64,000 nucleotides of DNA from Gammaproteobacteria bacterium. GTDB taxonomy: Bacteria; Pseudomonadota; Gammaproteobacteria; GCA-002705445; GCA-002716945. Position numbers and translations under genes: made by a program. Location of the stretch: the NCBI GenBank assembly GCA_038142325.1, contig JAYQJW010000002.1, positions 651,328 to 715,327 on the forward strand, read 5' to 3'. This document shows, one piece after another, positions 1-64,000 of this stretch (position 1 is its first letter; every line of letters starts with the position of its first letter). Below the pieces are notes generated by a model. That model was given only the letters and a program-made list of their open reading frames with translations. It was not told where the DNA came from and made no database searches.

Positions 1-436
1 ATAACTTTCACTTCTACAGGGTTGGTACTTTTATGCTCATAAAGATATAAATTCAGTATATATTCGCCAGGAATGATTCCTCTTAAGTAACGACTTCTCT
101 ATTAATTGGATAAATAATTTCCTCACCATCAATTGTGACAACATCATTAATTATACCCTGATCGTCTCTATCTAAATGTAACCATCCAGCATCTTTTTTT
201 AAGTATGAAACTGTTTCACCATTAGGATCCTGAACCCAAATATCAACATCATCGGGTAGACTATCTTTCCAGTCAACCGTCACAATATATTCAGCTTTCA
301 TATTAACATTGCCTATTTTCGAGATAGGATTGATAAAAAGAATTGTTATAAAAAATAAAAAAGTAAAACCAAGCAGAGTATTAAAAAGTAAATCAGTGAA
401 AGGTTCTGTTTTAGTTCTAGTTTTTCTTCTCATCAT
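1..436 (-). CDS. Hypothetical membrane-anchored protein, partner of the MotA/TolQ/ExbB-like gene; runs off the window
   Basis: ORF 83..436 has an N-terminal TM helix (FTDLLFNTLLGFTFLFFITILFINP). A 1-nt indel near 83 continues it as RGIIPGEYILNLYLYEHK to the window edge. Confidence 0.6.
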
Positions 437-1049
437 GGCACGAATTTATTATTTCGCTAATGAAAGCATTAATTTTATTTTCAAAATAGTTATTTTGAAT
501 GGTCAAAAGGATTGATCCTATTAAACCTGATAACGTTGTATATAAGGCTACTTTCATGCCGCCACTCATGCTCAATAAAAGATTATTCATTTTTGACAAA
601 TTAATCTCATCTATAGTTGATAGTGAACTTAGCATTAATATGAATCCAATCACTGTACCTACAATACCTAGCTTTAATAAGAGATCAGAAATAAAAAAAC
701 CATCGTCTACTATTTCATAAAATTTAGATTTAAGTTCATCTTGTTTTGTAATATCTTTACCTGAACTTTGAAGAAAATTATTGGTAATATCAAAAAAGAT
801 ATTATTTTGTATTTTTGTATTAGGATGGATAAGTTTTCTAAATGCATCTCTAAGTATATATAGAAGTAAACCTCAACGCGCTAGATAAAATATAAAAATG
901 ATAAGTATATGTGTGGAAATATAACTTATGTCATCACGAAATATACCTGAGATTAATTCATATGATTCAAGTACATAAGCAAAAATAATAATTATAGAAA
1001 CGAAGTAAATCCAGTAGATAAAAATATTATCTATTTTCTGATCATTCAT
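417..1049 (-). CDS. MotA/TolQ/ExbB proton-channel family protein with one in-frame TGA at 873-875
   Basis: ATG at 1049 is in frame with ORF 417..653. Motifs LLLKLGIVGTVIGFILML and GMKVALYTTLSGLIGSILL are typical MotA/TolQ/ExbB TM helices. Confidence 0.7.
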
Positions 1050-2430
1050 TTAAATTAATTTTTTAGGATCTAGAATTTTTAATAGATCACCCTTTGTTAA
1101 ATTAGTCATTTTTTCAGCTATGTCAAAAATAGAACTATTAGTTTTATAAGCCTCTTTAACAATTTTAGATGCTAGATCATACCCAATAACCTGATTAAGT
1201 TTTGTAGCTATGATCGGATTTTTAAACAGATTCTCTTTAACAATATCCTCATTAACAACAAATGAATCTATTAGTTCAATCATACTAAAAGTACTATTGA
1301 TCATAAGATAGAGGGATTCGATGATATTATGAGCAATCACCGGGAGCATAGTATTTAACTGAAAATTACCACTGCTTGTTGCTTGCATTATTGTTACATG
1401 GTTTCCATTTACCTGAGTAGATGCCATCATGACTGATTCAGAGATAACAGGGTTTATCTTACCAGGCATAATGCTACTGCCTGGTTGAAGTGCTTTTAAA
1501 GTTATTTCTGACAAACCGGATATAGGACCACTATTCATCCATCGTATATCATTAGCAATTTTAGATAAAGTAGATGCGTATCTTGTAATAGCAGAACTCA
1601 AAGTAAAATATATGATTTTGTGAACTCATCATTTCGCCTTTAATATGTAATGGTTTGAATTTGAGTTTAAGTTCACTGTAGATTTTATTTAACTCAGAAC
1701 AGACATTCTTGCTAAATTGTTTTGGTGCATTTATTCCTGTTCCAATTGCAGTTCCACCTATCGGAAGATAAGAGATTTCCTCACAAGATAAATCAATTTG
1801 TGACTGTGCTGCTCTTACCTGCTCTTCCCACACATTCAATTCTTGCTCAAAAGATATAGGTACAGCATCCATTAAATGCGTTCTTCCAGATTTAATAATG
1901 TTAGAGAGAGATTTTGATTTTTTATGTAATGAGTCACAAAGAAAATTCATAGATAAAGATAAGCTGTTGCTCATTGTCAAACTAGATATATTAATTGTTG
2001 TTGGAATTACATCATTAGAGCTTTGAGACATATTTACATCGTCATTTGGATGAATTTCCTTTTTATATTTTCTTTTAGCAAGATTTGATACAACCTCATT
2101 CATATTCATATTAGTACTAGTTCCTGACCCAGTTTGGAATATATCAACAGGAAAATGATCCATATAATCCAGAGTATTTTTAGCAATATCTTTTGTAATC
2201 AAGGATATGTTAGATGCTTTATTTTTTGGTATGACACCACATTTTAAATTCGCATTAGCACATGCGCTCTTAAGGTTAGCAAGACTTTGTATGAATGCAG
2301 GATCAAATGAGATACCGCTGATTTTAAAATTGTCTATTGCTCGTTGAGTTTGCGCGCCATATAAAGCATCTTTTGGCACCTTAACTTTACCTAGAGAGTC
2401 TGATTCGATTCTATAATTATTTTTTTTCAT
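1050..2430 (-). CDS. fumC: Class II fumarate hydratase (indel near 1600)
   Basis: YGAQTQRA, QTGSGTSTNMN, GRTHLMDA and the GSSIMPGKINP signature across two ORFs. Confidence 0.95.
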
Positions 2431-2493
2431 AGACTTGGTAAATATTATTAAGTGTAATGATATGTTATAATAACATTTAAAAACCTGTTTAGT

Positions 2494-3855
2494 ATGAAAA
2501 ATTATAATCTTGATATTAGCGCACCCACCGATGGTAGATACGCCAGTCTTTGTGAAGAAATTAATGCTATATTTTCAGAGCATAATTTAATAAAAATGCG
2601 TGTCAAAGTTGAGGTAGAGTGGTTCATATTTATATCAAGCCAAAAGAGCATAAAGTCTTTACCTGCATTGTCATCAAGTAACCAAAAAAAATTAAGAGAC
2701 ATCTACTTGAGTTTTAATAAAAAAGACTCTCAAAAAGTAAAAAAAATTGAAGAAACTACTAAACATGATGTTAAAGCAGTGGAATATTTTTTAAAAGATA
2801 AAATAAAATCTAATAAATTACTAAATAAATATAGAGAGCATATACATATCTGCTGTACATCTGAAGACATAAATAACATCGCTTATGCTTTCATGATTCA
2901 AGAAGGAAGGAATATTATCATAAAAAAAATTGATGAACTCCAAAAAATTCTAAAAAATATGGGTAAAAAATATAAGAATATATCAATGTTATCTCATACT
3001 CATGGACAACCAGCATCTCCAACAACAATGGGAAAAGAATTTATTAATTATCAAAAAAGAATTATAAATCAACTGGATGATCTCAAAAAAATTAAGATTA
3101 GAGGAAAGTTTAATGGAGCCACTGGAAATTATTCCTCTCACCATATTACCTATTCAAATATTAATTGGCCTATAACTATAAAAAAGTTCATTAAGAGCTT
3201 GAAGCTAGATTTTAATAGTCATACAACACAAATTGAACCACATGACTATATTGCAGATATTTGTTATAAGCAAAGTCATATTAACTCTATCTTAATTGAT
3301 TTTGCTCAAGATATATGGTCTTACATTTCTAAAAATTATTTTAATCAAAAAAATATTGCTGGAGAAATTGGATCTTCTACTATGCCTCATAAAATCAATC
3401 CTATTAATTTTGAAAATGCGGAAGGTAATCTAGGTGTGAGTAATGCGCTCTCACAATTTTTTGCGAGTAAATTAACAGTATCAAGATTACAACGTGATTT
3501 ATCAGATTCAACTGTACTTAGAAATATCGGACTGATGTTTTCTTATTCTATGATTGCATATAAGAACATACTTATTGGTCTTAATAAACTAGAAATAAAT
3601 AAATCTAAAATTAATAATGATATAGACAATAGCTGGGAGATTTTAGCAGAGCCTATACAGATGGTCGCTAGAAAGTACCAGATATCAAATTCTTATGAAT
3701 ATTTAAAAAAGTTCACACGCGGTAAGACTGTCAATAAAGAGATAATTTCCAAGATTATAAATAATTTAGACATCCCGCTTTTTGAGAAAAAAAACCTTCT
3801 CGCATTGACGCCAAGAAAATATATTGGTTTTGCTAGCAAGCTTTGTGATCAATAA
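2494..3855 (+). CDS. purB: Adenylosuccinate lyase
   Basis: HDVKAVEY, TSEDINN, GSSTMPHKINPINFENAEGN, SRLQRDLSDS. Confidence 0.97.
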   Translation: MKNYNLDISAPTDGRYASLCEEINAIFSEHNLIKMRVKVEVEWFIFISSQKSIKSLPALSSSNQKKLRDIYLSFNKKDSQKVKKIEETTKHDVKAVEYFLKDKIKSNKLLNKYREHIHICCTSEDINNIAYAFMIQEGRNIIIKKIDELQKILKNMGKKYKNISMLSHTHGQPASPTTMGKEFINYQKRIINQLDDLKKIKIRGKFNGATGNYSSHHITYSNINWPITIKKFIKSLKLDFNSHTTQIEPHDYIADICYKQSHINSILIDFAQDIWSYISKNYFNQKNIAGEIGSSTMPHKINPINFENAEGNLGVSNALSQFFASKLTVSRLQRDLSDSTVLRNIGLMFSYSMIAYKNILIGLNKLEINKSKINNDIDNSWEILAEPIQMVARKYQISNSYEYLKKFTRGKTVNKEIISKIINNLDIPLFEKKNLLALTPRKYIGFASKLCDQ

Positions 3856-4075
3856 AAATCTTAATTTTATAAACCTCTTGGAAAACTTTCTAGATGAGAG
3901 AAATTATGAGTATCAATCATATAATGACATAATTGAAATTTATGATAATGAACATGAAGTTTTAATTATAGAATTTAAAGAAATTAAAATTTTAATGCAT
4001 CATCAAAATGAAAAGCATGAATATTATGCTATTGACAACAAAATATTTAAAAAAATAGACAATATTTTGAATTAA
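3845..4075 (+). CDS. Small hypothetical protein
   Basis: GTG start overlaps the purB end; fills the whole gap up to lysS; no recognisable motif. Confidence 0.5.
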   Translation: MINKNLNFINLLENFLDERNYEYQSYNDIIEIYDNEHEVLIIEFKEIKILMHHQNEKHEYYAIDNKIFKKIDNILN

Positions 4076-5541
4076 TTTTTTGGTTTCATCAGTGGGAAAA
4101 ATAGTACATCTCTGATTGATGATGAATTCGTAAAGAGCATAACTAAACGATCAATGCCTATTCCAGCACCTGCAGTAGGCGGCATACCATATTCCATCGC
4201 TGTAATAAAATCTTCATCATAATTCATTTTTTCATCATCATTTTCTAATTGCTCATGAAATCTTTGTGATTGATCTGCAGGATCATTTAATTCTGAGAAA
4301 CCATTAGCAATTTCTCTTCCAGCTATAAATAATTCAAACCTTTCAACAACTTCTGGATCATTATCCATTCTTCTTGAAAGTGGTGATACTGCCGTTGGAT
4401 ACTCTGTAACAAAAGTTGGTTGTATTAACTCAGATTCAACATTCTTTTCAAAAATATCAAGCTGAGTTTTATATAGGGATCCTTCGACACTTATATCAAT
4501 ATCATTAGACTTACAGTAATTTTCTAAAAAATCATAATTATTGATATTCTCTTTATTAATATTGTCACAATATTTAATTATTGAGTCGTAAAAACTTATT
4601 CTGCTGAAACCGCTCACAAAATCAATTTCATGATCTTGATAAATGAATTTTTCATTAGAACCAAGAGACTGAAATAACGATTTAAATAAACTCTCAATTA
4701 AATTCATCAAATATTGATAGTCCTCATAAGCAGCATAGAATTCAATCATTGTAAATTCAGGATTATGTTTGACTGATAAACCTTCATTTCTAAAACTTCT
4801 ATTAATCTCAAATACTTTATCAAAGCCTCCAATAATTAATCTCTTTAGATATAACTCAGGAGCAATTCTTAAATACAATTGCATATCAAGAGAATTATGA
4901 TGAGTTACAAAAGGTTTTGCTGCAGCGCCGCCTGCTATTGGATGCATCATGGGTGTCTCAACCTCTAAATAATTAGATTTTTCGAAAAACTTTCGTATTA
5001 GTGAAACTAGATTTATTCTTGTCTTAAAAATATTTTTAGATTCTTCAGATATCATTAAATCCAGATATCTTTGACGATATTTAATTTCTACGTCTGATAA
5101 CCCATGATACTTTTCTGGCAGAGGTCTTAGTGATTTAGATAATATAACAAACTCTGTTACATTTAGTGTTAGTTCACCTGTTTTTGTTTTAAAAATCGTA
5201 CCTTTAGCTCCAATAATATCTCCTAGATCAATAAAATCCAGATTATTATACATCTCCTTTCCAATTGTGTTTTTCGATACAAAAAGTTGAATTTTACATG
5301 AATAATCATGTAGATTCGCAAAAGTAGAGTTGCCCATTTTTCTAATTGTTAACAATCGACCAGCAAGAGAGAAAATCTCTTTCTCGTTTTCTAAATCTTC
5401 CTTAGTACGTTGTCCATATTTTGATATTAACTCTTCAGCGTATGTGTCACGATGAAAATCATTTGGATATAGCTTAGCTTTTTTGGATAGCTCATCTAAT
5501 TTTTTCTTTCTTTCGACTATTAATTTATTATCTTCTGTCAT
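4072..5541 (-). CDS. lysS: Lysine--tRNA ligase (class II)
   Basis: YRQRYLDL, LRIAPELYLKRL, FRNEG, YGMPPTAGAGIGIDRL. Confidence 0.98.
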   Translation of the reverse strand: MTEDNKLIVERKKKLDELSKKAKLYPNDFHRDTYAEELISKYGQRTKEDLENEKEIFSLAGRLLTIRKMGNSTFANLHDYSCKIQLFVSKNTIGKEMYNNLDFIDLGDIIGAKGTIFKTKTGELTLNVTEFVILSKSLRPLPEKYHGLSDVEIKYRQRYLDLMISEESKNIFKTRINLVSLIRKFFEKSNYLEVETPMMHPIAGGAAAKPFVTHHNSLDMQLYLRIAPELYLKRLIIGGFDKVFEINRSFRNEGLSVKHNPEFTMIEFYAAYEDYQYLMNLIESLFKSLFQSLGSNEKFIYQDHEIDFVSGFSRISFYDSIIKYCDNINKENINNYDFLENYCKSNDIDISVEGSLYKTQLDIFEKNVESELIQPTFVTEYPTAVSPLSRRMDNDPEVVERFELFIAGREIANGFSELNDPADQSQRFHEQLENDDEKMNYDEDFITAMEYGMPPTAGAGIGIDRLVMLFTNSSSIRDVLFFPLMKPKN

Positions 5542-6662
5542 TTATATTCCTTTTTTTAAACTTTCCTGAATAAATTCATCTAAATTTCCGTCTAAGACTG
5601 CTTGAGTATTTCCAGTCTCATGACCAGTTCTTAAATCTTTGATTCTTGAGTCATCTAATACATAAGATCTTATTTGGTTACCCCAACTGATATCTGATTT
5701 TTCTGATTCAACCTGGTTTTTAATTTCATTTTTTTTATTGAGTTCGTAAGCATACAGTTTAGCACGTAACTGTTTCATAGCAGATTCTTTATTTTTATGT
5801 TGCGATCTATCATTTTGACACTGAACAACGATTTTAGTTGGCATATGTGTAATTCTTACAGCAGATTCAGTTGTGTTGACATGCTGTCCTCCTGCTCCGC
5901 TTGCTCTATAAACATCTATTCTTAGGTCCGATGGATTTATTTCAACTTCAAATGAATCATCAATTTGTGGGTAAATGAATACAGATGCAAATGATGTATG
6001 CCTACGATTACCTGAATCAAAAGGAGATTTCCTCACAAGTCTATGTACACCGGTTTCTGTCCTTAACCAACCATAAGCGTAATTACCGTCCACTTTTATT
6101 GTAATGCTTTTGTAGCCAGCAACTTCACCCTCACTGGCTTCAGTTATTTCTGATTTAAATGAATGTTTTTCTATCCACTTCAAATACATTCTCATAATCA
6201 TTGCTACCCAATCCTGAGCCTCTGTTCCGCCAGATCCAGATTGAATATCTATGTACGCATCAGCATCATCATTTTCTCCCTTGAAGAGTTGTGTAAATGA
6301 AAGATTATTAAGCTCGTCTGATGTTGATTTATACAGCTCTAGCATTTCACTTAATAACTTCTGATTATCATTATTTGGCTCATCTAGTATAGATTCTAGA
6401 GTATAAGACAAGAGATCTATATCGGATTGGATTGTGTCTACACTTTTTTTAAGCGATGTATAATTCTTAAGTTGTTTATTAAGATTTTTAGTTTGTTTTA
6501 TGTCACTCCAAACATTAGGATCATTAAGTTTATTTGTTACGTCATCAATTTTTGAACTAAGGGCTTTATAGTCAAACTAACCCCCTAAGCTCATCAAGTT
6601 TAAGCTTATCTTCTTTAATCTTTCTCAATTATCTCATTAGATTGTTCGATTAAATTTGTCAT
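5542..6662 (-). CDS. prfB: Peptide chain release factor 2 (programmed +1 frameshift, plus an apparent extra A near 6621)
   Basis: SPF and GGQ motifs. ATG at 6662; short ORF0 ends ...CTT AGG GGG TTA GTT TGA C; the +1 frame reads DYKALSSKIDD...NDPNVWSD into the main ORF. Confidence 0.95.
6571..6586 (-). promoter_or_regulatory. prfB +1 frameshift cassette (internal SD AGGGGG, 3-nt spacer, GTT TGA C)
   Basis: Minus strand reads AGG GGG TTA GTT TGA C, the same architecture as canonical AGG GGG TAT CTT TGA C. Confidence 0.85.
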
Positions 6663-7327
6663 ACTGATACATCATTATAGTAATTTAATTTTTCAGTCCA
6701 CATCAATTTATACTTCGATAGTAGCTCTGAGTCAGCCTCAATAATCTCATGATCATATGTGCCCTTGTAAGCAACAAAAATTTTAGCACTTTCTATTTTT
6801 GTATCAAACATCTTATCATGCGCTATTGCATATGCAGCAAGTTGCTGAAAATGTTCATCAATTAAAAATGCACTTTTTTTACGAAATGAAGATTTATAAT
6901 CAATAATTGTTAGCTTGCCGTCGATTTCAGCTAACAAATCTAACCTACCAGCATATTTTAAGCCTTCGTGAATTATTGCTTCAGAAGAAATAAATTTATC
7001 GATAGTTGGGAATATGTTATCTATTATTGTTTTCGAGAGCTTGGCTGCAATTTGTGAATTTCTATTTTCATTTACATTAATAGATTTATTAGTTACATAC
7101 CTATCTAGAATTTCGTGCATAAGATTTCCAATTTCGAACGAATCTGCTTGCGAATTTGAAAACACATCGTTTTGATTTAGCCGTGATAATCTTATGATTG
7201 ATGTAACGCTGGGAACTAGTTTTTCTTTGATTTTATAGTAACGAAAATTATTCTGCTTAATTACATCATATTCATTATATTCAAATGAAGGTGAATATAA
7301 ATAACTATTATTTTTCAAGAACATCAA
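6659..7327 (-). CDS. PD-(D/E)XK family exonuclease (MGME1/phage-exonuclease-like)
   Basis: PSVTSII, GNLMHEILD, YAGRLDL, IIDYKSS and QLAAYAIA motifs; no cysteines. Confidence 0.8.
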   Translation of the reverse strand: MMFLKNNSYLYSPSFEYNEYDVIKQNNFRYYKIKEKLVPSVTSIIRLSRLNQNDVFSNSQADSFEIGNLMHEILDRYVTNKSINVNENRNSQIAAKLSKTIIDNIFPTIDKFISSEAIIHEGLKYAGRLDLLAEIDGKLTIIDYKSSFRKKSAFLIDEHFQQLAAYAIAHDKMFDTKIESAKIFVAYKGTYDHEIIEADSELLSKYKLMWTEKLNYYNDVSV

Positions 7328-7658
7328 TAATTTTTTGTATATCTTTTTTGATTAAAGATAATACTGGATTCTGTTTAGATGAATTACTAGATATATTATC
7401 TAATTTTTGCTTTGCACCCTCAACTGTGAACCCTTGTGTAGAAATCAAATTATGAATTTTTAAGATTGTAAGAATATCATTCTGCGTATAATATCTTCTG
7501 TTGCCTGTTCTTTTTAAAGGAGTCAGCGTATCAAATTCTTTTTCCCAATATCTTAATATATGTGTTTTTATATTAGTGATTTTAGATACTTCCCCAATTG
7601 AAAAATATCTTTTGTTAGGTATCTCTATCGAATTAATCTGATCCATCATAAGCTTCAA
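7308..7658 (-). CDS. MerR-family regulator (ihfA-linked type)
   Basis: [36 protein letters not shown]; usual position downstream of ihfA. Confidence 0.92.
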
Positions 7659-7929
7659 GTTTAGATTTCAATTTTAGTCCAGATTTGAAAGTGACAACTC
7701 TTCTTGACGATATCGTTACCTCCTCACCAGTTTTAGGATTTCTTCCTGGTCTAGGAGATTTATCTCTTAAAATAAAATTACCAAAACCGGATAACTTTAT
7801 ATCATTTCCCTCTTCGAGAGATTTTTTTATTTGCTCAAAAAAACACTCAATCAGTTCCTTTGCTTCTCTTTTATTGAGGCCAACTTCATTGTGAACCATT
7901 TCTACAAGAGAGTCTTTGGTAATTGTCAT
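7633..7929 (-). CDS. ihfA: Integration host factor alpha
   Basis: [18 protein letters not shown]; follows pheT. Confidence 0.97.
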
Positions 7930-9908
7930 TGTGCTTCTTGAATATTCAACTTATATGTTTTTTTGATATCTTCGGTTATATTGTTAATCGCTTTATTAAT
8001 ATCCTCGTCACTTAATGTTTTATCAACTGATTGAAGACAAAGCTCTAAAGTAATATATCTATTTAATTGTAGTTTATCTTTATCTATAAATATATCTTTA
8101 ATTCTTATATTTTTCATATATTTATAGCTTTTATTTTTTATATTTCTAGTCATATATGCAATATCTTCATCTAAATTACATTCTAGTGTTATATCTTTAT
8201 ATACGGCAGGATATTGAGATATTTTAGAGTAAGACATCTTGTGTAATGAGGGTAATAAGCTTTTGTTGACTTCAAAAGCAAATACACTGTTCTTTATATC
8301 AAAATCATGTCTACATTCTTGTTTCACCAGACCACATTCTCCAACTTTTTTGTCATTCAATATGATAGCCAAACAGTTTTTGTTATCAAAATAGAGTGAA
8401 TCTTTACACACAATAAAATCAGATCCCGGGATTAGAGACAGTATATCTGACTTAAGATCTCCCAAACTCACTTCACTTTGATTACTTGCAAGATCAATAG
8501 GAGATGTTAATCCATATAGAACACCAGATAATAGATTTGTCTCTTTGATTTTATTTTTATCCTTTATGTAGATTTTCCCTGACTCAAAAAACCTCATACT
8601 TTTGTGTTTTCGATTATAGTTATAGCTAATATTCTTCAATAGACCTGGAAGAAGAGAATCGCGCATTACAGATTTATCACTTGAGATTGGGTTACGAAGT
8701 ATCATATTGTTTTTTTCATCAGTATAACTCTTGGGGACAAAGCTATAGTTAATGACTTCTTTGTATCCAAGTATAACTAAAATGTCATTATAATTTTTTT
8801 GCTCAACATTAGATGATGATGTTGCCTCAATGGGTAATTCAGGAATATTATCATATCCAATAAGTCTACATACCTCTTCAACTAGGTCATAATTTGAGGA
8901 AACATCAAATCGATAGCTTGGAACATAAACCATATCTGATTTAAATATAAATCCTAGGTTATTTAATATAGATTTAATTTTTTTTTTTTTTTAGTTCAAT
9001 ACCTAAAATTCTATTGAATAAACTATAGTCGCACTTAAAGGACTTAGATTTTGTCAGCGGACTTTTGTGACTTATTTTATTAATTTTGCAATGATCTGTT
9101 GATATTTCTTTACTTAAAAGAAAATGAATTCTTGATAGAGCTATTTCAGGTAAATTATAATCCACCCCCCTTTCAAATCGATATGATGAATCTGTTTGAA
9201 TTCTATACTTTCTTGAAAGAGACCTAACAACATCAGGAATAAAAAATGCGCTTTCAAAAAGAATGTTTTTAGTATCTTTATTAACAGATGATAATTTACT
9301 TCCTATTACTCCTGGTAGCGCATGAACGATATCCATTTCATCAATTATCACGGGTGTTCCCTTTTTTATTTCGTATTCTTTATTGTTTATACCGATAAAT
9401 TTATATTTTTTTTTGCTAACTACAACATTTAATTTTCCATTTATCTTATCTAAGTCAAAAGCATGAGTTGGCTGCCCCAGTTCAATCATTACATAATTTG
9501 AAATATCAACTATAAGGTTGATAGGTGAAATATCACATTTAATGAGTCGATCTTTAATAAACTTTGGCGTTTTAGTTTGAGCGCTCAGATTATCTAACAA
9601 CATATATCTATATTCCAAACAGATTTCTGAAGAAACTTTGTTAACGTAAATATTATCTTTTTTAAATGTGTGTTTGCTAAGAGAGGTAAATTGACTTTTT
9701 TATTTTTAAATGCAGCTATATCTCTAGATGTTCCATAAATTGATAAACAGTCACCCCTATTAGGTGTGAATTCGATATCAATAATATAATCTTTACCAAC
9801 TTTTTTTACGTCATCTACTTCAAGACCTAGCTGTGTAAGTAGATTTTCAATGTTCTCTTTTTTATGGATAGAAACATAATCGTTAATCCAATTCTTGCTA
9901 AACTTCAT
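7926..9908 (-). CDS. pheT: Phenylalanine--tRNA ligase beta subunit, shortened (two indels)
   Basis: [38 protein letters not shown]...DLVEEV across three ORFs. Confidence 0.93.
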
Positions 9909-10894
9909 GTCTCTCTCAGATTCTCAAATTGTTCTAGGAAATTAATATCATTATCAAAAAATACACGTAAATCTGGAATTTTATAAGCTAGCATTGCAAA
10001 TCTCTCGATACCTAGCCCAAAAGCAAAACCAGAGAAATGATTTGGGTTAATATTCACATTTTTTAAAACATTAGGGTGAATCATTCCACATCCAAGAACC
10101 TCAAGCCATTTACCATTAAACATTATATCCATCTCGGCTGACGGCTCTGTAAATGGAAAATAGGAAGGTCTAAATCTAGTTTTAATATTATTTGAATCAA
10201 AAAACTTATGAATAAAATCATTCAAAACCCACTTTAAATTTCTGAAATTTATTTCTTTATCAACACAGAGACCCTCAATTTGATGAAACATTGGTGAATG
10301 TGTTGGGTCTGAATCACAACGATACACACGGCCAGGGGCTAACACTCTGAGAGGTGCAGTAGATTTTTCCATTGCATGAATTTGAACAGAAGATGTATGT
10401 GTCCTCAAAAGATGATTACTGTCAAAATAAAAAGTATCATGCATGTCTCTAGCAGGGTGATTATCAGCTATATTAAGATACTCAAAGTTATATCGTTCTG
10501 TTTCTATTTCAGGACCATCATGTGTCTCAAAACCTAAACTTGAAAAAATTTTTTCTATTCTTTTAATTACAAGTGAAATTGGATGATGGGCACCGAAATG
10601 ATGGTGCTTGGCAGGGGTATCTAAATCTAATTGACTGATTATTTCATTTTTTGTTTTAAGCTCGCTGACTTTCTCATTAATTATCTCATTAAGTATATTC
10701 TTTGTCTGATTAAGCTCAGCTCCATATTCTTTTCGCTTATCAGGATCAATATCTTTAAGTGACGAAAATAGATTTGTCAGATAACCTTTTTTTCCAATAA
10801 ACTTTGATTTTATTTGTAGTAAGTCATGCTCTTTATTGCATGTTTGTAGCTCTTTTTTTAATAAGGCCGCTAAATCAGTATGATTTATTTTCAC
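9905..10894 (-). CDS. pheS: Phenylalanine--tRNA ligase alpha subunit
   Basis: [42 protein letters not shown]. Confidence 0.98.
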
Positions 10895-10908
10895 GATAAG
10901 AAGGTATT

Positions 10909-11259
10909 TTAGCTGGGCAGAACGCTCTTCACAATATTAGAAAATTTTTCTGGGTTGTTAGCAGCAATGTCTGCAAGAATTTTTCTATCTATCTCAAGAT
11001 CGGATTTATGTAAGTAGTTCATAAATTTGCTGTATGATATATTATTTAGTCTGGCAGCTGCATTAATCTTTGTAATCCAAAGAGATCTGAACTGTCTCTT
11101 TTTTTGTCTTCTGTCACGATAGGCATACTGACCAGCTTTTATTACAGCTTGTTTAGCTACTCTGAACACTCTACTTCTTGCGCCTTTATATCCTTTCGCA
11201 AGTTTGAGTATTTTTTTATGCCTTGCGCCCGCTATAACTCCTCTTTTTACTCTTGCCAT
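10909..11259 (-). CDS. rplT: 50S ribosomal protein L20
   Basis: [25 protein letters not shown]. Confidence 0.98.
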
Positions 11260-11273
11260 ATCAATGTTCCTCC

Positions 11274-11468
11274 TTAATAGGGCAGCATTCGGTCTATAGC
11301 AGCTTTGTCTGCTGGACTAATTACGACATCATCTCTGAGGTGTCTTTTCCTTTTTGTGCTTTTTTTTGTAAGTATATGACTTCTATGAGATTGTCCTCTT
11401 TTGACATTACCAGAAGGTGTTTTCTTAAACCTTTTAGCAGCTCCACTATGTGATTTCATTTTTGGCAT
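11274..11468 (-). CDS. rpmI: 50S ribosomal protein L35
   Basis: [32 protein letters not shown]. Confidence 0.98.
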
Positions 11469-11508
11469 AATCTTACTCTGTATTTACGATTGGGGTAGTA
11501 TATCCTAT

Positions 11509-12024
11509 TTATTTCTTTGGTGCTATAACCATGACAATTTGTCTGCCTTCAAACGCCGGCTTTTGTTCAATTGCCCCGTAGTCGAATAGATCTTTTTCTA
11601 CCCTCTCAAGAAATTCACGCCCAATAATCTGATGAGCTGCTTCTCTACCTCTAAATCTCATGGTGATTTTTGCCTTATCACCGCCTTGTAAAAATTTGAT
11701 TAAATTTTTTAATTTAACCTGATAATCTGCTTCTTCAGTACCTGGTCTAAATTTAATTTCTTTTACTTGAATTTGTTTTTGTTTTTTCTTAGCAGCATGG
11801 GCTTTTTTAGATTGTTCGAATTTGTATTTACCAAAATCCATAATTCTACAAACTGGCGGCGTTTGGTTTGCAACTATCTCGACTAGATCTAAATCTTCAT
11901 TTTTTGCTAACTCAAGTGCTTTTTCTCTAGAAACTACACCAACTTGATCTCCTGTTGATGAAATGAGGCGAACCTCTGAGGAATTAATGCGATCATTTAT
12001 TCGCATTCTTTTTGTATTCGATAT
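11509..12024 (-). CDS. infC: Translation initiation factor IF-3, probable non-canonical ATA start at 12024
   Basis: [30 protein letters not shown] (12032-12036) lies 7 nt before an in-frame ATA. Confidence 0.95.
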
Positions 12025-12042
12025 GACAATTCTCCTATAAAG

Positions 12043-13925
12043 TTAATTAATTTTATCATTAAGTGATTCTATAAAGTCATCAAGTTTAATAGATTTTTGA
12101 TCAGCGCTCTCTCTGTCCCTGACAGTGATAAGCTCTTCATCTAATTCTTTATCACCTATAATAAGCATGTATGGTACCCTAGTCATTGCATGATTTCTAA
12201 TTTTATATCCAATCTTTTCATTACTTAGGTCGCATTCAGATCTAATACCTCTCTCAGTGAGTTTATTAGTAATCATTTCAGCATAATCACTATGTTTATC
12301 AGTTATATTTAAAACCATCACTTGTATTGGAGATAGCCATATAGGTAAATTCCTGAATAATGCTCGAGAAGAATTCCTACAAAACGCTCAAGTGAGCCTA
12401 AAATAGCCCTATGTATCATGACAGGCGTTGTTTTATTGCCATCTTTGTCAATATATGTTGCGTCTAGTCTACCAGGCATAGAAAAGTCTAATTGGATTGT
12501 TCCGAGTTGCCATACTCTTGATAGGGAATCTTTAAGAGAAAAATCTATTTTTGGTCCATAAAATGCCCCATCTCCAGGATTCTCTGAATAATCTATGTCA
12601 TTAGCTTTAAGAGCAAGCTTTAAACTATCTTCTGCAGTGTCCCAAATTTCATCAGATCCAACTCTTTTTTCAGGTCGCGTAGAAAGTTCAATTTTAAGTT
12701 CATTAAATCCAAATTTATTATAAATATTCTTTATATCATTGATTAATAGTGATATTTCGTTTTTTATTTGGTCGGGAGTACAAAATATATGTGCATCATC
12801 TTGTGTAAATGCTCTAATTCTAAGAAGGCCGTGCAAAGTTCCTGATGGTTCATTTCTGTGTACAAAACCAAACTCCGCAAGTTTAAGGGGTAAATCTTTA
12901 TAACTTCTTAGACCATGATTGAAGACCTGGACATGTCCTGGACAGCTCATTGGCTTAATGGCAAATTCTTTTTTTTCAGACCCTACATCAAATATCAGTT
13001 CTCCAAATTTATCAAGATGTCCTGATTTTTTCCAAAGCGATTTATCTAGAATTTGTGGTGTATTAATAATTTTATATTTATTTAATCTTAGATACTTTGT
13101 CATAAAATCTTTAATAATATTAAATATAGTCCATCCTTTATCGTGCCAAAACACCATTCCTGGTGACTCCTCCTGAAAATGAAATAAATCTAGTTTTTTT
13201 CCAAGTAATCTGTGATCACTTTTTTCAGCTTCTTCAATTGATTTAAGATATGAATCTAGAGAATTTTGATCTGGCCATGCGGTTCCATAAATTCTAGTTA
13301 AAGCTTGATTTGATGAATCTCCTTTCCAATAAGAGCCAGAAATTTTCATTAACTTGAAGGCTTTTACATGTTTTGTATTTGTTAGATGAGGTCCTCTACA
13401 CATATCAATGTATTCCTCATGATGATAAATAGCAATAATCTCACCTTCAGGAATTTCTTTAAGTAATTCAACTTTATATGGCTCTTTCCTTTCTTCAAAT
13501 ATGGATATTGCATCTTCTTTAGAAATAACCTCGCGTTTGATTGCATAATTTTTCTTTGCTAATTTTCTCATCCTATTTTCAATTATGGGAAGATCTTTAT
13601 CTGAAAGAGGTTCGTCTGATAGAATTTCGTAATAAAAACCATTTTCTATTACAGGCCCAATTACCATTTTTACATCAGGATAAAGTTGTTTTATTGCATG
13701 GCCAAATATATGAGCGCATGAGTGCCTTAAAATATCTAAACCATCAGCATCAGCAGTTGACAACAACTCTATTGTTGAGCCATCTGTTATCTGTTCAGAA
13801 AGATCAGATAGCCTGTCATTAATCTTTGCAGCTACAATATTTTTTCCGAAGTTTTTAGAGACAATATCTTCTAAAATATCACCTTCGTTGACTTCATATT
13901 CTTTATTGTTAATAGTTGTAATCAT
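12043..13925 (-). CDS. thrS: Threonine--tRNA ligase (indel near 12350)
   Basis: RHSCAH, DMCRGPH, KPMSCPGH, FYGPKID, HRAILGSLERF; anticodon-binding domain in the second ORF. Confidence 0.97.
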
Positions 13926-13939
13926 AATTATTTAAAATA

Positions 13940-14014
13940 TAGGCACGATTGGACTCGAACCAACGACCTCCACCATGTCAAGGTGGCGCTCTAACCAAGC
14001 TGAGCTACGCGCCT
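13940..14014 (-). tRNA. tRNA-Val(GAC), no encoded CCA
   Basis: Cloverleaf AGGCGCG...CGTGCCT-A, D-loop AGCTTGGTTA, anticodon loop TT-GAC-AT, T-loop TTCGAGT. Confidence 0.95.
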
Positions 14015-14063
14015 GTAAGATACCGTAAATTAACATGTCATGCATTTATAGACAAGAACGCCA

Positions 14064-16082
14064 TTAGGATTTAGCTTTTGGTAACATTAAATATTTCTCT
14101 TGCAGTTCATTTATTTGATCTCTAAGTTTTGCCGCATCTTCAAATTCTAAATTATTAGCATGATTATACATTTCTTTTTCAAGTTCGATAATAATCGATG
14201 TAACGTTATTACTATTAACTTTAGTAAATTTCTTTTTAGAATTACTTACTATTTGGAGTTTGTCTAGGGAATCATTATCAATATAAGTATCCTCATCTAA
14301 GGCTTCCCTTATATCTTTTTTAATACCTTTTGGCTTTATATTATTTTCATCATTGTATGCGATTTGCAGCTCTCTTCTTCTATTTGTCTCGTCTATAGCT
14401 CGTCTCATCGAGCCAGTAACATCGTCGCCATAAAGTATGCATCGGCCTTTAATATTTCTAGCTGCTCTTCCAATCGTTTGAATTAAAGATCTATCTGATC
14501 TTAAGAAGCCCTCTTTATCTGCATCAAATATTGCAACCAGCTCTACCTCAGGGATATCTAGCCCCTCGCGTAAAAGATTTATACCAACAAGAACGTCAAA
14601 TTCACCTTTTCTTAGGTCTCTAATAATTTCAACACGCTCCACAGTATCAATATCTGAATGTAAATATTTTACTTTAATATTATGTTCTTGCAGATACTCG
14701 GATAAGTTTTCAGACATTTTCTTTGTTAACGTAGTTATTAGGACGCGGTTGCCGTTTTTAATTACCTTGTTAATCTCTGATAATACATCCTCAACTTGAC
14801 TCGATGATGGTCTGATGTCGATCATTGGATCAGTGAGACCTGTTGGACGTATCAGTTGTTCAATTACAGATGTGGATTTTTCAATTTCATACGGTCCTGG
14901 TGTTGCAGATACGTAAATTGTTTGAAAATTATATGCTTCAAATTCATCAAATTTTAGTGGTCTGTTGTCCATGGCAGATGGAAGCCTAAAACCATAATCA
15001 ACAAGAGTTTGTTTCCTTGATTGATCACCTCTATACATACCTCCCATTTGTGGAACACCTACATGACTCTCATCAACAATAACTAGTCCATCTTTTGGCA
15101 TGTAATCGAGTAAGCATGGAGGTGGTTCTCCTGGTTTTCTTCCTGATAAATATCGAGAGTAGTTCTCAATGCCCGAACAATATCCCATTTCTTTCATCAT
15201 TTCTAAATCATAATTAGTTCTTTCTCTAATACGTTGCTCTTCTATCAGTTTAGAATTATCAGAAAAATATTTAATTCTTGTTTTAAGTTCTTTTTTAATG
15301 TTAATCATTGCATTCTCAATAATATTCTGAGGAGTGACATAATGTGTTTTTGGATAAATAGTAACCCTATTGAGTTGTTTGAAGATATCGCCAGTTAAAG
15401 GGTCAAATAGAAAAATATTTTCAATTTCATCTCCAAATAAATCTACTCTAACAGCATGTTTTTCAGAGTCTCCAGGAAATATATCTATTACCTGACGTTT
15501 TACTTGATACGTTCCTCGACGAAGTTCTAAGTCATTTCTAACATATTGTAACTCTGTTAGTTTCCTTAAAATATCTCTTTGATTAATGATATCTCCTTTG
15601 ACTAAATGCAAAATCATTTTGAAATATGTTTTTGGATCACCTAGACCATAGATTGCAGATACTGTCCCTACAACAATTGCATCTTTTCTTTCAGTAAGTG
15701 ATTTGGTTGCCGATAATCTCATCTGTTCGATGTGTTCGTTCAACGATGCATCTTTTTCAATAAAAGTATCAGAGACTGGAACATATGCTTCAGGCTGATA
15801 ATAATCATAATAAGAAACAAAATATTCTACGGAATTCTTTGGAAAAAATTCTCTCATTTCTGCATATAATTGAGCTGCTAAAGTTTTGTTAGGCGCCAAT
15901 ATTAATGTTGTTTTATTTGTTTGTTCAATAATATTTGCCATTGTGTAGGTCTTACCAGAACCTGTGACACCAAGGAGGGTTTGATGCATCTGTTTGTCAT
16001 TTACGCCATTAACTAGAGCTTTGATAGCTCTAGGTTGATCACCACTCGGACGCATTTTTGATTCTAAGGTTAATCTTTTCAA
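14064..16082 (-). CDS. uvrB: Excinuclease ABC subunit B
   Basis: [37 protein letters not shown]-terminal UVR domain. Confidence 0.98.
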
Positions 16083-16141
16083 AACAATTTTTTTCCCTGT
16101 TTATTCTTTCATGATATCATATTCATTTTGAAGGAACTCTA

Positions 16142-17323
16142 TTGAAACTATCAAACCGTATTAAATTAATAAAGCCATCATCGACAATGGCTCTTACTTC
16201 CAAAGCAAATGAACTTAAGGCTAATGGTGAAGATATTATAGTTTTAACAGTAGGTGAACCAGATTTTGATACACCTAATTATATAAAAGATGGAGCAAAA
16301 AAAGCTATTGATGGAGGGATGACAAAATACACATCAGTTGATGGAACTCTTGAGCTAAAGAATGCTATCATCAAAAAATTTAAAAATGAAAATAATCTTA
16401 ATTACAACCTAGACCAAATTATCGTTTCTGCAGGATGCAAGCAATCTATATTCAATCTCCTTCAAGTAATTATAGATGAAGGTGATGAGGTGATTATTCC
16501 ACAACCCTATTGGGTATCATACTCAGATATGGTTATTTATTCAGGAGGTAAGCCAATATTACTTGAGACTAATTATGAAAATAATTTTTCTATTGATATT
16601 AATCTTTTTGAATCATTAATCTCAGATCGAACTAAACTCTTTATGATCAATAGCCCTAATAATCCTAGCGGGAAATATTATGATTCTGCTTTATTAAAAA
16701 AATTATCTGAGGTGCTTAAAAAATATGAAGATATATTTATATCCTCTGATGATATTTATGAACACATTCATTGGGGAGATGAAAAATTTCATAATATTTT
16801 AAATGTCTGTCCAGAACTAAATGATAGAGTAATAATTCTTAATGGAGTATCTAAAGCATATTCTATGACTGGTTGGAGGATAGGTTATGCTGCTGGTAAT
16901 AAAGAAATAATTAAAAAAATGAAGACTCTTCAATCGCAAAGTACATCATGTGCTTCTTCTGTATCTCAAGCTGCAGCAACAACTGCATTAAATAGTGTTT
17001 GTACTGAATTACCAATGATGAATAAAGAATATAAAGAAAGACATGATTTTGTTATCTCTGAATTAAACCAGATTAATGATGTTGAATGTAAACCGACTGA
17101 TGGTACGTTTTATGTATTTCCATCATTTAAAAAATATATTGAAAAAAATAATCATATCTCAAATGATACAGAGTTAGCATTGTATTTACTGGAAAAAGCA
17201 AAAGTTGCTGTTGTGCCCGGGAGTGCATTTGGCATTGAAGGCCATTTAAGAATTTCTATTGCAATTGACATGAAGTCGCTCGAAGAAGCTATGAAACGTC
17301 TGAAAAGTATTCTTAATTCATAA
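16142..17323 (+). CDS. PLP-dependent class I/II aminotransferase (aspartate aminotransferase-like)
   Basis: GEPDFDTP, NSPNNPSG, SDDIYE, GVSKAYSMTGWRIGY. Confidence 0.93.
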   Translation: MKLSNRIKLIKPSSTMALTSKANELKANGEDIIVLTVGEPDFDTPNYIKDGAKKAIDGGMTKYTSVDGTLELKNAIIKKFKNENNLNYNLDQIIVSAGCKQSIFNLLQVIIDEGDEVIIPQPYWVSYSDMVIYSGGKPILLETNYENNFSIDINLFESLISDRTKLFMINSPNNPSGKYYDSALLKKLSEVLKKYEDIFISSDDIYEHIHWGDEKFHNILNVCPELNDRVIILNGVSKAYSMTGWRIGYAAGNKEIIKKMKTLQSQSTSCASSVSQAAATTALNSVCTELPMMNKEYKERHDFVISELNQINDVECKPTDGTFYVFPSFKKYIEKNNHISNDTELALYLLEKAKVAVVPGSAFGIEGHLRISIAIDMKSLEEAMKRLKSILNS

Positions 17324-19127
17324 CTTAGCAGCTCTTTTTCTTTCATGTGGATCTAGATATTTTTTTCTTAACCTCAAGTTCATAGGTGTGACTTCTAATA
17401 CTTCATCGTCTTCAATATATGACATCATTTGCTCCAGAGACATTTTGCGCGGCGGTACCAGTTTTACTGCTTCATCAGATCCCGAAGCACGAATATTTGT
17501 TAATTGTTTACCTTTGAGTATATTGATTTCAAGATCATTCGGTCTGTTATGTTCACCAACAATCATTCCTTGATATACTCTAGTCTGTGGCTCAATAAAC
17601 ATTGTTCCTCGATCTTGTAGGTTGAATATTGCATAAGCTACAGAATTTCCAGCTGAATTTGATATTAGAACGCCATTTCTTCTAGATTCAACATCCCCAT
17701 TATATCTCTCATATGAATCAAAAAGTCTATTAATCACTCCAGTACCTCTAGTTTCAGTTAAAAATTGACTTTGGTAACCTATCAAAGATCTTGATGGACA
17801 TTTAAAAATTAAACGTGTTTTTCCTGATACATTAGACATGTCTATCATAATGGCTCTTCTTTTATTCATACTATCAATGACTGAACTAGTGTAATTATCA
17901 TCTACATCAATTATTACTTCTTCAATAGGTTCTAATTTCTGACCATCCTTATCTATTTTAAATACAACTTTAGGTCTTGAAACTGTCAGTTCGAATCCCT
18001 CTCTTCTCATTGTTTCTACAAGAACTCCCAACTGAAGCTCACTCTCTACCGCCGATTTCAAATGAATCTTTTTTATCATTCTCATTAAAGGAAATTGCTA
18101 CATTTGATTCTGATTCTGCTAACAATCTATCTCTTATTATTGTAGATGTAACTTTCTTACCTTCTAATCCAGAAATAGGTGAATCGTTAACAGTTATGTT
18201 AATAGACATTGTCGGAGGATCAATTGGAGTTGATTTAATGGGTATATCATTAAGCTCGTCACAAATTGTGTCAGATACAGATGTTTTTGCTAGACCAGCA
18301 ACACAAATGATATCTCCTGCATTGACATTGTCTACAGGCACTCTATTTGTACCATGATATTTGAATAGCTTGGTTAATCTTCCAGTCTCTATGGTTTCAG
18401 ATGAGAGATTTATTGCTTTTACACTATCATTAACTTTTGCTGAACCCTGCTCTACTTTTCCGATAAGGCATCGACCTAAATATTTATCTGAATCAAGTAG
18501 AGTTGCTAGCATTGCAAAAGGTTTATCAATATCAGTATTTGGAGATTCTACATGATCAATAATCATATCTAACATCTCATGAAGATTATTTTTTTTATTA
18601 TCTAAGTTAGATGTACACCATCCATCTCTACCCGAGGCGTACAAGATAGGAAAATCTAATTGTTCATCACTTGCATTAAGTGAAACGAATAAGTCAAAAA
18701 CTTCATCGATCACGCTATCTACTCGGCTGTCAGCTTTATCAACTTTATTAACCACAACTATTGGTTTCAAGCCTTGAGATAATGCTTTTGATAGTACAAA
18801 TTTTGTTTGAGGCATAGCGCCCTCAGAAGCATCAACTAATAGTATTACTCCATTTGTCATACTGAGAATTCTCTCTACTTCCCCTCCAAAATCAGCATGA
18901 CCAGGAGTATCTATGATATTAATTCTTGTATTATTCCATATGATAGATGCTGGCTTGGCTAGAATTGTAATGCCACGTTCTTTTTCCAAAACGCCAGAAT
19001 CCATTACACGTTCACTTGATAGCTTGTTATCCCTAAAAATTCCTGATTGAACCATAATAGAATCTATAAGTGTAGTTTTCCCATGATCGACGTGGGCTAT
19101 AATTGCGATATTTCTAACTTGTTCCAT
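17318..19127 (-). CDS. typA: Translational GTPase TypA/BipA (indel near 18040)
   Basis: IAHVDHGKTTL, ERGITILAK, DTPGHADFGGEVER, ETMRREGFEL, KQLTNIRASG. Confidence 0.95.
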
Positions 19128-19211
19128 TATTGTGTTCTGACAAAATATTTTGTGAACTATACTACACAAAAATTATTAAATCCTGAAAATTTTGACAATG
19201 AAATGAAGTTA

Positions 19212-19284
19212 CTCCTCGGGACGGACTCGAACCGCCGACCTGGTGATTAACAGTCACTCGCTCTACCGACTGAGCTACCGAGGA
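19212..19284 (-). tRNA. tRNA-Asn(GTT), no encoded CCA
   Basis: TCCTCGG...CCGAGGA-G acceptor stem, anticodon loop CT-GTT-AA, T-loop TTCGAGT. Confidence 0.95.
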
Positions 19285-19431
19285 ATAATTAGAAGATATT
19301 AATAAAAATACATTAAATCTTCAATCTTTAATTAAGAAACATTAAATTGAAATTAAATTTGTAACTGTCTTAATAATAACATTAAAAATTAATAAGTAGT
19401 TATTATTCAATATGTTAAAATGTAACTAATA

Positions 19432-19755
19432 ATGACGTACGTTATAACTGAAAATTGCATTAAATGTAAATATACAGATTGTGTTGAGGTTTGTCCTGTA
19501 GATTGCTTTCACGAAGGTCCTAATTTTTTAGTGATAAATCCCGAAGAGTGCATTGATTGTAGTTTATGTGAACCAGAATGTCCTATTGATGCTATAGTTT
19601 CTGAAGATGATCTCAAAGAAGAAGAAAAAAAATTTCTTGAAATTAATACAAGATTATCAAAAACATGGCCGCTTATAACAGAAGCTAAAGCAGCTCCTGA
19701 TGATGCTAAAGAATGGGAGAATAAACCCGATAAATTAGCATTACTTGAAGAGTAA
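19432..19755 (+). CDS. fdxA: 7Fe ferredoxin (FdxA type)
   Basis: [18 protein letters not shown]...[12 protein letters not shown]. Confidence 0.95.
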
Positions 19756-21111
19756 CTACAGGTTTTCAGTATTTTCAAAAATTTGTGGATGGTAATCCTC
19801 AAATCTAGTGCAATGAGAGAGAAATGTTAATTTAGCTGTACCGGTTGGCCCATTTCTATGTTTAGCAATATTTATCTCAGCAACATTTTTATCTTCAGAG
19901 TTAGGATTATATACATCGTCACGATAAATAAACATAACAACATCAGCATCCTGCTCTATAGATCCAGATTCTCTTAAATCAGAAAGAAACGGTCTTTTAT
20001 CATTTCTCTGCTCAAGACTACGATTGAGCTGTGATAGCGCAATAATAGGAATATCAAGCTCTTTGGCAAGGCTTTTTAATTGCCTAGTAATTGATGCAAT
20101 CTCATTAACCCTGTTCTCGCTTTTTTCAGGCAAAGTCATGAGCTGTAGATAATCTAATATAATCATATCAATTCCAGTCTCTCTTTTCATTCTACGAGCT
20201 CTTGATCTTAGTGTCATTGGTGTAATGCTGCCTGTATCATCAATATACAATGAGCAGTCTTGCATCATATCTATTGCTTGTGTGACAGCTCTTGTATCGT
20301 CATTAGATGTCTCATAGTCCCCAGTTCTAATTTTTGAAAACTCAACGGTACTAAGAGATGATAACATTCTAAGGGCTATTGATTGAGAAGACATCTCAAG
20401 ACTAAAAAAACCAACTTTCTTCTTTTGTTTGAATACAATATCTTGAGCAATATTCATAGCAAGTGCAGTTTTGCCCATAGATGGTCGAGCAGCTATTACT
20501 ATAAGATCAGAATTTTGAAGGCCACCCATCAATTCATCAAGCTTAGAATATCCGGTTAATAAAAAATCTGAAATATTACTATTTCTTTTATTATAAATTG
20601 TATCGACCATATCGTTAACGATTGGGCCAATCTTGACTAATCCTTCATTGTTTTTTGTATCAGATGCTATGGCAAATATATCTGCCTCTGCTTTATCTAA
20701 AATTGTATGTATGTCATCCGAGCTTTCATCATGAACACTTTCAATTGTTCGCGTACTGGCTTGAATAAGTTTTCTCATTACAGATTTCTCTCTAACCATT
20801 TCTGCATACTTAACAATATGAGCAGAAGTTGGGACTGTTTTAGCTAAATCTTTCAAATATTCTAAACCACCAACTTTAGATAACTTGTCATGCGATTTAA
20901 GAGTTTCCTCTAAAATAAGAATATCTAATGGTTGGTCATTAATTTGAAGATTATATATCTCTGAGAAAATATCTTTATTTCTTAAGTCATAAAAATCATT
21001 AGGTGTAATAATATTAGAAATTTTCTCCCATGATTGAAAATCTATAATAAGTGAACCTAACAAAGCTTTCTCAGATTCTATGGATACAGGTGTTTGGGGA
21101 ATACTAGCCAT
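19756..21111 (-). CDS. dnaB: Replicative DNA helicase
   Basis: AARPSMGKT, DYLQLM, ALSQLNR, SDLRESGSIEQDAD, KHRNGPTG. Confidence 0.97.
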   Translation of the reverse strand: MASIPQTPVSIESEKALLGSLIIDFQSWEKISNIITPNDFYDLRNKDIFSEIYNLQINDQPLDILILEETLKSHDKLSKVGGLEYLKDLAKTVPTSAHIVKYAEMVREKSVMRKLIQASTRTIESVHDESSDDIHTILDKAEADIFAIASDTKNNEGLVKIGPIVNDMVDTIYNKRNSNISDFLLTGYSKLDELMGGLQNSDLIVIAARPSMGKTALAMNIAQDIVFKQKKKVGFFSLEMSSQSIALRMLSSLSTVEFSKIRTGDYETSNDDTRAVTQAIDMMQDCSLYIDDTGSITPMTLRSRARRMKRETGIDMIILDYLQLMTLPEKSENRVNEIASITRQLKSLAKELDIPIIALSQLNRSLEQRNDKRPFLSDLRESGSIEQDADVVMFIYRDDVYNPNSEDKNVAEINIAKHRNGPTGTAKLTFLSHCTRFEDYHPQIFENTENL

Positions 21112-21155
21112 TACAAGCATAGTAACTTATAAATAATTCAATAAAGAATATTGAC

Positions 21156-21626
21156 TTAAACAGAATCTTTAGTTTCTTCTGCTTTTTCGACGATTATTTC
21201 TATATCACAAGAAACTTCAGAATGAAGAGATATGTTTGCGCGGAAAGATCCTAACTCTTTAATTGAGCCCATTGGTAGATTAATCTGCCTCTTTTCAATA
21301 TCAAAGCCATCACTTTTAATTTGATCAGCAACATTCTGCAAGGATACAGAACCAAAAAGTTCATCTGAATCTTCTTTTACTTCTAATTTGAAATTCTGTG
21401 TATAACCAGCTAATTTTTCTTTAATAGCTAATGCAGCATCTTTTACTTCCTGCTCTTTTTTCATTAGCTCATCTTTCATTTCACTAATAACTTTTAAGTT
21501 CTCCTCAGTTGGAGTAAGTGCTGATTTAGTCGGAAGGAGATAATTTCTAGCAAAACCTGCTTTAACTTCAACTTCTTGGCCAACTTTACCAAGATGTTTA
21601 ACGTCTTTTAATAGTACAAGCTTCAT
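21156..21626 (-). CDS. rplI: 50S ribosomal protein L9
   Basis: [27 protein letters not shown]. Confidence 0.96.
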
Positions 21627-21817
21627 TGTCTTTTATGATTATCGCAATAAGGTAATAAAGCTAAGTATCTAGCAATTTTTACAGCTTTATTCATTTTCCT
21701 TTGCTCGCTAGCACTAAGTCCGGATACTCTTGAAGGTATTAGTTTGCCGGCTTCAGAAATATAATTTTTTAGATAACCTAAGTTTTTGTAATCAATAATT
21801 TTTTGATGTGTTTCCAT
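21623..21817 (-). CDS. rpsR: 30S ribosomal protein S18
   Basis: [24 protein letters not shown]. Confidence 0.95.
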
Positions 21818-21821
21818 ATAT

Positions 21822-22154
21822 TTAAGCTGATTTAAGTTGTTCTTTATTCATGAAAGATGGTTCAGTTTGAGGATTTTTTGTATTTAATACTAAATGCCTA
21901 ATAATATGATCATTAAATTTAATCATTTCATTAAGAGTGTCTATAGCCTTATTATCAGCGGTAAAATTAATTAAGATATACCTAGCTTTATTTTGATTAT
22001 TAATATCATATGCCATTTTAAGTGGGCCCCAATCCTCGTATCTATCAATCGTGCCGCCATTTTCACTGACCACGGATTTGTATTTTTCAATAGTTTGATC
22101 TGTCAGTGAATCCTCACCAACTGTAAACATCAATACTAATTCATAATTTTTCAT
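21822..22154 (-). CDS. rpsF: 30S ribosomal protein S6
   Basis: MKNYELV, EDWG..MAYDI, IIRHL. Confidence 0.95.
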
Positions 22155-22164
22155 AATTTAGGGA

Positions 22165-22193
22165 ATACTACAGCAGTAATAATCATTTTTCAA
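22165..22193 (-). promoter_or_regulatory. Sigma70-type promoter of rpsF
   Basis: TTGAAA-17 nt-TAGTAT, ending 10 nt before the ATG. Confidence 0.6.
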
Positions 22194-22207
22194 TATTGTG
22201 GGTCTTA

Positions 22208-25166
<2,959 letters not shown>

Positions 25167-25170
<4 letters not shown>

Positions 25171-25364
25171 ATACTGTACACTAAATAATATATTATCAAC
25201 CCAGAGATAATACATGTTAGTCCAAACATTCTCAATGTCTTATCATTTAATTGAAGTATATATGATAGTGTTTCTTTAAATTTACTAGGATATAGTAAAG
25301 GTATTATTCCTTCTATGATTAATATGAAAGCAATAACAAGTGAAAGTATTTCTAAGCTACTTAT
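25167..25364 (-). CDS. DUF2065/YjeT small membrane protein (absent from the ORF track; no canonical start)
   Basis: Manual translation ...LEILSLVIAFILIIEGIIPLLYPSKFKETL...LRMFGLTCIISGLIIYYLV*; TGA overlaps the hisZ ATG; usual position after hflC. Confidence 0.85.
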
Positions 25365-26229
25365 TTTTTACACCGTCAGTATCATTAAAGTATTTAAAAA
25401 AATCTGAGTCTGGTTCTAACAATATCATATTACTTTTATCATTAAATGTTGTTTTATAAGCCTCAAGACTTCTGTAGAATGAATAAAATTCTGGACTAGC
25501 GGAAAATGCATCAGCATATATTTGTGTTGACTGAGCATCGCCCTCACCTTTAATTTCTTGAGATTTCTTATAGGCCTCAGCAATAATCGTCTCAGATTCA
25601 CGTTCAGCCAACGATGTTATCCCTTTGGCCTCTTCTTTACCTTTAGATCTGAATGATTTTGCAACAGTTGCTCTTTCTTTAACCATACGAGCATATACAG
25701 AGTTACTAACCTCATCTGGCAAATCAACCTTTTTAAGTCTTACATCAACAACAGTTATACCTAAAGCTTGGGATAATTGATTAGCTTCCTTTGTTACCAA
25801 ATCCATTATTTCGTTTCTATCACCGGATACAACATCATTAACAGTTCTTTTACTGAATTCACTTTTGGTAAGGTCATTTACGATTTGTGAAAGTCGATTT
25901 ACGCCTATCCTTTCATCACCTTTTGTTGAACGATAAAAGTTTCGAGGATCTGAAATCTTCCATTTCACGAAGGAGTCTACAATAACATTTTTCTTTTCAC
26001 TAGTTAAAAATTGTTCTGGCTTAGAATCCATAGTAAGAATTCTTGAGTCATATTTTTTTACATTATTTATAAACGGAATCATAAAATAGAGTCCAGGTTC
26101 ATCATATGAAGAAACAATTTCTCCTAATCTAAATTTAATTACCACTTCCCTTTCGTCCACAATAAATGTTGAAGAAACAGCTAATAGTATTAGTGCTAAA
26201 ATTGCAGTGAGTAAGTTTCTGTTATTCAT
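25357..26229 (-). CDS. hflC: Protease modulator HflC
   Basis: SPFH domain; FLTSEKKNVIVD, FYSFYRSLEAY. Confidence 0.96.
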   Translation of the reverse strand: MNNRNLLTAILALILLAVSSTFIVDEREVVIKFRLGEIVSSYDEPGLYFMIPFINNVKKYDSRILTMDSKPEQFLTSEKKNVIVDSFVKWKISDPRNFYRSTKGDERIGVNRLSQIVNDLTKSEFSKRTVNDVVSGDRNEIMDLVTKEANQLSQALGITVVDVRLKKVDLPDEVSNSVYARMVKERATVAKSFRSKGKEEAKGITSLAERESETIIAEAYKKSQEIKGEGDAQSTQIYADAFSASPEFYSFYRSLEAYKTTFNDKSNMILLEPDSDFFKYFNDTDGVKNK

Positions 26230-27349
26230 TGTATAAATCTCTTTTTCTAAGGTTAAAATTATTTTTATTATCGTTTATTCGATCAAGAATTGATGGAACA
26301 GAGTTAGGAGTTGAAGACTGGATATCTTGATTTGGATTCGAGCGATTTTGATTTCTGTTAATAAGCTGATCAAGTGGGAGATACATCATATTATTTCCAC
26401 CTTCTATATCAACCATGACTTTACTACTATTCGACAAGACTGACTCCACAGCCTCCAGATAAAGTCTCTCTTTTGTAACACTTGGTGCTTTTTTATACTC
26501 ATTGTAAAGTTGAGTAAACCTTGAGGCTTCACCCTCTGCAGCATTTATTAATTTTACTTTGTATGCAATCGCTTGTTCAAGCATTTGTTTTGCCTTACCG
26601 CGTGCTAAAGGTATAATTTCATTACGATAGGCCTCAGCTTCATTGATGTATCTTTGCTCATCTTCACGCGCTTTAATAGCATCCGAAAATGCATCTTGTA
26701 CTTGCTCAGGTGGTTGTGCTTCAAGAATATTTAAGGAAAGAATATTCACTCCAGCTCCATATGTATCTAAAACTATTTGAAGTAACTCTTTTGTATCTTC
26801 AGCTACTTTTGTTCTACCTTCAGTAATTATGAAATCCATGGTATTTTGTCCCATAACTTCTCTGATAGCACTTTCTCCAGACTGTGATACTGTTACCTCT
26901 GGATCTCTTAGATTAAAAATATAATCACTAGCATCCTTAATATCATATTGTATAGCAAAGCTGATACTGACTATGTTTTCGTCCTCTGTTAACATTACTG
27001 CTTTTTGTTGAACTGATCTTATATTACTTACATCAACAATCTCAACGGATTGAATAAATCTTGGAATCCAGTGAGGACCAGGCATAGTAATTTCTTTGAA
27101 ACTTCCGAATTGAAGAACTACACCTCTTTCACCATCATTTACAATGTATATTCCGGATAGGAAGTAAATAGCAAATATGATAGCTGCAAGAAAACCTGCA
27201 CTTTTTTTTGGTGATGGAGGAGTGGCTGATCCTGATGAGCCTAAAAGATCATCAAAAGTTTTTTTAAAATCCTTAAATACCCCATCTAAATTAGAGTTGT
27301 TTTTGTTTCTTCCCCACGGGTCTTTGTTTCCTGGTTCATTCCATGCCAT
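26222..27349 (-). CDS. hflK: Protease modulator HflK
   Basis: MAWNEPG..DPWG, MLTEDENIV, AFSDAIKARED, YLPLDQL. Confidence 0.96.
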   Translation of the reverse strand: MAWNEPGNKDPWGRNKNNSNLDGVFKDFKKTFDDLLGSSGSATPPSPKKSAGFLAAIIFAIYFLSGIYIVNDGERGVVLQFGSFKEITMPGPHWIPRFIQSVEIVDVSNIRSVQQKAVMLTEDENIVSISFAIQYDIKDASDYIFNLRDPEVTVSQSGESAIREVMGQNTMDFIITEGRTKVAEDTKELLQIVLDTYGAGVNILSLNILEAQPPEQVQDAFSDAIKAREDEQRYINEAEAYRNEIIPLARGKAKQMLEQAIAYKVKLINAAEGEASRFTQLYNEYKKAPSVTKERLYLEAVESVLSNSSKVMVDIEGGNNMMYLPLDQLINRNQNRSNPNQDIQSSTPNSVPSILDRINDNKNNFNLRKRDLYNE

Positions 27350-27421
27350 AAAAATTCTCCTGTGTAGATGATATACCATAGAATTATGTGCATCAATTCT
27401 ATATTTGTTAAATTTTGGAGA

Positions 27422-28344
27422 TTAAGCTAGTGATTTACTTATAAAGTCATGGAGGGCTTTATAATCTAATTCAGGATAATTATGATAATAGTCAACTTTG
27501 AATTTGTTGCGCCATGTGAGTTGTCGTTTAGCAAGTTGTTGAGTAGCAAGAGAAATTGAATTAACAAGATTATCAAGTTCAGTATTATTATCAAGGTAAG
27601 ACAGCACTTGCTTATATCCAATAGCTTTCATAGATTGATTTTCAAGTGTTAAATTATATTTTTGTTTAAGATTTTCGACTTCATCAATTAATCCAGATTT
27701 CAACATATGACTTGTTCGTTTGAATATATTTTTCTAAGCAGTTCTCTATCGCATATATTAATAAAAATTATCTTAATTGAAATATTTTTGTTTAAATAAA
27801 GTCCTTTATATTTTTTCTTATCATTATTTGGTGAAATTAATCTCTCTAATAATTTTTCAATACGATATTTATCATTTGGATTAATTTTATCATTGGATAT
27901 CTCTCTTCCATTAATTAATGATTCGTATATCTCAGGATACGTATATTTTTCTAGTATGTATGAGATAATTTTCTTGTCAGAATCAAGAATATTATAATCA
28001 TGTGAAAGTCCATTTAATAATTGATAAATATACATCATTGATCCGCCTGTTATTAATGGATACTTATCATTTGCAAAAACTTTATCAATAGAATCGACAG
28101 CATCAAAACAGTATTCAGATACGTTATAGTTCATATCTGGGTCTAACTTATTGAAAAGATAATGACGTGTGGATGAAAATTCATCAAGATTAGGTTTAGC
28201 TGTACCTATGTTCATTCCCTTGTATATCGAATACAAATCTGCATTTACTACCTCAAATGGAAAATCTTTTGTTAACTGTAAAGATATATTTGATTTTCCA
28301 GAGGCAGTTGGACCAATCAATAAAAAAATATTTTTAGTCATCAA
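27422..28344 (-). CDS. miaA: tRNA dimethylallyltransferase (indel near 27730)
   Basis: GPTASGKS, GMNIGTAKP, AIGYKQ, QLAKRQLTW. Confidence 0.93.
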
Positions 28345-28760
28345 TATCGACTGAAATTAATCTTTGCTCCGTTGATAACTTCGAGATAAATATCTATGTT
28401 AGATTTTATAATTTTACGTGGAATTATCTCAGGCCATTCTATAAAATGAAGAGTATTAATTTCAAGATTATTATAAAAACCTATCTCATCTAGTTCTGAA
28501 CTATTATTTATTCTATATAAATCATAATGATATATATGTTTATCTTCAACTAAGTACGAATTAATAATCCCAAATGTAGGACTACTTGTATTATTAAAAT
28601 TATACAAATATTTTAGTAGCTCTTTAACTAAAAATGTTTTACCAGAGCCTAAGTTTCCTTTTAGGAATATAATTTTTTTAGAGTCAAAATTCATATTTAA
28701 GAATTCAAATAGGTGATGATAATCACAAGCTTGAGTTATTAAATAATTCTTTATTGTCAT
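28341..28760 (-). CDS. tsaE: t6A biosynthesis ATPase TsaE
   Basis: GNLGSGKT, SPTF, HYDLYR, IEWPE. Confidence 0.93.
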   Translation of the reverse strand: MTIKNYLITQACDYHHLFEFLNMNFDSKKIIFLKGNLGSGKTFLVKELLKYLYNFNNTSSPTFGIINSYLVEDKHIYHYDLYRINNSSELDEIGFYNNLEINTLHFIEWPEIIPRKIIKSNIDIYLEVINGAKINFSRY

Positions 28761-30208
28761 TAGTTAGTAATCTTATTATACAAATCAGGAATCATAGAGG
28801 GTAGATAATTCTTTATCCTTGATTGGTATAATAAGCAATCAGCGGCGTATGAGTGAAATGTTGTGGCCTTAAGACATGCTCTATAACTATCTTGATTTGA
28901 AGACATTTCGTATAAAAGCAGACCTGACAATGTATCTCCCATACCTGCAACACTCATCCTGTGATTACCATCCATGCAAGTGATATATTGTTCGCCATCA
29001 TAAATTATAGTCCCAGAACCTTTTAAGATTACTATACAGTTATAGTAGTCATGTAATAATTTAGCTGCCTCATATCTATTGTCTTGAATATCCTTAGTGT
29101 CAACATTTAATAGGTATGCAGCTTCACCAGGATGTGGTGTGATGATAACTTGATTTTTCAAATATATGTTTTTTTTAAGCGCCTTTAAAGCTCCTGCATC
29201 AACAATGACAGAATCTATTTTATTAAGATTATTCATAATCACATCTAGATAGTCATTATTTAATTCTTTCATTCCTGGTCCTATAAGTATATTTTTATAA
29301 TTACTTATATTTTTTTCGAAATCATTTAGTGAAAATTGTTTAGCAATTACTTCAGGCATAATCATAGGTAATGAATGAGCATACTCATCCTCTGTATAGA
29401 CTTCAAGATACTTGCATCCAGCTTTCATTGCAGCGGCAACAGACAACAACATTGCTCCATGATATGGTTGTTGTCCTGATATAATACAACTTATTCCATT
29501 TGATTTTTTGTGTATAGATTCAGCTTTAGTTGATTTAAATTCTTTTGCGTATGAGTAACCATTGAATTTTGGATTTGCAGAAACAAGAATATTTTCAGAT
29601 TTTATTGTATGGACATTTAAATCAGAGTAGTAAATATCTTTCCAAGTGTCTCTTCCAAAATTAGTAAACACTCCTCTTTTATATGACAATAGAGATATAA
29701 GTAAGTTACATTTAATGCTTACTGGAGATAGACTGCCGGTTTCTGGATTCAATCCACTAGGAACATCAATAGATAATATAAATGAATTAGATGAATTGAT
29801 CTTATTGATAAGTTGTATGATATCTTGGTTTAGTAATCTATTTAAGCCGTACCCAAACATACAATCAATGATGCAATCATATCTGTCACAATCAAAATCT
29901 TTAATAAGATGCTCGCCTAGACCAAGCTCATGGATTAATTGATGGTGTTTATCATTTATTAGATGTAGTTCAACATTAAATTTATGCTTTAATAATTTGT
30001 ATGCTGAATAAATACCATCAAGTCCGTTAGAACCAGGCCCACATACAAATATTATTTTATCTTTAACTGAAAACTTGGTTGTAATAATTTTACATATATA
30101 ATCGGATGCTTTATCAATCAGCTGATTGTCGTTTCTTAATGTATTCTCATTCTCTATGTCTTTAATTTCTTGACAAGAAATATCAGAGTGAAAATATATT
30201 TTAGACAT
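28760..30208 (-). CDS. nnr: Bifunctional NAD(P)H-hydrate epimerase/dehydratase
   Basis: VCGPGSNGLDG, DVPSG, IGPG, VDAGAL, TPHPGEA, AGMGDTLSG. Confidence 0.9.
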   Translation of the reverse strand: MSKIYFHSDISCQEIKDIENENTLRNDNQLIDKASDYICKIITTKFSVKDKIIFVCGPGSNGLDGIYSAYKLLKHKFNVELHLINDKHHQLIHELGLGEHLIKDFDCDRYDCIIDCMFGYGLNRLLNQDIIQLINKINSSNSFILSIDVPSGLNPETGSLSPVSIKCNLLISLLSYKRGVFTNFGRDTWKDIYYSDLNVHTIKSENILVSANPKFNGYSYAKEFKSTKAESIHKKSNGISCIISGQQPYHGAMLLSVAAAMKAGCKYLEVYTEDEYAHSLPMIMPEVIAKQFSLNDFEKNISNYKNILIGPGMKELNNDYLDVIMNNLNKIDSVIVDAGALKALKKNIYLKNQVIITPHPGEAAYLLNVDTKDIQDNRYEAAKLLHDYYNCIVILKGSGTIIYDGEQYITCMDGNHRMSVAGMGDTLSGLLLYEMSSNQDSYRACLKATTFHSYAADCLLYQSRIKNYLPSMIPDLYNKITN

Positions 30209-30210
30209 TA

Positions 30211-31101
30211 CTAAAATATATTAGCGCGAGAGAAGTATTCTATAGATGATTTGATAATATTATTTAATATATCATTATCCCTATTATACTTTTGAAGTGG
30301 AATATTATCGTATCTCTCAGTTTTAAGATCATAAATTGAGGATATTCCATCAATTAATCCTAGATTTTTAGCTTCAACACCAGTATAAAATAATCCTGAA
30401 TATATAGATTCATCTTTTGCCAATCTATTTTTTCGTGACTGTTTGAGATCATTAATAAATTGTAAGTGTATCTGATCAGTTAATTTTTTAACATGTTTGT
30501 ACTGATTTGAAGTCAACTCATGAAACGGATCTAAAATAAGCTTGTTATCTCCAGAATAAATTGTTCTAGATTTAATACCAAGTTTATTAAAAAAACTTCT
30601 TACATCGTAACTGTCAAGTCTTACCCCTATTGATCCTACAATACTCGTTTCTGACGCAAATACCTCATCAGCTGCCATAGCTATGTAATATCCACCAGAT
30701 GCACCAACATCTTCAATGATAGAAATAATATCTTTGTTTATATCTTTTTTTAATTTCTTTATCTCATCGAAAATTATTTTTGATTGTGTAGCGCTACCTC
30801 CTCCACTATTAACTTTTATTACTATAGCTTTAGAATTTTCATTAGAACTTGCTTTCTTCAATAGTGGAACAATTATATCTGCACTCGATGATGTTTCAGA
30901 GGCAATCAGGCCATTAATTTCAATTACCGCAATATGTGGTTGGCTAAAATTTATATTTTTAGAAATTGGTAAAATCAAAATTGCAAAAACAAAAAACAAA
31001 ATAAAGATTATTCTAAATATAATTTTATTTCTATAATCGCGTTTTCGCTCTGATATTAAAGTATTAACAATATCATTTAATGTTTTATTATCGTCAGACA
31101 T
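30211..31101 (-). CDS. sppA: S49 family signal-peptide peptidase
   Basis: VNSGGGS, GASGGYYIA, VGSIGV, LGLIDG. Confidence 0.88.
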   Translation of the reverse strand: MSDDNKTLNDIVNTLISERKRDYRNKIIFRIIFILFFVFAILILPISKNINFSQPHIAVIEINGLIASETSSSADIIVPLLKKASSNENSKAIVIKVNSGGGSATQSKIIFDEIKKLKKDINKDIISIIEDVGASGGYYIAMAADEVFASETSIVGSIGVRLDSYDVRSFFNKLGIKSRTIYSGDNKLILDPFHELTSNQYKHVKKLTDQIHLQFINDLKQSRKNRLAKDESIYSGLFYTGVEAKNLGLIDGISSIYDLKTERYDNIPLQKYNRDNDILNNIIKSSIEYFSRANIF

Positions 31102-32008
31102 AATTCTCTAATGTAGATAGTACTTCTTTTAAATCATCAGGTAAATCAATAGTAAAATTATATTGCTCATTGAAATAAAATGAAAGATTAAAAGAATGAA
31201 GAAATAACCTATTAAGGCCTATCAATTTATTCTTAGCGTTATATTCTTGCGTAATATATTTTTTATCACCTGCTACAGGGTGTCCTATAGATGCTGCATG
31301 AGCTCTGATTTGATGAGTTCTTCCGGTTTCTATCTCAATTTCAACTAAACTATAATCTCTAAATTTTTTGATCAATGTGATTTTACTATAAGCATCTTTC
31401 CCATTATCAACACTAATCACCATTTTTCTCAAATGAGAGTCTTTTGTTATTTTAGATTCTATTTCAATGATATCTTTCTTTGGATGCCCGCATAACAGAG
31501 CATAATATTTTTTTCTTAATTTCCCTTTCTCCAAATATTTTCCCAGATGTGATGCGGTGTGATAGTTTTTTGCAACAAGTAGACAACCAGAGGTATTTTT
31601 GTCTAATCTATGTACAAGCGTGAGATTGTTATTTTCTAGACTTAATTTGAGTGATGAGAGAAAATCAGTTTTTTGATTAGTACCGCCATGAACTGCAATC
31701 CCGCTTGGTTTATTTACCAATATAAAATTCTCATTTTCATATTCTATGTATGATTCACTATCAGATATAATTTTCTTTGAAATAAATTGATTTTTATGGA
31801 TATTTGGTGGAATTCTTACAATATCATTTGACTTTATCCTATAGGACACCTTACTGCGTTTTTTATTAACCCTCACTTGCCCACTTCTAACAAATTTGTA
31901 GATTAGACTTTTTGGGATACCTTTAAGTTTTTTGATCAGAAAATTATCTAGTCTTTGACCGCTTGAATCCTCATTTATATTAAAAATATTAGAATTTTTT
32001 ATATTCAT
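31094..32008 (-). CDS. rluC: 23S rRNA pseudouridine synthase (RluC type)
   Basis: GQRLDNFL S4 domain, NKPSGIAVHGG, HRLDKNTSG, TGRTHQIR; divergent from rne. Confidence 0.92.
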   Translation of the reverse strand: MNIKNSNIFNINEDSSGQRLDNFLIKKLKGIPKSLIYKFVRSGQVRVNKKRSKVSYRIKSNDIVRIPPNIHKNQFISKKIISDSESYIEYENENFILVNKPSGIAVHGGTNQKTDFLSSLKLSLENNNLTLVHRLDKNTSGCLLVAKNYHTASHLGKYLEKGKLRKKYYALLCGHPKKDIIEIESKITKDSHLRKMVISVDNGKDAYSKITLIKKFRDYSLVEIEIETGRTHQIRAHAASIGHPVAGDKKYITQEYNAKNKLIGLNRLFLHSFNLSFYFNEQYNFTIDLPDDLKEVLSTLENYV

Positions 32009-32022
32009 TTAATTAAATTAGT

Positions 32023-32051
32023 TTGATGATAATGGCTATCATTGCTATATT
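32023..32051 (+). promoter_or_regulatory. Sigma70-type promoter upstream of rne
   Basis: TTGATG-17 nt-TATATT with extended TGn, about 150 nt upstream of the ATG. Confidence 0.55.
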
Positions 32052-32199
32052 AGTGTTTTATAAAGTTCAAATGTATCAACATAAGCATTTATTTTAGAAA
32101 ATAAGTATATTAAGTATACAAGCGCTTGAGAAAAAATTAATGAAATGCGCTAAAAATTGACAAAAAATTACATAATAAAAATGATAAAAAGGATTCACA

Positions 32200-34010
32200 A
32201 TGAAAAAAATATTACTCAATGCCTCTCAAAAGGAAGAGGTGAGACTTGCTGTTGTAGAGAACAACAAACTTACAGATTTAGACATAGACTTTCCATCGAG
32301 GAATATAAAATCAAACATATATAAAGGCGTTATATCCAGGGTTGAACCAAGTCTAGAAGCAGCATTTATTAATTTTGGAAGAAAGAGGCACGGCTTCCTT
32401 CCTTTCAAAGAAATCTCACCTGAAATATTTACTAATTCGAATAAGACATCACGTGACTGTTTAGAATCTGGAAAGGAAATAATAGTTCAAGTCGACAAAG
32501 AAGAGCGAGGCAACAAAGGGGCTGCGTTAACAACATATCTAAGTCTAGCTGGAAAGTATCTTGTTCTTCTTCCTAAGAATCCTTCAACTGGAGGAATATC
32601 TAGAAGAATTGAGGGTGAAGATAGATCTAAAGCAAAAAAGCTTATGGAAAGTCTTGATGTACCCGAGGGTATGAGCGTTATATTAAGAACTTCTAGCTTA
32701 GATTCATCTGAAGATTCTATTAAGTGGGATATTGATTACTTAATACAAATATATGAATCAGTTCTAGAAACATCTGTCCAGCAAGACGCGCCATTTCTCA
32801 TTTATCAAGAAAGCAGCATGATGGCAAGATTGATAAGAGATTATTGTGATGAAACTGTAGATGAAATTTTTATAGATGATAAAATTTTTCATGATAATTT
32901 CATAAATGCTAAAAAACTTTTTCTACCACATCATGACGTAAAGACTGAGTATCATTCTGATTTAACACCCATATTTAGTAAACACAAAATAGAAAAACAA
33001 GTTCAAACAGTTTACAAAAGAAATATTAATTTACCTTCAGGTGGAAATATTGTTATCGATTCGACCGAAGCCCTAGTAAGTATAGATGTTAATTCTGCTC
33101 GTTCTACTAAAGGAAGTGATATTGAAGAAACAGCATTGAACACAAATATTGAAGCAGCAATAGAAATATTGACTCAATTAAAATTGAGAGATATAGGAGG
33201 TCTAGTTGTAATTGATTTTATTGATATGATGTCAATAAATTCTCAAAAAATGTAATGCGAAAAGTAGCAGAATATGCAAAAAAGGATAAAGCCAAGGTTC
33301 AATTCGCAAGGATTTCTAAATTTGGTTTAATGGAATTATCAAGACAAAAACTAAAGTCATCTATAATTCAAAATAATTATGAGAACTGTCCAACTTGTGA
33401 TGGAACTGGACAAATTAAATCTTTATCATCTCAAGCTATATCACTCTTAAGAATTATTGAAGAGGAAGCAATTAACAGTAAAGATAAAGAAACTGTATAT
33501 CTACCTGTAAGACTAGCCACATATCTTTTAAATGAGAAAAAAGATGTCATAAAGAATATTGAATCAAGACATAATGTTGAAATTAAAATTGTTCCTGACC
33601 CAGATCTAGAAGCATCGAGTTTTGAGATTGATAATGAAGGCCTTAGTGAATCTGAGTTTAAAAATAAGTTAAAAAATCATTCGAGAGATAATAGAAAAAA
33701 AAGAAATGATGAATCTACTGATGGGATTATTATTCAAGATAAAGAAGTAGCATTAATGTCTGCTGTTGCCCCTAAAACAAAACCACCAAAGCCAAGAACT
33801 CATAAGACAAAAGAAGATATTAATAAGCCAAGCATCTTTAGAAGATTCTTGAATATCCTTTTTGGCACAAAAGAAAAGTCTGATAATAAAAATAAAAGAC
33901 CAAGACGATATTATAGTAAAAATAGAAGATACAACAAGAATTTCAAATATAATAAATTTAAATCCAATAATAAGAGAAACTTTTCAGATAATAAAAATAA
34001 TAAAAATTAG
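32200..34010 (+). CDS. rne: Ribonuclease E, short C-terminal scaffold (indel near 33250)
   Basis: EPSLEAAF, RHGFLP, ERGNKGAALTT, DVNSARSTKG, LRDIGGLVVIDFIDM, CPTCDGTG. Confidence 0.95.
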
Positions 34011-34016
34011 TTACAA

Positions 34017-35324
34017 GTGTTAAAAGTTATAACTAGATTATTTATCATTAGCATCTCATTACTAATCATTTATATTATATTCTCTAATGTACAGTTCACA
34101 TCTCTTGATAATTTTAATAAGAAAAAAAATATATTTGTAAAATTTCAAGAGTTTCCTGAATTTGCTCTGCCAAATAAAGAGCAAAAAACAGGATATCAAT
34201 ATGAATTAGCAATACATTATTTGGATAGATTAAACAAAAAGCTTCTTGTAGCTGAAAATGATAATTTAGATATTAACATTTATTATACGAGTAATGTTTG
34301 TGATGACTGTGTAGTAATAAAGAACGAAGACTTATTATTAATTGGTACAGAGAGTAATCCTGATAAATATGTTGAAACTACTAGATCATTAAATAATATA
34401 TCTTATGAAACACTTCTAAAAAATGGCTATAACATAAGTTTTACTAATGAATCAATTGATGAATTAATAGAAGATATAAATAATGGATTGATATCGAATA
34501 TTTTAATAAGCAGAAGTACATATCTATTCTATAAAAAGTATTTTCCTAATTTGAAAATTAGAGATATTGTTTCAAACATTCATCTAGTTTGGGAATTTGT
34601 TGATGATGATGGAACATTAAAGGAGGATTTTTAAAATATATAAAATCTAAAAACACAAAAGATTTTATTGCTAATCTAGAATCAAAATATTACTCAAAAA
34701 ATAGTATTTCTTCATATATATTCATTGGGTCAAGAATATTTATTACTGATATGATTACTAAACTTCCACAATATGAGCTTACTTTCAGAGAAGTGTCTAA
34801 ATTTCATAACCTTGATTGGAAACTTCTAGCAGCTATCGCTTATCAAGAATCTAAATGGGATAATCAAGGCTGTCTCACCGACTGGTGTAAGAGGATTAAT
34901 GATGTTAACAAAAAATACAGCAAAAATGCTGAAAGTTGATCGACTTAATCCAAATGAAAGCATTGAGGGAGGAGCTAGATATTTAAAATCTTTGTTAAGC
35001 AAATTTTCAAAATTTAATCAAACTACTAGAGTTCATTTAGCATTAGCAGCATATAATCTTGGTCCTGGGCATGTGGATGATATTTTATTATTAGCTACAA
35101 GAGATAATAAAAATATAGATGATTGGAAAATATTAAAGAATTATTTGCTTAAGTTGAGTCAAAAAAAATTCTATCTCAATATGAAGTATGGATATGCCAG
35201 AGGATGGGAAGCAGTTCAATATATTGAAAATGTGAAACAATATTATGATATAATTACTTTTCTTGATAATAAAGATAAACAAATTAAAGATAATATATTT
35301 GATGAGGCTCCAAAAACATTATGA
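34017..35324 (+). CDS. mltF: MltF-like lytic transglycosylase (two indels; divergent N-terminal domain)
   Basis: [47 protein letters not shown]. Confidence 0.85.
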
Positions 35325-36130
35325 CAAAAAATGATTTAATTAACGATGCATTCGATAACGGGTTAAATGATAACAATAAAAGTGATGTTGATGCCGCTGT
35401 AAAAGAAATAATATCAAGTATTGATAAAGGTATTATAAGAGTTGCAGAAAACCATAATGGTGAGTGGTCAGTTAATGAAACTGCAAAAAAAGCAATACTT
35501 CTATCTTTCAGGTTAGGGCAAAATAAATTAATAGATACTAGTTATACTAAGTTTTTTGATAAAGTAGATTCAAAGTTCTCTCATACATCAGAAGGATATC
35601 TTAAAGAAAATAATATAAGAATAGTGCCACAAGCTATTGCACGATATGGATCATTCATTGATAAAAATGTTGTATTAATGCCCTCTTTTATAAATATTGG
35701 CGCATATGTAGGTGAAGGAACTATGGTTGATACTTGGGCTACAGTTGGTTCATGTGCGCAAATCGGATCCAACGTTCATTTATCTGGTGGAGTTGGAATC
35801 GGAGGAGTTCTTGAGCCTTTACAAGCATCACCAACAATTATTGAGGATAACTGTTTCATAGGCGCCAGATCGGAAGTTGTGGAGGGTGTAATCGTTAGAA
35901 AAAATTCTGTTATATCGATGGGTGTATTTATTGGAAAAAGTACAAAGATATATGATAGAGAAACACAAACCGTTTCGTATGGTGAAATCCCTGAAGGATC
36001 TGTTGTTGTCTCAGGATCTTTGCCATCTAAGGATGGCACATGTAATCTTTATTGCGCTGTAATTGTTAAGAAAGTTGATGAAAAGACTTTAAGCAAGGTT
36101 GGGATTAATGAAATTTTGAGAGAAGCTTAA
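35321..36130 (+). CDS. dapD: Tetrahydrodipicolinate N-succinyltransferase
   Basis: [33 protein letters not shown]. Confidence 0.97.
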
Positions 36131-38111
36131 GCAATTCTTTTTCATATATAATTTTTATTCCGTAATCTTTCGCTTTATTAAATTTGCTGCCAGGATTATC
36201 ACCACAGATTAATAAATTAGTATTTTTTGAGATACTACTTGTTATTTTATATCCACTAGACTCTAATGTATCTACTAATTCAGATCTTGAATATTTATTA
36301 AATGTCCCTGTTATTACAGCATTAGTCAATTTCTGACTTTTAGTAGCTTTCTCATAAATTATATTTATTCCATGAGAAATAAGATTTTTGATATTACTCT
36401 TATTATCTTTATCATCCAAATAAGTGATTATATTTTTTGCAACAATAGGTCCAACATCATTAATTTCTATTAGTGTTTCAAATTTACAATCAAGAAATTC
36501 ATAGATAGAATTAAATTTTTTAGCAATAGATTTAGATGACGATTCTCCAACTTCTTGGATTCCTAAAGCATATATAAATTTATTGAACATAACATTTTTT
36601 GCTAAATTAATGGAAGTTAGATAATTGTTAATCGATTTATCACCAACTCTATCAAGTTTTTAAAATCATCTTTGTTTAGTTTGAATAGGTCAGCAGAAGA
36701 TTTAATTATTTTTTTAGAAATCAATTCTTTAATGATTTGATTACCAATACCTTGAATATTCATTGCTTTTCTAGAAATAAAATGAATTATTGATTGTTCA
36801 ATTTGAGGGGTACAACCTTTATTATTCATGCACTTAAAAGCAACTTGATTATCAATTTTAGAGAGTATGCTATTACAACTTGGACATTTTTTAGGAGGAA
36901 TTATCTTTTTTGTTATTTTTCTTTTATTTAACTCAACTCTATCTATATCGGGTATAACGTCACCAGCCCTTTTTACATAAACAAAGTCATTTATATTAAT
37001 ATCCTTTGCTTTAATCTCTGAAAAATTATGGAGAGTGGCCCTAGAGACATTAACGCCACCAATATTTACGGGTTCAAGCTCAGCCACAGGCGTGATGGTT
37101 CCTGTTCTCCCAACCTGAAAAGTAACATCCAAAATTTGTGTCATCGCTTCTAGAGATTTAAACTTATAAGCTATGGCCCATTTAGGTGATTTACTTGTAT
37201 AGCCAAGCTTACTGTAATACTGTAACTCATTAACCCTATAAACTAAACCATCGATATCATAGGGGATCTTATGTCTGTCAGAATTCATCTGATCGAAATA
37301 ATTATATGATTCATTAATATTTTTTACTACTTTAGAATAGTTATTAATTGGGAATCCAATCTTTTGTAAATGATCCATCAATTTACTATGAGTTTTATAA
37401 TTTAAAAAACTTGATGGATCAGAAACTCCATGTATGAACAATCTTAGTTTTCTAGAACTTGCTATAGCGGGATCTAGTTGTCTAACACTCCCAGCTGCAA
37501 GATTGCGTGTATTGGAATACACTTTTTTATTAGTTTTTTTTAATTCTTGATTAATAGATATAAAATCTTTTTTATCTATAAATACCTCACCTCTTAATGA
37601 AAATCTTTTTGGAAGATGAGTGTTATCTATAGTCAGAGGAAGAGATTTAATTGTTTTTACATTTAGGGTTACATCTTCACCAATAAAACCATCGCCTCTT
37701 GTGGTGGCATTAACATATTTACCATTTTCATATGATATGCTGACTGCAAGTCCATCAAACTTAGGTTCTGCAAATAAATTTATAGAAGAAAGACTTATGC
37801 TTGATAATAATTTTGAATAAAAGTCTTCAAAATCATTTTGAGAAGTTGCATTTGAAAGTGATAACATAGGTTTGTCATGTTTTTTTTTATCAAAACTACT
37901 TAATAAATCAGAACCAACTCTCTGAGTGGGAGAATCACTAGTAATTATTTTAGGATTTTCGGATTCAATGTTTTTGAGCTCATTATAAAGTTCATCATAT
38001 TTCAAAGTCAGATATACTTGGTGAATCATATGTATGATAAAGTAGATTGTGTTGATTAATAATTTTTATTAACTTCTGATATCTTTCGTTAAGTCTCTTT
38101 GCGCTATTCAT
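36105..38111 (-). CDS. ligA: NAD-dependent DNA ligase (two indels)
   Basis: SPTQRVG, EPKFDG, TRGDG, RATLHN, Zn finger, C-terminal BRCT; ATG at 38111. Confidence 0.95.
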
Positions 38112-38133
38112 ATTTATTTTAAATTTAATTCTT

Positions 38134-40916
38134 TTATGATTGAGTTGCCAATTCTAGAGCATCTTCCACATTTACAGATACAAGTTTTGACACACCCGCT
38201 TCTCTCATTGTAACGCCAGAAAGTACATCGGCAATTTGCATTGTTGATTTATTATGTGTGATAAATATAAACTGAACTGACTCAGACATTTCTTTGACTA
38301 CATTACAGAATCGTTCATTGTTAGCTTCATCAAGTGGAGCATCAACCTCGTCTAACAAACAAAATGGTGCTGGGTTTATTTTAAATATAGAGAAAACAAA
38401 AGCTATTCCTGTTCCGGCTTTTTCTCCTCCAGATAATAGATTAAGATTTTTAACGAGTTTTCCGGGAGGTTTTGCCATTATATTTACTCCAGTATTAAGT
38501 AAATCATTATCAGTAAGCTCTAGAAAAGCTTTGCCACCACCAAAGATTTTAGGGAAAAAATATTCAAGATTACCGTTAATTGAATCGAATGTTTCCTTGA
38601 ATTTAGTTTTTGTTTCAAGATCAATTTTTTTAATTGCAGCTTCAAGTGTATCTATTGATTTTGTTAAATCATCAAACTGTCTATCAAGATAACTTTTACG
38701 CTCTTCATTTTCTTTTAATTCATCTATTGCAGCAAGATTTATAGCTCCAAGTTTTTCAATCTTAGCTCTTGTTTTCTCTAGAGCTTCTTCATCATCTTTT
38801 AAAGGCGTTTCATCAATATTTTTTATAGCATTTAATATTACATCTTTGTTAAAGTCAGAATTATCAAATAAAGAACTTTTGTTAGTTTTAATTTCCGTTA
38901 TTTCTATTTTGTTATTATTTATATCAGAATTAAGTTCATTTAAATTCAAAGATAATTCACGTAATTGTTCATCGATATTACGAATATCATTATCTAATGA
39001 GGATATTTTATCTTGAATATTTGCAAGTTGATTATCCTTGTCCCGTTTTTTATCAATTAAAGCATTTAATTTATTTTTACCCTCTACTTTTGTAGGTTGC
39101 TTAACATCAGATAGTAAATCTTGTTTTTTTATTGAAAGAACACTCATGTTTGCTTTTAATTTGCTCAAAGTCTCTTCTTGTGAAACAATTTGGGTTTTGA
39201 GTGTCGAAGAAGTAACATTATTTACATTTAAATTTTCAGCTGCTTCATTATATTGCCAGTTATACTTATCATGAGATTGTTTTAAATCAATCTTTTCTTT
39301 TTCAAGTTTATTTTTATATATTTCATAATCTTTCTGTTTTTGTTCATACTGAATAAGATTAGACTCAGATTTATTAACTTTATCTTGATAACTTTTAATA
39401 TTTCTCTCAATTTCATTGACTTGGTCAACCACTGATTTATTATTTTCTTTAATTTTTATAGTAATTTTTTTAAATAAATCAATTAAATTATTAAGAGATG
39501 CTGTTAGTGATTTTTTTGTTCAGAAGGTAAATCTGGTAAGTGCCTCTCATAATCAATTTTAAAATTAATCAATTGTGACTGATAAGATTCAGATAGCTCT
39601 AAAAGTTCTGCTTGAATAGTTAAATCATTTTTATTTTGAGATGATTCAATAAGCTTGTTTAATCTTTTCTCTAAATTGAAAATATTTTCGAGATATGATT
39701 CTATTTTTGATTTTTCAAGCTCAATCTCTTTATCTAATTCAATTTTTTCAGACAAAAATTTATTAAAATTAGACTGCCAGTTTTGAAGAGAAAAAGAAGA
39801 TTCTTTGATATTTTTATTAATTTCATCAACTTTGATTTGAAGATTGTCTTTCTCTTTTATGCTTTTAGTTAATAGTTGATTATCTGATTCTATCTTATTA
39901 ATTATAGAATTGATTTCATCTTCTGTTTTTTTTATATCAGAATTAATTTCATTAATATTATCTTTTTTGCTAGTTTGAATTTGTTCAGTGTATTCTATAT
40001 CTTTCTCAGCTTTTGCTATTTCTGCTGCCACTTGAAATGATTCAGATTGCACCTTATTGAATATCTCTTGTTGATCATCTCGTGATAATTTAAGACTATC
40101 TATTTTTCTATTATATCCAGTTTCTTGAGCATCATACTTGTCTTTTTTTAGAAGTAGTTCTTTTTCTTTTTTATGTGATTTATTAAGTAACTCATCAAAC
40201 TGCATTATTTTTTTACTAATTATTTTAATTTTATATTCTTCTTCTTGGTCTTTATAATTTTTATATAACTCAGCATCATTTGCTTGTTTTTGTAGCTTAG
40301 TAAGAGATAAATTTATTTCTCGCATAATATCTTTTAGCCTACTGAGGTTTTCTGATGTGTGTTTAAGTCTAAGTTCTGTTTCTCTTCGTTTTTCCTTGTA
40401 TTTACTTATACCTGCAGCTTCTTCTAAATATGTTCTAAGCTCCTCAGGTTTTGAATCAATTATCTTTGATATCATGCCTTGCTCGATTATCGCGTAACTT
40501 CTTGGCCCTAAACCAGTACCAAGAAACACCTCTCTAATATCTTTTCGTCTGCACCTAGTGTTATTTAGAAAATAACTTGACGTTCCATCTCTATTAGCTT
40601 CTCTTCTTATTAAAATTTCATTAAATTTGGCAAATTTGGAATCTAACTTATTCAGAGAATTATCAAATAATAATTCAATACTTGCATGACTGACTTCAGA
40701 GCGAGATGATGAACCAGAGAATATGACATCATCCATTGTATCACCTCTAAGGTTACGTGCTGAAGATTCTCCCATAACCCATCTAATTGCATCAATAATA
40801 TTAGACTTACCGCATCCGTTTGGGCCAACAATACCGGTCAAATTACTGGGAAAATTTAATGAGGTAGAATCAACGAATGTTTTAAAGCCTGATAATTTAA
40901 TTCTAGATAGTCTCAT
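38134..40916 (-). CDS. smc: Chromosome segregation ATPase SMC, ~927 aa, no hinge domain (indel in the A7 run at 39511-39517)
   Basis: GPNGCGKSN, IIEQG, EEAAGISKY, LGAINLAA, LSGGE, LLDEVDAPLD, ITH. Adding one A joins both ORFs. Confidence 0.93.
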
Positions 40917-40980
40917 TTAATAATTTTAAATTATAATATGATATCTTGTATTATACTATAAGGATTAATCCTTTGTTCAT

Positions 40981-41349
40981 ATGAAAGATATTTTAGAAAC
41001 TTTTGACAATCCACAGATAAAAGATGACTATTTAATCAAGATGGATATACCCGAATTTACCTGTATATGTCCACTAACATCGCAACCAGACTTTGCAGAA
41101 TTTAATTTAAAATATGTCCCTGATAAACTATGTGTAGAGCTAAAATCGCTTAAACTATATATGGGTTCTTACAGAGAAATCGGCGCTTTTCATGAAGACG
41201 TTACAAATCAAATATTTCAAGATCTATTTAGACTAATCAAACCAAGATTTATGAGTCTTTATGCACACTGGAAAGTTAGGGGTGGAATTACGACCTATGT
41301 TGAAGTAAAAAAAACTAAAACAGGATGGAAAAATAAAAATAATTATTAG
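40981..41349 (+). CDS. queF: preQ1 synthase, short single-domain type
   Basis: PEFTCICPLTSQPDFA, VELKSLKLY, FHE, RGGI. The true stop is probably ~41336 if an A is missing. Confidence 0.93.
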   Translation: MKDILETFDNPQIKDDYLIKMDIPEFTCICPLTSQPDFAEFNLKYVPDKLCVELKSLKLYMGSYREIGAFHEDVTNQIFQDLFRLIKPRFMSLYAHWKVRGGITTYVEVKKTKTGWKNKNNY

Positions 41350-42157
41350 AGCAATTCTGCTAATACTAATTTGTTTTCCATGGTTAAATAATCATGCAAG
41401 CTCACAAGCTTTTAATGGTGGGGTGGTACTAATTCCCTTGAAAAAAAGTGAATTGAATTATAATTTCTCATATAACAATACCCCTGTCTCAAAAGTTAAA
41501 CAAAATGGGAGTGAATTCATTCTTTTTGGAATACCATATAATACTAATGATGGGCTTAATAAATTTGTTCTCAAGTCAAATGGATATGAAAAATTATTTG
41601 ATGTAAATGTGCAACGAAAAAATTATTTGTCACAAAATATTAATATTAATAAATTTAAAAAAAAATCTAAAGATGAGTTGGACAGAATCTATAAAGAGAA
41701 GTTGGAGATGATAGAAGCTAAAAAAAATCGATATAATAATTATCCGGATTTTAATTTTATAAAACCTTTAGATGGCATAGTCACTGGCGTCTTTGGAACA
41801 CAAAGGTTTTATAATGGAAAGAAAGGAAAATTTCATAACGGACATGATTTAGCTGCTCCAATAGGTACCCCCATAAAGGCACCATCGGGTGGCAAGGTTA
41901 TACTTACAGGGCATTATTATTATAACGGCAAATTCGTAATGTTAGATCATGGAAATGGCCTTGTGAGCATATTTCTTCATATGGATGATATTCATGTATC
42001 AAAAGGAAATGTTATTAAAAAAAATCATATTATAGGGACTGTTGGAAATACCGGATTGTCAACTGGACCACATTTACATTGGTCAGTGATGGTTAACAAT
42101 GTATATGTTGATCCATTAGAATTTATTAATAAACCTATGTCCAAACTTGATAATTAG
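41325..42157 (+). CDS. M23 family metallopeptidase with signal peptide
   Basis: HNGHD, GNTGLSTGPHLHW. One added A at 41329-41333 gives the start MEKIKIIIRAILLILICF. Confidence 0.88.
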
Positions 42158-42204
42158 GGCATATAATTAGATAATATCAAAACACAACAAAGGAGGGGTA
42201 TAAA

Positions 42205-42477
42205 ATGCCACAATATGTAATAGAAAGAGAAATAGCTGGAGCAGGTGATTTAACTGCGGACGACTTAAAAGGTATTTCACAAAAATCATGCGGTATCCTA
42301 AAAGATATGGGTACAGGTATTGAGTGGGTTCAAAGCTATGTAACAGGAGACAAAGTCTACTGTGTATACAATGCTGATAATGAACAACTGATTAAAGATC
42401 ATGCAAACACTGGCGGATTTCCAGCAAATAGTATCTCAGAAGTTAAAAATATTATTAGCCCTAAAACAGCTGAATAA
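42205..42477 (+). CDS. DUF4242 family protein
   Basis: YVIERE, WVQSYVT.DKVYCVY, HA..GGFPAN.I; strong SD AGGAGG. Confidence 0.85.
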   Translation: MPQYVIEREIAGAGDLTADDLKGISQKSCGILKDMGTGIEWVQSYVTGDKVYCVYNADNEQLIKDHANTGGFPANSISEVKNIISPKTAE

Positions 42478-42485
42478 TAAGTAAA

Positions 42486-43803
42486 TTAAGAACCCATTTG
42501 ATATGGGTTCTTTTCTTTTTTAAAAATTAGTCTTATAGGTATTCCAGACAACCCTAGTTGATCAGAAAAATAATTTACTAGATATTTTCTGTATGAATCT
42601 GGTATTTTATCAGTTTGATTACCATGTATTGAAATTGATAAATCTGAACTTTTATTTTGTCTAGCAAACTTTAGTTTAATAAGTCTATTAAGACTATTTT
42701 TGATTGGATGCTTATTACAGGCATCATTAAGGATTTTAGTTAATTTAGAAGCTTTGTATTGTTTATTGAGGTTCAGAGCAAGATTATTTATTGTAAATAA
42801 TAATTTTCTGATATTTCTATTTTCAAGAGCAGATAGGTATATTATTTTAGTGCCAAATAAAATATTTGAAAAATAATCTATACTACTTTTCAAAATCTTA
42901 AGTTCATCTTTAGTAATTAAATCTATTTTATTAATTACAAGAATAAATGGTTTATGATTATCTTTGATAATATTGAAGATTGATTTATCTTGTTTAGTAA
43001 CAAAATCTTTTGCAGATATAACTAAAATACATATGTTAGATTCAGAAATAGATTGTAATGACATATTAATAGAATATTTATCAATCAAATCTTTTGTTGA
43101 TGATTTTTTCATTATTCCAGCAGTATCATAGATCAAATAATTATTTCCTTTGAATGAGAAAGGAATTTCAAGAGAATCTACTGTTGTTCCAGGAGTTTCA
43201 GAAGTAATTGATCTATTCTGGTTCAAAATGCTATTAATAAGAGTTGATTTACCAACATTAGGCTTTCCTATAAAGGCAATTCTTTTGCTTAACTTTGGAG
43301 TATAAATGTCCGTACAACAGGATTGAAATAATTTTCCCACAAGATTCGCTAGTCCTTTATTAGTCTTCGCTGAAACTTCATATACATCAGAAAATCCTAA
43401 TTCAGAGAATTCATATTTTTTGAGAAGTGATTTTTGTTTATCACACTTATTGATGACAAGTAGAATATTTTTATTAAGTTTTCCTTAAAAAGGAGCAAAT
43501 TTTATGATCACTTGCTGTTAATCCATCTTCAATAGATGTTACAAAAAGTATCATAGATGATTTATCAATAGCCGAAATGGTTTTTTCATATGATAGCTGA
43601 GAGAACTCCTTGTCGTTGGAATCAATGCCTGCAGTATCAAATATATTAAGATATTTGTCTTCATAGAGAATTTTACCTTGATTAACATCTCTTGTGACAC
43701 CATGCTTATTTAGTACAATGGAGTTCTTGAACTGTGTAAGTTTATTAAATAGCAATGATTTGCCAACATTAGTTCTACCAACAAGACTTACAAAATCTGG
43801 CAT
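42486..43803 (-). CDS. der: Ribosome biogenesis GTPase Der (indel near 43480)
   Basis: Two G domains (GRTNVGKS, GKPNVGKST, DTAG twice) and the C-terminal KH-like domain. Confidence 0.93.
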
Positions 43804-43806
43804 TTT

Positions 43807-45065
43807 CTATATTGTAATTTGAAGACAGACTATTTTTCCATTTTCTGATTGAAAATAGACTTTATTTTTATTAGTAGTGAATTGGGTTTGATGGTTAATA
43901 TCTAACCCGATATCTTTTTCAAATAATATAGATCCATTCTCTAAATCATGTCCTATGAGTAAACCAGAAGTAGTAAAGACCATAGCAATATTATTAATGA
44001 TAAAAGGTTCAGTAATAGTATCATTAACTTCTTGCTTCCAATTCAAAAAACCAGATGTTTTATCCAAGGATATAAGCATATTATCAGTGGTTGATCCAAT
44101 GATAGAGTTGGAAGTTAGACTGATATTACTTGCTATAGAAAATGGACTTGACCATATAATTTTTCCAGAATTTTTATCTAATGAAACTAGATTTCCCTGA
44201 AAATGACCATAATATAATTTATCTCTTTCTACCCTAATATCCATTTCTGCATCTCTTTGCGACTCGAGATCATTTCTACCTGAACGTGATGATGTAATAG
44301 TAAACCAATTTAATGCGCCATTAACTTTATTGTAAGAGGCAATTGACCCATTGTCTCTTGCAATAAAAACATTATCTTCATGTATTAACGGCATTGAGGA
44401 TCCTTTAGTTCTAAGAGGAATATTACGACTTTCGCTTTTCCATATAATATCTTGACTAACTGGATCAATAAGATATAAATCATCATTGTCTAGTTTAAGT
44501 AAAAATAAATTATTTATAGATAATATTGGCGATGCTAACTCTGTAACAAGATTAATGTCAATATCAGCTCCATATTCAGAAAATGTAGCAATGTTTTGTA
44601 TATTTGATACAAGAGGAATATGCTTATTGCTAGCTAAATTTGGTAATTCATAACATAATAGTTTTGCATTAATTGTCCCTATACAAGCTTTATTATCCAC
44701 AATACTAATACCTGAGCTAACATCATAGTTTGTTGGAACTTGCCATAAAATATCACCATCCTCAGTCGAAAGAGCTGATAGCATTCCATCATTATCAACG
44801 GTGTATATGGTATTATTAATTTTTTTATTCTTAAATAACCTGTATTACCATCAGGTGCACTATTGACAGATGTTGACCAAAGAATATTTGATTTGATATT
44901 CATGTTTTTGACCGGTAATGCGTTCACAGAATTGATGGTATCAATTTTCTCGCTTTCTTTAGTTTTTTTATGGATTCCTTTATCAAGATGCCAAGTTAAC
45001 AGATTTGAACATGATGAAATAACTATTGTGATAAATAGTAGTATATGAAATTTAAATGCAATCAT
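43807..45065 (-). CDS. bamB: Outer-membrane assembly lipoprotein BamB-like (indel near 44820)
   Basis: Lipobox ISSC, PQQ-type beta-propeller repeats; lies between yfgM and der. Confidence 0.82.
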
Positions 45066-45652
45066 TTAACAAGGTTGATTTTAGCTAGAATATTTTTTCT
45101 TTCATTTGGAGTAATTTCAAAAGCTAAGACTTGATTATAATGATTTAAGGCTTCATTCTTATTATTTTGTAAAAGATATATATCACCTCTAAGCTCAATG
45201 TGTTGATAGTTATCTAAGCTAGTTAAAATATTGAGAGCAGTAGAATAATCACTTTGTTCAATTAATATTTTTGCTTTTCTATATTTAGCTAAGTTTATGA
45301 TATCACTATCTGAAGTATTAGAAATAATATGGTCAAGAAATATATAAGCTTCATCAAGTTTGTTGTCTGAATACATAGCTTTTGCAGAGTACAAATTTGC
45401 TAATGCTGTGTAAATATTTTCTGGATTATCAGTCATATTCATTTTTGCATATTCAATAATTTGATCTGTTTTGCCTTTTTGAAAATTATTAACTGCTATA
45501 TCAAATTGACGAGATAACTCTAGCTGTGCGCTATTTTGACTTGATAATAATGATTTATATCCAAATAAAATTGATAAACCAAGAAAAAGGCCTAACAATA
45601 ATCCCTTATAGTTATCCTCTAACCAACTTATAGCCTTTTGTTCATCACTCAT
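45062..45652 (-). CDS. YfgM-like TPR membrane protein
   Basis: N-terminal TM helix, ELRGDIY TPR motif; follows hisS. Confidence 0.85.
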   Translation of the reverse strand: MSDEQKAISWLEDNYKGLLLGLFLGLSILFGYKSLLSSQNSAQLELSRQFDIAVNNFQKGKTDQIIEYAKMNMTDNPENIYTALANLYSAKAMYSDNKLDEAYIFLDHIISNTSDSDIINLAKYRKAKILIEQSDYSTALNILTSLDNYQHIELRGDIYLLQNNKNEALNHYNQVLAFEITPNERKNILAKINLVK

Positions 45653-46915
45653 CTAAGTACCCACTTATGAAATTTGTAAAGTTATCAAGATCTATGATTT
45701 TATCATCTTGATTGCTTTTCAAATATTTAATAGTCAGAGTATTATTACGTATTTCATCTTCACCCACAATAACTAAAATGTCACAATTATTTTTAACTGC
45801 ATTTTTAATTTGTTTTGATAGAGATTTATTATTATCCATTTGAATAAGTCGAAAGATAGTTTTACTATTTCTTAAAATAGAAGAATATTTTAAAAGATCT
45901 TTCAGAAGAAGTTGGATAAAACTGCAATACCAACAACAAGCTCCTTATCTTCATAATCAAGCAATTCAACTATACGATCGATACCCATTGCAAATCCAAC
46001 TGCAGGAATTTCTTTTCCTCCTATAATTTTGGATAGGATATCGTATCTACCTCCTGCGCAAATGGCATCTTGTGAACCAAGCTTATTAGTTTTCCATTCA
46101 AAAACTAAATCATTATAGTAATCTAAGCCTCTAACTAATTTTGAATTATTAATAAATTTAATACCAATATTGGTCAGACTGTTTAATATTTCCTCATGTC
46201 TTTTTTTTGAATTAGTATTAATATAATCATGTATAACTGGTGCTGATTCAATAATATCTTTTAACTTATCGTCTTTTGAATCTAACAGTCTTATTGGATT
46301 TTTTTGAATTGTTTTCTCATGTTTATCTGATAAATCTTTTTTGTAGCTATTAAAATAATCTTGCAAGACTTTTGAATATTTTTCTCTATCAGATACTGAT
46401 CCCAGGGTATTAATATGAAGGCTTAGGTCTGTTAATTTTATACGATTAAAAAATTCGCGGGACATTGAAATTATATCGATATCATTATGAATCGTATTGT
46501 CACCCATAAACTCAACTCCAAACTGTATAAACTGTCTATATCTACCTTTTTGTGGTCTTTCGTGCCTGAACATAGGCGCATAATAATAAAGGCGATTTTT
46601 TTTAATACCTCTGTCGTAAATTAAGTTATTTTCAAAAGCAAGTCTCATACATGATGCAGTACCCTCTGGTGTTAAACAAAGTTCATCATCATTTCTATCT
46701 TTGAAGGAATACATTTCTTTTGTAACAATATCTGAGGTTTCACCGATAGATCTTTTAAATAGATTAATTGATTCTAAAGATGGAATTTTGACATGATTAG
46801 TATTAAATAAAGTGCATATATCACGAATTTTTTTTTCAATAAAAAGAAATTTTTTAGATTCTTCTGGCAGAATATCACGGAAGCCTCTAATTTTTTTTGA
46901 GATCAATTGATCCAT
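45645..46915 (-). CDS. hisS: Histidine--tRNA ligase (indel near 45910)
   Basis: RGFRDILP, PEGTA, FRHERPQKGRYRQF, LVRGLDYY, AGGRYD. Confidence 0.96.
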
Positions 46916-46916
46916 G

Positions 46917-47316
46917 CTAACCAAATATTATTGATATTTCTTTGCTCGCATTTTCATCTGAATCAGAGCCGTGGACTGAGTTATATGACTTATCAATTGC
47001 ATATAGTTTTCTTATTGTTCCCTCATCAGCTGTTTGAGGATCAGTAGAACCTATTAAGTTTCTATATGATGTAACCGCATCATTTTTTTCTAGAACCAAT
47101 GCAACAATTTTCCCTGAGGTCATATATTTGATAAGTTTTTCAAAAAAGGGTTTACCTTGATGACAAGCATAGAACTTTTTTGGCCGCAGGAACTGTCATT
47201 TTCATCAACTTCATATCTTTGATTGTGAAACCATCATTTTCAATAACCGTAATTATATTACCAATCAAATTTCTCTCTACAGCATCTGGCTTGATTAGTG
47301 CTAATGTTTGATCCAT
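46917..47316 (-). CDS. ndk: Nucleoside diphosphate kinase (indel near 47180)
   Basis: [13 protein letters not shown] at the 5' end; GTIR, NSVHGSDS. Confidence 0.95.
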
Positions 47317-47519
47317 TATTCTATCTCTTCAATCCAATTCATCTGAATTGCTTCAAGTATTTTTTCATTAGAATTATCAGGTTCGTCATCAAATGAGTCG
47401 AGTTCACATATCCATTTATGCAAATCGGTAAAACGGACGTATTTAGGATCCGTATCAGGAAATTTTTCAGCAAGTTCAATTGCAATATCAAGGCTATCTG
47501 TCCACTTTAAAGACATCAA
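47316..47519 (-). CDS. iscX: Fe-S assembly protein IscX
   Basis: [29 protein letters not shown]. Confidence 0.95.
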
Positions 47520-47854
47520 TGATTCTCCGATGCATGATTAATTGTATATTTAGGAATCTCAACCACCAAATCTTGATCTGATACTTTAGCTTGACAACTA
47601 AGGCGCGATTCTGGTTTTAAACCCCAAGCTTTATCAAGATAATCATCTTCATCATCTGTAGGTGGATCAATTGAATCATAACCTGAATTGATGTATACGT
47701 GACATGTAGTGCAAGCGCATGACATCTCGCACGCATGCTCTAATTTAATATTATTATCTAGTGCAATCTTACAGATAGTTTCACCTGGATTTGCAGTGAT
47801 TGTTATTCCATTTGGACATAAATCTGGATTTGGTAAGAAAGTAATCTTTGGCAT
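47516..47854 (-). CDS. fdx: ISC 2Fe-2S ferredoxin
   Basis: [28 protein letters not shown]. Confidence 0.96.
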
Positions 47855-47856
47855 AT

Positions 47857-49668
47857 TTAAATTATATCATTAATATCTTTACCTGTAATGAGTGACTTAA
47901 TGCTACTGTTCATTCTTCTCTCCACATAAAACTCACAAGTATTCTCGAGATTTTCGATAGAGTTTTTAATTACATCAACTTCTTTAGAGATTATTGCATT
48001 TTTTAATTCTAAAATTGATTTATTTATTCTATCTAAGTTCTGTCTCACTAAGGAGTTGATTACCATCTGACTTAATTGCTTCATTTATAGCATAGATAGT
48101 TCTTTCTGCTTCGACAACATACTCTTGTAGTAATCTAAAATTCTTATCATTCTCCGCTAACGCATTGGATGAATCTAACATTTCTTTTATTTTTTCAGGT
48201 GAGAGGCCATGAGATGGTTTAATTTCAATTGAAGTTTCTTTATCCACAGTTTTCTCTCTAGCACTTACTGTAAGCAGTCCATCAGCATCGACTTGAAATT
48301 TCACAACTATTCTGGCTCCCCCCGCAACCAAAGGGGGTATATCTGTGAGAATAAATTGACCTAAATTTATACATTTAGACACATCCTCTCTTTCGCCCTG
48401 GACTATGTTGATCATCATTTTTGTTTGTCCATCTTTGAATGTAGTAAATGTTTTTTCTGATGATGTTGGTATTGGAGTGTTGCGTGGTATTACTTTTTCA
48501 GATAGTCCTCCATATGTTTCCACGCCCAAAGACAAAGGTAGTACATCTAGAAGAAGCATATCATCTTTAGAGTTGCCTGAGAGTACTTCAGCTTGAATAG
48601 CAGCGCCAGCTGCGACAACTGTATCAGGATTTAGATGATCAAGAATTTCAACATCATAGATTTTATTAAGTGTTTCTTTAATTATTCTCATACGTGTTGA
48701 ACCACCAACTAGAATGATGTTATTTATATTATTATATTCAATGGATGAGTCTTGAATTACTTCATCAAATATTTTTATAGTTTTATCTATTAATGGCGTT
48801 ATCAGTTTATTGAAGTCATTTAAAGTAAGTGAAATATCATAATTCTTCATTTTTAGCTAAATCAGAATTAGATAATTGATGTTTTAGATCTTTTGCTATC
48901 TTAAGTTTTTCATTTTGCACTAATCAATTTAGCTTTTTCAAAGTTTTTAGATATATACTCACTTATAATAATATCAAAATCATCACCGCCTAAATGAGTA
49001 TCACCTTTTGTAGATAAAACTTTAAATATACCCTTATCAATTGATAGTAGAGAAACATCAAATGTCCCGCCACCCAAATCATAAACAATATAATTACCTG
49101 ATTTTTTATCATCAATACCATATGCAATAGCTGCAGCAGTTGGTTCACTTATTAAACGTAAAAGTGTAATGTTCGCCATCTGAGCAGCAAGTTTTGTAGC
49201 CTGTCTTTGCATATCATTAAAGTATGCTGGGACTGTTATTACCGCAGAATCTATATTTTTATTTTTATTATTTTTTGCAATATCAGCAAGCTTTAAAAGA
49301 ATTATTGAAGACAGCTCGATGGCAGAATATTTTTTTTCACCAAACTTAATTAATGGTAAATTATCATCCAAATCTAAGTCTAAATTTTGAAAACTATATT
49401 TGGATATATCGCTTGATGTTAAGCCCATCAACCTTTTAATAGATAATATTTGTTCTGAATCACTATTATTTTCTCCAACTACCAAACCATTGTCTGATTG
49501 TGTCAATACAGATGGTAATATTTTTGAATTATCATTGAGAAAAAATGTTATTTCATTATTTACACTTTCTGCAATAAGAGAGTTTGTGGTGCCTAGGTCA
49601 ATACCTACAGAAAATTTTTTTTCTACAGTAATATTATCATTGGGATCAGATATTTGTATTAATGCCAT
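47857..49668 (-). CDS. hscA: Fe-S chaperone HscA (several indels)
   Basis: [43 protein letters not shown]. Confidence 0.94.
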
Positions 49669-49677
49669 TTTGTTAAC

Positions 49678-50160
49678 TTAAATTTGAAATGCTTTTTTAT
49701 AAAATTTAACCATAGAAATGTTTTCATGAAGTATATCAAATTTTTTATCAGATAAATTCTTTTCCATTTCAGATATTAATTGTTTAATTTTAATTACTAA
49801 TTCTTCTTTAATTTGAGCATGCTCAGTGGATTTACATTGCGTGATTTTTTCAGATAATTCTATTTGCATAGTTAAAAAGTCAGTATTCTTAAATGTTTTA
49901 TTTTCATCAACATTATAATTATTTATTTTAAGTATATAATCTACACGTAATACGAGATCTTTAAGTGTATTATAAGCATCATTTATATAAGTTGAGTTTC
50001 TAGTCGCAAGACTTTTCTCCATGTTAGATGAATTGATAAATTTATCTGGATGAAACTTAGCTTGAAGTATTAGATATTTTTTATTCAGTTCTTCAAGTTC
50101 AATTGATACTTCTATATTTAAACCGAATAGTTCAAAATAATTTAGATTTAAGGTAGACAT
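49678..50160 (-). CDS. hscB: Co-chaperone HscB
   Basis: NYFELFGL, HPD J-domain motif, INDAYNTLKD. Confidence 0.93.
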   Translation of the reverse strand: MSTLNLNYFELFGLNIEVSIELEELNKKYLILQAKFHPDKFINSSNMEKSLATRNSTYINDAYNTLKDLVLRVDYILKINNYNVDENKTFKNTDFLTMQIELSEKITQCKSTEHAQIKEELVIKIKQLISEMEKNLSDKKFDILHENISMVKFYKKAFQI

Positions 50161-50480
50161 TAAACATTGAAGCTTTCGCCACAGCCGCATGTATCCTTAA
50201 CATTAGGATTAATAAATTTAAAGCCCTCATTGATGCCTTCTTTTGCAAAGTCGACTTGAGTGCCTTTTAGATAAACATAGCTTTTAGGGTTAATAATTAG
50301 TTTAATACCTTTGTCTTCAAAAACATTGTCATCATCGTTTTCATTATCTGCAAACTCAATTACGTAGGCCAAACCTGAACATCCAGTTGTTTTAACACCC
50401 AATCTTATACCAATTCCTTTACCTCTTTGTTGAAGCTGAGATTTAATATGGTCTGCTGCCTTTTCAGTAACACTAATCAT
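50160..50480 (-). CDS. iscA: Fe-S assembly protein IscA
   Basis: [16 protein letters not shown]. Confidence 0.96.
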
Positions 50481-50483
50481 TTT

Positions 50484-51729
50484 TTAATGTGTATTCCATT
50501 TAATTGATTTTATATCTATACCTTCTTTATACATATCCCATAGGGGCGAAAGGTTACGAAGCTTTTCAACTGATTTTTTAAGCAAATCAACTGCATAATC
50601 AACCTCTTCTTCTGTTGTATATTTTCCAATAGTGATTCTTATTGAACTATGTGCTAACTCGTCATCTCTACCAAGTGCTCTTAACACGTAGCTAGGTTCA
50701 AGGCTAGCAGAGGTACAAGCTGACCCAGATGATACTGCAATATCTTTAATTGCCATTATTAAACTCTCGCCTTCAACATAATTAAAGCTGATATTTAAAT
50801 TACCCGGTATTCTATTTTCAAGATCACCATTGAGATAAATTTCCTCAACATCCTTAATCTGATTCCAAAATTTATCTCTTAATGATTTAATTCTTAAATT
50901 ATCACTTTCCATTTCATCATTCGCTATCTTAAAAGCTTCACCCATGCCAACTATCTGATGAGTAGGAAGAGTGCCAGATCTAAATCCTCTTTCATGACCA
51001 CCGCCATGCATTTGCGCTTCTAATCTAACTCTTGGTTTTCTTCTTACATAAAGAGCTCCTATACCTTTAGGTCCATAAACTTTATGAGCCGATAGCGACA
51101 TTAAATCAACATTAAATTTATTTACATCTATATCAACTTTACCAGGGCTTTGAGCAGCATCTACATGAAAAAGAACTTTTTTACTTCTAGTCAGTTTACC
51201 TATGCTCTCTAAGTCCTGTATGACACCAATTTCATTATTTACATGCATCACAGAAACTAAAAGAGTTTGATCTGTTATAGCGTCCTCGAGTTTTTTAAAT
51301 CTAGCAGTCCGTTTGGTTCAGGATCAAGATATGTAACTGAATAACCCTCAAGCTCAAGTTGCCTCATAGTATCCAATACTGCTTTATGTTCAGTTGATAT
51401 TGTAATTAAATGATTTCCTTTAGACTTGTAAAAATGTGCAGCTCCCTTTATTGCAAGATTATTTGATTCCGTTGCACCACTTGTCCACACAATCTCTTTA
51501 GAGTCACATTTAATAAGATTTGCTACATTCTGTCTTGCGTCTTTTATTAATTGGTCACTGTCCCAACCAAATGAATGGGATCTAGAAGCAGGATTACCAA
51601 AAGCTCCATCAAGAGTTAGACAATCAGTCATTTTTGATGCAACTCTCTTATCAACTGGTGTTGTTGAAGAGTAATCCAAATATATTGGAATACTTAGTGA
51701 TGGATTTATTTTTTAGAATTAGTTGACAT
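50484..51729 (-). CDS. iscS: Cysteine desulfurase IscS (indels near 51710 and 51295)
   Basis: [44 protein letters not shown]. Confidence 0.96.
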
Positions 51730-52165
51730 TAAGATTGCCCTCCCTTGCGTCGTACATTTCATGCACTATGTTTTTATTAGCCACATCTCCTATGGTTATT
51801 TTATTCATGTAATCATAAATAATCTTGTTTAAACCAGTCCAAACATGATGTGTAGAACATGGTTTTTCTTTATTACAATTCAAGCTGCCACCACATTGGG
51901 TTTGATCAATATTTTCATCTACAGCAGTGATAATTTGCAGCAAAGTAATATCTTGAGCATTTCTTCCAAGCTTATAGCCTCCACCTGGTCCACGTTGACT
52001 CTTAACGATACCAGAGTTTTTCAGCTTACAAAAAAGCTGCTCTAAATAAGATAATGAAATTTTTTGACGATCAGAAATTCCTTTGAGTGATACTGCTGAC
52101 TCTTCACTGTTTGCTAGATCAACAATGGCAGTAATTGCGTATCTTGATTTAGTGCTTAGTTTCAT
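51719..52165 (-). CDS. iscR: Fe-S cluster regulator IscR
   Basis: SLSYLEQLF, RGPGGGY, and Cys/Cys/Cys/His ligands in QCGGSLNCNKEKPCSTH. Confidence 0.95.
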   Translation of the reverse strand: MKLSTKSRYAITAIVDLANSEESAVSLKGISDRQKISLSYLEQLFCKLKNSGIVKSQRGPGGGYKLGRNAQDITLLQIITAVDENIDQTQCGGSLNCNKEKPCSTHHVWTGLNKIIYDYMNKITIGDVANKNIVHEMYDAREGNLNVN

Positions 52166-52179
52166 GCTCGAATTATTAT

Positions 52180-52204
52180 ATACTTGACTTATATAGTCAA
52201 CTAT
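52180..52204 (-). promoter_or_regulatory. IscR type-1 operator overlapping the iscR -35 element
   Basis: 25-bp imperfect palindrome ATAGTTGACTATATAAGTCAAGTAT, 14 nt upstream of the iscR ATG. Confidence 0.85.
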
Positions 52205-52917
52205 TATTTTTTTAGGGCTTTTTTAATACTATTTAAAACACCAAGGAACAAATTAGCTTCATTATCATTAATGTTAAGTTTATTAAATATAATGTATATA
52301 TTTTGGGTAAGCGATCTTTTATTTTGATCAGTTATGATATTTAAATCTGTCATAATTGATAAAAATACTTCAATCAAATGGTTTTTAGTTGATTGCTTAG
52401 CAATATCAGCATCTATTTTATTTATTGTTTTAGATTCTGAACTGCGAAACTTGAAAAACTCATAAGAGAAGATTTGAACAGCAAATGCAAGATTTAATGA
52501 AGAGTAAGCTTTGTCAGTAGGAATAGTTACAATATAATTACAAAGCCGGAGATCTTCATTAGATAAGCCTGATTGCTCATTACCGAATACAATTGATACT
52601 TCATCATCATAACGTGAAAGAAGTTTGTTCAGGTCATCTATAGAAAGTGATGGGATATTAGATTTTCTCGATCTAGCAGAAAAACCTACTATTAATTTAG
52701 AATTACACACGGCACCTGAAAGTAAGTTTGTGACTTTGGCATTATCCAATATATCAGTGCAACCAACAGCTTTTGCATTAGCAATTTTAGATGGAAAATC
52801 TTTTGGTGAAACAAGAGTCAATTGGTTCAAACCCATTGTTTTCATAGCTCTAGCAGTTGAACCAATATTACCAGGGTGACTAGTATTTACTAAAACAATA
52901 TTAATGTTTGAGGACAT
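52204..52917 (-). CDS. trmJ: tRNA (C32/U32-2'-O)-methyltransferase TrmJ-like
   Basis: HPGNIGSTARAMKTMG, FGNEQSGL, SSLNLA; lies between suhB and iscR. Confidence 0.92.
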   Translation of the reverse strand: MSSNINIVLVNTSHPGNIGSTARAMKTMGLNQLTLVSPKDFPSKIANAKAVGCTDILDNAKVTNLLSGAVCNSKLIVGFSARSRKSNIPSLSIDDLNKLLSRYDDEVSIVFGNEQSGLSNEDLRLCNYIVTIPTDKAYSSLNLAFAVQIFSYEFFKFRSSESKTINKIDADIAKQSTKNHLIEVFLSIMTDLNIITDQNKRSLTQNIYIIFNKLNINDNEANLFLGVLNSIKKALKK

Positions 52918-52946
52918 AATGTAATATACATTAACTAAATAATAAT

Positions 52947-53680
52947 ATGCAACCAAGGATAAATATAACTAAATCTGCATGAAAAATTCTTGAAGAGGAA
53001 GTCAAAAGGCTTTTCATAAATAAAAGCTATAATGCTTTGAAGAATATGCCAGTTAGAGAAATTCTTACTAGTAAGGTTGTGGAGCATATTAATAATTATT
53101 ATAAGTTAGGAGATAATGATTTCATTGGTTTCTTTAATACTGATGATAAAAAAAGATTAAGGATAGATGATGAGAAAATAATCTATGATACAAATCACAA
53201 TGAAAAAAATGTTTCGTATGGATGATCAATTTCTTACAAGATTATGATAATTTTTGTAGGAAACTTCCGTTTTGGGCTTTATCACTATCTCTAAAACAAG
53301 ACAAAGATATCCTTTACTCAATTATTATTAATCCATTCTTAGATATATTTATGTTTAGTGAGAAAGGGTCCGGTGTAGTCAATAATCAAAGAAAAGTAAG
53401 AGCTGTATCATACTCAGATGAAATGATTATTGCAAAATCAAAAAATATTGTGATGCCAAAACAATTTGAAAAGTATCAAAAAATTTCATTAAACTCAATT
53501 TCGATAGAACTTATTTATCTATCAATGGGTCTCATAGATCTGTATATTATAAGTAAAGAAGAATATGAAATGTTTTTGGATTGTATACTAGTAGCGAAAG
53601 AGTCAGGAATTTTAGTAGAATCACACGATGAACATATCATTCTTGCAAATCAGGATAATATTAAAAATATAAATTTATGA
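52947..53680 (+). CDS. suhB: Highly diverged SuhB/inositol monophosphatase-like protein (in-frame TGA at 52980-52982, indel near 53205)
   Basis: N-terminus MQPRINI; W-M-I-N-F-L-Q-D-Y-D-N-F in place of WIIDPLDGTTNF; IINP..D, EKGSG...N.RK; divergent from trmJ as usual. Confidence 0.7.
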
Positions 53681-54565
53681 TTCTTCAGGTCTTTTAATAC
53701 CAAAATAAGATAAGCTTGCACTAGCTACAAATATCGATGAATAAGTCCCAACCACAATTCCTATAAACATTGCAATAGAGAAATTTCTGACGGCATCCCC
53801 GCCAAATATAAGAAGAGAAAAGATTACTAGTAATGTTGTAAGTGATGTTACCAATGTTCTAGATAAAGTCTGATTTATAGATTTATCAAGAACATCAACT
53901 ATAGATAGTTTTCTTAAGACTATATTATTTTCTCTTATTCTATCAAAACAACTATTGAATCATTTAAGGAATAGCCTATCACTGCTAAGACGGCAGCGAG
54001 TACACTCAAGTCAAATGTTAAATCAAAAAATGAAAATATACCGAGTGTAATAATTACATCATGAATAAGTGCAGTTATTGCTCCCAATCCATATATAAGT
54101 TCAAACCTCATAGCCACATAAATTAAGATACTAAAGAGTGCGATTAACATTGCCCACTCACCCTTTTCTCTTAGTTCGCTACCAACTTGTGATCCTACAT
54201 ATTCTAGCTTAGATATTGTAAATGTATTATCTGAAAATATTTCATTTAGATAATTATTAATATTTTTCTGTTGAAATAATTTATCATCTTTTAAATTTAA
54301 GAAGTATATCTTTACTTGAACCATATAGCTGAACGCTTACATCATCTATGTTATTTTGTGAAAACTTATTTTGAATATCTAAAACCGATATTTGTTGATT
54401 GAATTTTAACTGGACTATATATCCACTTGAAAAATCTATTCCAAAATTAAATCCTTTAAAAATTATACTAAATAGAGAAATAACTAATAAAATCGAAGAT
54501 AATGCTACAGGTATCTTTTTAAGAGACATAAATTTGATATCAGTATTTTTTAAAATTCTTAACAT
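53675..54565 (-). CDS. secF: Protein translocase subunit SecF (two indels)
   Basis: GIDFSSG, VGSQVGSEL, HDVII, GYSLNDSIVV, GTYSSIFVAS. Confidence 0.94.
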
Positions 54566-56345
54566 TATATTGATAGACCTTTATTATTCTTATTTTCATA
54601 AATAATACTTATAACAGCCCTAGTCCCAATAATTGCAGTAAACATAGATGACAGTATTCCGATTACTAGAGTAACTGCGAATCCCTTAACAACGCCTGTT
54701 CCAATAGTGAGAAGAGCAATTGCGGCAATTAATGTTGTAATGTTTGCGTCTGATATAGTTGAAAAGGCTTTATTATAGCCAGATATTATACTGGCATTGG
54801 GGCTATTGCCATTCAAAAGTTCCTCTCTAATTCTTTCATAGATTAAAACATTAGCATCCACGGCCATACCAACAGTAAGGACAATTCCTGCAATACCAGA
54901 CAGTGTCAAAGTAGCCTGAAAAAGTGACAAAGTAGCAGCTATGATTAAAATATTAGCTAGAAGTGCCAAGTTAGCAACAAAACCAAATTTCTTATAATAG
55001 ATAAACATAAAAGCTATGACCAAAATCATTCCTAGGATCATAGAGTCTCTTCCAGATATTATATTTTCACTCCCTAAGCTAGGGCCAACAGTTCTCTCTT
55101 CTATTATGGACATCGGTGCACTTAGAGAACCTGAGCGTAGTAAAATTGCTAAATCTTTAGCTTCTTGCATGTCAATTCCTGTGATTTGAAAACGTTTACT
55201 AAATGCTTCACGTATGGTTGCAACATTTATTACTCGGTTTTTATCTTGCTCAACAAATACAACTGCCATTCTATTGCCAATATTTTTAGATGTTGTTTCT
55301 AGCATATTCGATGCGCCAAAAGAACTTAAATTTACGAAAACAGCAGGCTGATTAGTTTGACCATCAAATCCTGAGTTTGCGACCTCTATGTCTTTTCCAG
55401 AGGCAATTACGTTTCGTGAGAGAAGTATGGGTGAACCATTTTTGTGTCTATATAATAACGATTCGCTAACTGTATTTGTACCTATGGTATCTGACGCTGT
55501 CCAATCATCAGGTGTTCCTTTTGTTAATCTAAATTCAAGAGTTGCTGTTGAGCCTAGAATATTTTTAGCTCTCGTTGAATCTTGTAATCCAGGAAGTTGA
55601 ACAATAATTCTATCCTTACCTTGTCTTTGGATAATAGGTTGCGAAACTCCTAATTCGTTGACACGTGATCGAAGTATAGCAAGATTTTTCTTCATAGAAG
55701 CTTTGACATCATTAGCAATTGATTCATTAGATAAGCGAGTAATTATATCTATCTGATTGTTATTATTAGATATAGTTATTTCATAGTCTGAAAATGTGTC
55801 TTTCAACGCATCAAAAATTTCAGTTTTAATTTCTTGATTTTTAATTGCAAATATTACCTCATTATTTTTCGCAGTAACATTTGTATATCTAATGCCATTA
55901 TCTATTAAAAAATTTCTTAAGTTGCTTTCTATTTGATTAAGACGTGATTTGACTACGTTGTCAGTATCAATTTGAAGCAAAAAGTGTACCCCACCTTTTA
56001 GGTCTAGTCCTAAAGAAATAGGTTTAGCGTTAATCACATCTAACCATTTGGGTATATGATTGTAGTTACTCAATGTATAATTATATTTTGAATTAGAGGA
56101 CAGCTTATTGTAAGCATTGAGCTGCTGATCAATCGAGTCAAAATAAATACTGTTGTCATCAATACCTCTATAGGAAATTGAATTCTGCTTAACCAAATTA
56201 TTTAATTCATCAGACGAAATGCTATTATCATATGCTTGAATATTTATTGAAGGATATGTGTTATAAAAATTTGGTAGTGTATATATAACAGCATACGCTA
56301 TTACTAAAGCAACTAATATATATTTCCAAAGCGGGTATTTATACA

Positions 56346-56346
<1 letters not shown>
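54565..56346 (-). CDS. secD: Protein translocase subunit SecD
   Basis: LGLDLKGGVHF, RIIVQLPG, VGPSLG, GMAVDANVLIYERIREE. Confidence 0.97.
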
Positions 56347-58786
<2,440 letters not shown>

Positions 58787-58845
58787 GAAATTGAATTATA
58801 GATTAAGATCATTGCAAATATAAAAAAAATTTGATAAAAAAAAGC

Positions 58846-59286
58846 ATGAGTCTTATAAAAAATTTTCCACATGACGGAATTGTCACTATCAATCGAGTCA
58901 TAATTAAAGAAGGTCATACACTAGATGAACTGCAAGAGAGGGTTGCACTAATGTGTGAAAATGTGAAGACGTATCATTCAGAGACTGGATTTATTGGAGG
59001 AATGGTTGTTTTAAACAGTGGCCAGATTTCAAACGAAGGAAGTAATGTTGGTAAAGCTCTTGATAGTAACTTGAAAAACAAAGAGGCTTTAATCATTACA
59101 TTTTGGAAATCATACGATGATCATGAAAATTCACATAAAAGCGATACTTTTCAGCCACTCTTTCAAAAGGTGATAGATCTTTGTGAGAATGGTAACGAAG
59201 AGACAGTCTACGATATGATGTGGCAAGGGGAAGCCTATTCACCTGAAATGGCAAAAATGGCTCAGATTGCAAAAGAAGATAATTAG
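58846..59286 (+). CDS. Sulfur oxygenase reductase-like small protein (putative non-heme iron, dimeric alpha/beta-barrel fold)
   Basis: IVTINRV...ALMCENV..H.ETGFIG...ITFWKSYDDHENSH...GNEETVY resembles the N-terminal half of SOR (manual alignment only). Confidence 0.6.
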   Translation: MSLIKNFPHDGIVTINRVIIKEGHTLDELQERVALMCENVKTYHSETGFIGGMVVLNSGQISNEGSNVGKALDSNLKNKEALIITFWKSYDDHENSHKSDTFQPLFQKVIDLCENGNEETVYDMMWQGEAYSPEMAKMAQIAKEDN

Positions 59287-59481
59287 ACTATCGGCGGATT
59301 CTTTTTATTTGTACGCTTGTGTCTTCCGCCAATGAGCTTATGCTTTTTTAATTTCTCATCGAGCTGTTCAAGAGTTGTATCCTTCAAGTCTTATCTCGCG
59401 TGATAATGAAATTTGTTTTTTTATGTAAAGTAGAACTAAAACAACTAAAAACGCTAAAACAAGATATATGATATAATCCAT
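59283..59481 (-). CDS. Small single-TM hypothetical protein
   Basis: MDYIIYLVLAFLVVLVLLYIKKQ...; stops at 59368 as written, and an indel near 59391 would extend it to 59283. Confidence 0.4.
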
Positions 59482-59515
59482 TTATACATAATATCATAAA
59501 TATAAAAAATATTAT

Positions 59516-59599
59516 GCCACTGTGGTGGAATTGGTAGACACGAGGGACTCAAAATCCCTTTTTCGCAAGAAAGTATCGGTTCGAGTCCGATCAGTGGTA
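59516..59599 (+). tRNA. tRNA-Leu(CAA), no encoded CCA
   Basis: GCCACTG...CAGTGGT-A, D-loop GGAATTGGTAGAC, anticodon loop CT-CAA-AA, long variable arm, TTCGAGT. Confidence 0.95.
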
Positions 59600-59619
59600 T
59601 TAAAAAAAGGAAATATAAA

Positions 59620-60612
59620 ATGAATCAAACACTAGTATGCGGAATTGGAAATGCGCTTGTTGATAGTGAATATAAGGTTGAGGACTTTGAACTAGAAAAA
59701 CTCAGCTTAACTAAAGGTTGCATGGAGTTGAATGATTACGATAATCATATTGAATTATCAAATAATCTTAAAAAGAGTCATGACGTGAAAAAAATAATGC
59801 CTGGAGGCTCAGTTGCAAATTCTTTGTATACTTTATCACAGTTTGAAATAGCAACATCATTCATAGGTAAGATAGCTGATGACGATACGGGTAATACCTT
59901 TAAAAACATTCTACAAGACGTTGGAATGAATGTTCAAACTAAGCAAGTTAATGAAGGAATTACGGGTGAATGTCTGGTTCTAATTACTCCTGATCATGAA
60001 AGAACAATGTATACACATCTAGGTGTATCATCTAATTTAAGTGTCAATGACATAAATGAAAATAATATATTGAATTGTGAATATTTGCTTATTGAAGGTT
60101 ACCTTGTTACATCAGATAGTACTCAGAATGTAGCAAATCACTGTTTGAATATTGCTTCAAATAATAATATAAAAAAAATAATTACTTTGTCAGATCCTAA
60201 TGTAGTGAGTTTTTTTAGAGATAATATGATTGAATTACTTGAAAATAAATTTGATATTATATTTTGCAATAAGCAAGAAGCCTTAAACATAGCTATGCAA
60301 GAATCTTTAGATGATTCAATTAAATTTTTACATCAATACGCTAATGAGGTAGTAGTTACATGTGGAAGCGAGGGTGCTAGCGTAAGTGTCAATGGTAATC
60401 TAACCCATGAGAAGGCTGACCCAGCGCAACCTGTTGATTTAACGGGTGCGGGTGATATGTTTTTAGCTGCATACTTATTTGCTAAATTTAACAACAAAAC
60501 TACATCAGAATGTATAATGTTCTCAAATCTTTGTTCTGGTAAAGTTATAGAAATATATGGTGCCAAGCTGGAAAGTCGCAATGATTATATTAAGCTCAAA
60601 TCAAAGTTATAA
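59620..60612 (+). CDS. PfkB-family nucleoside (adenosine/inosine) kinase
   Basis: GIGNALVD, GGSVANS, ERTMYTHLG, IEGYL, VDLTGAGDMF. Confidence 0.88.
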   Translation: MNQTLVCGIGNALVDSEYKVEDFELEKLSLTKGCMELNDYDNHIELSNNLKKSHDVKKIMPGGSVANSLYTLSQFEIATSFIGKIADDDTGNTFKNILQDVGMNVQTKQVNEGITGECLVLITPDHERTMYTHLGVSSNLSVNDINENNILNCEYLLIEGYLVTSDSTQNVANHCLNIASNNNIKKIITLSDPNVVSFFRDNMIELLENKFDIIFCNKQEALNIAMQESLDDSIKFLHQYANEVVVTCGSEGASVSVNGNLTHEKADPAQPVDLTGAGDMFLAAYLFAKFNNKTTSECIMFSNLCSGKVIEIYGAKLESRNDYIKLKSKL

Positions 60613-61287
60613 TTCTGAAACTAGTTTTCTCAGAGTTTCATTAGGTTTATTACTGGCGGTAATACTTCTGCCAAGAACTAGATAGTCGGATCCTAATTCA
60701 AGCGCTTCTCTAGGAGAAATTACTCTATGATGATCATCAATATTTTTGTCTATTCTTATTCCTGGAGTCACAAAAATCATATTTGTATCATCAAGAATAT
60801 TAATATCAAATGGTGAGCATACAAAACCGTCCAGTCCTGATTCCAGACCTATCACCTTTAATCTTTTAAGTTGATCATCTCTATTACAACCATAAACAGA
60901 AAAACAGTCATCATCAGAAAGTGAAGTTAAAGCAGTTACGCCTAACAATATACATGATGATTGAGAATCTTGTTTTGCTTTTGATGCTTGCAATGCCATA
61001 TTAAGTCCACCGGACAAATGAATATTTAACATCCAAATATCTAATGATAATGCTGAAAGACATGCCTTATAAACAGTAGTAGGTATATCATGAAACTTCA
61101 AATCAAGGAATATATCAAAACCTTTTTTTTGAATATCAAAAACTATTTTTGGGCCATATTTTGTAAAGAGTTCTTTACCTATTTTCATACGACATAGGCT
61201 GGGATCAATATTATCAATAAATCTCATCACATCATTAATATCATGATAATCTAGTGCAACTATTATTTTTTTTTCATTAAGCATCAA
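60607..61287 (-). CDS. pyrF: Orotidine-5'-phosphate decarboxylase
   Basis: IVALD, KIGKELFT, FLDLKFHDIPTTV, VTPGIR, LGRSIT. Confidence 0.97.
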   Translation of the reverse strand: MMLNEKKIIVALDYHDINDVMRFIDNIDPSLCRMKIGKELFTKYGPKIVFDIQKKGFDIFLDLKFHDIPTTVYKACLSALSLDIWMLNIHLSGGLNMALQASKAKQDSQSSCILLGVTALTSLSDDDCFSVYGCNRDDQLKRLKVIGLESGLDGFVCSPFDINILDDTNMIFVTPGIRIDKNIDDHHRVISPREALELGSDYLVLGRSITASNKPNETLRKLVSEL

Positions 61288-62425
61288 TAGTCATTTTGTC
61301 ATTTATAGTATTAAGTTCAATAGTTTCCCATCTGTTACATGAAGGGCATTGCCAAATATAATTATTTGAGGCATAACCACAGTTATTACATTTATATGAT
61401 ATAAAATTATCTTTCAATAATTCTATTAGATTAGGTTGTGAGTCTTCTACATTATTCTCGTTTGCATGAAGATTAATATAAATTTTAGCAAATGAATTAT
61501 TATTCATTTTATAAATATATTCATCAGGAACTTTATGATTATTCAGGTTAAATAAAAATTCATAAATATCAGGAGAAAATAAATTTTCAGTTGAATTATT
61601 TACTATAAGTTCATATAGCATTTCATCCAGATCTGGATTTTGATGAAGGTAAGATAATTTGAGAATTTCATTTGATGAAATCAAAATAAAATCGGATTTA
61701 ATTTGGATTAATTTTTTAAGATAATCAAATGATAGTTTGAAATTAGAATTCATATTTAATTCAAAGAGATATTTGTATGCTCGCGAGCATTGATCATTTA
61801 TATCAATTGCATTTTTTAAAACTGTAATACTTTTGTTGTTTTGATTATCTTTTCTATAATATTCGGATTTTTCACAATAATAATTTGATAGTAATTTATC
61901 TCTAGATATATTTCTTATAGTATCTACCTTTAAGCTTTTACATAAATTAATAGCTTTGTCCCAATCTTTTGATAGTTCATAAATAAGTAAAAGGTACTCA
62001 TTGCAAGTAGGCTGATAAATTTTATTATCTTTCAAATTTAATAATATTTTTTCAGATTTATCATATAGACCAGCTGAGAAAAAATCTTTTGATAATTCAT
62101 ACAATGACTGATTTTTAATACTTTTATCTAAATTCGGCCTTGATAATAAATTCTGGTGAATGAGTATTGCTTTGTCAAACTCTCCTCTACGTCTATATAC
62201 ACCACCAAGAGCTAGATGAGTTTCAATTGTTGAACTATCAACATCTATTAAATCCGTAAAAATTTTCAGAGCTTTATCATCTTCATTGTTAAGCAAATAG
62301 TTAAGGCCTCTATAATATTCAGCGCTATAGATCGGCGGAGTACTATTATTTTGTATTGATGTTCTCTTGAAGAGGTAAATTATAGTAACGACTAGAATAA
62401 TTACAGCTATTATTGTTTCAATCAT
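61277..62425 (-). CDS. lapB: LPS assembly protein LapB
   Basis: Y.RGLNYLL, ETHLALG, AILIHQNL, C-terminal CNNCG...CPSC rubredoxin-like site. Confidence 0.93.
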   Translation of the reverse strand: MIETIIAVIILVVTIIYLFKRTSIQNNSTPPIYSAEYYRGLNYLLNNEDDKALKIFTDLIDVDSSTIETHLALGGVYRRRGEFDKAILIHQNLLSRPNLDKSIKNQSLYELSKDFFSAGLYDKSEKILLNLKDNKIYQPTCNEYLLLIYELSKDWDKAINLCKSLKVDTIRNISRDKLLSNYYCEKSEYYRKDNQNNKSITVLKNAIDINDQCSRAYKYLFELNMNSNFKLSFDYLKKLIQIKSDFILISSNEILKLSYLHQNPDLDEMLYELIVNNSTENLFSPDIYEFLFNLNNHKVPDEYIYKMNNNSFAKIYINLHANENNVEDSQPNLIELLKDNFISYKCNNCGYASNNYIWQCPSCNRWETIELNTINDKMTIDA

Positions 62426-62745
62426 TCAGTCCCATCTCTTAATGGATTTCTCCTTAGATTGTCTAATTCTTGTTTATTATTCTCAAGGGATATTTTCATT
62501 TGCCGCATTCTTTTTTTGTATGAAAAAACAATAACGACAAGATATATCAAAGTTGTGAGAGCTCCGATAATAAATGAATAAAGTATTATAATTGAAAGTG
62601 ACGTTTCGTATGATTTCACGTATAGGTCAACAGTTGTAATGACAGTATTGTTTGTTGCCACTACGACGGCTATTACTACTAAAGCAATAGTTACCAGAGA
62701 AAAAATAGTCTTCCCATTTACGTATTCTAAAATAAAATTCAGCAA
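62422..62745 (-). CDS. lapA: LapA-family membrane protein (start uncertain)
   Basis: Two TM helices plus a basic coiled tail ending ELDNLRR.P; lies between ihfB and lapB. Confidence 0.8.
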   Translation of the reverse strand: MLNFILEYVNGKTIFSLVTIALVVIAVVVATNNTVITTVDLYVKSYETSLSIIILYSFIIGALTTLIYLVVIVFSYKKRMRQMKISLENNKQELDNLRRNPLRDGTE

Positions 62746-62754
62746 ATCAATAGG

Positions 62755-63033
62755 TTAAATATTATTTACTCGTGCTTTAAGTTCTTTGCTTGGTTTAAAA
62801 TGTATTGTATTTCTTCTTTCAAGTGCACTCTTCTCTCCAGTCTTTGGGTTTCTTGCAATTCTTGATTGATGTGTATGAAGACTAAATGAACCAAAGCCTC
62901 TAATTTCTATCCTCTCGCCCTTGTATAAGTTGGTTCCCATATAATCTATCATTCTTTTAATTGAATAATCTATATCAGAAATATTAAGATTATTAACCTT
63001 TGAAACGAGATCAATTATGTCAGATTTATTCAC
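62755..63033 (-). CDS. ihfB: Integration host factor beta
   Basis: MNKSDII, RIEIRGFGSF, ARNPKTGE, HFKPSKELK. Confidence 0.96.
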   Translation of the reverse strand: MNKSDIIDLVSKVNNLNISDIDYSIKRMIDYMGTNLYKGERIEIRGFGSFSLHTHQSRIARNPKTGEKSALERRNTIHFKPSKELKARVNNI

Positions 63034-64000
63034 TATTTTTTTGTAATGTACATATCAATTGATGATTTTTCTTATCAATTGACTTGATATCACATTTGAT
63101 GGTTTGTGAAATTTCAAATTTATTGGATTCAAGGATATCTTTTAATTCTTTTTGTAAAAGTTTGAGTGAGCCAGTTAAAGATCCGTTTATCTTAAGGTAT
63201 ACGCCTGTTTCAGATATACTTACAATCTCGGCGTCAACTGAACTTCCTATCTCAATATTTTCAGTCAGTTTTAAAAAATTAGATTCTATAAATTGTTTAA
63301 TACCAAGTGAAATTCTCTCTCTATCAGAGTCAATTGAGATTACGACGAAATCGATTTGATCACCCTTTTTATATGTTCTTATAAAGTCTTCAGGCTTGCC
63401 AAGGCTAGTAATGTCAGAAATGTGAACTAGGCCATCAATCCCTCCTTCTAAACCAACAAAAATTCCAAAATCAGTGATAGATTTGATTTCACATCTAAGC
63501 TCATCACCCTTTTGATGATTATTTGAAAACTCAATCCATGGATTTGGCAAACACTGTTTATAACTTAACGATAGTCGTCTTTTATCATCATCTATTTCGA
63601 TTACCTTAACATTGATTTTATCGCCAAGATTAAGTACTTTGTTTGGATTTATATTTTTATTAGTCCAATCAAGTTCAGATGTGCGAACTAAACCCTCTAT
63701 GTTATTTCCTAAATCTACAAAAACACCGTAGTCTGCAATATTAACAACCGTACTTTCATAAACTTCATTGAGCTCAATATTTCCATCAACTTTTTCCCAT
63801 GGATCTTCAGTTAATTGTTTCATGCCAAGGCTTACTCGGTTCTTGTCTTCATCATATTTCAAAACAGAAACCTCAATTTCATCACCAACTTTAAGTACTT
63901 CTTGAGGATGGTTAATTCGTTTCCATGAAATATCTGTGATATGCAATAGTCCATCCATGCCTCCAAGATCAATGAATGCGCCATAATCTGTTAAGTTTTT
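63026..64000 (-). CDS. rpsA: 30S ribosomal protein S1 (5' part outside the window)
   Basis: Repeated S1 domains: DGLLHITDISW, DYGVFV, DFGIFVGLEGGIDGLVHISD. Confidence 0.97.
   Translation of the reverse strand, partial: KNLTDYGAFIDLGGMDGLLHITDISWKRINHPQEVLKVGDEIEVSVLKYDEDKNRVSLGMKQLTEDPWEKVDGNIELNEVYESTVVNIADYGVFVDLGNNIEGLVRTSELDWTNKNINPNKVLNLGDKINVKVIEIDDDKRRLSLSYKQCLPNPWIEFSNNHQKGDELRCEIKSITDFGIFVGLEGGIDGLVHISDITSLGKPEDFIRTYKKGDQIDFVVISIDSDRERISLGIKQFIESNFLKLTENIEIGSSVDAEIVSISETGVYLKINGSLTGSLKLLQKELKDILESNKFEISQTIKCDIKSIDKKNHQLICTLQKNSE

Follow-up and report, generated by a model that had tools for sequence, protein, structure and literature searches.

Open Reading Frame and Sequence Features

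The question raised by this locus is whether a short open reading frame in the window, that is, the whole stretch of 64,000 nucleotides that was analysed, encodes a half-size relative of sulfur oxygenase reductase (SOR), and what such a protein might do. A sequence-only reading had proposed a single-domain SOR relative from a handful of motifs, with possible homodimerization and turnover of sulfane sulfur. The features on which the analysis depends are the following.

58831 to 58845, plus strand: five additional codons under an upstream TTG start, probably untranslated, as full-length relatives align from the ATG
58846 to 59286, plus strand: coding sequence of the half-size SOR relative, 146 aa, with SOR-family matches; stop codon TAG at 59284 to 59286
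58954 to 58956, plus strand: Cys37 codon TGT, aligned with the essential SOR Cys31, kept in 123 of 124 relatives
59122 to 59136, plus strand: His93-Glu-Asn-Ser-His97 (His93 at 59122 to 59124, His97 at 59134 to 59136), aligned with SOR His86/His90
59182 to 59184, plus strand: Cys113 codon, aligned with one cysteine of the SOR pair Cys101/Cys104, kept in 117 of 124 relatives
59200 to 59202, plus strand: Glu119 codon, aligned with the SOR iron ligand Glu114, kept in 123 of 124 relatives

The frame at 58831–59286 on the plus strand was open as described earlier and contained 151 codons counted from the TTG. The TTG start itself was not retained, since the homologues begin at the methionine encoded by the ATG at 58846, which is therefore the likely start of the gene; the full-length relatives were 146–152 aa long. 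The residue numbers of the sequence-only reading equal the 146-aa numbering used here plus five, because the TTG start adds five residues. All of its quoted motifs (IVTINRV, Cys42, which is Cys37 here, GFIG, TFWKSYDD-His-ENS-His, Cys113, and Glu119) could be read in the sequence, and the spacings that it gave were also correct, with 56 residues from Cys37 to His93 and 22 from His97 to Glu119. When the N-terminus was read by eye, neither a signal peptide nor a membrane segment was obvious; SOR is alike in its lack of an obvious signal peptide.

Sequence Relationship to SOR

According to PMC7398979, His86, His90, and Glu114 are the iron ligands of SOR, and a mutation in any of the three abolishes activity; the C31A mutant is inactive as well, while C101A and C104A lose activity about tenfold. 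The SOR residues named in the earlier reading (Cys31, His86, His90, and Glu114) agree with that account.

The half-size protein was compared with SOR at three levels. With the single sequence, the Pfam SOR profile (PF07682) matched the 151-aa form with an E-value of 2.3e-5 and 23.8 bits, under the cut-off of 25, aligning residues 18–147 on profile positions 4–132 of 300, and the 146-aa form scored 23.2 bits. The NCBIfam model SulOxRed (NF047630) gave an E-value of 3.4e-5 and 23 bits against a cut-off of 400, so that the window protein lay under both curated cut-offs for SOR. The top PDB sequence match was the SOR 6m35 (E 2.4e-4). With a profile of 20 family sequences, the best 9 of 33 PDB matches were all SOR (E 1.5e-4 to 3.9e-3), spanning SOR residues 6–134, and the next match was IsdI with an E-value of 0.14. 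With profile against profile, hhalign of the family with 11 full-length SOR genes from genomes of the window's class gave a probability of 94.8% and an E-value of 5.1e-8 over 114 columns, in a register where the Cys, His, His, Cys, and Glu of both families coincide. Furthermore, the family member P0165, which matched the window protein with an E-value of 9.5e-16, cleared the Pfam SOR cut-off (28.2 bits) and found SOR in 11 of 11 PDB sequence matches (best E 3.7e-8). A precomputed Pfam SOR tag was present on one relative.

At the residue level, His93, His97, and Glu119 aligned with SOR His86, His90, and Glu114 by phmmer, the family profile, and hhalign alike, and Cys37 aligned with Cys31 by the family profile and hhalign. 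Cys113 was placed on the first auxiliary cysteine of SOR by hhalign and on the second by phmmer. Judging from the SOR alignment, these five residues would lie in one pocket. The sequence comparisons confirmed a likeness to SOR beyond chance, weak by single sequence and solid by profile. The proposal that the protein is a one-domain relative corresponding to the catalytic N-terminal half of SOR was borne out, as the leading matches of the family profile, the hhalign comparison, and the matches of P0165 all pointed to SOR, and homology is thereby demonstrated. Compared with the known SOR proteins (PF07682/NF047630; 2cb2, 6m35, 6qpa, and 9rdn), the half-size protein matched the N-terminal half, residues ~6–134, with the iron ligands, the essential cysteine, and one auxiliary cysteine in register. 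It differs from them in that SOR, of ~310 aa, has two barrel halves, whereas the half-size protein has 146 aa and misses the C-terminal domain; moreover, SOR has both Cys101 and Cys104, whereas Cys113 is the one counterpart here.

Family Size, Residue Conservation and Selection

The family comprised 3780 relatives of 80–256 aa among 3790 candidates, and a search of 1.84 billion proteins gave 143 cluster representatives; the lengths of the relatives were 124–153 aa. For the conservation set, 124 distinct sequences were obtained from the window protein, 112 relatives from the fetched loci, and 13 representatives picked by eye as full-length out of 32 rows of alignment A1, the window row not counted. 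Fragments and frame-garbled sequences were frequent among the 50%-cluster representatives and were left out.

Cys37 was kept in 123 of the 124 sequences, His93 in 121, His97 in 121, Glu119 in 123, and Cys113 in 117. The earlier expectation of a conserved Cys/His/His/Glu set was thus demonstrated, each of these residues being present in 121–123 relatives. Both histidines were missing together in the divergent P0148, P0184, and P0245, and this joint loss in three outliers is the pattern of a functional site given up. Identity across classes was 63–75%. Purifying selection in the marine clade was indicated by a median dN/dS of 0.046; the value came from 63 of 190 pairs after 127 saturated pairs were dropped, and 12 of the 31 marine loci were missed by the pattern filter. 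No longer or fused relative was found among the proteins of 269–2000 aa searched, which is weak evidence. A 701-aa match, P0206, was a repetitive, unrelated-looking protein and was discarded.

Occurrence among Sulfur Oxidizers

The window genome has a size of 1.10 Mb, a completeness of 98.5%, and a contamination of 5.3%. It holds proteorhodopsin, Sat and AprA (near each other), SoxY, SoxB, and DsrAB, and a search of it for the RuBisCO large subunit found none. The host had been described as a streamlined mesophile; given its DsrAB, AprA, Sat, SoxB, and SoxY, it is no plain mesophile devoid of sulfur metabolism but a streamlined sulfur oxidizer rather than a bystander. In addition, two cleaner genomes of the window's family also hold the half-size gene, DsrB, and SoxB.

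The distribution of the gene was surveyed with the family profile in 400 genomes of the class, which is a sample and short of the whole group. The half-size gene was found in 73 of the 400 genomes and 61 of 321 genera, while DsrB was found in 124 genomes and SoxB in 147. Genomes that combined DsrB with SoxB had it in 59 of 108 cases, those with DsrB only in 6 of 16, and those with SoxB only in 6 of 39. Taken together, 71 of 163 genomes with DsrB or SoxB carried it, compared with 2 of 237 with neither, although these counts overstate independence because kin share genes. One of the two holders without DsrB and SoxB had a full-length SOR; the other genome was fragmented and gave a partial SoxB-like match. 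The predicted enrichment of homologues in sulfur oxidizers was therefore found, and the phyletic link is demonstrated. In a second class, the gene occurred in 2 of 186 genomes, both among the 5 with DsrB; this sample was centred on a Magnetospirillum chosen as a holder, and with the centre excluded there was 1 holder, among the 4 DsrB genomes of 185.

Named sulfur-oxidizing holders were Thiohalophilus (including T. thiocyanatoxydans), Thioalkalivibrio, Thiolapillus brandeum, Thioalkalispiraceae, and Sedimenticola. Further named holders were Sulfuritalea, Sulfurisoma, Magnetospirillum sulfuroxidans, M. moscoviense, and Thermocrinis (Aquificota). DsrB was found in all three of the named holders tested. 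On the other hand, 59 of the 124 DsrB genomes of the class had no half-size gene, and with about half of them doing without it, the gene is not essential to the Dsr pathway. Likewise, AprA was not found in any of five tested holders without DsrB, so the gene is not tied to the APS pathway.

SOR is regarded as rare, known from thermoacidophilic archaea and a few bacteria. In the class sample, full-length SOR was likewise rarer than the half-size gene, with 13 of 401 genomes, and the two were often found in the same genomes (8 of the 13). A half-size SOR relative with the SOR active-site residues is thus present in almost a fifth of the sampled class genomes, nearly all of them sulfur oxidizers, and it persists in a streamlined marine genome of 1.1 Mb. 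It is very probable that the half-size protein belongs to the SOR branch as a single-domain form, that its site is intact, and that it is specific to sulfur oxidizers.

Gene Neighbourhood and Expression

The surroundings of the half-size gene in the window are as follows.

Upstream, minus strand, by Pfam: queA, tgt, yajC, and secD
59515 to 59600, downstream: tRNA-Leu(CAA)
Downstream: a PfkB-family kinase, pyrF, lapB, lapA, and rpsA

The earlier placement between queA and tRNA-Leu was correct, and the nine flanking window ORFs scanned included no other sulfur gene, as had also been noted. The description as an accessory gene was not upheld: all 31 of the related marine loci compared had the half-size gene behind the same ORF cluster as the window, and with this arrangement kept throughout it is a stable core gene in the marine clade. 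Promoter and terminator scans near the gene gave nothing exceeding shuffles. Metatranscriptome contigs from four runs in three studies matched parts of 151–297 bases of the ORF with 0–2 differences, which is consistent with transcription of the half-size gene, DNA carry-over in the RNA libraries being possible.

Across the loci surveyed, no universal neighbour partner of the family was found, and most neighbours were unrelated housekeeping genes. A recurrent neighbour was a stand-alone receiver-domain gene, which immediately preceded the half-size gene in 12 of 81 loci. This receiver gene was itself preceded by a large PAS-type histidine kinase in 7 of the 12, all of the Thiohalophilus type; one further locus, L093, had a PAS/GAF hybrid kinase. 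The eight Thiohalophilus-type loci had the order DegP, large PAS histidine kinase (missing in one), single-domain response regulator, and half-size gene, and ATP sulfurylase lay directly downstream in six of them. The scan of 138 neighbours also turned up scattered sulfur-linked genes, each in a single locus: an ArsR-rhodanese regulator, a YeeE/YedE-type 'sulphur transport' gene, a CCG/4Fe-4S protein, and a tandem rhodanese.

These neighbours would suit a protein that catalyses nothing. TusA and DsrE are persulfide carriers, and the half-size protein could similarly be a sulfur relay carrying a persulfide on Cys37, or else a metal-site sensor of O2, sulfide, or redox state that hands its signal on, for instance to the single-domain response regulator that adjoins it in some genomes. 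The receiver genes in 12 of 81 loci with the PAS-type kinase before 7 of them, together with the single loci with an ArsR-rhodanese regulator and a YeeE/YedE-type transporter gene, agree with such a role, which is equally compatible with the restriction to sulfur oxidizers; the identity of 63–75% across classes would also suit a protein with several binding partners. However, the complete set of enzyme-type iron ligands is nearly invariant alongside the cysteine, a partner conserved family-wide is absent, and the window clade has no adjoining regulator. A relay or sensor, in either version, is accordingly considered unlikely.

Predicted Fold and Assembly

The AlphaFold2 model of the half-size protein (pLDDT 87.9, pTM 0.78) showed a ferredoxin-like beta-alpha-beta domain plus an extra hairpin and a C-terminal helix. 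Its top fold matches were SnoaB, RslO4, IsdG/IsdI, and LsrG, proteins of the antibiotic biosynthesis monooxygenase (ABM) kind. The top Foldseek match was IsdI (E 2.1e-6), and the best VIA-align match was SnoaB, with a Z of 14.3 and an rmsd of 1.4 over 97 aligned residues; the ABM structures matched at Z 12–14.3. The SOR structures matched with Z 10.5 and rmsd 3.8 over 121 residues (6qpa) and Z 11.2 and rmsd 2.8 over 123 residues (2cb2), so that the dimeric alpha-beta barrel fold is common to both families. These SOR alignments were the longest listed, yet they ran onto the C-terminal half of SOR; the N-terminal half was not returned as a structural match, the aligner having chosen the C-terminal one. 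The ESM Atlas gave the family's own clusters only, followed by leads to ABM (0.90) and DUF6974 (0.89).

The sequence-only reading had counted best structural matches to ordinary ABM/IsdG proteins against itself, and these proteins did rank first. The ranking was judged non-discriminating, with SOR also at Z 10.5–11.2: SOR is built of two ABM-like domains, and therefore fold ranking cannot separate the two families. Unlike fold ranking, the sequence profiles do separate them and favour SOR.

ABM monooxygenases are cofactor-free and act on organic substrates, and the half-size protein might be an ordinary enzyme of this kind, for example a quinol/polyketide-type monooxygenase or a haem degrader of the HmoA/IsdG type, with its SOR-like residues otherwise used and its link to sulfur oxidizers a matter of inherited ancestry. 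Apart from the leading fold matches, Pfam ABM matched 6 of the 20 family members (best E 1.4e-8), and P0165 cleared the Pfam ABM cut-off of 23.1 with 35.3 bits, which the window protein did not reach (14.1–14.2 bits). Family members are named by their sources as 'hypothetical protein', 'ligand-binding protein SH3', 'antibiotic biosynthesis monooxygenase family', or 'HmoA', and the last two names would fit this explanation. The known members (PF03992; SnoaB 3kg0, ActVA-Orf6 1lq9, YgiN, and LsrG) resemble the half-size protein in their small size and in the strand-swapped homodimer, which is predicted here. An H-x3/4-H stretch in the corresponding helix is also common among ABM proteins.

They lack, however, the Cys plus His/His/Glu set of the half-size protein, and they align over only ~95–107 residues because the half-size protein has an added hairpin (57–75) and the C-terminal helix. 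IsdG, IsdI, and HmoA are alike in fold, with a weak sequence match: the family profile ranked SOR (E 1.5e-4) far over IsdI (0.14), P0165 matched only SOR in the PDB, and the NCBIfam haem oxygenase model NF009840 gave the window protein 11.1 bits against a cut-off of 119. Moreover, a family found in 2 of 237 genomes without DsrB and SoxB, and yet in DsrB members of another class and in Aquificota, is hard to fit by ancestry alone. An ordinary ABM enzyme is therefore distinctly improbable.

With half the length of SOR and no C-terminal domain, the half-size protein would need a homodimer, with two active sites per barrel compared with one in SOR. A homodimer was indeed predicted by the model, in agreement with the earlier suggestion, with a score of 0.84 in all three runs against 0.00 for the best of three controls. 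The runs shared at least 82% of contacts, and the pLDDT of the partner was at least 85. Of 30 proteins solved as pairs, 20 attained the score mark used, as did 1 of 23 solved as single chains. Since ABM proteins are already known to dimerize, the passing score may reflect likeness to solved structures. The predicted interface consisted of strands 48–63 and 119–133 (swapped) and residues 37–38, 93–94, 97, and 119. As it includes site residues, the partner would complete the pocket, which in SOR is located between the two halves.

Proposed Function

According to the proposed mechanism, the half-size protein would reside in the cytoplasm and represent, with a single domain, the SOR branch of the dimeric alpha-beta barrel (ABM-like) superfamily. 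A pair of copies joined by strand exchange would form a barrel equal to one two-domain SOR subunit. Each copy would hold a mononuclear non-haem iron at His93/His97/Glu119, and Cys37, assisted by Cys113, would be the substrate-carrying cysteine, with the sulfane sulfur bound on it as a persulfide or polysulfide. O2 at the iron would then oxidize the sulfur held on Cys37 to sulfite, and perhaps to thiosulfate too, like the oxygenase half of the SOR reaction, in which sulfur is disproportionated with O2 to sulfite, thiosulfate, and sulfide. The protein may be part of the equipment of Dsr/Sox-type sulfur oxidizers, with an auxiliary or protective role in the clearance of excess reactive sulfane sulfur apart from the main energy pathway. 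As a whole, the enzymatic reading of an iron-dependent sulfane-sulfur oxygenase, the likeliest of those considered and one in which we infer the iron binding, the substrate, the O2 dependence, and the protective role, stands at an even balance.

The chemistry has an analogue in the persulfide dioxygenases (ETHE1/PDO/SdoA), which use mononuclear non-haem iron with a 2-His-1-carboxylate ligand set and convert sulfane sulfur and O2 into sulfite. The analogy would be limited to the reaction: the persulfide dioxygenase fold is that of the metallo-beta-lactamases and unrelated to the half-size protein, and its substrate is free glutathione persulfide, whereas an enzyme-bound cysteine persulfide is proposed here.

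The auxiliary or protective role is suggested by the patchy presence among Dsr organisms and by a stress-gene context. A run of Hsp20, a DnaJ/CbpA-like gene, Hsp20, and DegP was found directly upstream, co-directional and tightly spaced, in 10 of 40 class loci from eight families, and the Hsp20/DnaJ-like/DegP run also in additional named loci. DegP was immediately 5' of the half-size gene in 12 of 81 loci, and an M48 (HtpX-like) peptidase was upstream in 2 of 9 second-clade loci. This stress-gene context is compatible with other roles too. A stress or quality-control protein (for example a metal-binding holdase or redox buffer) with no specific sulfur chemistry would account for the Hsp20/DnaJ/DegP run and the M48 peptidase, yet it is very unlikely, because that context is missing from most loci, the whole window clade included, and the SOR-type residues and the restriction to sulfur oxidizers would be left unexplained.

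If the half-size protein is active as a sulfane-sulfur oxygenase, it would be an enzyme missing from the sulfur-oxidation models of oceans, sediments, soda lakes, and wastewater, and it would also provide a compact, experimentally convenient system in which to study SOR chemistry and the evolution of SOR by domain duplication. An unrecognized O2-dependent step in mesophilic sulfur oxidation would then also operate in an abundant streamlined ocean clade. A bolder proposal, that the protein is a surviving example of a single-domain ancestor of the two-domain SOR, which arose by duplication, and works as an iron-dependent sulfane-sulfur oxygenase in more than two-fifths of the sampled Dsr/Sox oxidizers, is tentative and on the whole doubtful; the alternative origin would be a truncated SOR. 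If the protein turns out to be no oxygenase, it would still be a strong and cheap marker gene for sulfur oxidizers, with a function worth finding. SOR forms a hollow 24-subunit sphere, whereas the half-size protein was modelled as a dimer only; the level of identity across classes might reflect dimers that assemble into a larger, SOR-like cage.

Naming and Previous Descriptions

The half-size protein seems to be an undescribed single-domain variant of SOR within the ABM-like superfamily, judging from its sequence. The full texts searched, which leave aside subscription journals and supplements, gave no account of an SOR reduced to half its size or to one domain, nor of any protein called 'ligand-binding protein SH3'. 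This label, used by NCBI and UniRef, was ruled out, as the model is alpha-beta ferredoxin-like and no SH3 domain was among the Pfam matches of the window protein up to an E-value of 10. A possible relative, as a lead only, is Alvin_1688, which appears as 'antibiotic biosynthesis monooxygenase' in a transcriptome table of Allochromatium vinosum in PMC11267869.

Divergent members of the SOR branch

Besides the canonical sulfur oxygenase reductases (SORs), the class sample contained another, divergent clade of SOR-like proteins that are also full-length (312-336 aa; loci L009-L013). The Pfam SOR scores of this clade were about 204-218 bits, whereas those of the canonical SORs were 446-481 bits, and the identity between the two groups was about 31-34%. 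Five of the five active-site residues were present in the proteins of the divergent clade. In alignment, PDB entry 9rdn, which bears the title 'Sulfur oxygenase reductase', resembles this clade.

Within the half-size family, the proteins P0148, P0184 and P0245 formed a small side branch in which both histidines were gone. Furthermore, Cys37 was also lost in P0245 and Glu119 in P0184. This branch is probably a non-catalytic offshoot. In addition, the Pfam domain PF22087 (CT0912-like, C-terminal domain) matched 5 of 20 half-size family members weakly, with a best E-value of 1.9e-6. The name of this domain comes from a protein of Chlorobaculum tepidum, a green sulfur bacterium, and that protein may therefore represent one more relative, from another sulfur oxidiser.

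Protein cluster 9 (90% identity), comprising P0187 and its members, contained 124-aa family members labelled 'HmoA' together with 74-87-aa proteins labelled ribosomal protein S21. This mixture looks like a clustering artefact, or like neighbouring genes called in overlapping frames.

Genes beside the half-size gene

Three reading frames near the half-size gene were considered:
56653-57858, minus strand, longest frame of tgt, with a TTG start
57764-58786, minus strand, queA
59381-59491, minus strand, 37-codon ORF found by eye from the sequence, between the half-size gene and tRNA-Leu

The longest tgt frame and the end of queA shared 95 bases. The Pfam TGT match began only at residue 44 of this frame, and the real tgt start is therefore probably further downstream. 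The N-terminal stretch of the 37-codon ORF appeared hydrophobic by eye, and the ORF could encode a small membrane protein. One RNA-library contig covered window positions 59230-59383.

SoxB and the Hsp20 cluster

The SoxB match in the window's own genome was located as follows:
G000:C2:623988-625598 (contig positions), minus strand, SoxB match, 709.9 bits

This match contained one internal TAA and began at profile position 33. The gene may be broken, or a sequencing error or the placement of the start site may account for this.

In sulfur oxidisers from several families, genes for Hsp20, a DnaJ/CbpA-like protein, Hsp20 and DegP were arranged co-directionally in a conserved cluster, adjoined by a divergent ribonucleotide reductase gene, at these loci:
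L058, L061, L088, L095, L100, L106, L108 and L112-L116, Hsp20, DnaJ/CbpA-like, Hsp20 and DegP genes with ribonucleotide reductase

In L112, the presence of a LAGLIDADG domain in the ribonucleotide reductase suggests that it carries an intein.
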